Shown here: positions 1 through 64,000 of the stretch, piece after piece
Layout of the letters: each line of letters begins with the position of its first letter
How positions within the stretch are numbered: the first letter of the stretch is position 1
From: Octopus vulgaris
Taxonomy: Eukaryota
Direction: 5' to 3'
Assembly: GCA_951406725.2 (NCBI GenBank)
Contig: OX597825.1
Location: 10,602,001 to 10,666,000, forward strand
DNA length: 64,000 bases
Translations under genes and position numbers: made by a program
The notes under the pieces: generated by a model
Told to the model about the DNA's origin: nothing
What the model saw: the letters and a program-made list of their open reading frames with translations, nothing else
The model's database searches: none

Positions 1-1084
1 TGGGGTAAAGACGTTATAGCCTAGTGGTTAGACTGTAGTACTCAACAGCTTAAAGTTCTAGGTTCGATTCCCTAACAGGGAAGTCACATCATTTCATTCC
101 CGTTGTTTCAGTCTGCTCCAAGTGGAAACGAATCACACCTCATGTAGAGTGCAGATCATTAACCCCTCTTGCAGATCATTAACCCCCAAATCTTGAGCAA
201 GCTATCAATAGGCCTTGACGGCTACATCCTCACACTAAATGGTGAAATACTGAAATACATTTACTTGACTTCAATTCATTCCTTCAAATTTCTGCTGATA
301 ATCTAATAAATCGAAGGGTGGGGGTGAGAGCGGTTTCGTTGCAGAGGTTAAATGGCGGAAGTGGTAGAGAGAGAGAGACAGAGCATATCATGATATTTAA
401 TACGTTGTAAGTTCAAATCCCAACGACGTCAACTTTGCCTTTTATTCTTCTGGAGCAGGTTCGATAAATTAGAATACTAGTCAAATACCGTTATTAATAT
501 GGCTTCCATCCAATACTGTTATAGATCGATATATGAATGATTTCCAATGGGGCTTCATCTAATAACTGTAAATGTGATAGTGATGAAATACAGAAAGGGT
601 GGAGCAACGGAAAACATCTTGTGTTATTATATTATACATCTACTTTCTAAGTTCATATTCCTTATTGATATTACTTTCTAAGTTGAAGCTCGAATTTTGG
701 CCTTCCGGATGTCGACTAAATTAGAATCAATCAAATACTGTTATCGTTTTGATTGATTATATTAATTTTCATGACTACCACCACAAAAACAAATGTCGTA
801 GCATTGTTAATGTATTTGTAATCCGTATTTGCTTCCATACCATCACAAGCTACCGCCACAATGCTCGGCATAATATTTTTATCCATTTCCTCGATGACAG
901 TATAAAGCAAAAACTTATCCCTCCTGATATCGACTGTAATTCTCCCGAATGAAATCTGAAGCTATACGTATTTTAGAATTGTATTCTGCTTATTACAGGT
1001 TTAAACAACGGAAAGAAATCGAAGATACAAGTGAAATATTTAACATAACGAAACAATATTATGAAGCTCTATATATTTACGCAT

Positions 1085-1864
<780 letters not shown>

Positions 1865-2737
1865 TATATAATGTATTATGTACGTATACATGTATGTATG
1901 CATGCATGTATTTCTGTATGTGCGTATGAATGTTCGTATGCATGCATGTAATTATGTATGTATGTACGTATGTACGTATGTACGTATGTATTACGTACTT
2001 TTGGATGCATTATGTATGTGACTTCTGTTCCTTAGACTCGTAGAGATTGTAAGCAATCAAACATCTGCGTGCACAAGAAAGCTAACAAACGGACCTAAAA
2101 ACATAATACTTTCTCATTTGTCTTGATGCTGCTGAGTATTTCATTAGTTTTGCTGACAGATTAAACTAAATAGTACTGCAGCGAAAAGACACATTTGCTA
2201 TTTATATTTTTATCTCTAAACGAGGTGTGTAAGACGGCAGTAATTACATCTCCTGTAACAGATAAAAATATAAATTCTCGGTCGTTCGTCATTTTGTATG
2301 AGCCAAATTTCTCCGAGAAACACCGAGAGAGAAAAAAAAAACAGAAATGATAGATATATAATTGAAAATATATAGCCTGTCTACACATAAAAAACATATA
2401 TGATTAGATATATATATGTTTAAAACATGCAGTTTACGTACAAGCACTAATAGATACCTACATGTATGTACGTGTATGTGTATATGTGTCCAATAATATA
2501 TGTATGTCTGTATTGGAGAGAATCACCGATGTTTATCAGAAAATATATGGATGTAAGATAATATAGTTTTGTCGAGTTCCGAATGTATATAAGATATATA
2601 AGCGAGTGTATATATGGGAAGTGGGCGAACATATAAATATACAAAGCTTATTAGAAGTTCGAAGATTACATGAATATGCATGCGTATAAAAGAGATACAA
2701 AGGTAGATAAACACAAATTAGCTTTAGACGTTTCTTG

Positions 2738-3164
2738 ACATACAGCACAAAATACAGATTACAAAATAAAGGAAAACAGAAAGAAAAAAATCAGAACAGA
2801 AGAATTATATAGTCTTGTCTCGACAGCTGTTTCAAGATAGCCATATCTTACGGAATAGCCACATTCATAGGCAATGTGTACATAATTTTATAGCGACAAG
2901 TCTCCATGTAATTTTCAAAGTTAAAGCAATGTGGCAAATGCATTTGCTACTTTGTTCTTGAGAAGGGACGCTTAACACATTAACGATTTCATCTGGAAAT
3001 GTCGCTGGATACACACCTATTACATCATGCTTTTATTACTTAAGAATGTGGTCATTACGCAAATAATGATTGACTTAAAACAGCTGTAGAGATAAGACTT
3101 CTGTATTGTTTTGATTTCATTTCTTTTTTTCTTTATTCGGTAATCTGTAATATGTGCTCTGTGT
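2738..3164. repeat. Old diverged inverted repeat (~95-bp arms) with outward-facing GAAAC-AGCT-GTH motifs
   Basis: 2738-2836 pairs with 3074-3164. GAAACAGCTGTC is on the minus strand at 2822-2833 and AAAACAGCTGTA on the plus strand at ~3077-3088. Confidence 0.6.
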
Positions 3165-3667
3165 AAATAAAGGTCTTAAACCTGCCTTTCTTCCTCCTTT
3201 ACTACAAGATAAGAATTGTTTTTATAGCTGAGTTTCGATACAGAGACGCCGGTCGTGGATAAAAAGGTTGGAGTTTAAGTTCCCATCCATTCAAGTATCA
3301 CTCTGTCTTATCTATTATCTATACAACCCTATTTTGCTTTCATCCACTCACTGTATATGTGTGTGTGTGTACACACATCATAACTCGTAATTACCAGTTT
3401 CACTTTTCTACTGGTCTGTAAGCGGCTGGTTTTGTTTTGAAGTATCTATTTTATCAATACATTTTGGAGACACTTAGGTATTATAATGACTTGCTCAGAA
3501 ACAATGGGTTCTTCGAAATGATTAAATACGTAAAAGAAAAATTGCACTAAGACTACAACGACGTCAGATGAGTAAGGGGGAAAAGAGCATTTCATAATGG
3601 AGGATGTAACATAGCATTAATAACTAACATAGCTAGAGAATTCCTTAATTTAATATTCATTTATTCA

Positions 3668-3906
3668 TTTACCTGTTCCAGTCATTCGACTGCGGCCATG
3701 CTGGAACACCGCCTTAAAAGGTCTTAGTTGAAGAAAACGACACCAGGAATTATTCTTTGTAAGCCTAGTACTTATTCTATCGTTATATTTTGCCGAACCG
3801 CTAAACACTAATTTATCTTGTTAACTTACAGCATAAATGCTCCAGCGATGGTCGGGGGAGAAACGCGGACACACACACGTAACTACATAATACATACATA
3901 CATACA

Positions 3907-3966
<60 letters not shown>

Positions 3967-3993
3967 CATATACATATATATATACACACACAT

Positions 3994-4047
<54 letters not shown>

Positions 4048-4190
4048 GACGGACTTCTTTCAGTTTCCGTTTACCAAATCCACTCACAAGGCTTTGGTCG
4101 GCCTGAAGACACTTACCCGAGGTGCCCCGCAGTGGGACTGAACCCGGAGCCATGGTGTTAGAAACCAAGCTTCTTGCCACGCCTGCGCCT
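3668..4190 (-). mobile_element. SINE family B
   Basis: Similarity to 49562-49989, with an expanded internal microsatellite. Confidence 0.8.
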
Positions 4191-4446
4191 ACATTTTCCG
4201 CCTTGTCATAACTATAGTAAGATATGAAATAGAATGTTAAGGCTAGTTATTAAACCGGTAAGAATTTCGGCTGTTAAACCAGAGGTTTTAATGTTACAAA
4301 AAATTATAATATATGATGTGGAAAGACAGAAATATTTCGATATATGAAAACATATGAAAATCAGGAACAATGTGATTAAAAACACAAAAATAAAACAGAA
4401 AATGCGTAATGTTCATTATGTAACTATAATTCAAAGGACAGCAGAA

Positions 4447-4820
4447 GTAGGTGCCGATATGGCTATGTGGTAAAGAAGTTCGCTCTTCAACCACAAGGCC
4501 TTAGGTTCAGTCCCATTAGTGGCACCTTAGGTATGTGTCTTCTACTATAGCATCAGGCCGACCAAAGCTTTGTAAGTTATTTTGGTAGACAGTAATTGAG
4601 TGGATTCTCAACGTGTGTGTGTGTGCGTGCGTGTCATTGTGTTTATGTTTGTCCCCGCCACTGCTTGACTGTCGGTGTTGGTTTCTTTACGTCCCCATAA
4701 CATTAGCGGTTCAACAAAATAAATCAATACGGCCTGAAATCGATCTGTTCGATGAAACCCTTCAAGGCGGTGCCCCAGCGTGACCATAGCCCAGTGACTG
4801 AAACAAATAAACGATAAAAG
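4447..4820 (+). mobile_element. SINE family B, diverged
   Basis: Head, core and tail are all recognisable. Confidence 0.7.
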
Positions 4821-5654
4821 ATGGAAAGGAAGGAGAAAAGAAGTTATATTCAGGGAAATGTTGCCAATAGAAATAAAAATAAAATGCAAAGCTTGAGAAA
4901 CTGGTTTATGACCAAACAGATGAACAAGACGTGGAATTCGAAAGCGTAAAGATTTTTGTTTTAATTTTCAGGATAGTTAGACGAGAATAATCGTACACAG
5001 TCATGTCAAAAATGGTTACTTAAGGTTCTGTGGTTACTGTAGCAACTCAGATAAATTAGCCCTTAAGCGGTAAAAAATATTACGCAACATATATTTTGAA
5101 GGGTGCTTGACGCAATTTAGATGCTCAAATCTTTTATTTCACGCACGAGAGTTTTCAAACAGGATAAATTATTTTCCCTCAAATACAGATTATAACTGAA
5201 AACCAAACGAAAATATCCCTGCTAATACGGTCACGCATGATCTAAGATACTCCAGTATATTTCGAGCACAGCTAAGCTGGATTTCTTTAAAAACCAAACA
5301 AGCTTCCATAAAGTTGTCTAGAATATTTCTTTTTCGGTTTTCAAAAATGCAATACTACTGGAAGAGAAAATAGTAAAATGAAAATTAAAAGGGAATATCT
5401 GTTTTATTGAGATTTCCTATTATCCCTGTTGGGATGTAATAGTTTTTAATATGTATCTATTCTTCAAGAGTATGAAGAGATTAGTTAGTGAAAATATACA
5501 AGAAAGTACAAGATGTCAGAGACTCACAGTGCATAAGAGGAAGAAACATAAGAGGAAGTAGAAAGACAATGTGGGAAAATGTATGTACGTATATATGTAT
5601 GAATGTATGAATTCATGAATATGTAAGTATGTATGTATATATGTATGTATGTAA

Positions 5655-5988
5655 AGGCTTGTGATATACAGGACACTAACTGGGAGAACAATGCCCGTCA
5701 TCGCCACAGATGGAGGAAGCAGGTTAAGGAGGGGATCGACACTTTTGAGAGAGCACGTATCCAGCATGAAGAACTTAAGCGAGCTGCGCGAAAGCGCACT
5801 GCTTGTATAGTGAATGGGGAAAGCTTGGTCTGCAATGTTTGCAGTCGTGTAAGCTTGTCAAGAGCAGGGCTCATTAGCCACCAACGGAGCCGCAAATGCA
5901 AAATATAAGTTAGTCCTAGAGCGCACAATGTTCCTGAAGGTCGGCAACGGTCTTCCTCGGTCACGAGTGGACGGCCATCATATCATCA
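5655..5988 (+). mobile_element. 5'-truncated RTE-clade LINE 3' end (C-terminal region with C2H2-like finger plus 3'UTR)
   Basis: WENNARHRHRWRKQVKEGIDTFE...CNVCSRVSLSRAGLISHQRS matches the RTE C-terminal pattern. It ends in a short (CAT)-type tail inside (TATG)n. Confidence 0.75.
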
Positions 5989-6406
5989 TGTATGTATGCA
6001 TATATGAATGTATGTAGATAGGTGTGCATATATGTATGTATGCATGCATGTACGAATGTATGTATGAATGTACGTAGGTATGGATATATGCGTGTGTTTG
6101 TATGTATGTATGTCTGTACGTACGTATGTATGTACTTACGTGATTGGTGTGTGCGGATATGTATGTATATATGTGTATGTATGTATGTTTTCTCTTTCGC
6201 TTTTTTAATTCAGAGTACATTTTTCCCGACCACCTCCTTGATAGCAAGATTGTGAAGGAAAGCATGTATGTATAAATGTGTGTATGTATGTATGTAGGTA
6301 TGTATATATGTCTGTATGTATTTGTATGTATGTCTCTGCGTATGCATGTATGTGTGTGTATATATATATGTATTTATGTATGTGTATGCATGTATACATA
6401 TATATG

Positions 6407-6437
<31 letters not shown>

Positions 6438-7489
6438 ACATGTATGAATGTTTGTATGAATGTATGTCTGTATGTATACATGCATGTAGATAAGTAGGTA
6501 TATATGTAGGTATGTAGATAGGTAGGTAGTTATGCATGTGTGTATATATGTATGTATTTGTGTATGTGCGTATGTATGTATGTTATATGTGTATATGTAT
6601 GCATATTATGTATCTATGTACATATTTAAGTGTTTCTATGTATATATACTGAGTGAGAGAAAGAGAAAAGAAAGGTGTATGGAAGGACGAAAGGTGCAAG
6701 AGATAGTAGCAAAGGTGAAACGTGTAACACGATATATTTCCACGTAGATATAAACTTAAGACACCAAATGCAGTTGTTTAGTGTTGAGTCATTTATTAAC
6801 TGACAAATAAATTACATGCCAGGCCTTCGTAGTTTCTTTCTTTATTCTCCTCTTCAGCGTTTTTCTTCTTCTTCACAAAATCTGTCTTTCTCAATTAAAA
6901 CCTTGCAATGACTTTTTTTCCCGCCCGTTTCAATTCTAACCAAATATACATTATACGATGTATACGCATATATACATGGTAGGAGGGCGTTTGTGTATGT
7001 ACGTGTGTGTTTGAGTATGAATGTATGTATGTACGTATGTATGTATGTGTGTGTATGTATGTATGTATGTATGTATTTTTGTATGTATGTATGTATTGTA
7101 TGTATGTATGTATGTATGTATGTATTGTATGTATGTATGTATGTATGTATTGTATGTATGTATGTATGTATGTATGTATGTATTGTATGTATGTATGTAT
7201 GTATGTATGTATGTATGTATGTATGTATGCGTGTATGTATGTGTGTATGTAATGGTGATGTATTGATGACGTATGTAGTAATTTTTTTATATAAATTTCT
7301 CCTCTGAGTCGGAGAAAAAAATCCCTAGCGGCAAATGTTGGAAACAAAGACAAGGAGATATAATTTGAAGAAAGACAGGAATTAATTTCTCCATTTAACT
7401 TACAGACTTGGGAGAAAAACAGGTGGATCTTTGTTCGCAAACAAGAGTGAACTAAGGACATATACATATGTATATTCGTACACACACAC

Positions 7490-7539
<50 letters not shown>

Positions 7540-7637
7540 GTAACAAGCACATGTGTATATATATATATATATATACGTACACACACACATGTATATATAT
7601 ATATAAACGTACACACGCACATGTATGTGTGTGTGTA

Positions 7638-7868
7638 CAGTAACCCCTCGACTATCGCGGGTGTTACGTTCTAAACCGCACTGCGATAGTCCGCGAAGTA
7701 GAAACAGTACTCTGCTGGATTTCTTTTTATTATCATTTCTATAATTTCTATATATTTATTTTATTATATATGCAAAACAACACCACGGAGAAATCGGAGT
7801 AAGCTTAAATAATAAACCGCGATAGGTGAACCGCGATAGGTGAACTTCAATATGGCGACGGATTATTG
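7638..7868. mobile_element. Tigger/pogo-like MITE
   Basis: TA|CAGTAACCCCTCGACTATCGCGG...tatggcgacggattattg|TA: degenerate TIRs with TA target duplication. Confidence 0.6.
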
Positions 7869-8130
7869 TATATATATATATAAAGTTTTAAAAAGAGAGA
7901 GATGATACAATAATATACATGCTTTATTTCTTACTTGTTTCAGTCATTAGACTGCGGTATCACTGGGGTATCACCTTGAATTGTATCGGTCCTCTTTTTA
8001 CCGGACCGCTAAGTTACGGGATGTAAACAAGCTAAGATTGATCGTCAATCAATGGTTGGGAACTAGCGCAAACACACGTAGATACGTTCGCGCCTAAATG
8101 TGTATGTGTGTGTGGTGTGGTATGGTATGC

Positions 8131-8362
8131 GTGAGCGAGCTGGCAGAAAGGTTAGCATGGTCAGGCGAAACGCCTAGCAGTATTTCGTCTGCCGCTACGT
8201 TCTGAGTTCAAATTCCACCGAGGTCGACTTTGCCTTTCATCCTTTCGGGGTCGATTAAATAAGTACCAGTTACGCACCGGGGTCGATATAATCGACTTAA
8301 TCCGTCTGTCTGTCCTTGTTTGTCCTCTCTGTGTTTAGCCCCTTGTGGGTAGTAAAGAAATA
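8131..8362 (+). mobile_element. tRNA-derived SINE family A (core gtcgactttgcctttcatcctttcggggtcgat)
   Basis: Head gagctggcagaa...gttcaaattcc and tail ccccttgtgggtagtaaagaaata. Many copies in the window. Confidence 0.85.
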
Positions 8363-8376
8363 GGCATGTGTGTGTG

Positions 8377-8487
<111 letters not shown>

Positions 8488-11251
8488 CGTGAGGCTTCTT
8501 TTAATTCCCGTTCACGAAATCCACTCACAAGGTTTTGGTCGATCCTGGAATAAAATAGCAGACACTTATTCAAGGTGGCAAAAAGGTGGGTTAAACCCGT
8601 TTGCAATGCAAGCTTATTACCACACAGCCCATGTCTGCACCATCAGAGATATTTATAAAAGGTTTTGCAAAGAATTCTTGTTACAATCACAATAGATGAA
8701 GATTTTCATATATTTAAAATTATTATATAAAGAAAATATTAGAAATCTTTTTTTAAGAAATCAGAATGATACGAGCCGTTTGGAAGGAAATGTTCTTATA
8801 TTTACCCCATAACACTCGTAGAGAAACTTTTTGCTTTTATTTTTAAAAAACATTAAGGCGTCTGAAGGTATAGTTGTGATGATAGTATCTATTTTGAGGA
8901 TGTTAGCGTTAAGTCTAATGTGGAATAAGGAAGAAGAGTTAGTGTCATTCATAAAAAGATTGTGCTGCCGTACGGTTACAAATGGAAGAAGAGATATTAA
9001 GCTGAAATATAGAAAATTTATGCATCATCATACAGTAGTCGAAGTTATTAATGGTAAAGTATGTAAATTTGATTGTATTTCTGTCAAGTATTTTCTGTCA
9101 TTTATCGTTATGAGAGAAGAGTTTCAGTTCTAACCAAATATACATTATATGATGTATATGCATGATGAAGGGAACGGTGAAGTGAACCGCGTGATATTTT
9201 TCTTTACCTGTTATTTTTGTATAATTATGAATGTAAAAGGGAGTTATGCATTTGATCACACCAGTGAAATCGCTACGCTTCGGAGTCGTCTTGCAGAGAA
9301 TGGAGACAATATTATTGAAATTACTTTCGCTAGAAGAGACACCAAGCTATACAGAAATGGATGATATTATCTCTTGAATAATGTATATGGGTGAATAACT
9401 TGTTTATATAGACTAAACTTTCATTTGGTCTTTATAGAGGCAAAATTTATCGAGGTCTAGAAAAAGTGTTTCACCTTAGAAGATCAAAATGAGGCGTTGT
9501 TCTGCGGTTATTCGAAATGCTAAATCTTTCATAAAAATCGCGGCAATTTTTACTAAAGGAAAATTTGGAGATTGTGTTTATATTTTTTGAAGCAGTAATC
9601 CGTTATTTTGGAAGATAACATTTTGGTACTGAAAGGAACTTCATTTTAAGAATATTTAGAATGTAAATGCCCTTGTTAATCATTAATTTCAACGAAATTT
9701 TTGCATAGCATAGTGACAATGAAGAGTTGAGAAAACATTTCTATACACAATATATTTTTTGTAAAAATGGTGACACTTTCAGTCACTAAGGATAGTTTCT
9801 ATTTGACGTTAGCTTATAGAAATGGTTTTCCCAAATTGATGTCATCATGAAGGTGGCTTCATCATGGAAAAGCAGAATTTGCAAATATCAGACTCGACAA
9901 CATGACAGCCTTTCCGTTCGTGTTTCTTGGTGGGCTATTGTTGAATTTTATTAGAACTAAAGAAACTCATGCTGTAGGTTCACTAGTTTTCGTCGTCTTC
10001 TGGTAGACTACGAAATACTGTTAGTAATATATAGTTGTGTGTGTGTGTAATGTTAGTTATATAAAGTCTAATTGCCTGATATAGATTTACTAATTATACA
10101 AAAGTCTGGTTGAGCGGTTGATTAGACTGATGAAAGAATGTGTCTGGAATGATTAAAATTTCAGCTCTATCATCGATTTCTAATTTGCTAACCATTTCCT
10201 TCTGTGGAAAATGGTTTGTCACTGAGAGAACTAATGTACGTTTACTTCTCTGCGTTGGAAGAAGAGCGAAGAGGCGGAGATGTGTTTTCTTGTCGACTTG
10301 ATGTGTTTTTAGTTTCTTTTGAATCGATAAATAAATTGTAGCTGTTCGTAACAGCATTGGGCTTTTTTTTTTAAATACAGTTTGAAATTTGTAGCTTATT
10401 TTATTTAACTTATAATTTTTTGTCATAGACAGCACATTTTCTTCGATTGGGTGTAATATGAGAATTTGAAGAACTTTTATACATTTCCAAGTAATATTTA
10501 TCATTAAAATTATCAGTAGAGGAGACATCAGATTGATTTTTCATCAAAATAGGTTTCCTGTCTTAAACTTTTCACAAAACTTTTAGCTTTCACTAGAAGT
10601 GTAATTGGAATATTATTTGTAGCAGGTAGAGGAACATTCTAAGAAGAGAAATGGTAATGCTACGGTCGCATTCCTGAAGTATATTTGTTCTATAAAAATT
10701 GTTCGACTTAGAGAAAGGTTTATGGTTTTAAGCAAATTATTGAAAATAATTAATAACATTTACTGAAAAGGACTTGATGTGTGTAGAGAGAGTAAATGAT
10801 TTATTAAACAAAATAAATTGACTGTAACTTCAAAATTTTGCCAATAACAACTCGTAGAGGGAGGTTAGAAGTTGGTGTAAGGAGTAAAAAGAACGGGAAA
10901 AGTTACAAACCCAGAGGGAATCTGTAGAATATGGGTATCCCCCCATCATATTCCTTTATTTATTTCTACAAGACTATAACAGCTACATTCCCTATCCAGT
11001 AGATGCTCTGTCCAGTAGTTACTCCAACTCCAAGGTTGGCTTCAAAACTTCGAGGTCACTGTATACCTGCCGCATAACATACGTACACTTGACACATATA
11101 TCCAGTGTGATTTTTCAGTGAATATTACAAGTCGTTTTCAATAATTTGCTTCAAAAAATGAATCTCATAACGCAATCTCAGAACACACACTCACACATAC
11201 CCCACCCTATATATATATATATATATAGATAGATAGATAGATAGATATATA

Positions 11252-11478
11252 TTTACTCTTTTTACTCTTTCACTTGTTTCAGTCATTTGACTGCGGCCAT
11301 GCTGGAGCACCGCCTTTAGTCGAGCAACTCGACCCCGGGACTTTAATCGGGCAACTCGACCCAGTACTTATTCTATCGGTCTCTTTTGTCGAACTGCTAA
11401 GTAACGGGGACATAAACACACCAGCATCGGTTGTCAAGCAATGCTAGGGGGACAAACACAGACACACAAACACACACA

Positions 11479-11538
<60 letters not shown>

Positions 11539-11703
11539 TACGACGGGCTTCTTTCAGTTTCCGTCTACCAAATCCACTCACAAGGCTTTGGTCGGCCCGA
11601 GGTTATAGTAGAAGACACTTGCCCAAGGTGCCACGCAGTCGGACTGAACCCGGAACCATGTGGCTGGTAAACAAGCTACTTACCACACAGCCACTCCTGC
11701 GCC
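11252..11703 (-). mobile_element. tRNA-derived SINE family B (CORE-like ccttgggcaagtgtctt, internal microsatellite, (GTAAAAGA)n tail)
   Basis: Near-identical in reverse to the full copy at 49562-49989. Head contains A-box and B-box-like sequences. Confidence 0.85.
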
Positions 11704-11836
<133 letters not shown>

Positions 11837-12125
11837 TTTACATTTTTCAGTCTTTAGACTGCAGGCATAATGGAGCGCCGCTTGAGGTACTTTTGGACAA
11901 AGGAATCTACCCCACTAAGCCTTGTTCTAAAGGTTTGTTCCTGAGCGGCTATAATTAGCGCTTCAGTCTTTCGTTCCCAGTTCCCGTCCGTCAACCAGCG
12001 CCAGCGACCTTTACTTCCAACATTCTCGGTTCGTTACATGAAATGTCCATGTAGCTCCCTTTTTATTTCAGTTGTTTGTCTTGTTGTTCTTCCTTTTCCC
12101 TTTGAATTTTCCCACTGTTTCTCTG

Positions 12126-12785
<660 letters not shown>

Positions 12786-13394
12786 ACTACGAAATTTAAG
12801 TAATAGTGGTGTGGGCGATTCAAGAATTTCAAGGAGAATAGAGGGGGGGGGGGGGCTCTGCTATTTTAATGATTGCAAATTACGAAATGTATAACCAACA
12901 TTTATTCTCTGAAGTACCTTCTTCTAATGTAGCTATCGGTGATGGTTGCCGTAGAAAGGATGCGCAGTTTCTCCCTCTTCTTTCCCATCCTTTTTTCAAG
13001 AAGAATCATTTTGCAATCAGACCGCGAATCAAGTGGAGAAAGAAGATGAAGAAGGATAATTGCATAGACTTCGAAAAGATTTGAAATCAATAGAGAAAGA
13101 AGTAGTTTTCGGATCGATAATTTTCTAAAACATGTCGATCTATAGGAAATGCTTAAATAATTGCATCAACATACATGAGAACGACAGAAGCATAAATTTT
13201 CTGCCCATGCTGGAGCATGCCCAATATGTCAAAGGCCACAGACTGGAAAGCATTTCGTATATAATAATTAACAATTAAGTCCGATATTGTTCAGTGTCTC
13301 CTTAACTATATTCCACCATCCACTTTACCAATTCTTGTTCTTTTTCCCATCTCCGTCTTTTCTATATTGTTAAATGTATGCATTTTTATATGTA

Positions 13395-13622
13395 CGAAGG
13401 GGGGGGCTGAAAAGTTCCTGGCTGTGAGTAAAACAAAAGTACAGAGGATCAGTTAATTATGACCCTATTCAAAATATTCCCCTTAGTAGCAGCAGCAGCA
13501 GCAGCAGCCGCTGCTGCTGCTGCTGGGCAGCAGTAGCTAGTAGTAGCTATTTTTCTAAGCCCCCGTAAAATACAGTCTCGGAACGTTGGGGTTCCAAGCA
13601 AACCTTTCGCGATCCACACACA

Positions 13623-13661
<39 letters not shown>

Positions 13662-14310
13662 GCGTATAGTTTTTCTTAATGATGGCACTTGAAGTAGCTA
13701 AAGCTATAAATAATACTTCCTATTAAAGACACAAACCCTGTTGGGAGAGAGCTGGTCACTTGAAGACCAACCTTGTTCAGGGCGACCGTTGACCTCCTCA
13801 ACGAATGAAAACATCACCAAAATTCATGAACTTGTCTTGGAGAACCGTCACCGAACAACTGAAGAACGTGTCGATATGATTGGTGTGTCCTGGAGCTCCT
13901 GCCAACGAATTTTGAACGAAGAACTGCGAGTGAAAAGAGTTGCAGCAAAATGTGTGCCTCGCTCGCTCATGGAAGATCAAAAGCAGTCACAACTGAACGC
14001 GTGTCCTCAACTGAAAGAACAGTTGGAAGTTGATCCGGATCTTTTTCTGGAGGTCATCACTAGCGACGAAAGCTGGTGATACAGAATTTGCAGATGTAGA
14101 AGAGGTGAAGAAAAAAACGATGGAGGCATTAAAGAGCATCACTTCACAAGAGATCCAGGATTACTTCGAATAGTGGAAAATGCATCTGGACCAATGCATT
14201 GCTTTAAATGGAGAATGCTTTGAAGGGGATAAAAATGTAAACATTTAAAAGTAAGTGAATAAAATAATATTGCAGAATTCCGGTTTCTTTTGGGTATCCG
14301 CTCGAACACT
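13395..14310 (+). mobile_element. Decayed mariner transposon pieces (internally deleted transposase)
   Basis: ORF 13741-14079 has SGRP, CVPRSL (WVP(R/H)L-like) and ITSDESW. It jumps directly to C-terminal RFADVEEV...CIALNGECFEG. Mariner-like ends occur at ~13395 (TACGAAGGGG) and ~14310. Confidence 0.8.
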
Positions 14311-14314
14311 TGCA

Positions 14315-15656
14315 GATTGCATTCGATAATCAATTCCGCCGAGAACATTTATTTACCGTGACCAGTGGAGCATACATCCACATATTCTTGAGATACCAGG
14401 GTACCACCTCGCCATAGGACGGAGAAACACAGCGTTGAATTTGTAAACTCTCTAGACGGAACCCATACACTACACGTGGAAAGTACTTGGGCCTGTCTCA
14501 AGCGAGGTAATAAACAGCGCTATGGTAATCGTAGTTCTACATTAGACTCATGTCTGCCAGTTTATGTAGTTCTGCAGGTAGAAAAAATGCGATCTCTTCG
14601 AAAAAATATTTGTTTTATTTCATCATTTTTTCTTTTTACTGTTTTCGCTTCATTTCGCTTCATTGCTTTTTCTCGCGAGTCCAAAGCAAAACCTGTGACT
14701 ATAGGAATAATATTATTCCTCTAATTTATATAAATATAAATCTTCAAACGGTTGGAAGAAAATGATAAAGATGTTCATTTTCTTTTATTAAGCGCCATGT
14801 AGCAAAAAAAGGTAACGTTTCAAAAATGTTTTCCTTTTAGTAAATTCTTTTTAAAAAAAACTATTTTTTAAATATTTTATTGAAATTACCTTTTCTAAAA
14901 TTTAAAGTTCTCTTTTACGCTTTTACTCTTTTACTTGTTTCAGTCATTTGACTGTGGCCATGCTGGAGCACCGCCTTTAGTCGAGCCAATCGACCCCAGG
15001 ACTTATCCTTTGTAAGCCTAGTACTTATTCTATCGGTTTCTTTTGCTGAGCCGCTAAGTTACGGGGACATAAACACACCAGCATCGGTTGTCAAGCGATG
15101 TTGGGGGGGACAAACACAGACACACAAACATATACACACATACATATATGTATACATATATAAGAGGGCTTCCTTCAGTTTCCGTCTACCAAATCCACTC
15201 AGAAAGCTTTGGTCGGGCCGAGGGTATAGTAGAAAACACTTGCCCAAGGTGCCACGGTGTGGGACTGAACTCGGAACCATGTGGTCGGTAAGCAAGCTAC
15301 TTACCAAACAGCCACTCCTTTTTCACTTTCAAAAATTTGTTTTTCATTCAGTTCCCTTTATGTTTTCATTTTCAAAAATTTGCATACGGTTCCGTGGATA
15401 AACAACGATACACTAGAGCTGCAATGGCCGCTTGTAAGAACGGACTAATTTCATTGCCTAAAACTACGTGGCTTTAAATACTTGTAACTTCTCTACTCTT
15501 CATTTTCCGAAAAAAAAAAATTAAAGCGATTTTCGTTATCATCATGCACAACTACATCAGTGGGGAAAATTTGGAAACAATCAAAATTCATTGAAAATTA
15601 AATCTTTAAGTGGTTGGAAGAAAATAGAAAAAAGTTCCATTGGGTGCTATCCGTTA
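14315..15656 (+). mobile_element. Merlin/IS1016(ISXO2)-like DNA transposon remnant, interrupted by a SINE
   Basis: ~14427-14570 reads HSVEFVNSLDGTHTLHVESTWACLKRGNKQRYG..TLDSCL, the ISXO2-type NHS..FV...G.HT...ES.W motif. Putative right TIR gggtgctatccgtta ends at 15656. Confidence 0.6.
14911..15319 (-). mobile_element. SINE family B nested in the Merlin remnant
   Basis: Similarity to 11252-11703. Confidence 0.85.
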
Positions 15657-16299
15657 TTTATGCTCTACTTGTACGAATTATTTAATTCTATACTCTATTC
15701 TTAGGTAAACATTATTCCATTACTTTAAACTTCTGCCTTTTGATTACTTTTAAATCGTTGCTCATCAACAACGAATTAGCGAATTTTAATGTAGAGATAA
15801 AAGTGCTGACCGAACAATTTTTTTTGTCGATTAAAACCAAGCTCTGTGTAAGAAGATCTTCAAATAATTTACTCTGCGGCTATTTTCGTCTGCATCCATT
15901 CCCTTCAAAGAAAGATCTTCATTTACAATATACTAATGGCATTCCGTCGGTTACGACGACGAGTGTTCCAGCCTGCTCGTAGAATTAACGTGCAAGTGGC
16001 TGAGTACTCCACAGACATGCGTACCTTTACTGTACTTCTCAGGGAGATTCAGCGTGACACAGAATGTGACAAGGCCGGCCCTTTGAAATACGGGTACAAC
16101 TCATTTTTGCCAGCTGAGTGGATTGGAGCAACGTGAAATAAAGTTTCTTTCTCAAGGCCACAACGTACCGCCGTGGGCCGATTACCCTAACCATTAAGCC
16201 ACGCGCCTTCATCTTTACAATATAGTGCATCGTATAATACAATACTTTACAACTAACTAGTGACTTGTTATATAACCCCAGGCCAGTCCCCATCCAGCA

Positions 16300-16625
16300 T
16301 TCATTTGAGTTCTCAACAGGGAGATGGAGGATATCAGAGAGTGTGGGACAAGCTGCGTTCAGGTGTTATTCTCAACTCCCTCTTTGATCAATCTGATCAA
16401 TTTTCAAGGTGTCACCTACTTTCTGCAAGTGGGAAATTCTCGGGGGACTGGATTGATGCCTTGCCTGGGACCAACATTGGTGGTCTATTGAATCTGGATG
16501 AGCTCTATATCTCCATTGGAAGCCGACATCTGTAAGGAACTGACTTGTCGCTTCTGTAAGCCTCTCGACTTCACAGGCTTTCGTGGTTTGTCTTGCTATC
16601 TAAATGCACGTCACAACGAGATAAA
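16300..16625 (+). mobile_element. CRE-like non-LTR retrotransposon C-terminal remnant
   Basis: QRVWD...LLSASGKFSGDWIDALP..IG.LL then, after a frameshift, CRFCKPLDFTGFRGLSC...ARHNE (zinc-knuckle region preceding a restriction-like endonuclease). Confidence 0.6.
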
Positions 16626-16641
16626 GGCTCCTTTCCATTCT

Positions 16642-16952
16642 GCCAGGAAGTCCTCGGAATTTTCCAGAAAGTCTCATCCTCAGAACTTTCCAGGATGTCT
16701 CATCCTCGTGATATTTCCAGGAAACCCTCGGAATATTCCAGGAAGTCATGGAAATTTTCCAGTAAGATCCATCCTCGGAACTTTCCAGGAAGTCTCGTTC
16801 TCGGAACTTTCCGGGTGCGCTTGGAATTTTCCAGGAAGTCTCATTCTCGGAACTTTCCGGGAGGTCTTTGGAATGTTCTACGAAGTCTCATCCTCGGAAA
16901 TTTTCAGGAAGTCTCTCATCCTCGGAATTTTCCGGGAATCACATCCTCGGAA
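16642..16952. repeat. Minisatellite, ~12-13 diverged units of 22-27 bp (consensus ccaggaagtctcatcctcggaacttt)
   Basis: Units read directly from the sequence. Confidence 0.85.
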
Positions 16953-17325
16953 CAGACAAACGGATTAAGTCGATTATATCGGCCCCAGTGCGTAACTGGT
17001 ACTTATTTAATCTACCCCGAAAGGATGAAAGGCAAAGTCGACCTCGGCAGAATTTGAACTCAGAACGTAGCGGCAGACCGGTAGACGAAATACCTGTTTC
17101 TTTACTACCCACAAGGGGCTAAACACAGAGGGCACAAACAAGGACAGACAAACGGATTAAGTCGATTACATCGACCCCAGTGCGTAACTGGTACTTAATT
17201 TATCGACCCCGAAAGGATGAAAGGCAAAGTCGACCTCGGCGAAATTTGAACTCAGAACGTAAAGGCAGACGAAATAAGGTTACGCATTTCGCCCGGCGTG
17301 CTAACGATTCTGCCAGCTCGCCGCC
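16950..17325 (-). mobile_element. SINE family A dimer
   Basis: Two tandem bodies with one head. Confidence 0.8.
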
Positions 17326-17802
17326 CTATCACACTTTATTATTGGCGGTACTAAAACTGTTGTATTTTTGTTGTTGTAGCGAGGGGTGTAGTGGGAGGAA
17401 GTTTGTAGTGGAACAAACATAGTTTGAGGATATTTTTATTGTGTACAAAGTCTGTATTTTATAGACATATTGGTTCCAAATCCGACTTGTTTCTTTACAA
17501 ATGACCGGAAAACTAAACATTTATTACAAACAAAAATAAAGGAGAAAGCCATTACTTGCAAATATGACAAAGAATTAATGAATAAATACAAACACAGCAA
17601 CATTTTTAACCAATCGTAATTGAAATAGAATCAAATGTTCTACATCACTAAAAGGTTCCTTTGAATATGAAAAACAAAAGTTAGTAACAAGAGAAATAAT
17701 AGAATAAATTGATTGTAATAATGAACCAATACTGAAATAGTAAACTAAAAATAAAGGTAAAAATAAAGGTAAAGACTTAATCTAAATTTTTATAGGTGAA
17801 AT

Positions 17803-18185
17803 GGAAGCACTCCATCGGTTACGACGACGAGGGTTCCGGTTGATCCGAATCAACGGAACAGCCTGCTCGTGAAATTAACGTGTAAGTGGCTGAGCACTCC
17901 ACAGACACGTGTACCCTTAACGTAGTTCTCGGGGATATTCAGCGTGACACAGAGAGTGACAAGGCCGGCCCTTTGAAATACAGGTACAACAGAAACAGGA
18001 AGTAAGAGTGAGAGAAAGTTGTGGTGAAAGAGTACAGCAGGGATCACCACCATCCCCTGCCGGAGCCTCGTGGAGCTTTAAGGTGTTTTCGCTCAATAAA
18101 CACTCACAACGCCCGGTCTGGGAATCGAAACTGCGATCCTATGACAGCGAGTCCGCTGCCCTAACCACTGGGCCATTGCGCCTCC
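17803..18185 (-). mobile_element. tRNA-derived SINE family C, full length with TSD
   Basis: Head ggaggcgcaatggcccagtggttaggg..gtttcgattccc. TSD ataggtgaaat at 17792-17802 and 18186-18196. Confidence 0.85.
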
Positions 18186-19175
18186 ATAGGTGAAATATCA
18201 TCATTAACATTTGTTGTTACGGTTAATTAAAATTCCTTTCATTTTATCATGTTCCGCGAAGACAATGTAAATGTCGAAACGGTTTCGAATTAAAGTTACT
18301 TCGCTAATTAATTAAGTTGTTTACATTTGTCCTTGAGCAAGATGTTTTATTTCACATTGCTCTGTAATTCAAAGGGCCAGCCTTGTTGCATCATGTGACG
18401 CGGTGAATCTCCCTGGGAACTAGGTTAAAAGGTACGCGTGTTTGTTGCGTGCTCAGCACGTTAATTTCACAAACAGGCTGTTCCGTTGATCTTATCAGCT
18501 GGAACACTCGTCGTCGCATCCGACGGAGTACCTGTTTAACTTCACATTCGCCACATTCATATTCCTATCGCACAAAGATCGATTATTTTCTGGTAGAACC
18601 AATGACATAATTAACTGTGTTAACTGCGTATGTTGATGATATTGTGAAAATGTGTATTAAAAGTATCGTCTTCAGACATAGGGGCACTGGACAGTTTCCT
18701 GGGGGTTCTAGGGGTCTAGGGGCCCAATGTTAATCTGTTTATGTTGTTATTGTGTATAGAGGGAGCCTCTATCAATTGGTTTTCCCGGGGGCTTATAATT
18801 CCGTTAAAAGAGCTCTCTGTGTCGGTGGTGCATTGTAAGTTTGTGTTAATGGTGTATTGAAAATGTGTGACCTTCCGGGGTCGATAAAATAAAATAAAAT
18901 AAAATAAATACTGGGGGTCGATAGCGCAGATCAAACCCTCCCTTCAAAATTGCTGGCTTTGTGCCAAAATTTAAGAAACAAAACATGATACGTGTTCGAT
19001 AGTTACGCTTAAAAACTGATTAAGGTCAAACACCTGACAAGCAAATCTGTTGTATTGATCAGAATATTTGTTGTAGCCCATCTTTTATACCAAAACAAAA
19101 TAATGTACATGATAACACTTCCAATCAGTTAAGATCAGAAGCCATGAGAGCCACTGTCCGGTACTGCATCAGGGC

Positions 19176-19263
<88 letters not shown>

Positions 19264-20929
19264 TTTTTTCACCCTGTGCAAATACGTGAGTATCTATCAG
19301 TACTTTATTTATTTTATGCAATTTTAGAAAAATTGAAGTATGCCTTTGACAATTTTGAAGCGTATTGAAATGGTTTCGTGCGTGACTTTTGTCCCACCCG
19401 GTATAATAACATTATTTTACGTGAAAATTCCCACGAATCCCACAACAATTAATTTCTAGATCGATAGACATGATAGGGGAACAAAATTAAATTCCTTGCA
19501 CCACTTCTCTGATTTTTCAATTTCTTTCAATTTTTTTGTTTTGTTTTCTTTTTTATTAGTGTTGATTAAAGAAGTACCAGTCGGGTACTGGGGTCCATTT
19601 TATCGACTTCCTCTACGTCTATTTAGGCCTAAATCAGAAAACTTTACTATAATAATTTTTGTTGTTGTTGTTGTTATCGTTTCCTTCGGTTAATATGTAA
19701 ACTAAATTACTTAATTAAATTATTTGCTACCTTATTGTAATTCTTTATCGTGTCGCCATTGTTATTTTCATTGTTAATGATTATGATTACGACGAAGATG
19801 ATGATGATGATGATGGGGTTGGTGGAAGAGGAGAAGCAGGATGAGGAGGAGGAGGAGGAGGAGGAGACCAACGACGACGACGATGATGATGATGATGAAG
19901 ACGATGGTGATGATGAAGATTCTTTAATACAATCAAGATCCGTTTTATCTTGGCCGCTCTAAGTTCATTGCAAGTTACAAATTTAGAAGTGTAATTCTAA
20001 CCTAACAGAAAAGATAAAGCGGAGAGCAAGGAGGGGAGAGAAGGTGGAGAATGGCGTAGGGTTGCTGAGAAGAGGGATTAGAGTGGTGGGGAGGGGGCGG
20101 GGAGCTTCCATTGATTATGTGAATTCTTTAAATATAAATCCTTTAGTTTCTAAAAATAGAAATTCAAAGCTAAACTGAGATTTCTTTCACACTTCATCGA
20201 CCCACAAATAACAAGAACAAAGCAAAAAACGAGGAGGGGGAGGAGGAGGGGGAGGAGGAGGAGGGAAGGAGAAGAAGAAGAAGAAGAAGAAGAAGAAGAA
20301 GAAGAAGAAGAAGAGCGGAGGGAAAGAGGGGAGGGCGAAGCAGCAGAAGAGCAGGAGTAGGAGGCGCGGTGAGGAAAAGATGCGGACGAAGAATAAGGGA
20401 GGAAACGTGGGAGAGGAGGAGGAGCACGAAAAGGAGGAGGGAAGAAGAAGAAGAAGAAGAAGAAGAAGAAGAAGAAGAAGAAGAAGAAGAAGAAGAAGAA
20501 GAAGAAGAAGAAGAAGAAGAACAACAACAACAACAACAACAACAAGAAAGAAGAAGAACAAGAACAAGAAGAACAAGAACAAGAAGAACAAGAAGAAGAA
20601 GAAGGGGAGGGAGAGGGGAGGGTAGAGATATCCTGCAAATGACGGGTGTTGTGATTGTTCTCTTTGTGACAATCTGAAGATAATTAGGATAGATGTTAGA
20701 CGTAGACAAGAAATGGCCGTTAGTGATTATCTTCGCTGCAAATGTAATTTCATGTGTGGTGGAAGTTCTTATTTCTTTTCTATTTTAGGGTCCTGAAAGC
20801 TTCCTCAGCAATGGCTGTGAGTAAATGAGAAAGGATTCTGTATAATGTGACTTAATATATAAATTTCGCAGATGATTGCAAGCAATGAGGGTTGGATAAG
20901 TTAATATATTGGTTTCAAATGTTGTCACA

Positions 20930-21662
20930 AGGCCAAAAATTTCGGGGTGGTAGAGCTAAGTCGATTACATCGACCCCAGAATTCAGCTGGTATTTATTTC
21001 ATCGACCCCGAAAGCATGAAAGGCAAAGTCGACCTCGGCGGAATTTGAACTCAGAATGTAAAGACAGACGAAATACCTATTTCTTTACTATCCACAAGGA
21101 GTTAAACACAGCGAGGACAAACGGATTAAGTCGATTATATCGACCCCAGTGCGTAACTGGTACTTATTTAGTCGACCCCGAAAGGATGAAATGCAAAGTC
21201 GACCTCGGCGGAATTTGAATTCAGAACGTAACGGCAGACGAAATACCTATTTCTTTACTACCCACAAGGGGCTAAACACAGAGAGGACAAACAAGGACAG
21301 ACAAACGAATTAAGTCGATTGTATCGACCCCAGTGCGTAACTGATACTTAATTTATCGACCCCGAAAGGATGAAAGACAAAGTCGGCCCCGACGGAATTT
21401 GAACTCAGAACGTAACGGCAGACGAAATACCTATTTATTTACTACCCACAAGGGGCTAAACACAGAGAGGACAAACAAGGACAGACAAACGAATTAAGTC
21501 GATTGTATCGACCCCAGTGCGTAACTGATACTTAATTTATCGACCCCGAAAGGATGAAAGACAAAGTCGGCCCCGACGGAATTTGAACTCAGAACGTAAC
21601 GGCAGACGAAATACCGCTAAGCATTTCGCCCGGCGTGCTAACGTTTCTGCTAGCTCGCCACC
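20930..21662 (-). mobile_element. SINE family A tandem multimer (~4 units of ~180 bp, one head)
   Basis: Units are joined at gaaatac|ctattt. The last two units share diagnostic mutations. Confidence 0.85.
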
Positions 21663-21864
21663 TTGTGTTAATGTATAATATTCTTTTCTACCTCGGTGGA
21701 ATGTTAATGATTAATATTGGCAGATAATTACATGTTGTCCGTTTAATAGGTGTTATATAATTTGAAATATTAACGCTTGAACTTGCTTCAATTTCGTTAA
21801 AAATTTCGATCACGTCTTCTGACACTCGAACACACATAAGAACAAGTAGAATATAACAGACCAT

Positions 21865-21934
<70 letters not shown>

Positions 21935-22093
21935 CAGCAGCTGCAGCAGCAGCAGAGTTTATCTTGAAGTATATATATATATACATATTGTTGTATTTCG
22001 GGATGGTCATTTTAATTTTTCTTTCCAAATATTTGTTTCAACACACGATTTCACATCAGGAATCTTGCAAAACGAATTGATAAACGTGTATAT

Positions 22094-22212
<119 letters not shown>

Positions 22213-22265
22213 AATACAATTTTCTGAAACTTCTGATTTTAATATGCTAGACCACTGGTTTTAAA

Positions 22266-22308
22266 TTGATGTTAATCAAATTAATATCCAAATTTTCACC
22301 CTCATTCT

Positions 22309-22352
<44 letters not shown>

Positions 22353-22397
22353 TTAAAATGAGGGTGAAAAATTGGATATTAATTTGATTAACATCAA
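22266..22397. repeat. Palindrome with ~48-bp arms centred on (TA)n
   Basis: ttgatgttaatcaaattaatatccaaattttcaccctcatt / aatgagggtgaaaaattggatattaatttgattaacatcaa. Confidence 0.85.
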
Positions 22398-22499
22398 ATA
22401 TATATATCCGTTCCTATTTATTTCCTTCCTGTTCCTGTCGGATTGACGAACCAAACTGTAAAAGTTAGACAGCGTGAAAATGTAAGGTAAAGAAGTGTG

Positions 22500-22574
<75 letters not shown>

Positions 22575-22885
22575 CAACAACAACAACAATAATAATTATT
22601 ATTATTATTATTATTGTTATCATTATCGCATAAAAGAAATCTTGATGATGATGTAAAAGACAAAATAATGAAGAAAGTGGAGCGTGTGTGTGAATGAAGA
22701 GGATGGGGGAACATAAAAACAACAACAACAACAACAACAAGACAGAGAAGAAAAGATGTCAATGATGTGGTGGATGGGAAGAAGAGGGTGGGGAAGAAAG
22801 ATTTTTGCAACGGAAGAGGGCAAACAGGCAGGAATACCGGCAGAAAGGCAAAGGGGAGCATATGTTAGAAAAAAAGGAATCGATG

Positions 22886-22960
<75 letters not shown>

Positions 22961-23422
22961 AAAGAAGCAAGCAAGGAAGGAAGGAAGAAAAGAAGCAAGC
23001 AAGGAAGGAAGGAAGAAAGGAAAGTGGGAAGTTGAAAGGATTTCGATAATGGTAATGAAAATTGCATTCTTCTTTTTTGATAAATTAGATATTCTTTAAT
23101 AAAATTTAATTTGAAAAAGAATATATGCTTTCGAAAGAAAAGAATTTAATGTGAAAACATATTCATTAAAAACACTTCAGTTTTTGTTTTGCGTATTTTA
23201 CGAGGATTTTTTTATTGCTCTTTTTCTGTTTGGTTGTTTTTGGGTTTTTTTTTGTTTTGATTTGTTTTGTGTTTTGGTTGTTTTTTTGTTTTTTTGTTTA
23301 TGACACATTCTTTTGTGAGAATTCAATCCAACGATTCTAAGATATATTTCCAATAACTATTTGTTCTATCGCTGCTGTTATTGTTTTTCGAGCTTGGATT
23401 TTCAGTTCTATAAAACTATCTG

Positions 23423-23730
23423 TGGAGGCACAATGGCCTAGTGGTTAGGGCAGCGGACTCGCGGTCGTAGGATCGCGGTTTCGATTCCCAGACCGGGCGT
23501 TGTGAGTGTTTATTGAGCGTAAACACCTAAAAAAGCTCCACGAGTCTCCGGCAGGGGGTGGTGGTGATCCCTGCTGTACTCTTTCACCACTCTTTCTCCC
23601 ACTCTTCCTTCTGTTGGCCTGCTCGCTTAGCCAGCGGGGTGGCGTCATTCGAAGGCTAAAACAATGCGAACGCATTGTGACCAGCGATGTGTAACTACAT
23701 CTGATGGACTGGTCGGTCACGTGATGGTGA
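23423..23730 (+). mobile_element. SINE with a family C head and a different 3' tail, with TSD
   Basis: Same first ~190 bp as 17803-18185, then an unrelated tail. TSD taaaactatct at 23411-23421 and 23731-23741. Confidence 0.8.
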
Positions 23731-24060
23731 TAAAACTATCTATGTGGGTGTTGTTAGTTTCCTCTTCTCGTAATATTTCGGTTCTTCTCCGTTTGAGAAG
23801 TATTGTTGTCTGTCCTCCTTTTTTTTCCATTTCCTCTCTCCCTCACACATACATACATACATACATACATACATACATACATACATACATACATACATAC
23901 ATACATACATACATACATACATACATACATACATACATACATACATACATACATACATACATACATGTACATACATACATACATACATATGTGACCTCGT
24001 GTGTACCGTTGGCGATTTTTTTCCTCTGTCTTCCCTTCTCTGGATCTTTCCTTCTCCTAT

Positions 24061-24095
24061 GTTTCCGACGAAGAGCTCCGCTGAAAACGTTAAAC
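24061..24095 (+). ncRNA. Degenerate minimal hammerhead-like fold
   Basis: GTTT-CCGACGA-A-GAGC(tcc)GCT-GAAAAC-GTT-AAAC, in a ~205-bp unit inside (CATA)n that is related to the unit at 62388-62575. Confidence 0.45.
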
Positions 24096-24196
24096 CCTCC
24101 TTCTTTCCTTCTTTCCTGAGCGTCCAATAATACTTTATTTGTTCCACGTCCTCGCGTTGTTGTGTTTTTTTGTGTTTTCTTGTTTGGATTAACTTT

Positions 24197-25240
24197 ACAT
24201 ACATGCATGCATGCATGCATACATACATACATACAATACATACAATACATACATACAATACATACATACAATACATACATACATGCATACAATACATACA
24301 TGCATGCATGCATACATACATACATACAATACATACATACATACAATACATACATACATACATACATACATACATACATACATACAATACATACATACAT
24401 ACATACATACATACATACAATACATACATACAATACATACATACATACATACAATACATACATACATACATACATACATACATACATACATACATACAAT
24501 ACATACATACATACAATACATACATACATACATACATACATGCATGCATACATACATACATACATACATACATACATGCATTCATACATACATACATACA
24601 TACATACATACATACATACATACATACATGCATTCAAATATACATACATACATACATACATACATACACACATACATACATACATACATGCATTCATACA
24701 TACATACATACATACAATACATACATACATACATACATGCATTCATACATACATACATACATACATACATACATACATACATGCATTCATACATACATAC
24801 ATACATACATACATACATACATACATACATACATACATACATACATACATACATACATACATACATACATACATACATACATACATACATACATACATGC
24901 ATACATACATACATAGATACATACATACATACAATACATACATACAATACATACATACATGCATACAATACATACATACATGCATACATACATACATACA
25001 TACATACAATACATACATACATACAATACATACATACATACATACATGCATGCATACATACATACATACATACATACATACATACATGCATTCAAATATA
25101 CATACATACATACATACATACATACACACATACATACATACATACATGCATTCATACATACATACATACAATACATACATACATACATACATACATACAT
25201 ACATACATACATACATACATACATGCATACATGCATGCAT
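24197..25240. repeat. ~1-kb interrupted (CATA)n microsatellite
   Basis: Read directly. A variant block catgcattcaaatatac recurs at ~24627 and ~25085. Confidence 0.95.
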
Positions 25241-26009
25241 ACACACTCACGCGTCTGTATTTGTGTGTGGGTGTGTATACATTTCTGTTTATTTGCCGAA
25301 AACCAATAAATTACAGAACTCAATGCATTAATATGGTATATCGTTAAATACGATGTAACTGAACGCTTCATAATTCCAGTTCTCTCGGTAACACGTTTAC
25401 ACTCTTTTATCTGGTAATCCGAGCCTATTTTCTCTTGAATAATCTATCATTTGAACATATTCTGAAATATTATACGAAACTTATCAAGAAAACGCTTATC
25501 TTTATGTATTTTTTAAATAGTCATGCAGACGACACGTACAAAAACGATTGGTTTTGACTTTCCTCCAACTCTTACCACGTTACATCTCTATTCCGAAGGG
25601 GGACTTTATCCGAAACATCGTAATTAATTGTATCTAAATTTCACAGCGTAATTTTGATCGTGCAGCTATCTTATCTTGCTGGTCGTTCTCTCCCCCACAT
25701 CATCTCTCTCTCTCTCACTCCCTCTTGTCTATCTGTGTGTGTGTGTTTACGTGTACGACTGTTGATACTATCACCATGGATAGTGTTATTACACAACTGG
25801 TGATATCAAAATTAGTGGATCCCAAACACAATCAGGATATCATGTTCTCTGCTTAAAGTTATCAACCGCTTAATTTTCGCTGATACGTTTCGTTCCAGCG
25901 TCATCGCAAAAAACAGCTTATGTGTAAATGGGTAGCTGCTTGCGGTGGCTCAGTATTTTCGCCCAAATAGATATTTGTTTATATCTCCCTCCACTGCAGC
26001 TCATACATA

Positions 26010-26161
26010 CTGTGTGGTAAGTAGCTTGCTTACCAACCACATGGTTCCGGGTTGAGTCCCACTGCGTGGCACCTTGGGCAAGTGTCTGCTACTATAGCCT
26101 CGGGCCGACCAAAGCCTTTTGAATGGATTTGGTAGACGGAAACTGAAAGAAGCCTGTCGTA

Positions 26162-26165
<4 letters not shown>
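26010..26165 (+). mobile_element. SINE family B, 5' half
   Basis: Head and core, ending in (TA)n. Confidence 0.75.
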
Positions 26166-26232
<67 letters not shown>

Positions 26233-26991
26233 CAAATGAATACTTACATATACGCACGTATACACACACACACATTGAGAGCGGTCAGCTAAAAGTTTTT
26301 TGTGCATTTTGATGCCGACATAAGTTCCTTGATTTTCCTGATGAGAAATCTGCATAATGTACTCCTTATTCCTTCGGAATTAGGAATATGCAGCCTTCAA
26401 AACATATGTCGAGAATAAAGGATATTTGTTAACTAGTCGTTCAACTCCATTCTTTCATATACTTATAATTTTAAAATATATATATGTATATATATGTATA
26501 TTAGCCATATATATATATAAAACAAATGAATACTTACATATACGCACGTATACACACATATATATGCACAATGCACACGACCAGTTTGAATTGCCCGCCT
26601 AAACTCTTTCTAAAGACAGGTCAGTTATTCCTCTACAATTTTTTGTAAATCCTTAAATATATCTCCTTCTGTGTATATGTATACTACCAAACATATCTTG
26701 CATGTTCTTTTTTATTTATAAGGATCCAGTTCCAATTTGGCTTGCGTAAAGGCCCTTTGCGTAGCCACATTTAACGTTTTCGCTACGATCCAAGGCGGAA
26801 GCTCTGCTTTGTTCTTCTCAGGTGCAAATGTGGAATTTTTGGCAGTATTCTATTTTTGCTTTACCCATCGATATGATTAGGAATCTCGCTATGACAATTC
26901 GCCATCAATTTTAGTGGACTACATTTTAAATCTAATCAGTGTCTCACGTACATGTGGCGGGCCTATTAGGAACTGCATAGAATGTGGTATA

Positions 26992-27324
26992 CGAGGTGCG
27001 ATCATTCTACCACATAATCCGAGCTTTCCTGGTCAAGAACAACACACCACTCGTCCAGAGGCTTCCTACTCTCTCGACTTGGTACCATCTGACTTCTGGC
27101 TCTCCTCCAAACTTCAAACCAAGCTGAAAGGGAAACGCTTTGAGTCTCGAGAATAAATTATGAGGAAGCGACAGTGGAGCTGTATAGCTTTTCGTTCCAG
27201 GGGTGTTACCAGCAATGACAGAAGATTTTGAACTCCCAAGGAGAGTATTTAGAAGGTGAATAAATAAAATTTGTGAAATGTACAGATTTTTCTATGGCCA
27301 AAGGCTGGATACTTTTTGAACGCA

Positions 27325-27328
<4 letters not shown>
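26992..27328 (+). mobile_element. Short mariner deletion derivative
   Basis: Left end TA|CGAGGTGCGATCA. YSLDLVPSDFWL..KL..KLKGKRFES is a YSPDL motif. Right end ggatactttttgaacgcat. Confidence 0.7.
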
Positions 27329-27382
<54 letters not shown>

Positions 27383-28507
27383 GTTGTTGTTGTGTGTGTG
27401 TATGTGTGTGTGTGTGTAGGATAGAAAGTTTATTTTATTCCACACGGGTGACTGTGTGTTTATTGTTGACGGAAGAGTAGAATAAGAAAGTACAATTGTA
27501 TAATTAAAATGACAGCGAGGCAAGAATGAGGGCGGGTTGATGATGATGATGATGATGAAGAAGAAGAAGAAAAAGAAAAAGAAGAAAGAGGAGGAAGAGG
27601 AGGAGGAGGAGGAGGAGGTAGAGGAGGCAAAGGAGAAGGAGAAGAAGGAGGAGGAGGAGGGGAAGAAGAAGAAGAAGAAGAAGAAGAAGAAGAAGAAGAA
27701 GAAGAAGAAGAAGAAGAAGAAGAAGAAGAAGAAGAAGAAGAAAATGAATGGAAGGGAAGATCCGTGCGATTCCACATGTGTTAGAGCTTCGTTTCAAACT
27801 AAAAATGCAACTGAATTAATATTCAATCAAAGACTCAAAGATTATGCAAATATATTGAATATGGTAACGTTACGGAATGTAACGAAAGTGTGTGGTGGAG
27901 TTGTTCAATTGAATGACGAGTTATGAATTCAACAACGCCGATATAAGACGTGGCTGTATGGATGTTAATTTGCATACTGTATTTAACTGATAAACACACG
28001 AACAATTCTGTGATGATTTTTACAAAATGACTGTTGCTAGAGTGTGATTAATCAGAGAACAAGAGCAAAATCGTTTTGTACAATGCTCTTCAGAATTAAA
28101 TGAATAGACATAATCTTCTTTATGCCACTATACTGGAAATGAGAAGAGTAATGAAGTGGATTCTTTAGATTCATTCATGCATGTCTTGTCCGCATTTATT
28201 TTTTCCCCAAGTTTCTTTACGATTCGTTTTATTTCTTTTCTAGCATATCGTCGATGATTCTAACATAACAAAAGCCATAACAAGAATTAAACACAGAAAT
28301 GAAACTAACAACTGTCACTCGTAAAATATTCGACTTTCCTACTGTTTAAGTTAGTAAGTTGTTTTGCTGCCTAGACTTTGCTTCTCCAAATCAAACTTGT
28401 GGCTTTAAAATATTTCGAATGTTTCGACCGCCATAAGTAACTATCATTAAGTTAAAAGTATTTTCACTAGTAAATGTGTATGTGAGTTCGTGTGTGTATT
28501 ATATCAT

Positions 28508-28596
<89 letters not shown>

Positions 28597-28605
28597 ATAT
28601 CATTT

Positions 28606-28997
28606 AAAAAATTGGAGTCAACAAGAAGGAGTACGATTGGACATTCATTTTTTTAATCACTACAATTGTATCCACGCAACGTAGTTCTTCAGGCGTGAGG
28701 GTGTTTGATAAAGTAACCGTTTCGGTGCATTATGAGATCTAGTTGTGTTTCCTCAGGCGATATGTAAATATTGTCTCTGTAAATTCGAATTCTCGGCTTC
28801 CAGAACATCCTCACTGTCCGAGGTGGCCTGAATTTAGTATTAGTCTCTACTAAAGCAGGGTGGTCACTACATATTTCAGAGAAACGGTTGCTTAATCAAG
28901 TACCTGCACGCCTGGAAAACTACGTTGCGTGGAAACAATTGTAGTGATTAAAAAATAAATCTCCAACCGTACTCCTTCTTGTTGACTCAAATTTTTT
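28606..28997. mobile_element. Inverted-repeat element (~117-bp arms) with decayed mirror hammerheads, next to (TA)n
   Basis: Arms 28606-28723 and 28881-28997. The consensus of the two arms gives CTGAAGA...GAAAC-AATT-GTA. Confidence 0.6.
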
Positions 28998-29173
28998 CCA
29001 CTTATCTATTCACACACGGCAGATGGCCAAACGCAAACCTAGAAGTAGGTATAATGCTATTGTTGGATAGCACAGAGTAAATCTGAAGGTGTACGAACTT
29101 TATACTGTACTCTACTACGTTCTTAACAGAATATACCATAACTATATATTATTGACTTGACCAGTTTCACTTT

Positions 29174-29400
29174 TTTAGAAAACGATTGTCAAAAGTAAAA
29201 TGTAAAGCTTTATATAAGCATTGTTGTGTTAAGTATTGGTTATCACAAAAGTATTAAAATACAGTAATACATTCTTTGATAATGATAAGAAAACGTTAAA
29301 AACAGTTTACAAGAAAGTATTCAAGAATGGGACTACAATAAGTAATTCGAGTTCAATAAAAATCATGTTTGTTTGGTAGTATATATATTTTTTGTAAATT

Positions 29401-29450
<50 letters not shown>

Positions 29451-29669
29451 ATATATATATATACTACCAAACAAACATAATTTTTATTGAACTCGAATTA
29501 CTTATTGTAGTCCCGTTCTTAATTACTTTCTTGTAAACTGTTTTTAACATTTTCTTATCATTATCAAAGAATGTATTACTGTATTTTAATACTTTTGTGA
29601 CAACCAGTACTTAACACAACAAAGCTTATACAAAGCTTTACATTTTACTTTTGACAATCTTTTTCTAAA
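29174..29669. repeat. Inverted repeat with ~215-bp arms around a (TC)n(TA)n spacer
   Basis: 29174-29387 is the reverse complement of ~29457-29669, with scattered substitutions. Confidence 0.85.
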
Positions 29670-29762
29670 CATCTCTAATAAACATCTCTAGAAGTCCATT
29701 GCATTTTCAAACCTTCTTTCATATATATTTTCATTCGTACGGTACCTTACAACTTTACTTTG

Positions 29763-29861
<99 letters not shown>

Positions 29862-30235
29862 TGTGTGTGTGTTTATTGATGTTTAGTTTTATATTCTGTT
29901 GTTATAAAAACAATTTTACTTTTATCTGATGGGTTACGCTATACTTTTATAGAGTACAAATTTATTATTCTGATACAAGAATGCTGTTGAGAGTGACTTC
30001 GGAGTTTCGGCCAGCTAGGCCGTGTCCGACGATGGCTTAGCTGACCGAAACTTCGAAGTTGCTTTCAACCTGTCGACAACATTCTTGTATTAGGAGTATA
30101 TACATATATATGTATATATGTATTCATACAACAATATATATATATATATTCATACAACCAACATGCGTTTTTTCCTGATTCTCTTTTTCGTCTCTTTCTA
30201 TTCCTTCTTTTCCAAAATTTTCCTGGACTTTCCTC

Positions 30236-30274
30236 GAGCATCTGATAAAGGACTATGTCCGAAACGTTATGTTT
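30236..30274 (+). ncRNA. Minimal hammerhead-like fold (G8A variant, probably inactive)
   Basis: GAGCAT-CTGATAA-A-GGAC(tat)GTCC-GAAAC-GTT-ATGTTT. Stem I pairs with two G-U wobbles. Confidence 0.5.
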
Positions 30275-30405
30275 TCCCCCTATAACTTTTATTCTGACAT
30301 ATTTTTCCTTCTTTCAGCATCAACCTACTATTAACTGTGATCCTAAGAATTTTGCAGTTTTTATTATTTGTATTTACTGTATTGTATGAATACATACATA
30401 CATAA

Positions 30406-30475
<70 letters not shown>

Positions 30476-30680
30476 GTATGTGAGTGCTGCATGCGTGTGT
30501 GTGTGTGTGTGTGTGTAACTAGCAGTTTCAAATCCGGATAAGAATAACTCTGAGCCGTTATCAAATCACATCGTTCATCTTTTGTGATAGGAATCAAAAC
30601 ATCTTGACAGCTATTTTGACATCTGTTATGAGAGACGAACGTTGCGTTGACGATGTGTTCTTGCAGAAATTTGTGGTTGC

Positions 30681-31244
30681 ATGGTAAGTAGCTTGCTTCC
30701 CTACCACATGGTTCCGGGTTCAGTCCCACTGCTTGGAACCTTGGACAAGTGTCGTCTGCTATAGCTTCGGGTCGACCAAAGTTTTGTGAGTGGATTTGGT
30801 AGACGGAAACTGAAAGAAGCCCGTCGTATTTATACATATACATGTATATATTTGTGTGTGTGTGTGTGTCTTTGTGTGTATAGTTATCCCTCCTCCCACC
30901 TCACCATTGCTTAACAACCAATGTTGGTGTGTTTACGTCCCAGTAACTTAGCGGTTCGGCAAAAGACCCAATAGAATAAGTACTCGGCGTACAAAGTCCT
31001 GAGTTCGATTTCTTCGACTAAAAAACCTTTAAGGCGGTACTACAGCATGGGTGCAGCCAAATGACTAAAACAAGTAAAACAATTAAAGAATTAAAGAAAA
31101 CCCAAGGATCGAATTAAAGCTTGGCGGTTCGGCAGAAGGGAGCGATAAAATAAGTACCAGGCTTTAAAAAGGTTGATTTGTTTGACTAAACCTGTCAAGG
31201 CGATGCCCCAGCATGACCGTAGTCCAACGAATGACAACAAGTAA

Positions 31245-31250
<6 letters not shown>
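30681..31250 (+). mobile_element. SINE family B plus a second 3' fragment
   Basis: Core and tail motifs. The tail segment is repeated at ~31123-31250. Confidence 0.75.
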
Positions 31251-31319
<69 letters not shown>

Positions 31320-31693
31320 TGCTTTGTGAACCCTGCATTTATGAATTACGAGTTTTTGTCATGGCCACAACATAACAGCATCCATGCTAGAATCGGAACC
31401 TGCGGCATCTCGGCTGTTATTCTGCTATTTATTATAGTGGCTGGACTTTCTACACCCACTCACCATAGAGATATTGCCTCTGCAGTGATATCACAAATAA
31501 CTAATGTCTACGGCAAGAGTTAATCATATCTCGGCATAATTTATTGATATGTTTAACCCGATAACAGACCATGATTCTTTCTTTATTCTACTTCTTCCAA
31601 TTATAGAAATTCCCTCTCTCACACACATATATATACGTACACGTATATATACATATATTCATATATGTATATATATATATATATATATATGTA

Positions 31694-31734
<41 letters not shown>

Positions 31735-31744
31735 ATATTGATAT

Positions 31745-31786
<42 letters not shown>

Positions 31787-31824
31787 ATATCAATATCAAT
31801 ATATATTATATATATATATATATG

Positions 31825-31875
<51 letters not shown>

Positions 31876-31879
31876 CAAT

Positions 31880-32033
<154 letters not shown>

Positions 32034-32288
32034 TGTAAGTATGTATGTGCTGTGGCTGCTTCGAAGCGCGATGTGGCGTTCGTGCAACGCCAGACAAGTA
32101 ATCAACACGAATAGACTTGTTTGGTGTCAGAGGAGCTTATTTATCACTGCGTCTGTCTCAAGAAAATGATCATAATAATATTCGAATGGTAATAATAATG
32201 ATGATGATATAACAATGTAAACGGGAACTCTCTATTCTTAAATGACTAATTGCATACGTGCATACATCGTACATAAATACATATATAC

Positions 32289-32328
<40 letters not shown>

Positions 32329-32396
32329 ATTTTTTGCGTAATGAGATAATAAAAAAACCAAGGCTGTGTAGATATTAGAGCATTTATAGATAGAAG

Positions 32397-32448
32397 GTCT
32401 TACAGCTGTTTCCAGGATATTTATTAATTATATCCTTTCATCGGAGAC
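32397..32448 (-). ncRNA. Minimal type I hammerhead fold
   Basis: Minus strand reads GTCT-CCGATGA-A-AGGATAT(aattaataa)ATATCCT-G-GAAAC-AGCT-GTA-AGAC, with a palindromic stem III (ACAGCTGT). It lies ~70 bp from a (TA)n tract. Confidence 0.65.
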
Positions 32449-33535
32449 GGTGTGAGAGGATGGTTAAGTAATAATTAATTTTGATAGGATACAAAATAGA
32501 GAGTGAGGTGGAGGAAAGAAAATAGATGTGAGATATGTAGGGATATTGAATTTGTAGATCCATTTTTTTAGACAGAATGGTATATATGTAAGAGAAAAAT
32601 ATACCTTATGAGAAAAAATCCAACAGTATATAAAATACATACATACATACATATATGATATAAATATATATATATATAGTTTATAATACATATGTATGTA
32701 TATGTATATGCATGAGTGTATGTATGAATGTATGTGCGTGTTTGTGTGTTCGTGTGTGTATAAAGAGATACACATATACGTACGTAAATACACGTACGTA
32801 TATACACGTGTTAGTATTTCGTTAATATAGAGCTTATCGTTGAATTGTTCCTGAGGGACTGAACATGAAAATTATTTCAAACTATTTGGAAAGAGATAAA
32901 GATGAGAGAGAGGAAGAAGGAGAAACTGAGAGAGCTATTATATATACTTATTGAGAGAGAGAGGGGGGAGTTCATATAACAGTAGAATTGAAGAAAAAGT
33001 TTGAGTGTCAGACAGAATAGTAAACTTTCAGTTAAGTTGTGGGGCTAACGTACTAATGTAGTGAGCAAAAGAAGTGTTATGAATTAATATTATAGCCATA
33101 ATGAGAAGGATTGTCATAAGCGTTAATGATTATTTTTGACCAGAAAGGCAAGGGAGACAATTCTGATATTCAAATTGTTCGATCTCCTACATTTTAACTC
33201 CTAAAAGGACTTTGATGTTTACCTTCCAACATTGTGTCGATTAAATAATTACTAGTTTAGTAATTGGTCAGATTTAACCTAGTTTTTTTTTAACAATTTT
33301 AGAAATAAATATTATTATTTCTAATGTTCAGAATTCGCGGCATTTACAATGAAACCCGTATATTAACAATAGACCAGCGTTGACTCAATTTTAATCTCCT
33401 TTGTGTAGTGGCGCTGGATTGCTTCAAGTCCGCCACCAGCAGCCAAAACTTGATTCTAAAACCACATCAAATGTGGTTTTAGAGTCAAGTTTTGGCTACT
33501 ATTTCCAGCGTGGAGGTATCTCTTAGATACCCTAA

Positions 33536-33599
<64 letters not shown>

Positions 33600-33860
33600 T
33601 TGTTGTTGAATGTTGACATTATTTTACTCTCGAACTATTTAGTTACACCTTGGTAACCTTGTTATACGAGTATATATATCCAATATTCATCTGTCAACTT
33701 TTTATATCTGTACATAAATAGACTAAAAAAAAATATCACCTTCATTACTTTGTTAATTTTTTTAAAAATATTATTATTAATATACTATTCTCTTCACTAC
33801 TACACTTCCAAGAACTGTATGTGTGTGTGTATGAACGCGCGTGTGTGTGTGTATACATAC

Positions 33861-33893
<33 letters not shown>

Positions 33894-33933
33894 CGCATGT
33901 ATATATGTGTGTTTATATATCTATACATATATG

Positions 33934-33968
<35 letters not shown>

Positions 33969-34393
33969 GTATGTCTGTATGTATGTAGATATGTATGACT
34001 GTATGTATGCATGTATGTATGCATGTATGTATGTGTGTATGTATGTAAGCATGTATGTATGCTTTAATGTGTGTATATCTGCATGTTTTGTTTGTGATGT
34101 ATATCTATTTCAAATTCCTTCCGTCTTCTCTTTTTTGGTGTCATCGTCTTTCCTTGCCTTTCGTTAGTAACTCGTTATTCATTGTTCAATTTCATTTGAT
34201 ATCATATACATAGGTGTGGTGGGGGGAGGCCTGTGTACGCATGCGTATACATGTGCTTATAAAATGACTTTTATATTTTACCCGCAAAAAGATGGGTGGC
34301 AAGTGACGTATTACTTTATGTCACGAAACTGTCAACATGCATCAGATAATTGATTCTCCATAAATAAATATGTAAATATATATGTATGTGTGC

Positions 34394-34434
<41 letters not shown>

Positions 34435-34455
34435 CATACATACATACATATATAC

Positions 34456-34522
<67 letters not shown>

Positions 34523-34788
34523 CATACATACATATATGCATATATATATATATATATATATATGAGAAATATTGAATTTCTAAATCTCTCGTAGAGACAT
34601 GTACGGTGGTGGGGCGATAGAATGGTTGTATACTGTCAATCTAACAAGAACGTGACAGTAGTGGGTACACCACCGCTGTATAGCCTAGGAAGCATCGAAC
34701 GCCTCCTGATAGCTTTGACACATTTTTCCCTGTGTCCTTATATAGATATACGAAGGGGAGACAAACACCCCCGGCTGCCGGAACTGCA

Positions 34789-34834
34789 TCTAGGGACACC
34801 GTGTTTCAGAATCGTTGTCCTTCATCGGCCTAGA
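34789..34834 (-). ncRNA. Type I hammerhead ribozyme fold, mirror copy of 35022-35067
   Basis: Minus strand reads TCTAGG-CCGATGA-AGGA(caacga)TTCT-GAAAC-ACGGT-GTC-CCTAGA. Stem I is fully Watson-Crick; stem II has one G-U pair. Confidence 0.75.
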
Positions 34835-35021
34835 GTAGCAGACACCGGTCAGCTGGTGATATTTGCATCGACTTCGTAATTGTATATATCTATATTCAGT
34901 GAAGTTTATTTAGAAATTCAATATTTCTTATTTTGATAATCAGTGAATAAACTTCAATGAATATATATATATACAATTACGAAGTCGATGCAAATATCAC
35001 CAGCTGACCGGTGTCTGCTAC

Positions 35022-35067
35022 TCTAGGCCGATGAAGGACAACGATCCTGAAACACGGTGTCTCTAGA
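35022..35067 (+). ncRNA. Type I hammerhead ribozyme fold (U4C core variant, GUC cleavage triplet)
   Basis: TCTAGG-CCGATGA-AGGA(caacga)TCCT-GAAAC-ACGGT-GTC-TCTAGA. Stems I, II and III all pair. Predicted cut is after 35061. Confidence 0.75.
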
Positions 35068-35233
35068 TGCAGTTCCGGCAGCCGGGGGTGTTTGTCTCAC
35101 CTTCGTATATGTATATAAGGACACAGGGAAAAAATGTGTCAAAGCTATCAGGAGGCGTTCGATGCTTCCTAGGGCTATACAGCGGTGGTGTACCCCCTAC
35201 TGTCACGTTCTTGTTAGATTGACAGTATACAAC

Positions 35234-35283
<50 letters not shown>

Positions 35284-36662
35284 CAGAAGTAACAGAGTAA
35301 CTAACTCAAGGTCCAAAAGTTTCGTGTGTTAGCGCTTACCAAATTAGTGCCAATGCACTTGAGTCACTCTTTTACTTCTACTAAATATAAATAAAACCAT
35401 AATTATAGGCTGACATGCTCCATTCTGAAACCCACAGACGTACCATCTCCTGTAGATACTTCCAAACTCTACTACAACGGCCCCACTCTGCTTTTCCGAA
35501 TTTTTCTAATCTTGAGCATCATTCACATAAAGACTCCTGATTCACTTGTCGCTCCTCTTCCTCTTCCGCCTCCTGCACCCCTCATTATCCTCTTCCTAAG
35601 ATCCAACCCAGACCACTACCTTCCGGAACGTAACGGGCCCTCTCTAATTACCTCCCTTGCGCGTGTTTCTCCTGCGTTCGTCGAATGTTAATGTTTGAAA
35701 AGATTAATGTCGTTGGCAGAAACACACAGCAGGAAATTGAGGACCAGCAAAGTTGATAACGAACAACATTTATACATCTACATTTATAACACAAACAATA
35801 AGAACAATAACTGCTAGGACTAAAAATACTAGCTGTACCACCACCACTACCACCACCATTACTGTAACGATAAGGATTTCTTCGAAACAAGGACCAGACA
35901 TTTAGAGGAAAGGTTATAATTGATTAAATGGAAATGAATATATAATATTTGTTTGAATATAATTATATCGATTGTGGAATGATGGGAAATCTGAACGTAA
36001 AGGGGCGGAAGTCAAAAGGTTAAGGCAAACCATAATCCTTACTACATCTGTGATGTTTTCTTATAATTCTTTTTACAACAATAATAATTTCTATCATAGG
36101 AACAAAGCTGCTCATATTCAAAAGTAGTAATTTTTGACTCCGACGGGATTTGAATTTAGAATTTAAGGAGACGTTATTAAATATCATAAGATATTAAATA
36201 TCATAAGAGATATCATTCCAGTTGTAGAATGACAAAATGCTTCACAGTACGGACGCTTGAAGAAGGCATCTCAAAGATTTTTTTTGAAATGGAAAATCCT
36301 TCAAGCAACCAAAACTTGAAGGAAAGTACATTGTAAGAAACTCTGAGTTGCATAAAAAAGTAGAGAGTAAGCCTGATACAGCCATACAAGAGAGTATGAT
36401 CGTTCAATGAATATCTATGACCCCCGTAGGTACTCGGGTTTGATGAGCAACAACAACAACAACTGTAACAAACAACAAACAAAAACAGCAGCAACAAGCG
36501 CTTGTATCATTCATTTTCACAGGAAGAAGAGGAAGAAGTGGAGGAGGGAGGAGGAGGAGGAGGAGAAGAAGAAGAAGAAGAAGAAGAAGAAGAAGAAGAA
36601 GAGCAGGAGGAGGAGGAAAAGAAAGAAGAACAAGAGCTTAGAGGCCTGAAGAAAAGACGATA

Positions 36663-36730
<68 letters not shown>

Positions 36731-36877
36731 AGAAGAAGAAGAAGAAGAAGAAGAAGGACAGATGATAATGAGAAAGAAGGGGTTAGTGTTGTTTTTAAGG
36801 AAAACCTTGTCATCCCGTCTTTTCTTACATTATTATCATTATCATTATTATTATTATCATCATTATTATTATTATCA

Positions 36878-36941
<64 letters not shown>

Positions 36942-37958
36942 CATCATTACAGTTGTTATTGCAGATCAAAATTGGTAACTTGTTAAGCTCTCAGGTATAG
37001 ACTCGCTGTCTATACTGAACGACGTGGGTTTGGTGGGGGAAATAGGATTCCAGCATGAAAAGTACACCAAAGTAGAACTGATACCACCATGCAGAAACTA
37101 AGGTCATTGAATTTATGTTAATCCGAGTTTCTCTGCTTCATTAGATATTCTGTGAAACGTAAAAATACTCACTGTAATCCTGAAGATCACTCATCTAAAC
37201 TAGATTAGATTTGCGGCTTTCAACTTGATTATCTCCCTTCCTTTCTACCTCTCTACATTTCTATCTTTCTCTCCTTCTTGCTGTCTTTCTATATAGACTT
37301 CATTTTCTTCCTCTCTTCCTTTCTTTCTTCTTTCATTTTTTTTCTTTTTTGCCTGTCTTTCTTTTCTTTGAATTTTTCTTTCTTCTTCTTTCTTGGTTTT
37401 TCTTCCGTTCTTCTTTGTCTTTTTTTCTTTCTTCTTCTTTCGACAAACAAGCAAACAAACAAACAAGGAAAGCGTAAACGAACAAATGTTGATGGGGGGG
37501 GGGAGAGAAAACGGGATAAAAAAAGGGTGAGTCAAGGACGAAAATACATCAAAAGAAAGAAAAGAAAAAGAAGTATTTAAAAAAAGAAGAAGAAAAGCAA
37601 AGATGATGACAAGAAAGAGAAAGATGGCAGAAAAAGACAGAAAGAATATATAGAAGAAAAGGGAAAGAAAACGAGAGAGAAAATAATAGAAGACAAACAG
37701 AGAGAGAAGGAAAAGGAACTAGAGGAAGGGGAGGAGGGGCAAGAAGAGGCGGACGACGAAGAGGAAGAGGAGGATGACGATGATAGAATGGAAGTTGGAA
37801 AATAAGAGCGATTACAAGGTTACAAGTTTAATTACAATTCTAAGACATCAAAAGAAGAACACCTGTGGTCGAAGAATTCAAACGGATCACATCTAAATTG
37901 CTTATTTGTTTTCTGTTCCTTTTTTTGTTGTTTTTGTTTTGCTATTTTTATCTTTTGT

Positions 37959-37989
<31 letters not shown>

Positions 37990-38307
37990 GAACTTGTTTC
38001 CGTGGAACAAATAAAATTACAACGGATTATGAAAGTCAAGCGAATAGAACACTCGTCAGTTATGCAGTGCTCTCATCACATCAACGGGTGTAGATGCGGA
38101 GAGGTAATGAAGAGTTGCTCTCAGCCCCCCCCCCCCCCCCGATAATTTGATTTCAACAAGATCAGGCATTTGAAACACAAACAATTCACAAATTGAGAAT
38201 ACGCTAGTTTCTCGTAAGAAAGACGAAATTACGGAGCCCTTCACACACCAATGAAACTACTCCTTACTAATTCGATTTCAACAATATTTACTGGGCCTTT
38301 AAAATGT

Positions 38308-38610
38308 GGAAGCACTCCGTCGGTCACGACGACGAGGGTTCCGGTTGATCCGATCAACGGAACAGCCTGCTCGTGAAATTAACGTGTAAGTGGCTGAGCA
38401 CTCCACAGACACGTGCACTCTTAACGTAATTCTCGGGGATATTCAGCGTGACACAGAGACTGACAAGGCTGGCCCTTTGAAATACTGGTACAACAGAAAC
38501 AGGAAGTAAGAGTGAGAGAAAGTTGTGGTGAAAGAGTACAGCAGGGATCACCACCATCCCCTGCCGGAGCCTCGTGGAGCTTTATGGCGTTTTCGCTCAA
38601 TAAACACTCA
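38308..38610 (-). mobile_element. SINE family C lacking its head
   Basis: Near-identical to 17803-18105. Confidence 0.85.
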
Positions 38611-40370
38611 CGAGGGACATATTCATACGGCACATAATGTTTTCACCTCAATAGACGTCATTGATTGGTTGAAATTGCAGAAATTGAAGAAAAAAAAACA
38701 ACAAATATCTTACAAGCTATAGAATTTTCTCAATAAAGCCAAGAGAAAAAGATATTTTATAAACACATTCTGCCAGTATACGAAGTTTAAAAGTGTTTAG
38801 TTACGTGGAAATAATTTTTTAAAAACTGCCGGTCAAACCGAAAAGATCCCAACGTATGGGCGTCGGAGTTCGTGGCTTCAATCTTAGTAGACTTGTACAT
38901 CTCAGTAGGACATACAGCGGTCTAGCATTACTTCTGGTTTGATGTACAAGAAGGAAGGAATCTAACATCATAAACCAATGAAGCACTCATCAATTTTATA
39001 ATGTTATTGCTGTTTGCATAATAAATTAGCATGCCGTATCTATTTGTGATTATTCCGTTCAAAGTAATTTATGTTGGCATGTACCCAGTACAGCAGCAAA
39101 TTACAGCTTATAAATAAGACGAAACTCCGGTTGGTGCCGTATCAATTCAGCTATCCAACTCTCGTTAATATGAATTAGGTTCTTTAAATCAATATGCTAC
39201 ACTTGTCTTAAAGTTTTCGACAACAAAATATAATTAAATTAGGTTCTCTTTATGTCTTTGTTTTTGCTTTTTGTTTTTACCGTAGAATTAAAAGGCAATA
39301 GACACATTTAGTTAAGCAAAGAGAAAGTTTGTGTATGAGAACGAAAAATAACGTGATTCTCCAATCGCCTTCCAAAGGCTATTAAATGATATCACTGATA
39401 TGTAATGTTTATACAGCAGGCCTTTGGTTAACAAGGTTAATTTTGATATTAAATTTTGTGAACTAACCGGATGTGATGTCATTACATTCGGTGTGACGTA
39501 AAGAAATGGTGGTTTCGTGATCTAATTCAGTTGAATTCAAATCAAATCACGAAAGAAAGATTCGGATTAAGCTTGGACTGGGAATCGAAATCATCATTAA
39601 AACTCGATGATTTCTGATGCGCGAGTCGTTGCTCAACCCTTGTTGCGCAGACATATATTCTTTTCTACTCTAGGTACAAGGCCCGAAATTTTGAGGGAGG
39701 GGGCCCAGTCGATTAGTATGCAACTGGTACTTAATTTATCGACCCCGAAAGGATGAAAGGCAAAGTCGCACTGGGGTCGATCTAATCGACTGACCCTCTC
39801 CCCCAAAATTTCGGGCCTTGTGTCTAAAGTAGAAAAGAATATATGTGTCTCGTAAGGCGGCGAGCTGGCAGAAGCGTTAGCACGCCGGGCGAAATGTTTA
39901 GTAGCATTTCGTCCGTCTTTACGTTCTAAGTTCGAATACTACCGAGGGGCGACTTTGCCTTTCATGATTAATAAAATAAATAAATAAATACCAGATGAGC
40001 ACTGAGATCGATGTAATCGAATTGCTCCATCTCACGAACTTGCTGGCCTTGTGCCAAAATTTAAAACTAAAAATGTTTCGTTTTAAATTTTTTCCATACT
40101 TAAAATACAAAAACTATGAATAAATAACATAGCAGGAATACAGAATATTTTATTGTTTTGCGGTTTATTTCGTTTTGCTCTTCTTCATTAATTCCGATTT
40201 TACGTATATTTAACCACATTAAACTGAAATAATAAACAAATGAATTGAATAATGAATAGACAAATCATTTTCTAAATTCATCGATTTAAAACTTTTATCT
40301 ATTCTACGAATCTTAATTCATAAATTTTAAAGCTTAAGTTATTCATTTAGTAACAAACTCAATTTGTTAA

Positions 40371-40545
40371 TTCTGTTGTGTCTGGGGAGAGTCATTTTCT
40401 TTTCGTGTCTTATAATGTAACACACTCACCGGTAAAATTTCCACTTATTTCTTATTTTTATTTTCCTAAAATTTTCGTGAGTGTGTTACATTATAAGGCA
40501 CAAAAAGAAAATGACTCTCCACAGACACAACAGAATATGCTTCAA
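40371..40545. repeat. Inverted repeat (59-bp arms, 57-bp spacer), possibly a Penelope-like terminus
   Basis: ttctgttgtgtctggggagagtcattttc...cacactcac / gtgagtgtg...gaaaatgactctccacagacacaacagaa. It is followed by ~900 bp of degraded coding-like sequence. Confidence 0.75.
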
Positions 40546-42569
40546 CACACGAACTCATATAAAGAATCTTGCAAACCAAATCCAAAAACGAAATCAATTT
40601 GTTAATTTTGCTGACAATTCTCATACACAATGTCTGCTTCGTGTTCGAGAAGAATCTCAGAAACATTTAGAACCATATGGAAGCAGTGATCAGAGAATAT
40701 TAACCAAGAATATGACATTAGTCAGAGATAAGGACATGCGTCACTCACCTGAACAGATCTTTTAAACATGGTGTTAACTATCAGAAATACAGTGGTGAGG
40801 ATTCAGTTGACAGCAACGCTGCTCTATAGAAATTCGAAATAACTTTCGGGGTGTGGGGAAGTTATTCGACATTCTCTTCGTCCCCTGACTCACAGAAACA
40901 TTATTGGTTTGGCTTTAAGGATAGACCTGTGCCCCCGACAATTATAGACCCCTAATCCCAAAGACGAGTAAGACAATGCAGTTGATGTCCTTCTTGGATA
41001 TCTGCCAGTTGACGGCTACAAGAAAACATTACATCATTACATTAATCCAGTACTGTATTTAATTGTTTCTACATGTAAAGCTCTCAGATAAGCCTTTGCT
41101 ATGTTGGCTTGCATCTAGATACACTAGGGGGGAGATAAAGTCTCTAGTGATGGCCCTAAGACCTGTGATTAGTCCCGTAACTGATTCACCTTGTGCTGTT
41201 GGTGAACCGATTAATACCTTTCCGTTATATTGGAATCCAAGTCAGGACTGCAATGGAGTATTTTATAACAGCAAATTAACAAATCAATCATCAAATTCAA
41301 ATGATTGGCGCTTTATACAACTCTTTCTAAAGTTTAAGATTTTCTTTTTAAGATCGGAACACATGGGAGAACGGAAAAACTTCAATATCTCCAGATTGTC
41401 AGCATGGCAACCCTAAATATGTCAGGGTGTGTTGTTTAGCCATCAACTAAATGGAGATACTTTATATCTGTAGTACTGGATATGCAGTACTACAACAATT
41501 AAATGCAGCCAATGAAAAACAATTAAATGCAGCCAAACGTTTTGTCCAGCACGGTAAAGTTTCTGCCAGACCGCCATTTTCAGTGGTTAAATAACAACGT
41601 TTTTAAAGCTTGTTATTGTTGACTGTTGTGAATGCACGTGGTTTCGTGGTTAAGCTGTTGGATTCTCGATCGTAAGATTATAAGTTCCATTCTGGAATTT
41701 TGTAAGGTTGTAGGTTCGATTCTGGACTTTAACTCTGTTGGAACGCTTCCAACAGAATTTAAGGCCCTCAGTGACTGGGTGGGATGGGGTTAAACTGGAC
41801 AACGGATTACATCTACCACCGAAGATGGCCGCGGTGGGATTTGAATTCAAGAAGGCAAATAACCGAAAGGTATCTTGTCCGTTGCTCTAATTATCCTACC
41901 AGTTCACCGTCCTCGACTGGTACTTTATTTACCCCAGAGGGAAAAAAAAAAGCAAAGTTGAACTCGGCAGGATTTGAACACAGGATGCAAGAAATCAGAG
42001 TGAATAACACAGAAGATATCTTTTGAAAAGTTTCTCTTTAACTACGATGTTGTTTTATTTTTATTTTTATTTTACGTTATTTACAAAATTCTAATTTATT
42101 TAAGTTTTGTTGTTTTGTTTTTCTTTTGAGGGAGGCTTCATATTTTTCCATCCACAATTAATTTTATTTTTTGTATTTTTAATTATTTATTTAGTTTAGC
42201 TTTTCTTTCTTTAGATAAGATTCCTTGAAGGAGAAGAAGCAAATTATAGAATAAATGTCGTTTTAAAAATTACTTAATTTCTTCCAAATCGAAATACAAA
42301 AGTGATTACGATAAACACAATGATAAATTTTAAAGTGCAAAATACAATTAGTCATTGAAAACCTTCCTTGCAGATACGAAGCAAAACGAAGCAGAATAAA
42401 TTTAGATTTCTAAATAATAAAGTGAGATAAGTAAGTGTTTGAAGAAAAATGGCAAACAAGGAAGAAGAACAAGAAGAAACAGAAGAGAAGAGGAAAAAAA
42501 GACAAAACCAAAATATTTCAAAATTTGAAATTTTCAATTATTCATGAAGAAGAATTTGTTTGTTTTTTT

Positions 42570-42645
<76 letters not shown>

Positions 42646-43041
42646 GTATGCATGTATGTATATATATCTATGTATGTATAGATATATATCTATGTATGTA
42701 TAGATATATATCTATGTATGTATGCATATGTATACGCTTGTTCTTCGACATTATTTAAAACTATCGTTGAATGGTGAAGCGCAATATGAATAGTGTGTGT
42801 GTATATATTTTATATGCTTACATATATATTATATATATATATTATATATATATATATATATACGTATATACATTATATATATTCTTGTTTATTCCTTTTG
42901 TAATTGCATGCATATATATCATATATATGGTTAAATATATATATATATATATGCTCATGTGTGTATATAAATATATATATATACATACATATCGTATATA
43001 TGTATATAAATACACAGATATACATTTATATATACTTACAT

Positions 43042-43101
<60 letters not shown>

Positions 43102-43143
43102 CGCTTCCACATTCAATAACAACACTCCAGCGTTGAAGCATAT

Positions 43144-43187
<44 letters not shown>

Positions 43188-43188
<1 letters not shown>

Positions 43189-43852
43189 GAGGTCTGATCA
43201 ATAAGTATCCGTACTGTTGCCATAGTAACGAAAGTAAAGCATACAGAGGAAGTTGTCATGGCGATACCCGCTCAGAGGCCTACGCAAGGTTGCAGAAAGC
43301 GTATGGAGAGGAGTGTATGAGCCGCACACACGTGTAGGAGACAAATGTACGAGTGGTTTAGACCTTTCCAAGTAGACCGAAAAAATGTCGATACCATTCG
43401 TGAAGATGTGCAGATTAGTTACGGTTCAGTTCAATCCATTATCACTGAAGATTTGGGTATGAGACACATGTCTGCCAAGTTTGTGCCAAAACTGCTTTCA
43501 GCTGACCAAAAAGACACCCGGGTTTCAGTTGCACAGGATCTCCTTGATTGTGTCGAGAACGATGAAAACTTTTTGAAAACCTTGCATAGGGTCTCTGAGC
43601 AGGTATCGCCAAGCTTTTGGCAAAATTTGATGCAGATTTTCAGCTCAACTTTTCCTGCCATAGTCAATGCGATGATCACACGCTACACACTTTCCTTCCA
43701 AGCACTGCTGTAAACAGCGGAAGTGAGCTAGAACCCTAACCCTTAATGCGCATGCACAGCAGAGTTCGAGGTCAATCTGTGCCGAGCGACTTCACCCTAC
43801 GTACTTTAGCTTCGTTACTATAGCAACAGTCCGGATACTTATTGATCAGACC
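43188..43852. mobile_element. Non-autonomous mariner derivative built from two inverted 5' ends
   Basis: ~55-bp inverted ends ggtctgatcaataagtatcc. The plus strand encodes SAKFVPKLLS transposase fragments. The minus strand encodes the N-terminus MAGKVELKICIKFCQKLGDT. Confidence 0.8.
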
Positions 43853-43862
43853 ACACACACAC

Positions 43863-44122
<260 letters not shown>

Positions 44123-44133
44123 CATAAAAGTGA

Positions 44134-44176
<43 letters not shown>

Positions 44177-44809
44177 TCGGCGGTGGTGGCAGTGGCAAGA
44201 TCACCAGCGGCGGTGATGAAGGAAAGTGTTACAGGGGAGATGAAGAACTTACAACAGGAAAGGGTGAAGGAGAATTGTCTTGGAGATATTAATATTTTTT
44301 AAGGCCGGAAATTTGAACAGGAACATGATTGATAATATCGATTTCTGATATAGAAACCAAGTTTTCATATTTAGTAGGATGGATAAGTCGATTTGATGAA
44401 GACCAACGGAGGACGGAAGGCAATTTCGGCCTCACTATAAGGGACGTAACTAAGTATAGCCAGGGATTGTGTACGACGCTTAACGACTCTGATAACCGAC
44501 TGACCGTAAGTATTAAGCTGACGGTGGTGATGATAATAATAATGAGGAGGGGGAGGAGGAAGAGGAGGAGGAGGGGAGGGGAATAGGGATTGTGATGATG
44601 GTGGTGATGATGATGGAAGATTCATTATCATAATCATCATAATCATCATCACCTTCATCACAATAATAATAATAATAATAATTATTATTATAATAATAAT
44701 GTTTAGTTTAATGGCCTACCCATGTATACTATGAGTTTCTTTGCCTTAGGAGTCGGGAAGACACTCGGCAAGAAATGGAAGCAAATTTGAAAGAAGAAAA
44801 ACCCATATA

Positions 44810-44902
<93 letters not shown>

Positions 44903-45469
44903 CCTTTTTACTGGAGGCACAAGGCTTCAAATTTAAGAGGAGTGGGACTAGTCGATGTAATCTACCCCAGTGTTTCACTGGTACTTAATTTATCGATCCC
45001 GAAAGGATGACATGTAAAGTCGACCTCAACGGAATTTGAATTCAGAATGTAACGACGGGTGAAATACCGCTAAGCATTTCGTCCAGCGTGCTAACGATTC
45101 TGCCGGCTCGCCAATAATAATAATAATAATAATAATCACTTCTTTAGTGACCACTGGGAGTTCACAAATATAGACAAGGGACGGTACAGGACAATGCAAA
45201 ACAAAGTGAGATTACAGGATACGAAAAACGTAAACAGAAGAATAACAATAAATAAAATTCTAACAATAAACCCCACCCCAAAAGAAGGAGACTTCTAAGG
45301 GCTGCTCGTAGAAACGTAACGAAGTACAATCGCCCTGACCTCCTCGACAAATGTCCTCTCCTCTTCGTCTACCCTTGATTTACAGGCGCTTGCTTAGATC
45401 GGTCCATTAGCGCTGCCATCTCCCAAAATAACTGGGAGGCAGCACTTTCCTCTATACCCTCACTTTCTC

Positions 45470-45847
45470 ATTTAGAATTTTCTTCTGGTCGAGTAACCCA
45501 TTCTGCTTAAGAGGTCCCTGAATGAGGGTTGTTTAAGGATGTTGAACGAAACAACCATGTTTCCAGAGGTAAATTATTCAAACCCCAAAGAATCCCTCTC
45601 AACACATGGCTATGATACTCCCCCACTACTTCTGCTCGTGATCAGAGATGCACATATCGTCAGCCACTAAGGGACATGCTCAACTGGTTAAGGTCCAACA
45701 ACTGACAAGCAAATCTGTGGTATTCAGCAGAATATTTACTGTAGCCCATCTTTTATACCAAGACAAAACAATGTACATGATAACACTTCCAATCAGTTAA
45801 GATCAGAAACCACGAGAGCCACTGCCTGGTACTGCATCAGGGCATTT
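45470..45847 (-). mobile_element. Family D repeat abutting (ATT)n
   Basis: Near-identical to 19010-19178 and to the reverse of 59927-60205. Confidence 0.75.
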
Positions 45848-45870
45848 ATTATTATTATTATTAGTATTAA

Positions 45871-45939
<69 letters not shown>

Positions 45940-46328
45940 CGTCATCAAGATCATTATTATCATTATCATAATAGAAAATATTATTATCATTATTATTATT
46001 TTGATTATGTCTATTTCAAAGTTCTCCAAATTTTGTAACAATGGAGCGAAACTTTTTTTGACAAAACACATATTTCTGGAAATTCTTTTCATAAATGTAT
46101 GTGTGTGTGTAGATACACACGCATAAGCCCACGCACACGCTCACACTCACAAACGCTTATATACACACGGATTTATACACACACACACACACACACACAC
46201 TCACACACACACAGGCTCACACACACACACGCACACACATTAAACTAAAATTCAAAAATTTCTTCAGTATAATAGAAATTCTTACTATTGTTACAAGCTT
46301 AAAGGATTTTGGAAAGATAACAATAGAA

Positions 46329-46402
<74 letters not shown>

Positions 46403-46879
46403 ATTATTATTATTATTACTACTACTACTACAACTATTATTTTTATGGTTTCAAATTTGGGCACAAGGCCAGCAATTTCGGGGAAATGAGTGAGTCGATT
46501 GCATCGACCCTAGTACTCAACTGGTACATAATTTATCGACCCCGAAATGATGAAAGGCGAAGTTAACCTCGGCGGAATTTGAACTCAGAACGTAACGGCA
46601 GACGAAATACCGCTAAGTATTTCGCCGGGTGGTTTTCTGCTAGCCACTTCATAATATTTTCACATTTGATTCCCAATTCTGATAATTTTCATATTTTACC
46701 TCTAATTATTTCTTTGTATAATAGTGCTCACTCACTTAGTAAATATTGCTTTCATTATTTTATCACAGTCTTAATCTCTCTATTTTAAACAAACATCACA
46801 GTAGTCCAACAACAAAGGGAGAAGCAATTTGCAAAGTCTTATCGTCCCCTCAAAGTAACATAGAGATTACAATTCAGCA

Positions 46880-47335
46880 ACCCATCTGTAAGCTTTGCAG
46901 TGTGTGTGTGTGTGTGTCGCTGACTTTGTTGCCTAATGACATCCAGAAAAATGGATACTTTTAAACAAAATTTTCTACAAATACCGCTTAGATATTGTGG
47001 CTTCAGGGCATATAGGGATTTGTGGGAAAGAATTTTTCCGAGGGGGTGGAGAGAAGAGTTTTGAAAAATTCACACCATCTGACTTTTTACCTCATAACTT
47101 TCAGGAAAATGGGTCTCTTTTAATGAAAATTTATACAAATCCCTTTCAAACGGCATAGATTACGATTTTAAAGAAATTTGTGGAGAAAATTTTTGCGGGT
47201 ATTTTCCCCATTTTTTTAAAACCACAGCCTCCGAAATGATGGGGTTGGTGGGAGGGGGACATCTTTGTCTGAAAAAGTTTTGCAAACTCTTTTTTTACAA
47301 CCCCCCTCCCTCATCATCTGCGCAGAAACCGGTTG
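46880..47335 (+). mobile_element. Possible Helentron/DINE-like non-autonomous element
   Basis: (GT)n near one end and internally duplicated aaaatgg..ttttaa..aaatt.tacaaat blocks. Termini not resolved. Confidence 0.3.
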
Positions 47336-47910
47336 TGCGCTTGCATGTGTATGACTGTGTGTATGACTGTGTGTGTATTTGTGTGTGTATGCATTCATGT
47401 GTGTTTATGTGTGTGCATGTTTATATCGCATTCTTTTATGTCCTATCATTTCTCAATTCAAAAAATATGGAAACAGAGTAAATTTCCATTGAAACAAGTA
47501 TTTTTGCTACAGCATGGCCACATTTCAATGAATGGAACCAATAAAAGACTGAAAGAATAGAAAAGAGCATGCAGTCATAAATTCTAAAGAAAATAAACTA
47601 CTCTCACCAAAATTTCTTTTCAATGAACCTGAAATAATATAATTTTAGAAATAGAGAAAAATATTACACTCCATCTTTTCGCTATAAATTCTTAATTTTT
47701 TTCTTGCACCCAAAGAATGAGAATTATCTCAGATTGTTTGAATTCAAAAGTGAATTAAAGAAAAGTCAAAATGTTATAAAACCATGAATGAAATTCTTTT
47801 AAAACAAATCCTGAACCGAAAATATATAGAAGTTCGTTTTGATAACATGTTTCTACGAATTAATTACGATGTTATATTACTTCTAACATATATTTTTTAT
47901 TCTCTTTCAG

Positions 47911-48622
47911 GTACATTGGAATTATTCACCCGTTTGAAGCACATATTGTGTGTAACCGGAGACGTATCATCTGTGTGATATGCATCGTGTGGTTCATATC
48001 TTTGGTGACGGGTTTACCACCGCTTCTCTTCAACACGGTGATGCACGACAAGTCAAAGGATTCAGTTGGTTTCTGTCGCATGCGATTTCCAACAAATTCC
48101 TTTCTTTATTTCATGATTTATAAATTCGGAGAGTTCTTCCTGTATTATTTCGCTCCCTTACTTTTACAAATGGTTCTTTATTGTATCATTACAAAACAAT
48201 TGTTTCTTGGTAGTGAACATCTACACAGGCCTGTTGTAATGACTTGGACGGAAACCGGAAATCGAACCGAGCGCTCTTCCGATGCCCTTCAAGCGCGAAA
48301 GGGAGTTGTGAAAATGCTCATCATCAGTGTATTGGTCTATTTTATCAGTTACTCACCCATCGAGATTATGCTGTTCTATAAAATGATATCGCCTCATGCG
48401 TTCAAGGACCACTGGTCTTATCACGTAATTGCCATTGTCATCGCTTATGTCAATTCGTCCGCTAACCCCATACTCTACAGCATCTTCAGCCAGAATTTCC
48501 GTCGACGTTTCAACGCCATACTCTGCGGCCATGAAGAGAAAAACCGACACATGACAGCTACCTCAACAAATTCCCGCATGTGGCGCCTCACAAGTCTCAG
48601 GTCAGCTACAACAGAAGTGTGA
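47911..48622 (+). CDS. Terminal coding exon (end of TM3 to C-terminus) of a rhodopsin-family peptide GPCR, trissin-receptor-like
   Basis: Polypyrimidine tract and AG acceptor (tctctttcag|G) at 47910/47911, splitting the R codon of (D/E)RY. Reads YIGIIHPFEAHIVCNRRR, then TM4 Trp, ECL2 Cys, TM5 YFAPLLLQMVLY, TM6 ARKGVVKMLIISVLVYFISYSP, TM7 NSSANPILY and helix 8 FSQNFRRRF. Stop TGA ends at 48622. GPCR class is secure; the subfamily is from motif recall only. Confidence 0.92.
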
Positions 48623-48830
48623 CGGACAGTTCTCCTCCTTGCTGCTATTGTACATTCTAATCTTTGATTCCTTAAATGTATTTTCATTTCATTTTGGGGT
48701 TATTCTTTTTATTTAATTTAACGAATACCTAGCTTTTTAGGGTGTGTGTGTGTGTGCGCGTGAGAGATAGACAGACACACAGACAGACAGAGAAACAGAA
48801 ACAGAGAGAGAGGGTTGTTTCATATTTATA

Positions 48831-48997
48831 TGATAGCTCAGTGGTTAGAGCGTCGGGCTCACAATCATGAGGTAGTAAGTTCGATTCCTGGTCCGGGCTG
48901 CGTGTTGTGTTCTTGAGCAAGACACTTTATTCCACGTTGCTCCAGTTCACTCAGCTGTAGAAATGAATTGCGATATCACAGGTGCCAAGCTGTATCG
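48831..48997 (+). mobile_element. tRNA-derived CORE-like SINE (family E)
   Basis: A box tagctcagtggt, B box gttcgattcc and cttgagcaagacactttat. Related pieces lie at 1-135, 15938-16210, 18330-18530 and 49400-49535. Confidence 0.7.
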
Positions 48998-49168
48998 TGG
49001 AATTGCTGGCATTGTGCCAAAATTTGAAATCAGTATAGTTTATATGGATTATGGATTCTAAGAAAGGAAAGAGTGACAAAACAATACTCATTTGTCTTTT
49101 GAAGAAAACTGGCAAAATGGCTTTTTGCTAGATTCACTCCGAAACCTCTCTCTCTCTATCTGTCTCTA

Positions 49169-49227
<59 letters not shown>

Positions 49228-49561
49228 TTATCTATCTATCTCAAACACACCCACCCACACAGTTCATCCTCACCCACCCCTAGACATACTATATCGAGTT
49301 CTAGAACCCATCGGGCCGGATCAGTTATCCAGTTTCCAAGGCAAGTATGTAACCGAGACCACTGCATGACCCCTAAACAGGGCACCAGTCAGTCACAGGG
49401 TCGCTCGTCTACAGATGAGTGGCCTGGAGCAACGTGAAATGAAGAGTTTTGCTCAAGAACACAATGCACCGCTTGGTCTACGAAACGAAACCACGATCTC
49501 GCGATCGCGAGCGCAAAACCCTAACCACTAACCTAGCTAAAAATATTTTTAAATCTTCACT

Positions 49562-49732
49562 GGCGCAGGAGTGGCTGTATGGTAAGTAGCTTGCTAACCA
49601 ACCACATGGTTCCGGGTTCAGTCCCACTGCGTGGCATCTTGGGCAAATGTCTTCTGCTATAGCCCCGGGCCGACCAATGCCTTGTGAGTGGATTTGGTAG
49701 ACGGAAACTGAAAGAAGCCTGTCGTATATATG

Positions 49733-49763
<31 letters not shown>

Positions 49764-49989
49764 TTGTGTGTCTGTGTTTGTCCCCCTAGCATCGCTTGAC
49801 AACCGATGCTGGTGTGTTTATGTCCCCGTCACTTAGCGGTTCAGCAAAAGAGACCGATAGAATAAGTACTGGGCTTACAAAGAATAAGTCCCGGGGTCGA
49901 TTTAGTCGACTAAAGGCGGTGCTCCAGCATGGCCGCAGTCAAATGACTGAAACAAGTAAAAGAGTAAAAGAGTAAAAGAGTAAAAGAGT
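49562..49989 (+). mobile_element. SINE family B, full length
   Basis: ggcgcaggagtggctgt...ggttcagtccc...gaaacaa(gtaaaaga)n. Confidence 0.85.
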
Positions 49990-50691
49990 ACTGCATGCTT
50001 TGTCATACATGATATGCATTGAATCAATTTTTACATCATTAAACATGTGGTGATTCCTTCATTACAACATGTAACGTTTAAGATAAAATGTTTAAAGCAA
50101 GCTGCTTCTATAGCTTTGTTTGAGCGTAATTTCATTTTTTTCTTTTTATTCGCTTTGGCTCACAAGATATAAAAACATTTCCAAATCGACACTCCCCACC
50201 AAAAAAAGTGTACCGACTTCAAAAATGTATTTTACCTAATTCTTCTTCCATCTTGAAATTGCTTCCCTACTTAAGTTCCCCCCATCCGCCACTAAGTACT
50301 AACCTACCTTCATAAGTTCGAAATTATCATCTGTATTGGGCTACGGACGACGCTCTTGCTTCTCAGAACAAAATCATTTAAGCAAATAGTTATTCAATAT
50401 TTCAATGTGTTTATATATGAGCAACAGAGAATGTGATGGATGATTAAATACAAAGAGAACTATATAAACTATTCCACGTTACAAGTAGATTAAAAATTGG
50501 AAATATAGTAATTGTGGTTTCGGGTTTCAAGTCTAAGTATTCATCAGACAAATTAAGTCAAAATATTGTATCTTTTTCTCTAATTCTGTAATGTGTAACC
50601 AACCATTTACTGTACGTGTGTATATCTTTTTAATAAACATGTGAGAATAGCATTTGTATTTTGAAATTGTATTTATATTTGTAATTCAGTA

Positions 50692-50737
<46 letters not shown>

Positions 50738-50887
50738 ATTCCTAAATCTATATAAATAAGGATAAGATCGTTAATTCAAAAATAAAATAACGATTTTATC
50801 AAGTGGTCAGCATGGAAGAAATAACCTTCAAAGGTAATAATTATTAAAATTTTCAGCATGGTGGTATCTCGTAGATACCCTAATTTA

Positions 50888-50936
<49 letters not shown>

Positions 50937-51057
50937 GTATATACAGCAATTAAGAATGGACAGTTCAAAACATTACTACACTCGTTTCAATAGCCTGATT
51001 ATTTATTTAACAATTGATAGTGCGTTACATGACATCACGTAACTCTTCTACCACAGA

Positions 51058-51405
51058 TGTGTTGTGTGATAAGAAGCTTACTCCCCTATCACTATAGCCT
51101 CAGGCCAACCAAAGCCTTGTGAGTGGATTTGGTAGACGCAAACTGAAAGAAACCCGTCGTATATATGTGTGTGTGTGTGTGTGTGTGTTTGTGTGTACGT
51201 ATTATGTATGTGTACATGTATGTAAGTATATACACATACTCACACACACATATGCATATATAAGCATATATCTGTGTGTGTGTATTTGTGTCTGTATTCG
51301 CCCCCACTTCACCGCTTGACAACTGGTGTTGTTGCGTTTACGTCCCAGTAACGTAGCGGTGCTCCGGTATGGTCGCAGTTAAACGACTGAAACAAGCAAA
51401 AAAAT
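51058..51405 (+). mobile_element. SINE family B, internally deleted
   Basis: aaagccttgtgagtggatttggtagac core and tail. Confidence 0.7.
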
Positions 51406-51646
51406 AAAATAATATTGCGTAACCATGCTATTTCATCAGGTGAGATTCAGACTTCAATTCAGCGAAACACAATCAATCTATAGATTGTAGGGATGTTTTG
51501 AGCTTCCATTCTTATTTGTTTATCAAATGATACACTGTGTAATATGTGCCAGTTATACCATTGATACTTACAGAGATTTACAGGATGTCTGAGATCAATA
51601 CACAAGTGTTTAAATTTGTATAGACAGCTATACTGACCCGTTAAAC

Positions 51647-51979
51647 CAGGGTTTCTCAACCATTTTTTACCTATGGACCCCTTTTGATTACTATTTTATT
51701 CTGGTATAACCCTATTGCCATTCAATATTTAAAACTGCTTTCAAAATTCCTATTTTGCTTTTCACACATTAACTTCTATAGGTTGAACAATGTAAAATGT
51801 TAAAGAAAAAAAACCTATCTGTTTCTTGCAATACATATTAATATATATACCTAAAGCAACATTTTCAGGGGCCCTTAAAATGCTACTGTGGATCCCCAGT
51901 TTATTATTTTGTTGTGTTGACCCCCAAAAATCTTATATGGTTCCTGAGGGTCCATACGGACCTCAGTTGAGAACCACTG
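51647..51979. mobile_element. hAT (Charlie-like) MITE
   Basis: TIRs CAGGGTTTCTCAAC / GTTGAGAACCACTG. Degenerate 8-bp TSD cgttaaac / agttaaat. Confidence 0.75.
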
Positions 51980-52093
51980 AGTTAAATTATTTGGAATACT
52001 GGCATATTCTTTTGGAGTAACCTCTTAGCTTAATATAACTTGGAGATGCTTCTCAATTAATTTGCCAAGATCTTGGTCCTCATTGCATTGTTA

Positions 52094-52487
52094 TCTCTCT
52101 ATATATAAAGCTGAAGTTGTCTGTATATGGCGGGTTTGGTAGCCTTCAACTAACATTATCTCCTCCGAGACCCTGCGGCGCAAGTTGACCAAAATTGAAA
52201 GTATGATAGAAGAAGGCTTGCTCTTCATTCCGTAGAAGAAAAAATTCAAATCGGACCATGTTAACACCAAAAATTATTTGCCTGAAAAAGGTGCTTTTTT
52301 TTCTATGAAAATCCCTATTTTTTTACGATTTTTTCACTGCTGTGTCTCCAGTTTTCGGTGTATTTCAACCAGAAAAATATTCACTTAAAGAGAATAACAA
52401 GCTACATAATGCAAAAGTTTTACTTTTAAAAAATTCCAATTCTAACGGGTCGACACAAACCTGAGCAACGCCGGGCGATACTGCTAG
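52094..52487 (+). mobile_element. Non-autonomous Helitron
   Basis: 5' end A|TCTCTCTATATATAAAG. 3' GC-rich imperfect hairpin cctgagcaacgccggg followed by CTAG|T. No TSD. Confidence 0.75.
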
Positions 52488-52718
52488 TATATATATATAT
52501 GTCTGTATACGGATGTGCGAATGTATGTATGTGCATGCGAGTGAGTTTATGTAAGTGTGTATTATATTCTTCTACATACGTGCACACGTATGTATGTTTA
52601 GTGTGTAAGTACATAGCTGCGAATGTATTTTAATGTAAATGTACATATTAACATGAGCGATAATAATAAAGGAAAAGTCGGAATCCCCCAAAACATGACC
52701 AGAAAATAAAGTTACATT

Positions 52719-52880
52719 AGGAGTGGCTGTGTGGTAAGAAACTTACTTCCCAACCACATGGTTCCAGGTTCAGTCCTACTGTGTGGTACCTTGGGTAAGT
52801 GTCTTCTACTATAGTAACGGACCGACCAAAGCCTTGTGAGTGGATTTGGTAGACGGAAACTAAAAGAAGCCCGTCGTGTG
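52719..52880 (+). mobile_element. SINE family B, 5' half
   Basis: Head and core. Confidence 0.75.
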
Positions 52881-52918
52881 TGCATGTGTGCGTGCGTGTG
52901 TGTTAATAATTAAGGGTA

Positions 52919-53770
52919 CTAGCAAGCAATACCCGCATGCTAACATAGTAGTCAAAATGACCAAGTCACAAGTTTTCACTTAAACACAAAGGTGAAAGTG
53001 GGCAAATGAACAAAAACCCTAATACCCCCGTATCAATGAGGAAAATAATCGGGAACTGAAAAAGTCAGACATACCCGTATCACCGTGATTTCGAACTTTG
53101 AGAAATACCCTTAGTTCATCCTCAGCGAGGCTTACTGACCCCCAGGGTCGTAGAGTTTGTTCATCTCAACCAATGTGTGCGATGACCGTTTTTAATGCCG
53201 CAGCAAATTTAAAAAGGTGATCGAAGTGAATAAAAATTATATAAATACGAGCAAAACGCCTCCTGTCCAATGGATAAAAAGCAATCAGTGTTTTCTTTTC
53301 ATTAAAAAATAATTAAGCATGCCTTTATTTCAATAAAATTTTTGGTTTTGTTAAACGAAGTTAAGGCAAAAAAAACTTCTTGAGAAACCAAATAGTCTTT
53401 CCTTCCTTCATGCCAAGTTTGAAGAAAATATCTCGTTTGCATCTTACTTTTTTGGACTCTTAAATATACTGCATTTTGTGGCATTATTTCAAGCCAACCG
53501 GCTTTTTTTGCGCAAACTGCACGTGAATTCTTCTCGCGTACGCGTAGTATCGATCGCAATAGCTGATGTACTTGCACGTACAAATGCAGGTTCCCACGGC
53601 TTTATCGATCGCATTCTCACCTGGAATCGATTTTTGTAGTTTTTTCAAGACTTATACACGCCCTGATACCATCGGTATCTACATATCAAATTTCAGCGCA
53701 ATCGAATGAGGATGCCCGAGATCCTAGAAGACACGCACACAGACAGACAGAGCGGATTTTCTATAATAGA
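52919..53770 (-). mobile_element. Non-autonomous Helitron
   Basis: The minus strand starts A|TCTATTATAGAAAATCCG(CTGT)n and ends gcgggtattgcttgCTAG|T. Confidence 0.65.
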
Positions 53771-53889
53771 TATATGAGGATATTATTGTTTATAATAATA
53801 TCAGTGGAGAGAGAAATCCAAAAGAGGTAGAACCAACAAAAGAACTACGCGACAGTAGAGAACTTCATCATCTTTACAGAGTTACAACT

Positions 53890-54200
53890 CTACATCATAA
53901 GCGATGCATTCGCGCCATTGTTAAACCCAACTTTCGAAACTTGCTTGAAAAAGTTCAGGTGTGTACTGTTGTACCAATTCTTCATGACTACGTTCACCTT
54001 GCCTGAGTCGTCAACTGATTGCCCCCAGCCCCGAAGACTGTTCTTCATGGGGCTGAATAGGTCGATGACGGAAATCTTCAGATACCTACTGTTCTGTAGA
54101 AGAGGAGCCACTGACCACCCAATTGCCATATTTGTCCCCAAAGATGCGTGTTCCCAAAGGGTATGTGGGTCGTTTTCAGATTCTTATTCTTCTTAATGGC
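53890..54200 (-). mobile_element. Highly decayed mariner transposase C-terminal fragment
   Basis: An RPHT-like motif near 54160-54175, and LFSPMKNSLRG...NW....FFKQ, resembling the region after YSPDL. Confidence 0.5.
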
Positions 54201-55058
54201 TTCTAGAATTTACCATTGTGTCCACAACACAGCCTCATTCCAGAAAATCAAGGCAAATGATTTTCATCCGAACAAACAGTCACCATGTCTCACTGTGCCG
54301 ATTGCTGACTTCTGAAATTCTTAGGTCTTAGAGAAGAGCTGTGATGACATTCCATAGTCTGGGCCTTTGTTTACTAATCATAAAGATACGCTTACCTACT
54401 GTCAACATATCGAAAAAACGTACTCTTACGAGATATTGTTTGTCCCACGTCGGTTTCCCGTCCACCGGGTGCGCATTGCTTTTTTTTTTTTTTGTATTTT
54501 TCTTCCGGCCTTCTAGCAGCCCTCCTTACGAAGCGAACCTGGCAGAAAAACCGGTTCAGTGGCCGGTTATGCGACAGATTGTACCGCACTCCATGCTACC
54601 AGTAGGACTCATGAGCAACCTGTCACCTCATACACACACACACATGGACACGGACACACACATACACACATACACACATACATACATACACACATACATA
54701 CACACATACATACATACATACGTACATACATACATACATACATACATACATACATACATACATGCATGCATGCATACATACATACATACATACATACATA
54801 CATACGTACATACATACATACGTACATACATATATATGCATGCATACATTTATGTAAATGCGTGTGTGTGTGTGTGTGTTTGTGTGTGTAAGATTTCTTT
54901 GTATTTTTATCTTGTTTTGCAGACACCCTTATATTTTTATTGACACAAAATTTATATAATTTGTTTTAATTTGTTGGTTCAGGAATGCGGTAACAGACAC
55001 GACATGCCTGATGTCTGCCAATTACCTGCTATTTTGGCCACAGCTAATACGTATTTTG

Positions 55059-55474
<416 letters not shown>

Positions 55475-55744
55475 CAATAAAGAAAGAGAACTTTAGAAAC
55501 AGAAAAACTTTTCTCTAAATAAAACTGGAAAACAATTACAAAACAGAATCTAATTTCAACACAAAGGAATTTGTTTTTAGATAAGGACAAAACCATCGAA
55601 GTCGGTGGTGGTGCGGGTGGTGCGGGTGGGGAATAAACTCTAATACAGGAAATAAGAGAGGAGAACTCTTCCGATGTGAGCATCCTAGCAAGACAGGAAT
55701 GAGAGGAAGCGAACTAGTAACAAAGCGAACAATGAACCGAAAAC

Positions 55745-57020
55745 ACTGAACTAAAATCAGAAACGGAAGGGCTGATTTTAGCTGGACATGATCAATACAT
55801 AACAGTACAAATATTTGTTTAAATAGAATAATATGATAAAACAGGCAGTTAATATCAACTGCAGACTATGGCATGGCATCAACATAAAGAAACAATCGAC
55901 AGTTTCAATTTCCGACGGCCCAATTCCTTTCAAATGCAGACTGTATCTATAGATTTTATTGGGAAGGTAGCTATATTCAATGCGTAATGAACAGACTGTT
56001 AAGCATGAAAACTAGAAAAAAAAGCAAGAAGCGCCAAGTCCGTTACGTGACAACGATACGATAATGATACTGCGGAACATGCCTTCACACTCTCACGAAG
56101 AACTCAAAGTGACCAACCCAGCTATCTTAATCAAACAAAAATAATGATCTATTCACTTAGATAAACATCTCAATCCTGTCTCCGGATAAATGCCAAGGGG
56201 TTATCAAAATACAAGGGCCTGAAATGGAAATAAATAAAAATAAAGGGATGAGATTAAATTGAACCAATGAAAATTTATGAAGTGAATATGGTAAAAAGAA
56301 AAAATGGACATCTCCAAATAGATAAATATAATCAAAATTTTATATACGATACGAAATACAACACAAATAATCATCCTTTATGCGCCATGATATTTTCAAC
56401 TCAAAAACAAATACCACATAGTATCTATTGTATACATTCAAAAACTAACCACCATTTTGTGCAAAGCATTTGATCGTCTGCCAACAGATTGTGCAACAGA
56501 TTGTGCAAGAGCGATCATTTACCCTTTAACATTTAAACCACCCATATCAGGTCCAAATATTCTACCAGTTTTATGTTAATCCCGGTCAGATCTGACCCCT
56601 AATACTTACGCTACAATGTCATTAGAAAAAATAAACAGTCACATCATTGAAATCTCGAAGCTACGAGATGATGTATGATTAATTCTAAAAGAATTTGAAT
56701 AAATAAGCATTGCATTTGGCAGAGTGATCTGAATGCTGAAGGGTTTAAGGAAATGCTTCCGGGTCAGACTTTCTCATGCAAAAATAATAATGTGTCTTTC
56801 AAAGAAATTGAGAAATTTTCCAAATATAAAGATCTGAAGGTAGAGATAACCAAAATGGAAACAATTCCGATAATGGTAAATAGGTGGCTTTGAAATGACT
56901 ATAAAACATGCAAGCACATGTCTCCACATACACATACACACACACTTTCTCAATCTGCACAACACAGAAAGTAGCAGTAGTAGGCACCGAACATACATGT
57001 TACACAGGGGACTTTCAATG
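55745..57020 (+). mobile_element. R4/Dong-like (restriction-like endonuclease) non-LTR retrotransposon remnants
   Basis: LKSETEGLILAGHDQ (55751), NCRL..KETID (zinc knuckle), ILRNMPSHSHEELKVTNPAI (WD..RPD-like), KEIEKFSKYKDLKVEI (56802) and QKVAVVGTEH. Frameshifted and interrupted by a MITE; lies downstream of a long (AAT)n tract. Confidence 0.7.
56522..56743. mobile_element. piggyBac-like MITE
   Basis: ttta|CCCTTTAACATTT...AATGCTGAAGGG|ttta: CCC/GGG termini with a TTAA-like target. Confidence 0.6.
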
Positions 57021-57135
57021 CCATAGGAAAAAGAAAACAAAAACAAATACACCCAAAGTAAATATAAAAAACATTGAACATTCTGCCTATACACATTAAC
57101 TATACACATTAATAAATAAATATAAATAGCGAATA

Positions 57136-57565
57136 AGGCGGTGAGCTGGCAGAAACGTTAGCACGCCGGGCGAAATGCATAGCGGTATTTCGTCTGCCGT
57201 TACGTTCTGAGTTCAAATTCCGCCGAGGTCGACTTTGCCTTTCATCCTCTCCGGGTCGTAAACCAAGTACCAGTTACGCACTGGGGTCGATCTAATCGAC
57301 TTAATTCCTTTGTCTGTCCTTGTTTGTTCCCTCTATGTTTAGCCCCTTGTGGGCAATAAAGAAATAAGAATCGTTAGCACGCCGGGCAAAATGGTTTGCG
57401 ACATGTCGTCCGTCTTGACGTTCTGGGTTCAAATTACACCGAGGTTGACTTTGCCTTTCATCCGTCTCGGGGTCGATAAAAAAAATACCAGTCAAGCACT
57501 GGGGTCGATGTAATTGACTTGCACCCTCCCTAGAAATCGCTGATCTTGTGCTAAAATTTGAATAC
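57136..57565 (+). mobile_element. SINE family A dimer
   Basis: The tail is joined to a second head at agaat|cgttagcacg. Confidence 0.8.
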
Positions 57566-57959
57566 AATAAGAATAAAGAACAACAAAATCACAAAAAAGG
57601 ATCCTCAAATAAGGAAGCACCAGATAGGAGATGATTCGGGACAACTTCCAATTGCTCTGACATAGTGCTTACTGCCCACCTATAATAGTATGGCTAGAGT
57701 ATGTCCATTTGGTTTCACCAATTTTGACATTCTCACCTACCTTTCATAAAATTTACGGAAGGCAGTAACTGCCTTTCTTAAGTAGAGTTTGGAAAAGTTG
57801 ATGAAAGCTTGGTCTCAGAGTTCTATCTCAAAGCATTTAACCGCATCATCAGTCAATTTTATTGTGCTTGACACAGGGCTGCAGGCTCGTCAAAGGGATG
57901 ATCTAAGGAAAGGCGTGTCGCATAGACGACAACTACACTTGTTCGCTGACCAAGAATTT

Positions 57960-58462
57960 ATTATTTCTTTACTACCCACAAGGGGCTACACACAGAGGGG
58001 ACAACAAGGATGAAAGGCAAAGTCGACCTCGGCGGAATTTGAACTCAGAACGTAGCGGCAGATGAAATACCTATTTCTTTACTACCCACAAGGGGCTAAA
58101 CACGGAGAGGACAGACAAGGACAGACAAACGGATTAAGTCGACCATATCGACCCTAGTGCGTAACTGGTACTTATTTAATCAACTCCGAAAGGATGAAAG
58201 GCAAAGTCGACCTCGGCGGAATTTGAACTCAGAACATAGCGCCAGACGAAATACCTATTTCTTTACTACCCACAAGGGGCTAAAAACAGAAGGGACAAAC
58301 AAGGACAGACAAACGGATTAAGTCGATTATATCGACCCCAGTGCGTAACTGGTAAAGAATGAAAGGCAAAGTCGACCTCGGCGGAATTTGAACTCAGAAC
58401 GTAACGGCAGACGAAATACCGCTAAGCATTTCGCCCGGGGCGCTAACGTTTCTGCCAACTCA
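57960..58462 (-). mobile_element. SINE family A trimer with a 14-bp TSD
   Basis: ctgaccaagaattt occurs at 57946-57959 and 58463-58476. Confidence 0.85.
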
Positions 58463-58788
58463 CTGACCAAGAATTTCTGCAAAGGTTGTGGCCTCTCAGC
58501 ATCAGCCTCTGTATCATCAACAACGTCGTCAAGAAAGCCCCAAAGAGTGACTACTGAAAACATGTTGGTCCCTCTGATCAGTGGAACCAGTCCGTTCTAC
58601 AAGAAACGAAAGATCACATCTTACAATCTGGTAACATGTTTCCTGGAACAAACAGATGCATGATACTCGGCTCGATCTTACGACAATGCCATTTACAGCA
58701 AACGGCATCTGCTACCAATATCTTGCAAGTGGGATTTCATAGACACAGACTGAGCAAGAATGTATCGCTTGTATGTGCGTGCACATGA

Positions 58789-58789
<1 letters not shown>

Positions 58790-58826
<37 letters not shown>

Positions 58827-58828
58827 AG

Positions 58829-58913
<85 letters not shown>

Positions 58914-58933
58914 TGTGAGTGTGTGTGTGTGTT

Positions 58934-58969
<36 letters not shown>

Positions 58970-58970
58970 G

Positions 58971-59007
<37 letters not shown>

Positions 59008-59013
59008 TGTGAG

Positions 59014-59061
<48 letters not shown>

Positions 59062-59105
59062 TGTGTGTGTGTGTGTGTGTGTGAGTGTGTGTGAGAGAGA
59101 GAGAG

Positions 59106-59187
<82 letters not shown>
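58790..59187. repeat. Compound (GT)n/(GA)n microsatellite with higher-order blocks
   Basis: Read directly from the sequence. Confidence 0.9.
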
Positions 59188-59188
<1 letters not shown>

Positions 59189-59531
59189 CAGCGTGCGTGT
59201 GTTTCTACGTGTATATCTTCCACCGATTTATATTCGCATAAGATCTTTAAAAAAAATCGATGCTTCACCGAACGTAATCGTCTCTCATAAACTTTAGAGG
59301 TTTCCTCGTTACTGCCTTCACCGTAAATGTAATGAACCAATGATTGATCTCTTAAAAACATGCAATCAACAGCGCGAGTGTTCACGAAATGTGATATAAA
59401 ATGTAAAATAAATTACAAAATAAATACGCTGTGGTAGTTAAGGTAATCGAATTAGGGACCCGTCTATCACCGATGAACAGATGAAGAGCTGACCCGCACC
59501 GGTTGGAGTGGAGGTTGTTGTGGTTACATCT

Positions 59532-59765
59532 AAGGTGGCGAGCTGGCAGAAACGTTAGCACGCCGGGTGAAATGCATAGCCGTATTTCGTCTGCCGTTAC
59601 GTTCTGGGTTCAAATTCCGCCGAGGTCGACTTTGCCTTTCATTCTTTCGGGGTCGATAAATTAAGTACCAGTTAAGCACTGGGGTCGATGTAATCGACTT
59701 AATCCGTTTGTCGGTCCTTGTTTGTCCCCTCTGTGTTTAGCCCCTTGTGGGTAGTAAAGAAATAT
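59532..59765 (+). mobile_element. SINE family A, full length
   Basis: Head, core and tail. Further copies lie at ~39855-40065, 44900-45112, 46448-46645, 60460-60650 and 61201-61520. Confidence 0.85.
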
Positions 59766-59926
59766 ATATCTACCGGGGAATAAATATAACTACCTTAGGT
59801 AAAGTAATACAGCTCAAATCATACTATGACAAATCACATCAGAAAGAGGGGCCACGAAAGATCGGAGTGTAAAGGCAACACAGCTCATTTTACAACCGAA
59901 CATAGATGAACAGTGAGCAATAAGCA

Positions 59927-60388
59927 AGATGGGCTATAGTAAATACTCTGCTCAATACCACAGATTTGCTTGTCCGTTGTTTGACCTTAACCAGTTGAGC
60001 ATGTCCTTTGGTGGCTGATGATATGTGCATCTCTGATCATGAGCAGAAGTAGTGGGGGAGCATCATAGCCATGTGTTGAAAGGAATTCTTGGAGGTTTGG
60101 ATAATTCACCTTCGGAAACATGGGCGTTTTGTTCAACATCCTTAAAAAATCCTTATTCAGGGACCTTTTGAGCGGGATGGGTTACTCGACCAGAAGAAAA
60201 TTCTAACTGGGCCCCACCTGCAAGGTCATGCGCTGTTTATCTTGATATTAGATCACCATGTTGCGCACATATGGTTGTGATGCATGTGTCTAGTGTACCC
60301 TTATCAGATGGGTAGTCATGATGAGTGTACTGGGCTTCGTATATTTTACCCCAGTGTCAGTTTGATGGCATGCACTGCTCTCTCACTC
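59927..60388 (+). mobile_element. (AAT)n-associated interspersed repeat (family D)
   Basis: Overlaps in reverse with 45470-45847 and 19010-19178. Ends in ctcactc(AAT)n. Confidence 0.75.
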
Positions 60389-60460
<72 letters not shown>

Positions 60461-61519
60461 CCTTTTTACTGTAGGCACAAGGGGCCTGAAATTTGTGGGG
60501 TGGGGCTAGTCGAATAACTGGTACTTATTTCATCGACCTCCTAAAGGATGATCTCGGCAAAGTCGATCTCGGCGGAATTTGAACTCAGAACGTAAAGACG
60601 GACGAAATACTGGCTACGCAGTTTGCCCAGCGTGCTAATGGTTCTGCTAACATTAATCTGTGTGGGTTATAATTAGAACAGCAAGCGTAAAAGACTAGAA
60701 AATGTCAAACAGATCGTGTTTTTACTTTTTGGAAACAAAAGATTTTTTACAGATTATAAATTGCAGGGGAAAACTAAAGCTAAAAATGAATGATACCCAA
60801 ACCGGTGAATCAAAAACGACATACCACAAAAAGAAATGTTTCCTAGAAAACTTAAAATTCAAGTCAAACAGACGAAGTTAAAATCACAAAAGAAATATCA
60901 TCAATCCAACGGGTAAAAAATTCGGGAGAGAACTCTGTTTAAATTTGCAAAGGAACCTCGACTGAGACGAAAAACAAAACCAAGTACAGCAACAGAAAAT
61001 GCCTGATTCGAGAATATCTTAAAACAAGAAAGTGAGGACTTTTTATTGAGAAACAGACTCAAAGGTTCGAAAACTAGTAAGGGTAAGTTTAGGAGAAAAA
61101 CTAAGTTAAAATAGAGAAAACTATGCAATACAGTTAAAGGACAACCGTGAAGTTTTGAGATGGATATATATTCTGTAAGTAATATTACAGCCAAGCTCTT
61201 AGGCAATGAGCTGACAGAATTGTTAGCCGGACAAAATGTTTGGCAACATTTTGTTCGTATTTATATTATATTCTGAGTTCAAATTCCGCTGATGTTGACT
61301 TTGCCTTTCATCCTTTCGGGGGTCACTAAAGTACCAGTTGTGTACTGCAGTCGATCTAATCGACTGGCCCCCACCTTCCCCAAAAGTTTCGAGCCTTGTA
61401 CCGAGAGTAGAAAAGAATCGTTAGCATGCCGGACAAAATGTTTGGCAACATTTCGTTCGTATTTATATTATATTCTGAGTTCAAATTCCGTCGATGTCGC
61501 CTTCGCCTTTCGTCCTTTC

Positions 61520-61660
61520 TTTTAGTTTCCGTCTACCAACTCCACTCGCAAGGCTTTGGTTGACCTGAGACTATAGTAGAAGACACCAGCCCAAGGTACC
61601 ATGCAGTAGGACTGAGCCTGTGGTTGGGAAACAGACTCCTTACCACAGAGCCATTCCTGC
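61520..61660 (-). mobile_element. SINE family B, 5' half
   Basis: Head and core in reverse. Confidence 0.7.
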
Positions 61661-62444
61661 GCGTATACACGCTTGTGTGTGTGCGCGCGCGTGTTTGTGT
61701 TAAATATATATAAAACAAATGAAAACAAAACCCGAACTATTATATTCTTCCACCATTCAGTCATATCGTCGAGATTACTATTTCACAATGTGTTGTAGAA
61801 AGTCATCCGGTACCACATCTTCAGAAGAGTAAAGTTTTTCATCCTTCCTATTTCCTTTTCTGAATGTGTGATACCGAATGACTTCACACAACACATTGTA
61901 TAATAAATTGCCTTCTCAACGGTATTACTTACTCTAACCTACGTATTGAAGTAATTAAATTGGTCGGCTTTGTTATTTAAATAACAATGTATTTTACTCT
62001 GTAATCATTTCAACGGGTACATCTTTGACAATGTGTATATAAACGCTAATATATTATTGAGGGTGTATTATTTGAGTGTAATGTGATACAATGAGCTCCA
62101 GACATATGACTGTGTGTCGTGCCTTGTAAATGCACAATAATAATATATAGATATGAATATTGGTTAGTTATAGGATTTATTAGAATGTTGTAGCATCGGC
62201 ACGTAGGATGCCATGACACTGAATTCACAGTGGGGTAAAAGCAACCATGAGGTGTGTGTGTTGGTACTGTACTGTATCTATGTATGTATGTATGTATGTA
62301 TGTATGTATGTATGTATGTATGTATGTATGTATGTATGTATGTATGTATGTATGTATGTATATAGTTTATATATATATATATATGTTATGATAGATCGTT
62401 AGCTCCTACACGCATTTTTTTCTCTCCTTGTTTTTTTCTGTGTA

Positions 62445-62482
62445 TCTTTCTGTCGAAGAGCGTAGGCTCGAAACGTAAAAGA
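62445..62482 (+). ncRNA. Minimal hammerhead-like fold (A6U core variant)
   Basis: TCTTT-CTGTCGA-A-GAGC(gtag)GCTC-GAAAC-GTA-AAAGA. Stems I and II are perfect. It sits in a ~190-bp unit between (TA)n tracts. Confidence 0.55.
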
Positions 62483-62570
62483 CTTTTTCTATTCCTGAGT
62501 GCTATACTAATACATTTGTTTGTTTGTACTCCACCTGCCTTCGTCTTTTGTTTATTTTCTTAAACTTTCC

Positions 62571-62647
<77 letters not shown>

Positions 62648-62658
62648 GACAGACAGGC

Positions 62659-62791
<133 letters not shown>

Positions 62792-63158
62792 CTGTTAAGA
62801 ATAAGAAACCACTAAACGATTACCAATATTTGATGTGAGACGAGATAGAAAAATGAAGTCAATTGACCATCATTAGGCTGCGAGACAAAACACACAACAC
62901 ACCGACGAAGAAATTTACTGCCATTTTCTTTTTTGTTTTCTTCTTTTGGTTTTTTTTTTTTGTTTGTTTTAATCTTAAGTAAAAGAAAAACAAACCTTTT
63001 CGTCGACTTCTTTATTTCTGTATTTCACACAACGTTTTCTTTTTTCTGCTTCATTGTTTTACACACACACACACACACACCAAACACCTACACACATGTA
63101 CACAAACACACACATCAGCATATATAAATATACACACATACGTATATGACTATGTATA

Positions 63159-63227
<69 letters not shown>

Positions 63228-63232
63228 GTATA

Positions 63233-63279
<47 letters not shown>

Positions 63280-63292
63280 GTATATATATATG

Positions 63293-63358
<66 letters not shown>

Positions 63359-63546
63359 TGTACATATATATATATATGTGCGTGTACATATATATATATA
63401 TATACTTTATCAAAATGCACCAAAAATATCACAAAAACTATTACTCAGTTCACACACACGCACACGCACTTATATATATATACACATATATATATATCTA
63501 TATATGTATATATATATATACATACATACATATATATATAAAATAC

Positions 63547-63622
<76 letters not shown>

Positions 63623-64000
63623 ATACATACATACATACATACATACATACATACACATATGTATAAATAAATATATATATTTATATAGAGAGACAGACAG
63701 ACAGATAGCAAATATATATAATAAATAAATATATATAAAGTATGAAACATTTTGTGTGTTTGTGTGTGCATGTATGTATATATATACATATGTACATACA
63801 TCATATATTAGTTAATTGTTCCTGATAAGAATTAATGGTAAAGAAACCAGGAATAATTATTATTTCTGTTCTTCATGATTTCTTACCAAATCAAAGAGTT
63901 TTGTTTGACCTTACCAAATACAGTTTTTAGAAGAAGATGATGGTGGTGGTGGTGGTGAAAATGGTGATGGTCATTAATGATGATGATGACGACGATGATG

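Follow-up and report, generated by a model that had tools for sequence, protein, structure and literature searches.

A palindrome bearing two predicted hammerhead ribozymes in octopus DNA likely consists of two truncated copies, inserted back to back, of an abundant non-coding Penelope-type repeat

Introduction

When a palindrome carries a predicted ribozyme on each of its strands, is the palindrome itself the functional element, or was it assembled from two copies of an element that is not palindromic? This question is raised by a locus within a 64-kb stretch of octopus DNA, referred to here in its whole length as the window. The first-pass annotation of the locus had taken the twin hammerheads and their inverted arms as the element, describing it as young, non-coding and targeted to microsatellites, and had proposed that a read-through transcript might either cleave or be locked in a long hairpin.

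Two groups of known elements bear on the question, and the papers on them are cited here for the portions of their text that were consulted. Pairs of hammerheads on opposite strands, 100-700 bp apart, have been described in Schistosoma copies of Penelope-like elements (PLEs; Cervera and de la Pena, 2014, PMC4209133), and the supplement of that paper contains one such pair in a bracovirus PLE. PLEs insert at (TA)n targets and carry an inverted, 5'-truncated copy at their 5' end, together with a tail of 30-40 bp that is frequently confined to one end (Craig et al., 2021, PMC8557442). The tail corresponds to the stretch between two internal start sites of reverse transcription that lie in an AC-rich stem-loop, and insertion in vitro does not need hammerhead cleavage (Frangieh et al., 2024, PMC11167929). 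Non-LTR retrozymes are tandem units of 170-400 nt with canonical type I hammerheads and are expressed as circles (Cervera and de la Pena, 2020, PMC7229834); they have been argued to be non-autonomous PLE derivatives (Li, Clavereau and Pollet, 2026, bioRxiv 10.64898/2026.07.22.740005). Further sources for comparison were PMC6155905 and PMC13282606.

Results

The palindrome measures 625 bp and consists of two inverted arms separated by a short centre and lying between TA arrays, in good agreement with the two ~295-bp arms, the ~620-bp total and the (TA)n embedding given by the first-pass annotation. Its parts are as follows, with the evidence in brackets.

34395..34563, no strand: TA/TACA microsatellite, left target flank (repeat scan)
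34565..34616, minus strand: optional 3' tail of 52 bp, present on the left copy; 34565 is a frequent 3' terminus of the family (contig ends, depth)
34565..34585, minus strand: final 21 nt of the tail, equal to 34908-34928 of the plus strand, a terminal redundancy (sequence match)
34617..34910, minus strand: left arm (294 bp), a 5'-truncated inverted copy of the repeat unit (arm alignment, contig loose ends)
34908..34910, no strand: inversion junction, a 3-nt microhomology common to both copies (sequence, alignment)
34908..34945, plus strand: 5' part of the right copy (the "spacer"), comprising the last 21 nt of the tail and then upstream sequence native to the repeat (contig depth, joint 34590-34921)
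34946..35241, plus strand: right arm (296 bp), a tail-less copy running straight into (TA)n (sequence, arm alignment)
35239..35282, no strand: (TA)22, right target flank (repeat scan)

When aligned, the arms differ by seven substitutions and two one-base indels in 296 columns, both indels falling in homopolymers. With differences at 3% of columns the locus is only moderately young, and the earlier dating is to be softened to that extent. The ends of the palindrome are asymmetric, with a tail at the left end only, and its centre is non-palindromic. The 22-bp inverted copy of the spacer noticed earlier is real: 34565-34585 matches 34908-34928 at 21/21 positions exactly and at 23/24 when extended. 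No further copy of the repeat was detected in the window by blastn or nhmmer.

Pieces of 34564-34950 are present in 20 of the 24 public sequencing runs listed, which come from 11 studies and carry four organism labels; the best of those listed holds only half of the words of this stretch and is the only one to reach half, and none of the listed runs with family pieces is on record as RNA. From four runs, 2330, 1761, 102 and 800 short contigs (4,993 in total) were aligned to 34564-34960, their depth not being equivalent to copy number. All four runs contain an abundant family with many variant copies. Exact-pattern scans found no locus in viral contigs, metagenome contigs or prokaryote genomes. 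The family was not reported in the titles and abstract openings retrieved on octopus hammerheads, PLE or retrozyme inversions, U4C and Neptune tails; it may already be catalogued in repeat libraries. Short motifs (four plus two) were likewise absent from the Craig et al. (2021) supplement as far as its sequences were readable.

These contigs define the ends of the repeat. Loose ends before 34565, from 29, 27 and 18 contigs in runs X1, X3 and X6, respectively, have an AT-rich consensus with an agreement of about 0.5, and this heterogeneity marks 34565 as a terminus of the family. Depth falls in a step near 34617-34620, the tail bin reaching 0.41-0.69 of the arm-end bin, so many copies stop near 34617. 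Copies of the family thus end mostly at two points, with or without the 52-bp tail, and the locus contains one of each kind, the left copy being tailed and the right tail-less. The supposed inverted copy of the spacer is the 3' end of the repeat family.

The same contigs separate the repeat from the palindrome. Opposite-strand joints occur at four other places (34645/34725, 34726/34765, 34874/34960 and 34899/34956) and three skips at further places also read as inversions, whereas the junction of the palindrome is repeated in no contig among the four runs. Its central junction is spanned by none of them, and the assembly has no independent confirmation there. Contigs with loose ends past 34910 read on into the reverse complement of 34933-34945; therefore, the spacer belongs to the 5' part of the repeat itself, and the left arm is a truncated copy. 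Alleles at 34711, 34748, 34814 and 34867 are present in both arms and are in the minority or absent among the aligned contigs, which suggests a common source lineage for both arms and a single event. The functional unit is not the palindrome: copies of the repeat invert elsewhere, and opposite-strand pairs are among the published by-products of PLEs, so the claim that the twin structure is the element is not supported. It is likely that two truncated copies of an abundant, non-coding element of the Penelope type were inserted back to back.

Each arm nevertheless contains a complete predicted type I hammerhead. A relaxed type I descriptor (stems I, II and III of at least 4, 2 and 2, respectively; C or U at core position 4) matched exactly twice in 64 kb, once per arm and strand and facing outward, as had been claimed; at the observed stem sizes (6/4/3) it gave no match in 3,815,234 shuffled bases. 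The features are the following.

35022..35067, plus strand: predicted type I hammerhead fold of the right arm (descriptor, fold), predicted cut at 35061/35062, C3 at 35028 and C17 at 35061
34789..34834, minus strand: predicted type I hammerhead fold of the left arm with U4C core and a private G-U in stem II (34810), predicted cut at 34795/34794, C3 at 34828 and C17 at 34795
34968..35117, plus strand: predicted imperfect rod of ~150 nt, an extended stem I capped by the hammerhead (z -5.7, 0/60 shuffles; nhmmer self-match E 1e-4)

The layout is a stem I of 6 bp, CCGAUGA, a stem II of 4 bp with a 6-nt loop, GAAA and a near-palindromic stem III. All 24 drawn pairs are canonical, and three helices around the core, a NUH site and an open helix I are present; helix I is predicted to extend via a small internal loop into the rod. 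The core departs from the consensus C3 U4 G5 A6 N7 G8 A9 by U4C in both arms, none of the four runs has a C4 variant reaching 3%, and the predicted helix II opens with A-U. The Rfam hammerhead models that the first-pass annotation had also proposed for checking returned nothing: no family matched 34990-35238 at E<=10, and there was no hammerhead among 129 matches in 30000-40000, where the miRNA matches reflect the hairpin and score below gathering. This miss is probably due to the U4C core. The type I identity stands, whereas kinship with the minimal PLE type does not, as the long helix II, the extra base after A9 and the reduced or missing helix III of minimal hammerheads were not found. The architecture is rather that of canonical retrozymes (helix I of 6 bp, helix II of 4 bp, short palindromic helix III), in which the loop-loop contact nucleotides are putative.

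The predicted folds bear on how such a ribozyme might act. In the monomer, C3-C4-G5 is predicted to pair with loop III, the probability of helix III is 0.00, and the hammerhead fold lies ~9 kcal/mol above the energy minimum. A double-hammerhead fold reaches -55.9 kcal/mol versus -42.4 kcal/mol for two monomer hammerheads, a gain of 13.5, but two monomers in the inactive fold lie a further 5.5 kcal/mol lower, these being energies without tertiary contacts. U4C considerably lowers activity in vitro and still permits viroid infectivity, according to the portion consulted of Perreault et al. (2011, PMC3088659). On these predictions self-cleavage is plausible and would probably depend on dimers. 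Two variable positions lie in the loops. At 34799, some contigs of the family, a minority in each of the four runs, lack one loop III base; helix III then becomes a perfect palindrome of 8 nt, and a dimer would be more stable. At 34814 in loop II, 64-78% of contig depth has a base different from that of both arms.

Within the motif the arms differ only at 35046/34810 and 35062/34794, each a G-C versus G-U change that keeps the pairing, as previously noted. We rejected the argument from these swaps as too weak alone, since a random transition at a paired site preserves the pair in 55% of cases and two such changes would arise with a probability of ~0.3 by chance (0.55 each). Among 35 substitutions listed at 33 sites in the contigs, none lies in the core, and on the hammerhead strand 14/15 transitions at predicted paired sites keep the pairing (0.55 expected, p 0.002), compared with 4/12 on the antisense strand (Fisher p 0.0016). 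The sole transition that breaks a pair, at 34851, has a partner, 34776, that varies in the compensating direction (unphased); transversions, excluded from this count, break five predicted pairs. Given that the reference structure is a prediction from one copy, these figures support, and do not prove, structural conservation on one strand. The asymmetry between strands makes the repeat family a single-polarity unit. The lower variability of the 46-nt motif itself (2/46 versus 31/250 sites, p 0.08) is a weak indication.

The contigs also point to the length of that unit. The 21-nt tail end recurs upstream, depth over 34914-34927 is 0.32, 0.63, 0.85 and 0.54 of that in the next bin in the four runs, where the contigs with two possible placements number only 2, 8, 0 and 3, and a separate joint in run X3 (34590-34921) enters at 34921. 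These observations point to a head-to-tail unit of 334 + 31 = 365 nt. The contigs of the four runs contained no tandem copy, circle or full-length unit, and no joint from the tail end to the upstream sequence was among those listed. Loose ends behind 34910 in X1 (three contigs) and X3 (four) follow the 21-nt piece for no more than 13-16 bases, and therefore some copies have a different upstream sequence. A hypothetical 365-nt circle would be strongly folded (z -5.4, 0/40 shuffles), with the native 346-nt linear strand nearly as structured (z -4.75, 0/60 shuffles).

No coding function was detected in the unit, which has no Pfam match, no long frame and no open frame running from the hammerhead through the tail. 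At 34935-34951, two in-frame stops are followed by AATAAA and could be the end of a relic ORF. Of 251 complex reading frames in the 64-kb window, the 150 longest gave no match to an RT or GIY-YIG family; no ORF-linked copy of the repeat was seen, and no partner PLE was identified.

Discussion

We regard it as fairly probable that the arms represent truncated copies, inverted relative to each other, of an abundant non-coding hammerhead repeat, a non-autonomous PLE in the form of a ~365-nt non-LTR retrozyme, which entered the TA sequence in a single event. The locus has the features of a Penelope-type insertion, namely a tail at one end (52 bp), an inverted 5'-truncated copy and a (TA)n/AT-rich target, and the tail is AC-rich with a predicted 9-bp pairing with the arm; the ORF of an autonomous PLE, encoding RT and GIY-YIG domains, was absent within the 64-kb window. 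The broader reading of the first-pass annotation, a non-coding, microsatellite-associated ribozyme retroelement akin to PLEs and retrozymes, is supported.

The locus could have arisen in the following way. Head-to-tail arrays or circles would be transcribed, and the hammerhead, presumably slow by itself, would probably cut mainly as a tandem dimer and yield monomers, its slowness as a monomer probably reflecting a U4C core that can pair with loop III. A PLE reverse transcriptase/GIY-YIG endonuclease supplied in trans would nick (TA)n, and cDNA synthesis would begin within the RNA, at one or the other of two sites separated by 52 nt, leaving a tail-less right end and a tailed left end. At the TA nick, each start site may have yielded one copy of an RNA longer than the unit, and these truncated cDNAs may then have been joined back to back across the 3-nt microhomology. 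As neither copy has a partner on the same strand and a read-through transcript is predicted to fold as a hairpin of 298 pairs (-555 kcal/mol) that covers the ribozyme, the locus is probably a dead-end by-product, and either inert or a source of dsRNA.

The arms could instead be the pseudo-LTR and tail of an autonomous PLE, both 5'-truncated before the ORF, with the 21-nt duplication left by a partial tandem or a template switch and the palindrome again a by-product. The insertion signature would be identical, the stops and AATAAA at 34935-34951 could mark the end of the missing ORF, a few contigs do have other upstream sequence, and PLE hammerheads are mostly found in solo truncated copies in the consulted portions of Cervera and de la Pena (2014, PMC4209133). 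However, contig depth continues over the upstream 21-nt piece, and the hammerhead is of the wrong kind: as far as the consulted sources go, those of metazoan PLEs are minimal with a long helix II, whereas canonical ones with 6 and 4 bp mark retrozymes. Nor does an open frame run from the hammerhead to the tail, unlike in PAc, whose ORF starts in stem II. We therefore consider this origin rather unlikely, while giving it real weight.

Far less probable are two readings in which the palindrome itself is what has to be explained. If it were a selected unit, either a two-ribozyme switch that cleaves or locks or a MITE-like fold-back element, the integrity of both motifs, the pair-keeping nature of both internal differences and the great stability of the read-through hairpin would follow; but inversion points vary among copies and this junction never recurs in the contigs, conservation is one-stranded, the ends are asymmetric with the tail on one side, chance readily accounts for two pair-keeping changes, and a read-through RNA holds a single sense ribozyme that is predicted to need a dimer. 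Of the earlier read-through proposal, the long hairpin holds as a prediction and the switch is not supported, in view of the one-strand conservation and the other inversion points. We give equally little credence to a fold-back artefact of assembly or amplification from one real copy. Such an artefact would fit a centre that no contig spans, a best run holding only half of the words and homopolymer indels as two of the differences, but the arms differ by seven substitutions, several of which fall where the family itself varies (34745, 34683-34686), the arms end differently around a non-palindromic centre, and inversions are present in other runs.

The preferred reading, a non-autonomous and non-coding repeat, places the octopus family between two described groups, compared here through the consulted portions of the papers. 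Like the animal non-LTR retrozymes, it is non-coding, occurs as scattered monomers, is proposed to be moved by PLEs, and would give an RNA that pairs extensively with itself and carries a hammerhead of canonical type I layout (helix I of 6 bp, helix II of 4 bp, weak palindromic helix III); its putative 365 nt fall within their 170-400 nt, mussel units having 350-390 bp. It differs from them in the U4C core and the A-U that opens helix II, and no tandem array was seen among its contigs. It also has the PLE tail, inversion and TA targeting, which were not found in the consulted descriptions of retrozymes (PMC7229834, 10.64898/2026.07.22.740005). With the pseudo-LTRs of EN+ PLEs it shares a hammerhead near the 3' end, opposite-strand pairs, an inverted 5'-truncated copy, a tail at one end and a (TA)n/AT-rich target (PMC4209133, PMC8557442, PMC11167929), but it has no ORF, its hammerhead is canonical rather than minimal, and its tail is 52 bp compared with the published 30-40 bp. 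MRC1, a non-autonomous PLE of Chlamydomonas (Craig et al., 2021, PMC8557442), is similarly non-coding, pLTR-forming, head-to-tail and PLE-dependent, although it derives from Chlamys elements, most of which are without canonical hammerheads, and uses other microsatellite targets. The same core substitution occurs in a viroid hammerhead cited in Perreault et al. (2011, PMC3088659), whose activity is reduced in vitro yet sufficient in vivo; there it is a variant, whereas here U4C appears fixed in an abundant animal repeat. By analogy, the octopus repeat behaves like a PLE-mobilised retrozyme, with incomplete membership and a core off the consensus.

The palindrome, then, requires no new mechanism. 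The repeat family combines a retrozyme-type ribozyme with PLE-type insertion ends and so offers a substrate for testing whether PLEs mobilise retrozymes by internal initiation. The link between PLEs and retrozymes has so far been argued from co-occurrence and homology. We suggest, only tentatively, that this is an abundant, undescribed retrozyme family of animals that joins all PLE insertion signatures, from the two internal start sites and single tail to the 5' inversion and TA target, to a fixed U4C and dimer-gated cleavage; if so, it would be direct structural evidence for a circular RNA with a canonical hammerhead as the template of a PLE reverse transcriptase. The U4C hammerhead persists in an abundant repeat though it is missed by Rfam and CUGANGA descriptors, and such families may be undercounted.

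Additional features of the window

Several unrelated features were seen in the window. At 33436-33502, a short hairpin-forming stretch has below-threshold matches to several miRNA models and is possibly a small inverted-repeat element. Frames at 13714-14079, 43321-43713 and 53831-54196, which by eye look like decayed mariner-type transposase, had no Pfam match at E 0.001. A degenerate 26/46-bp minisatellite at 16651-16953 has overlapping open frames without a Pfam match. Tandem 184-bp units of a dispersed SINE-like repeat, presumably typical of octopus genomes, occupy 20957-21615 and 58006-58354, and pieces of it recur elsewhere in the window. Finally, an intronless-looking frame of 252 amino acids at 47864-48622 on the plus strand matches the rhodopsin-family GPCRs (PF00001, E 1.6e-26).
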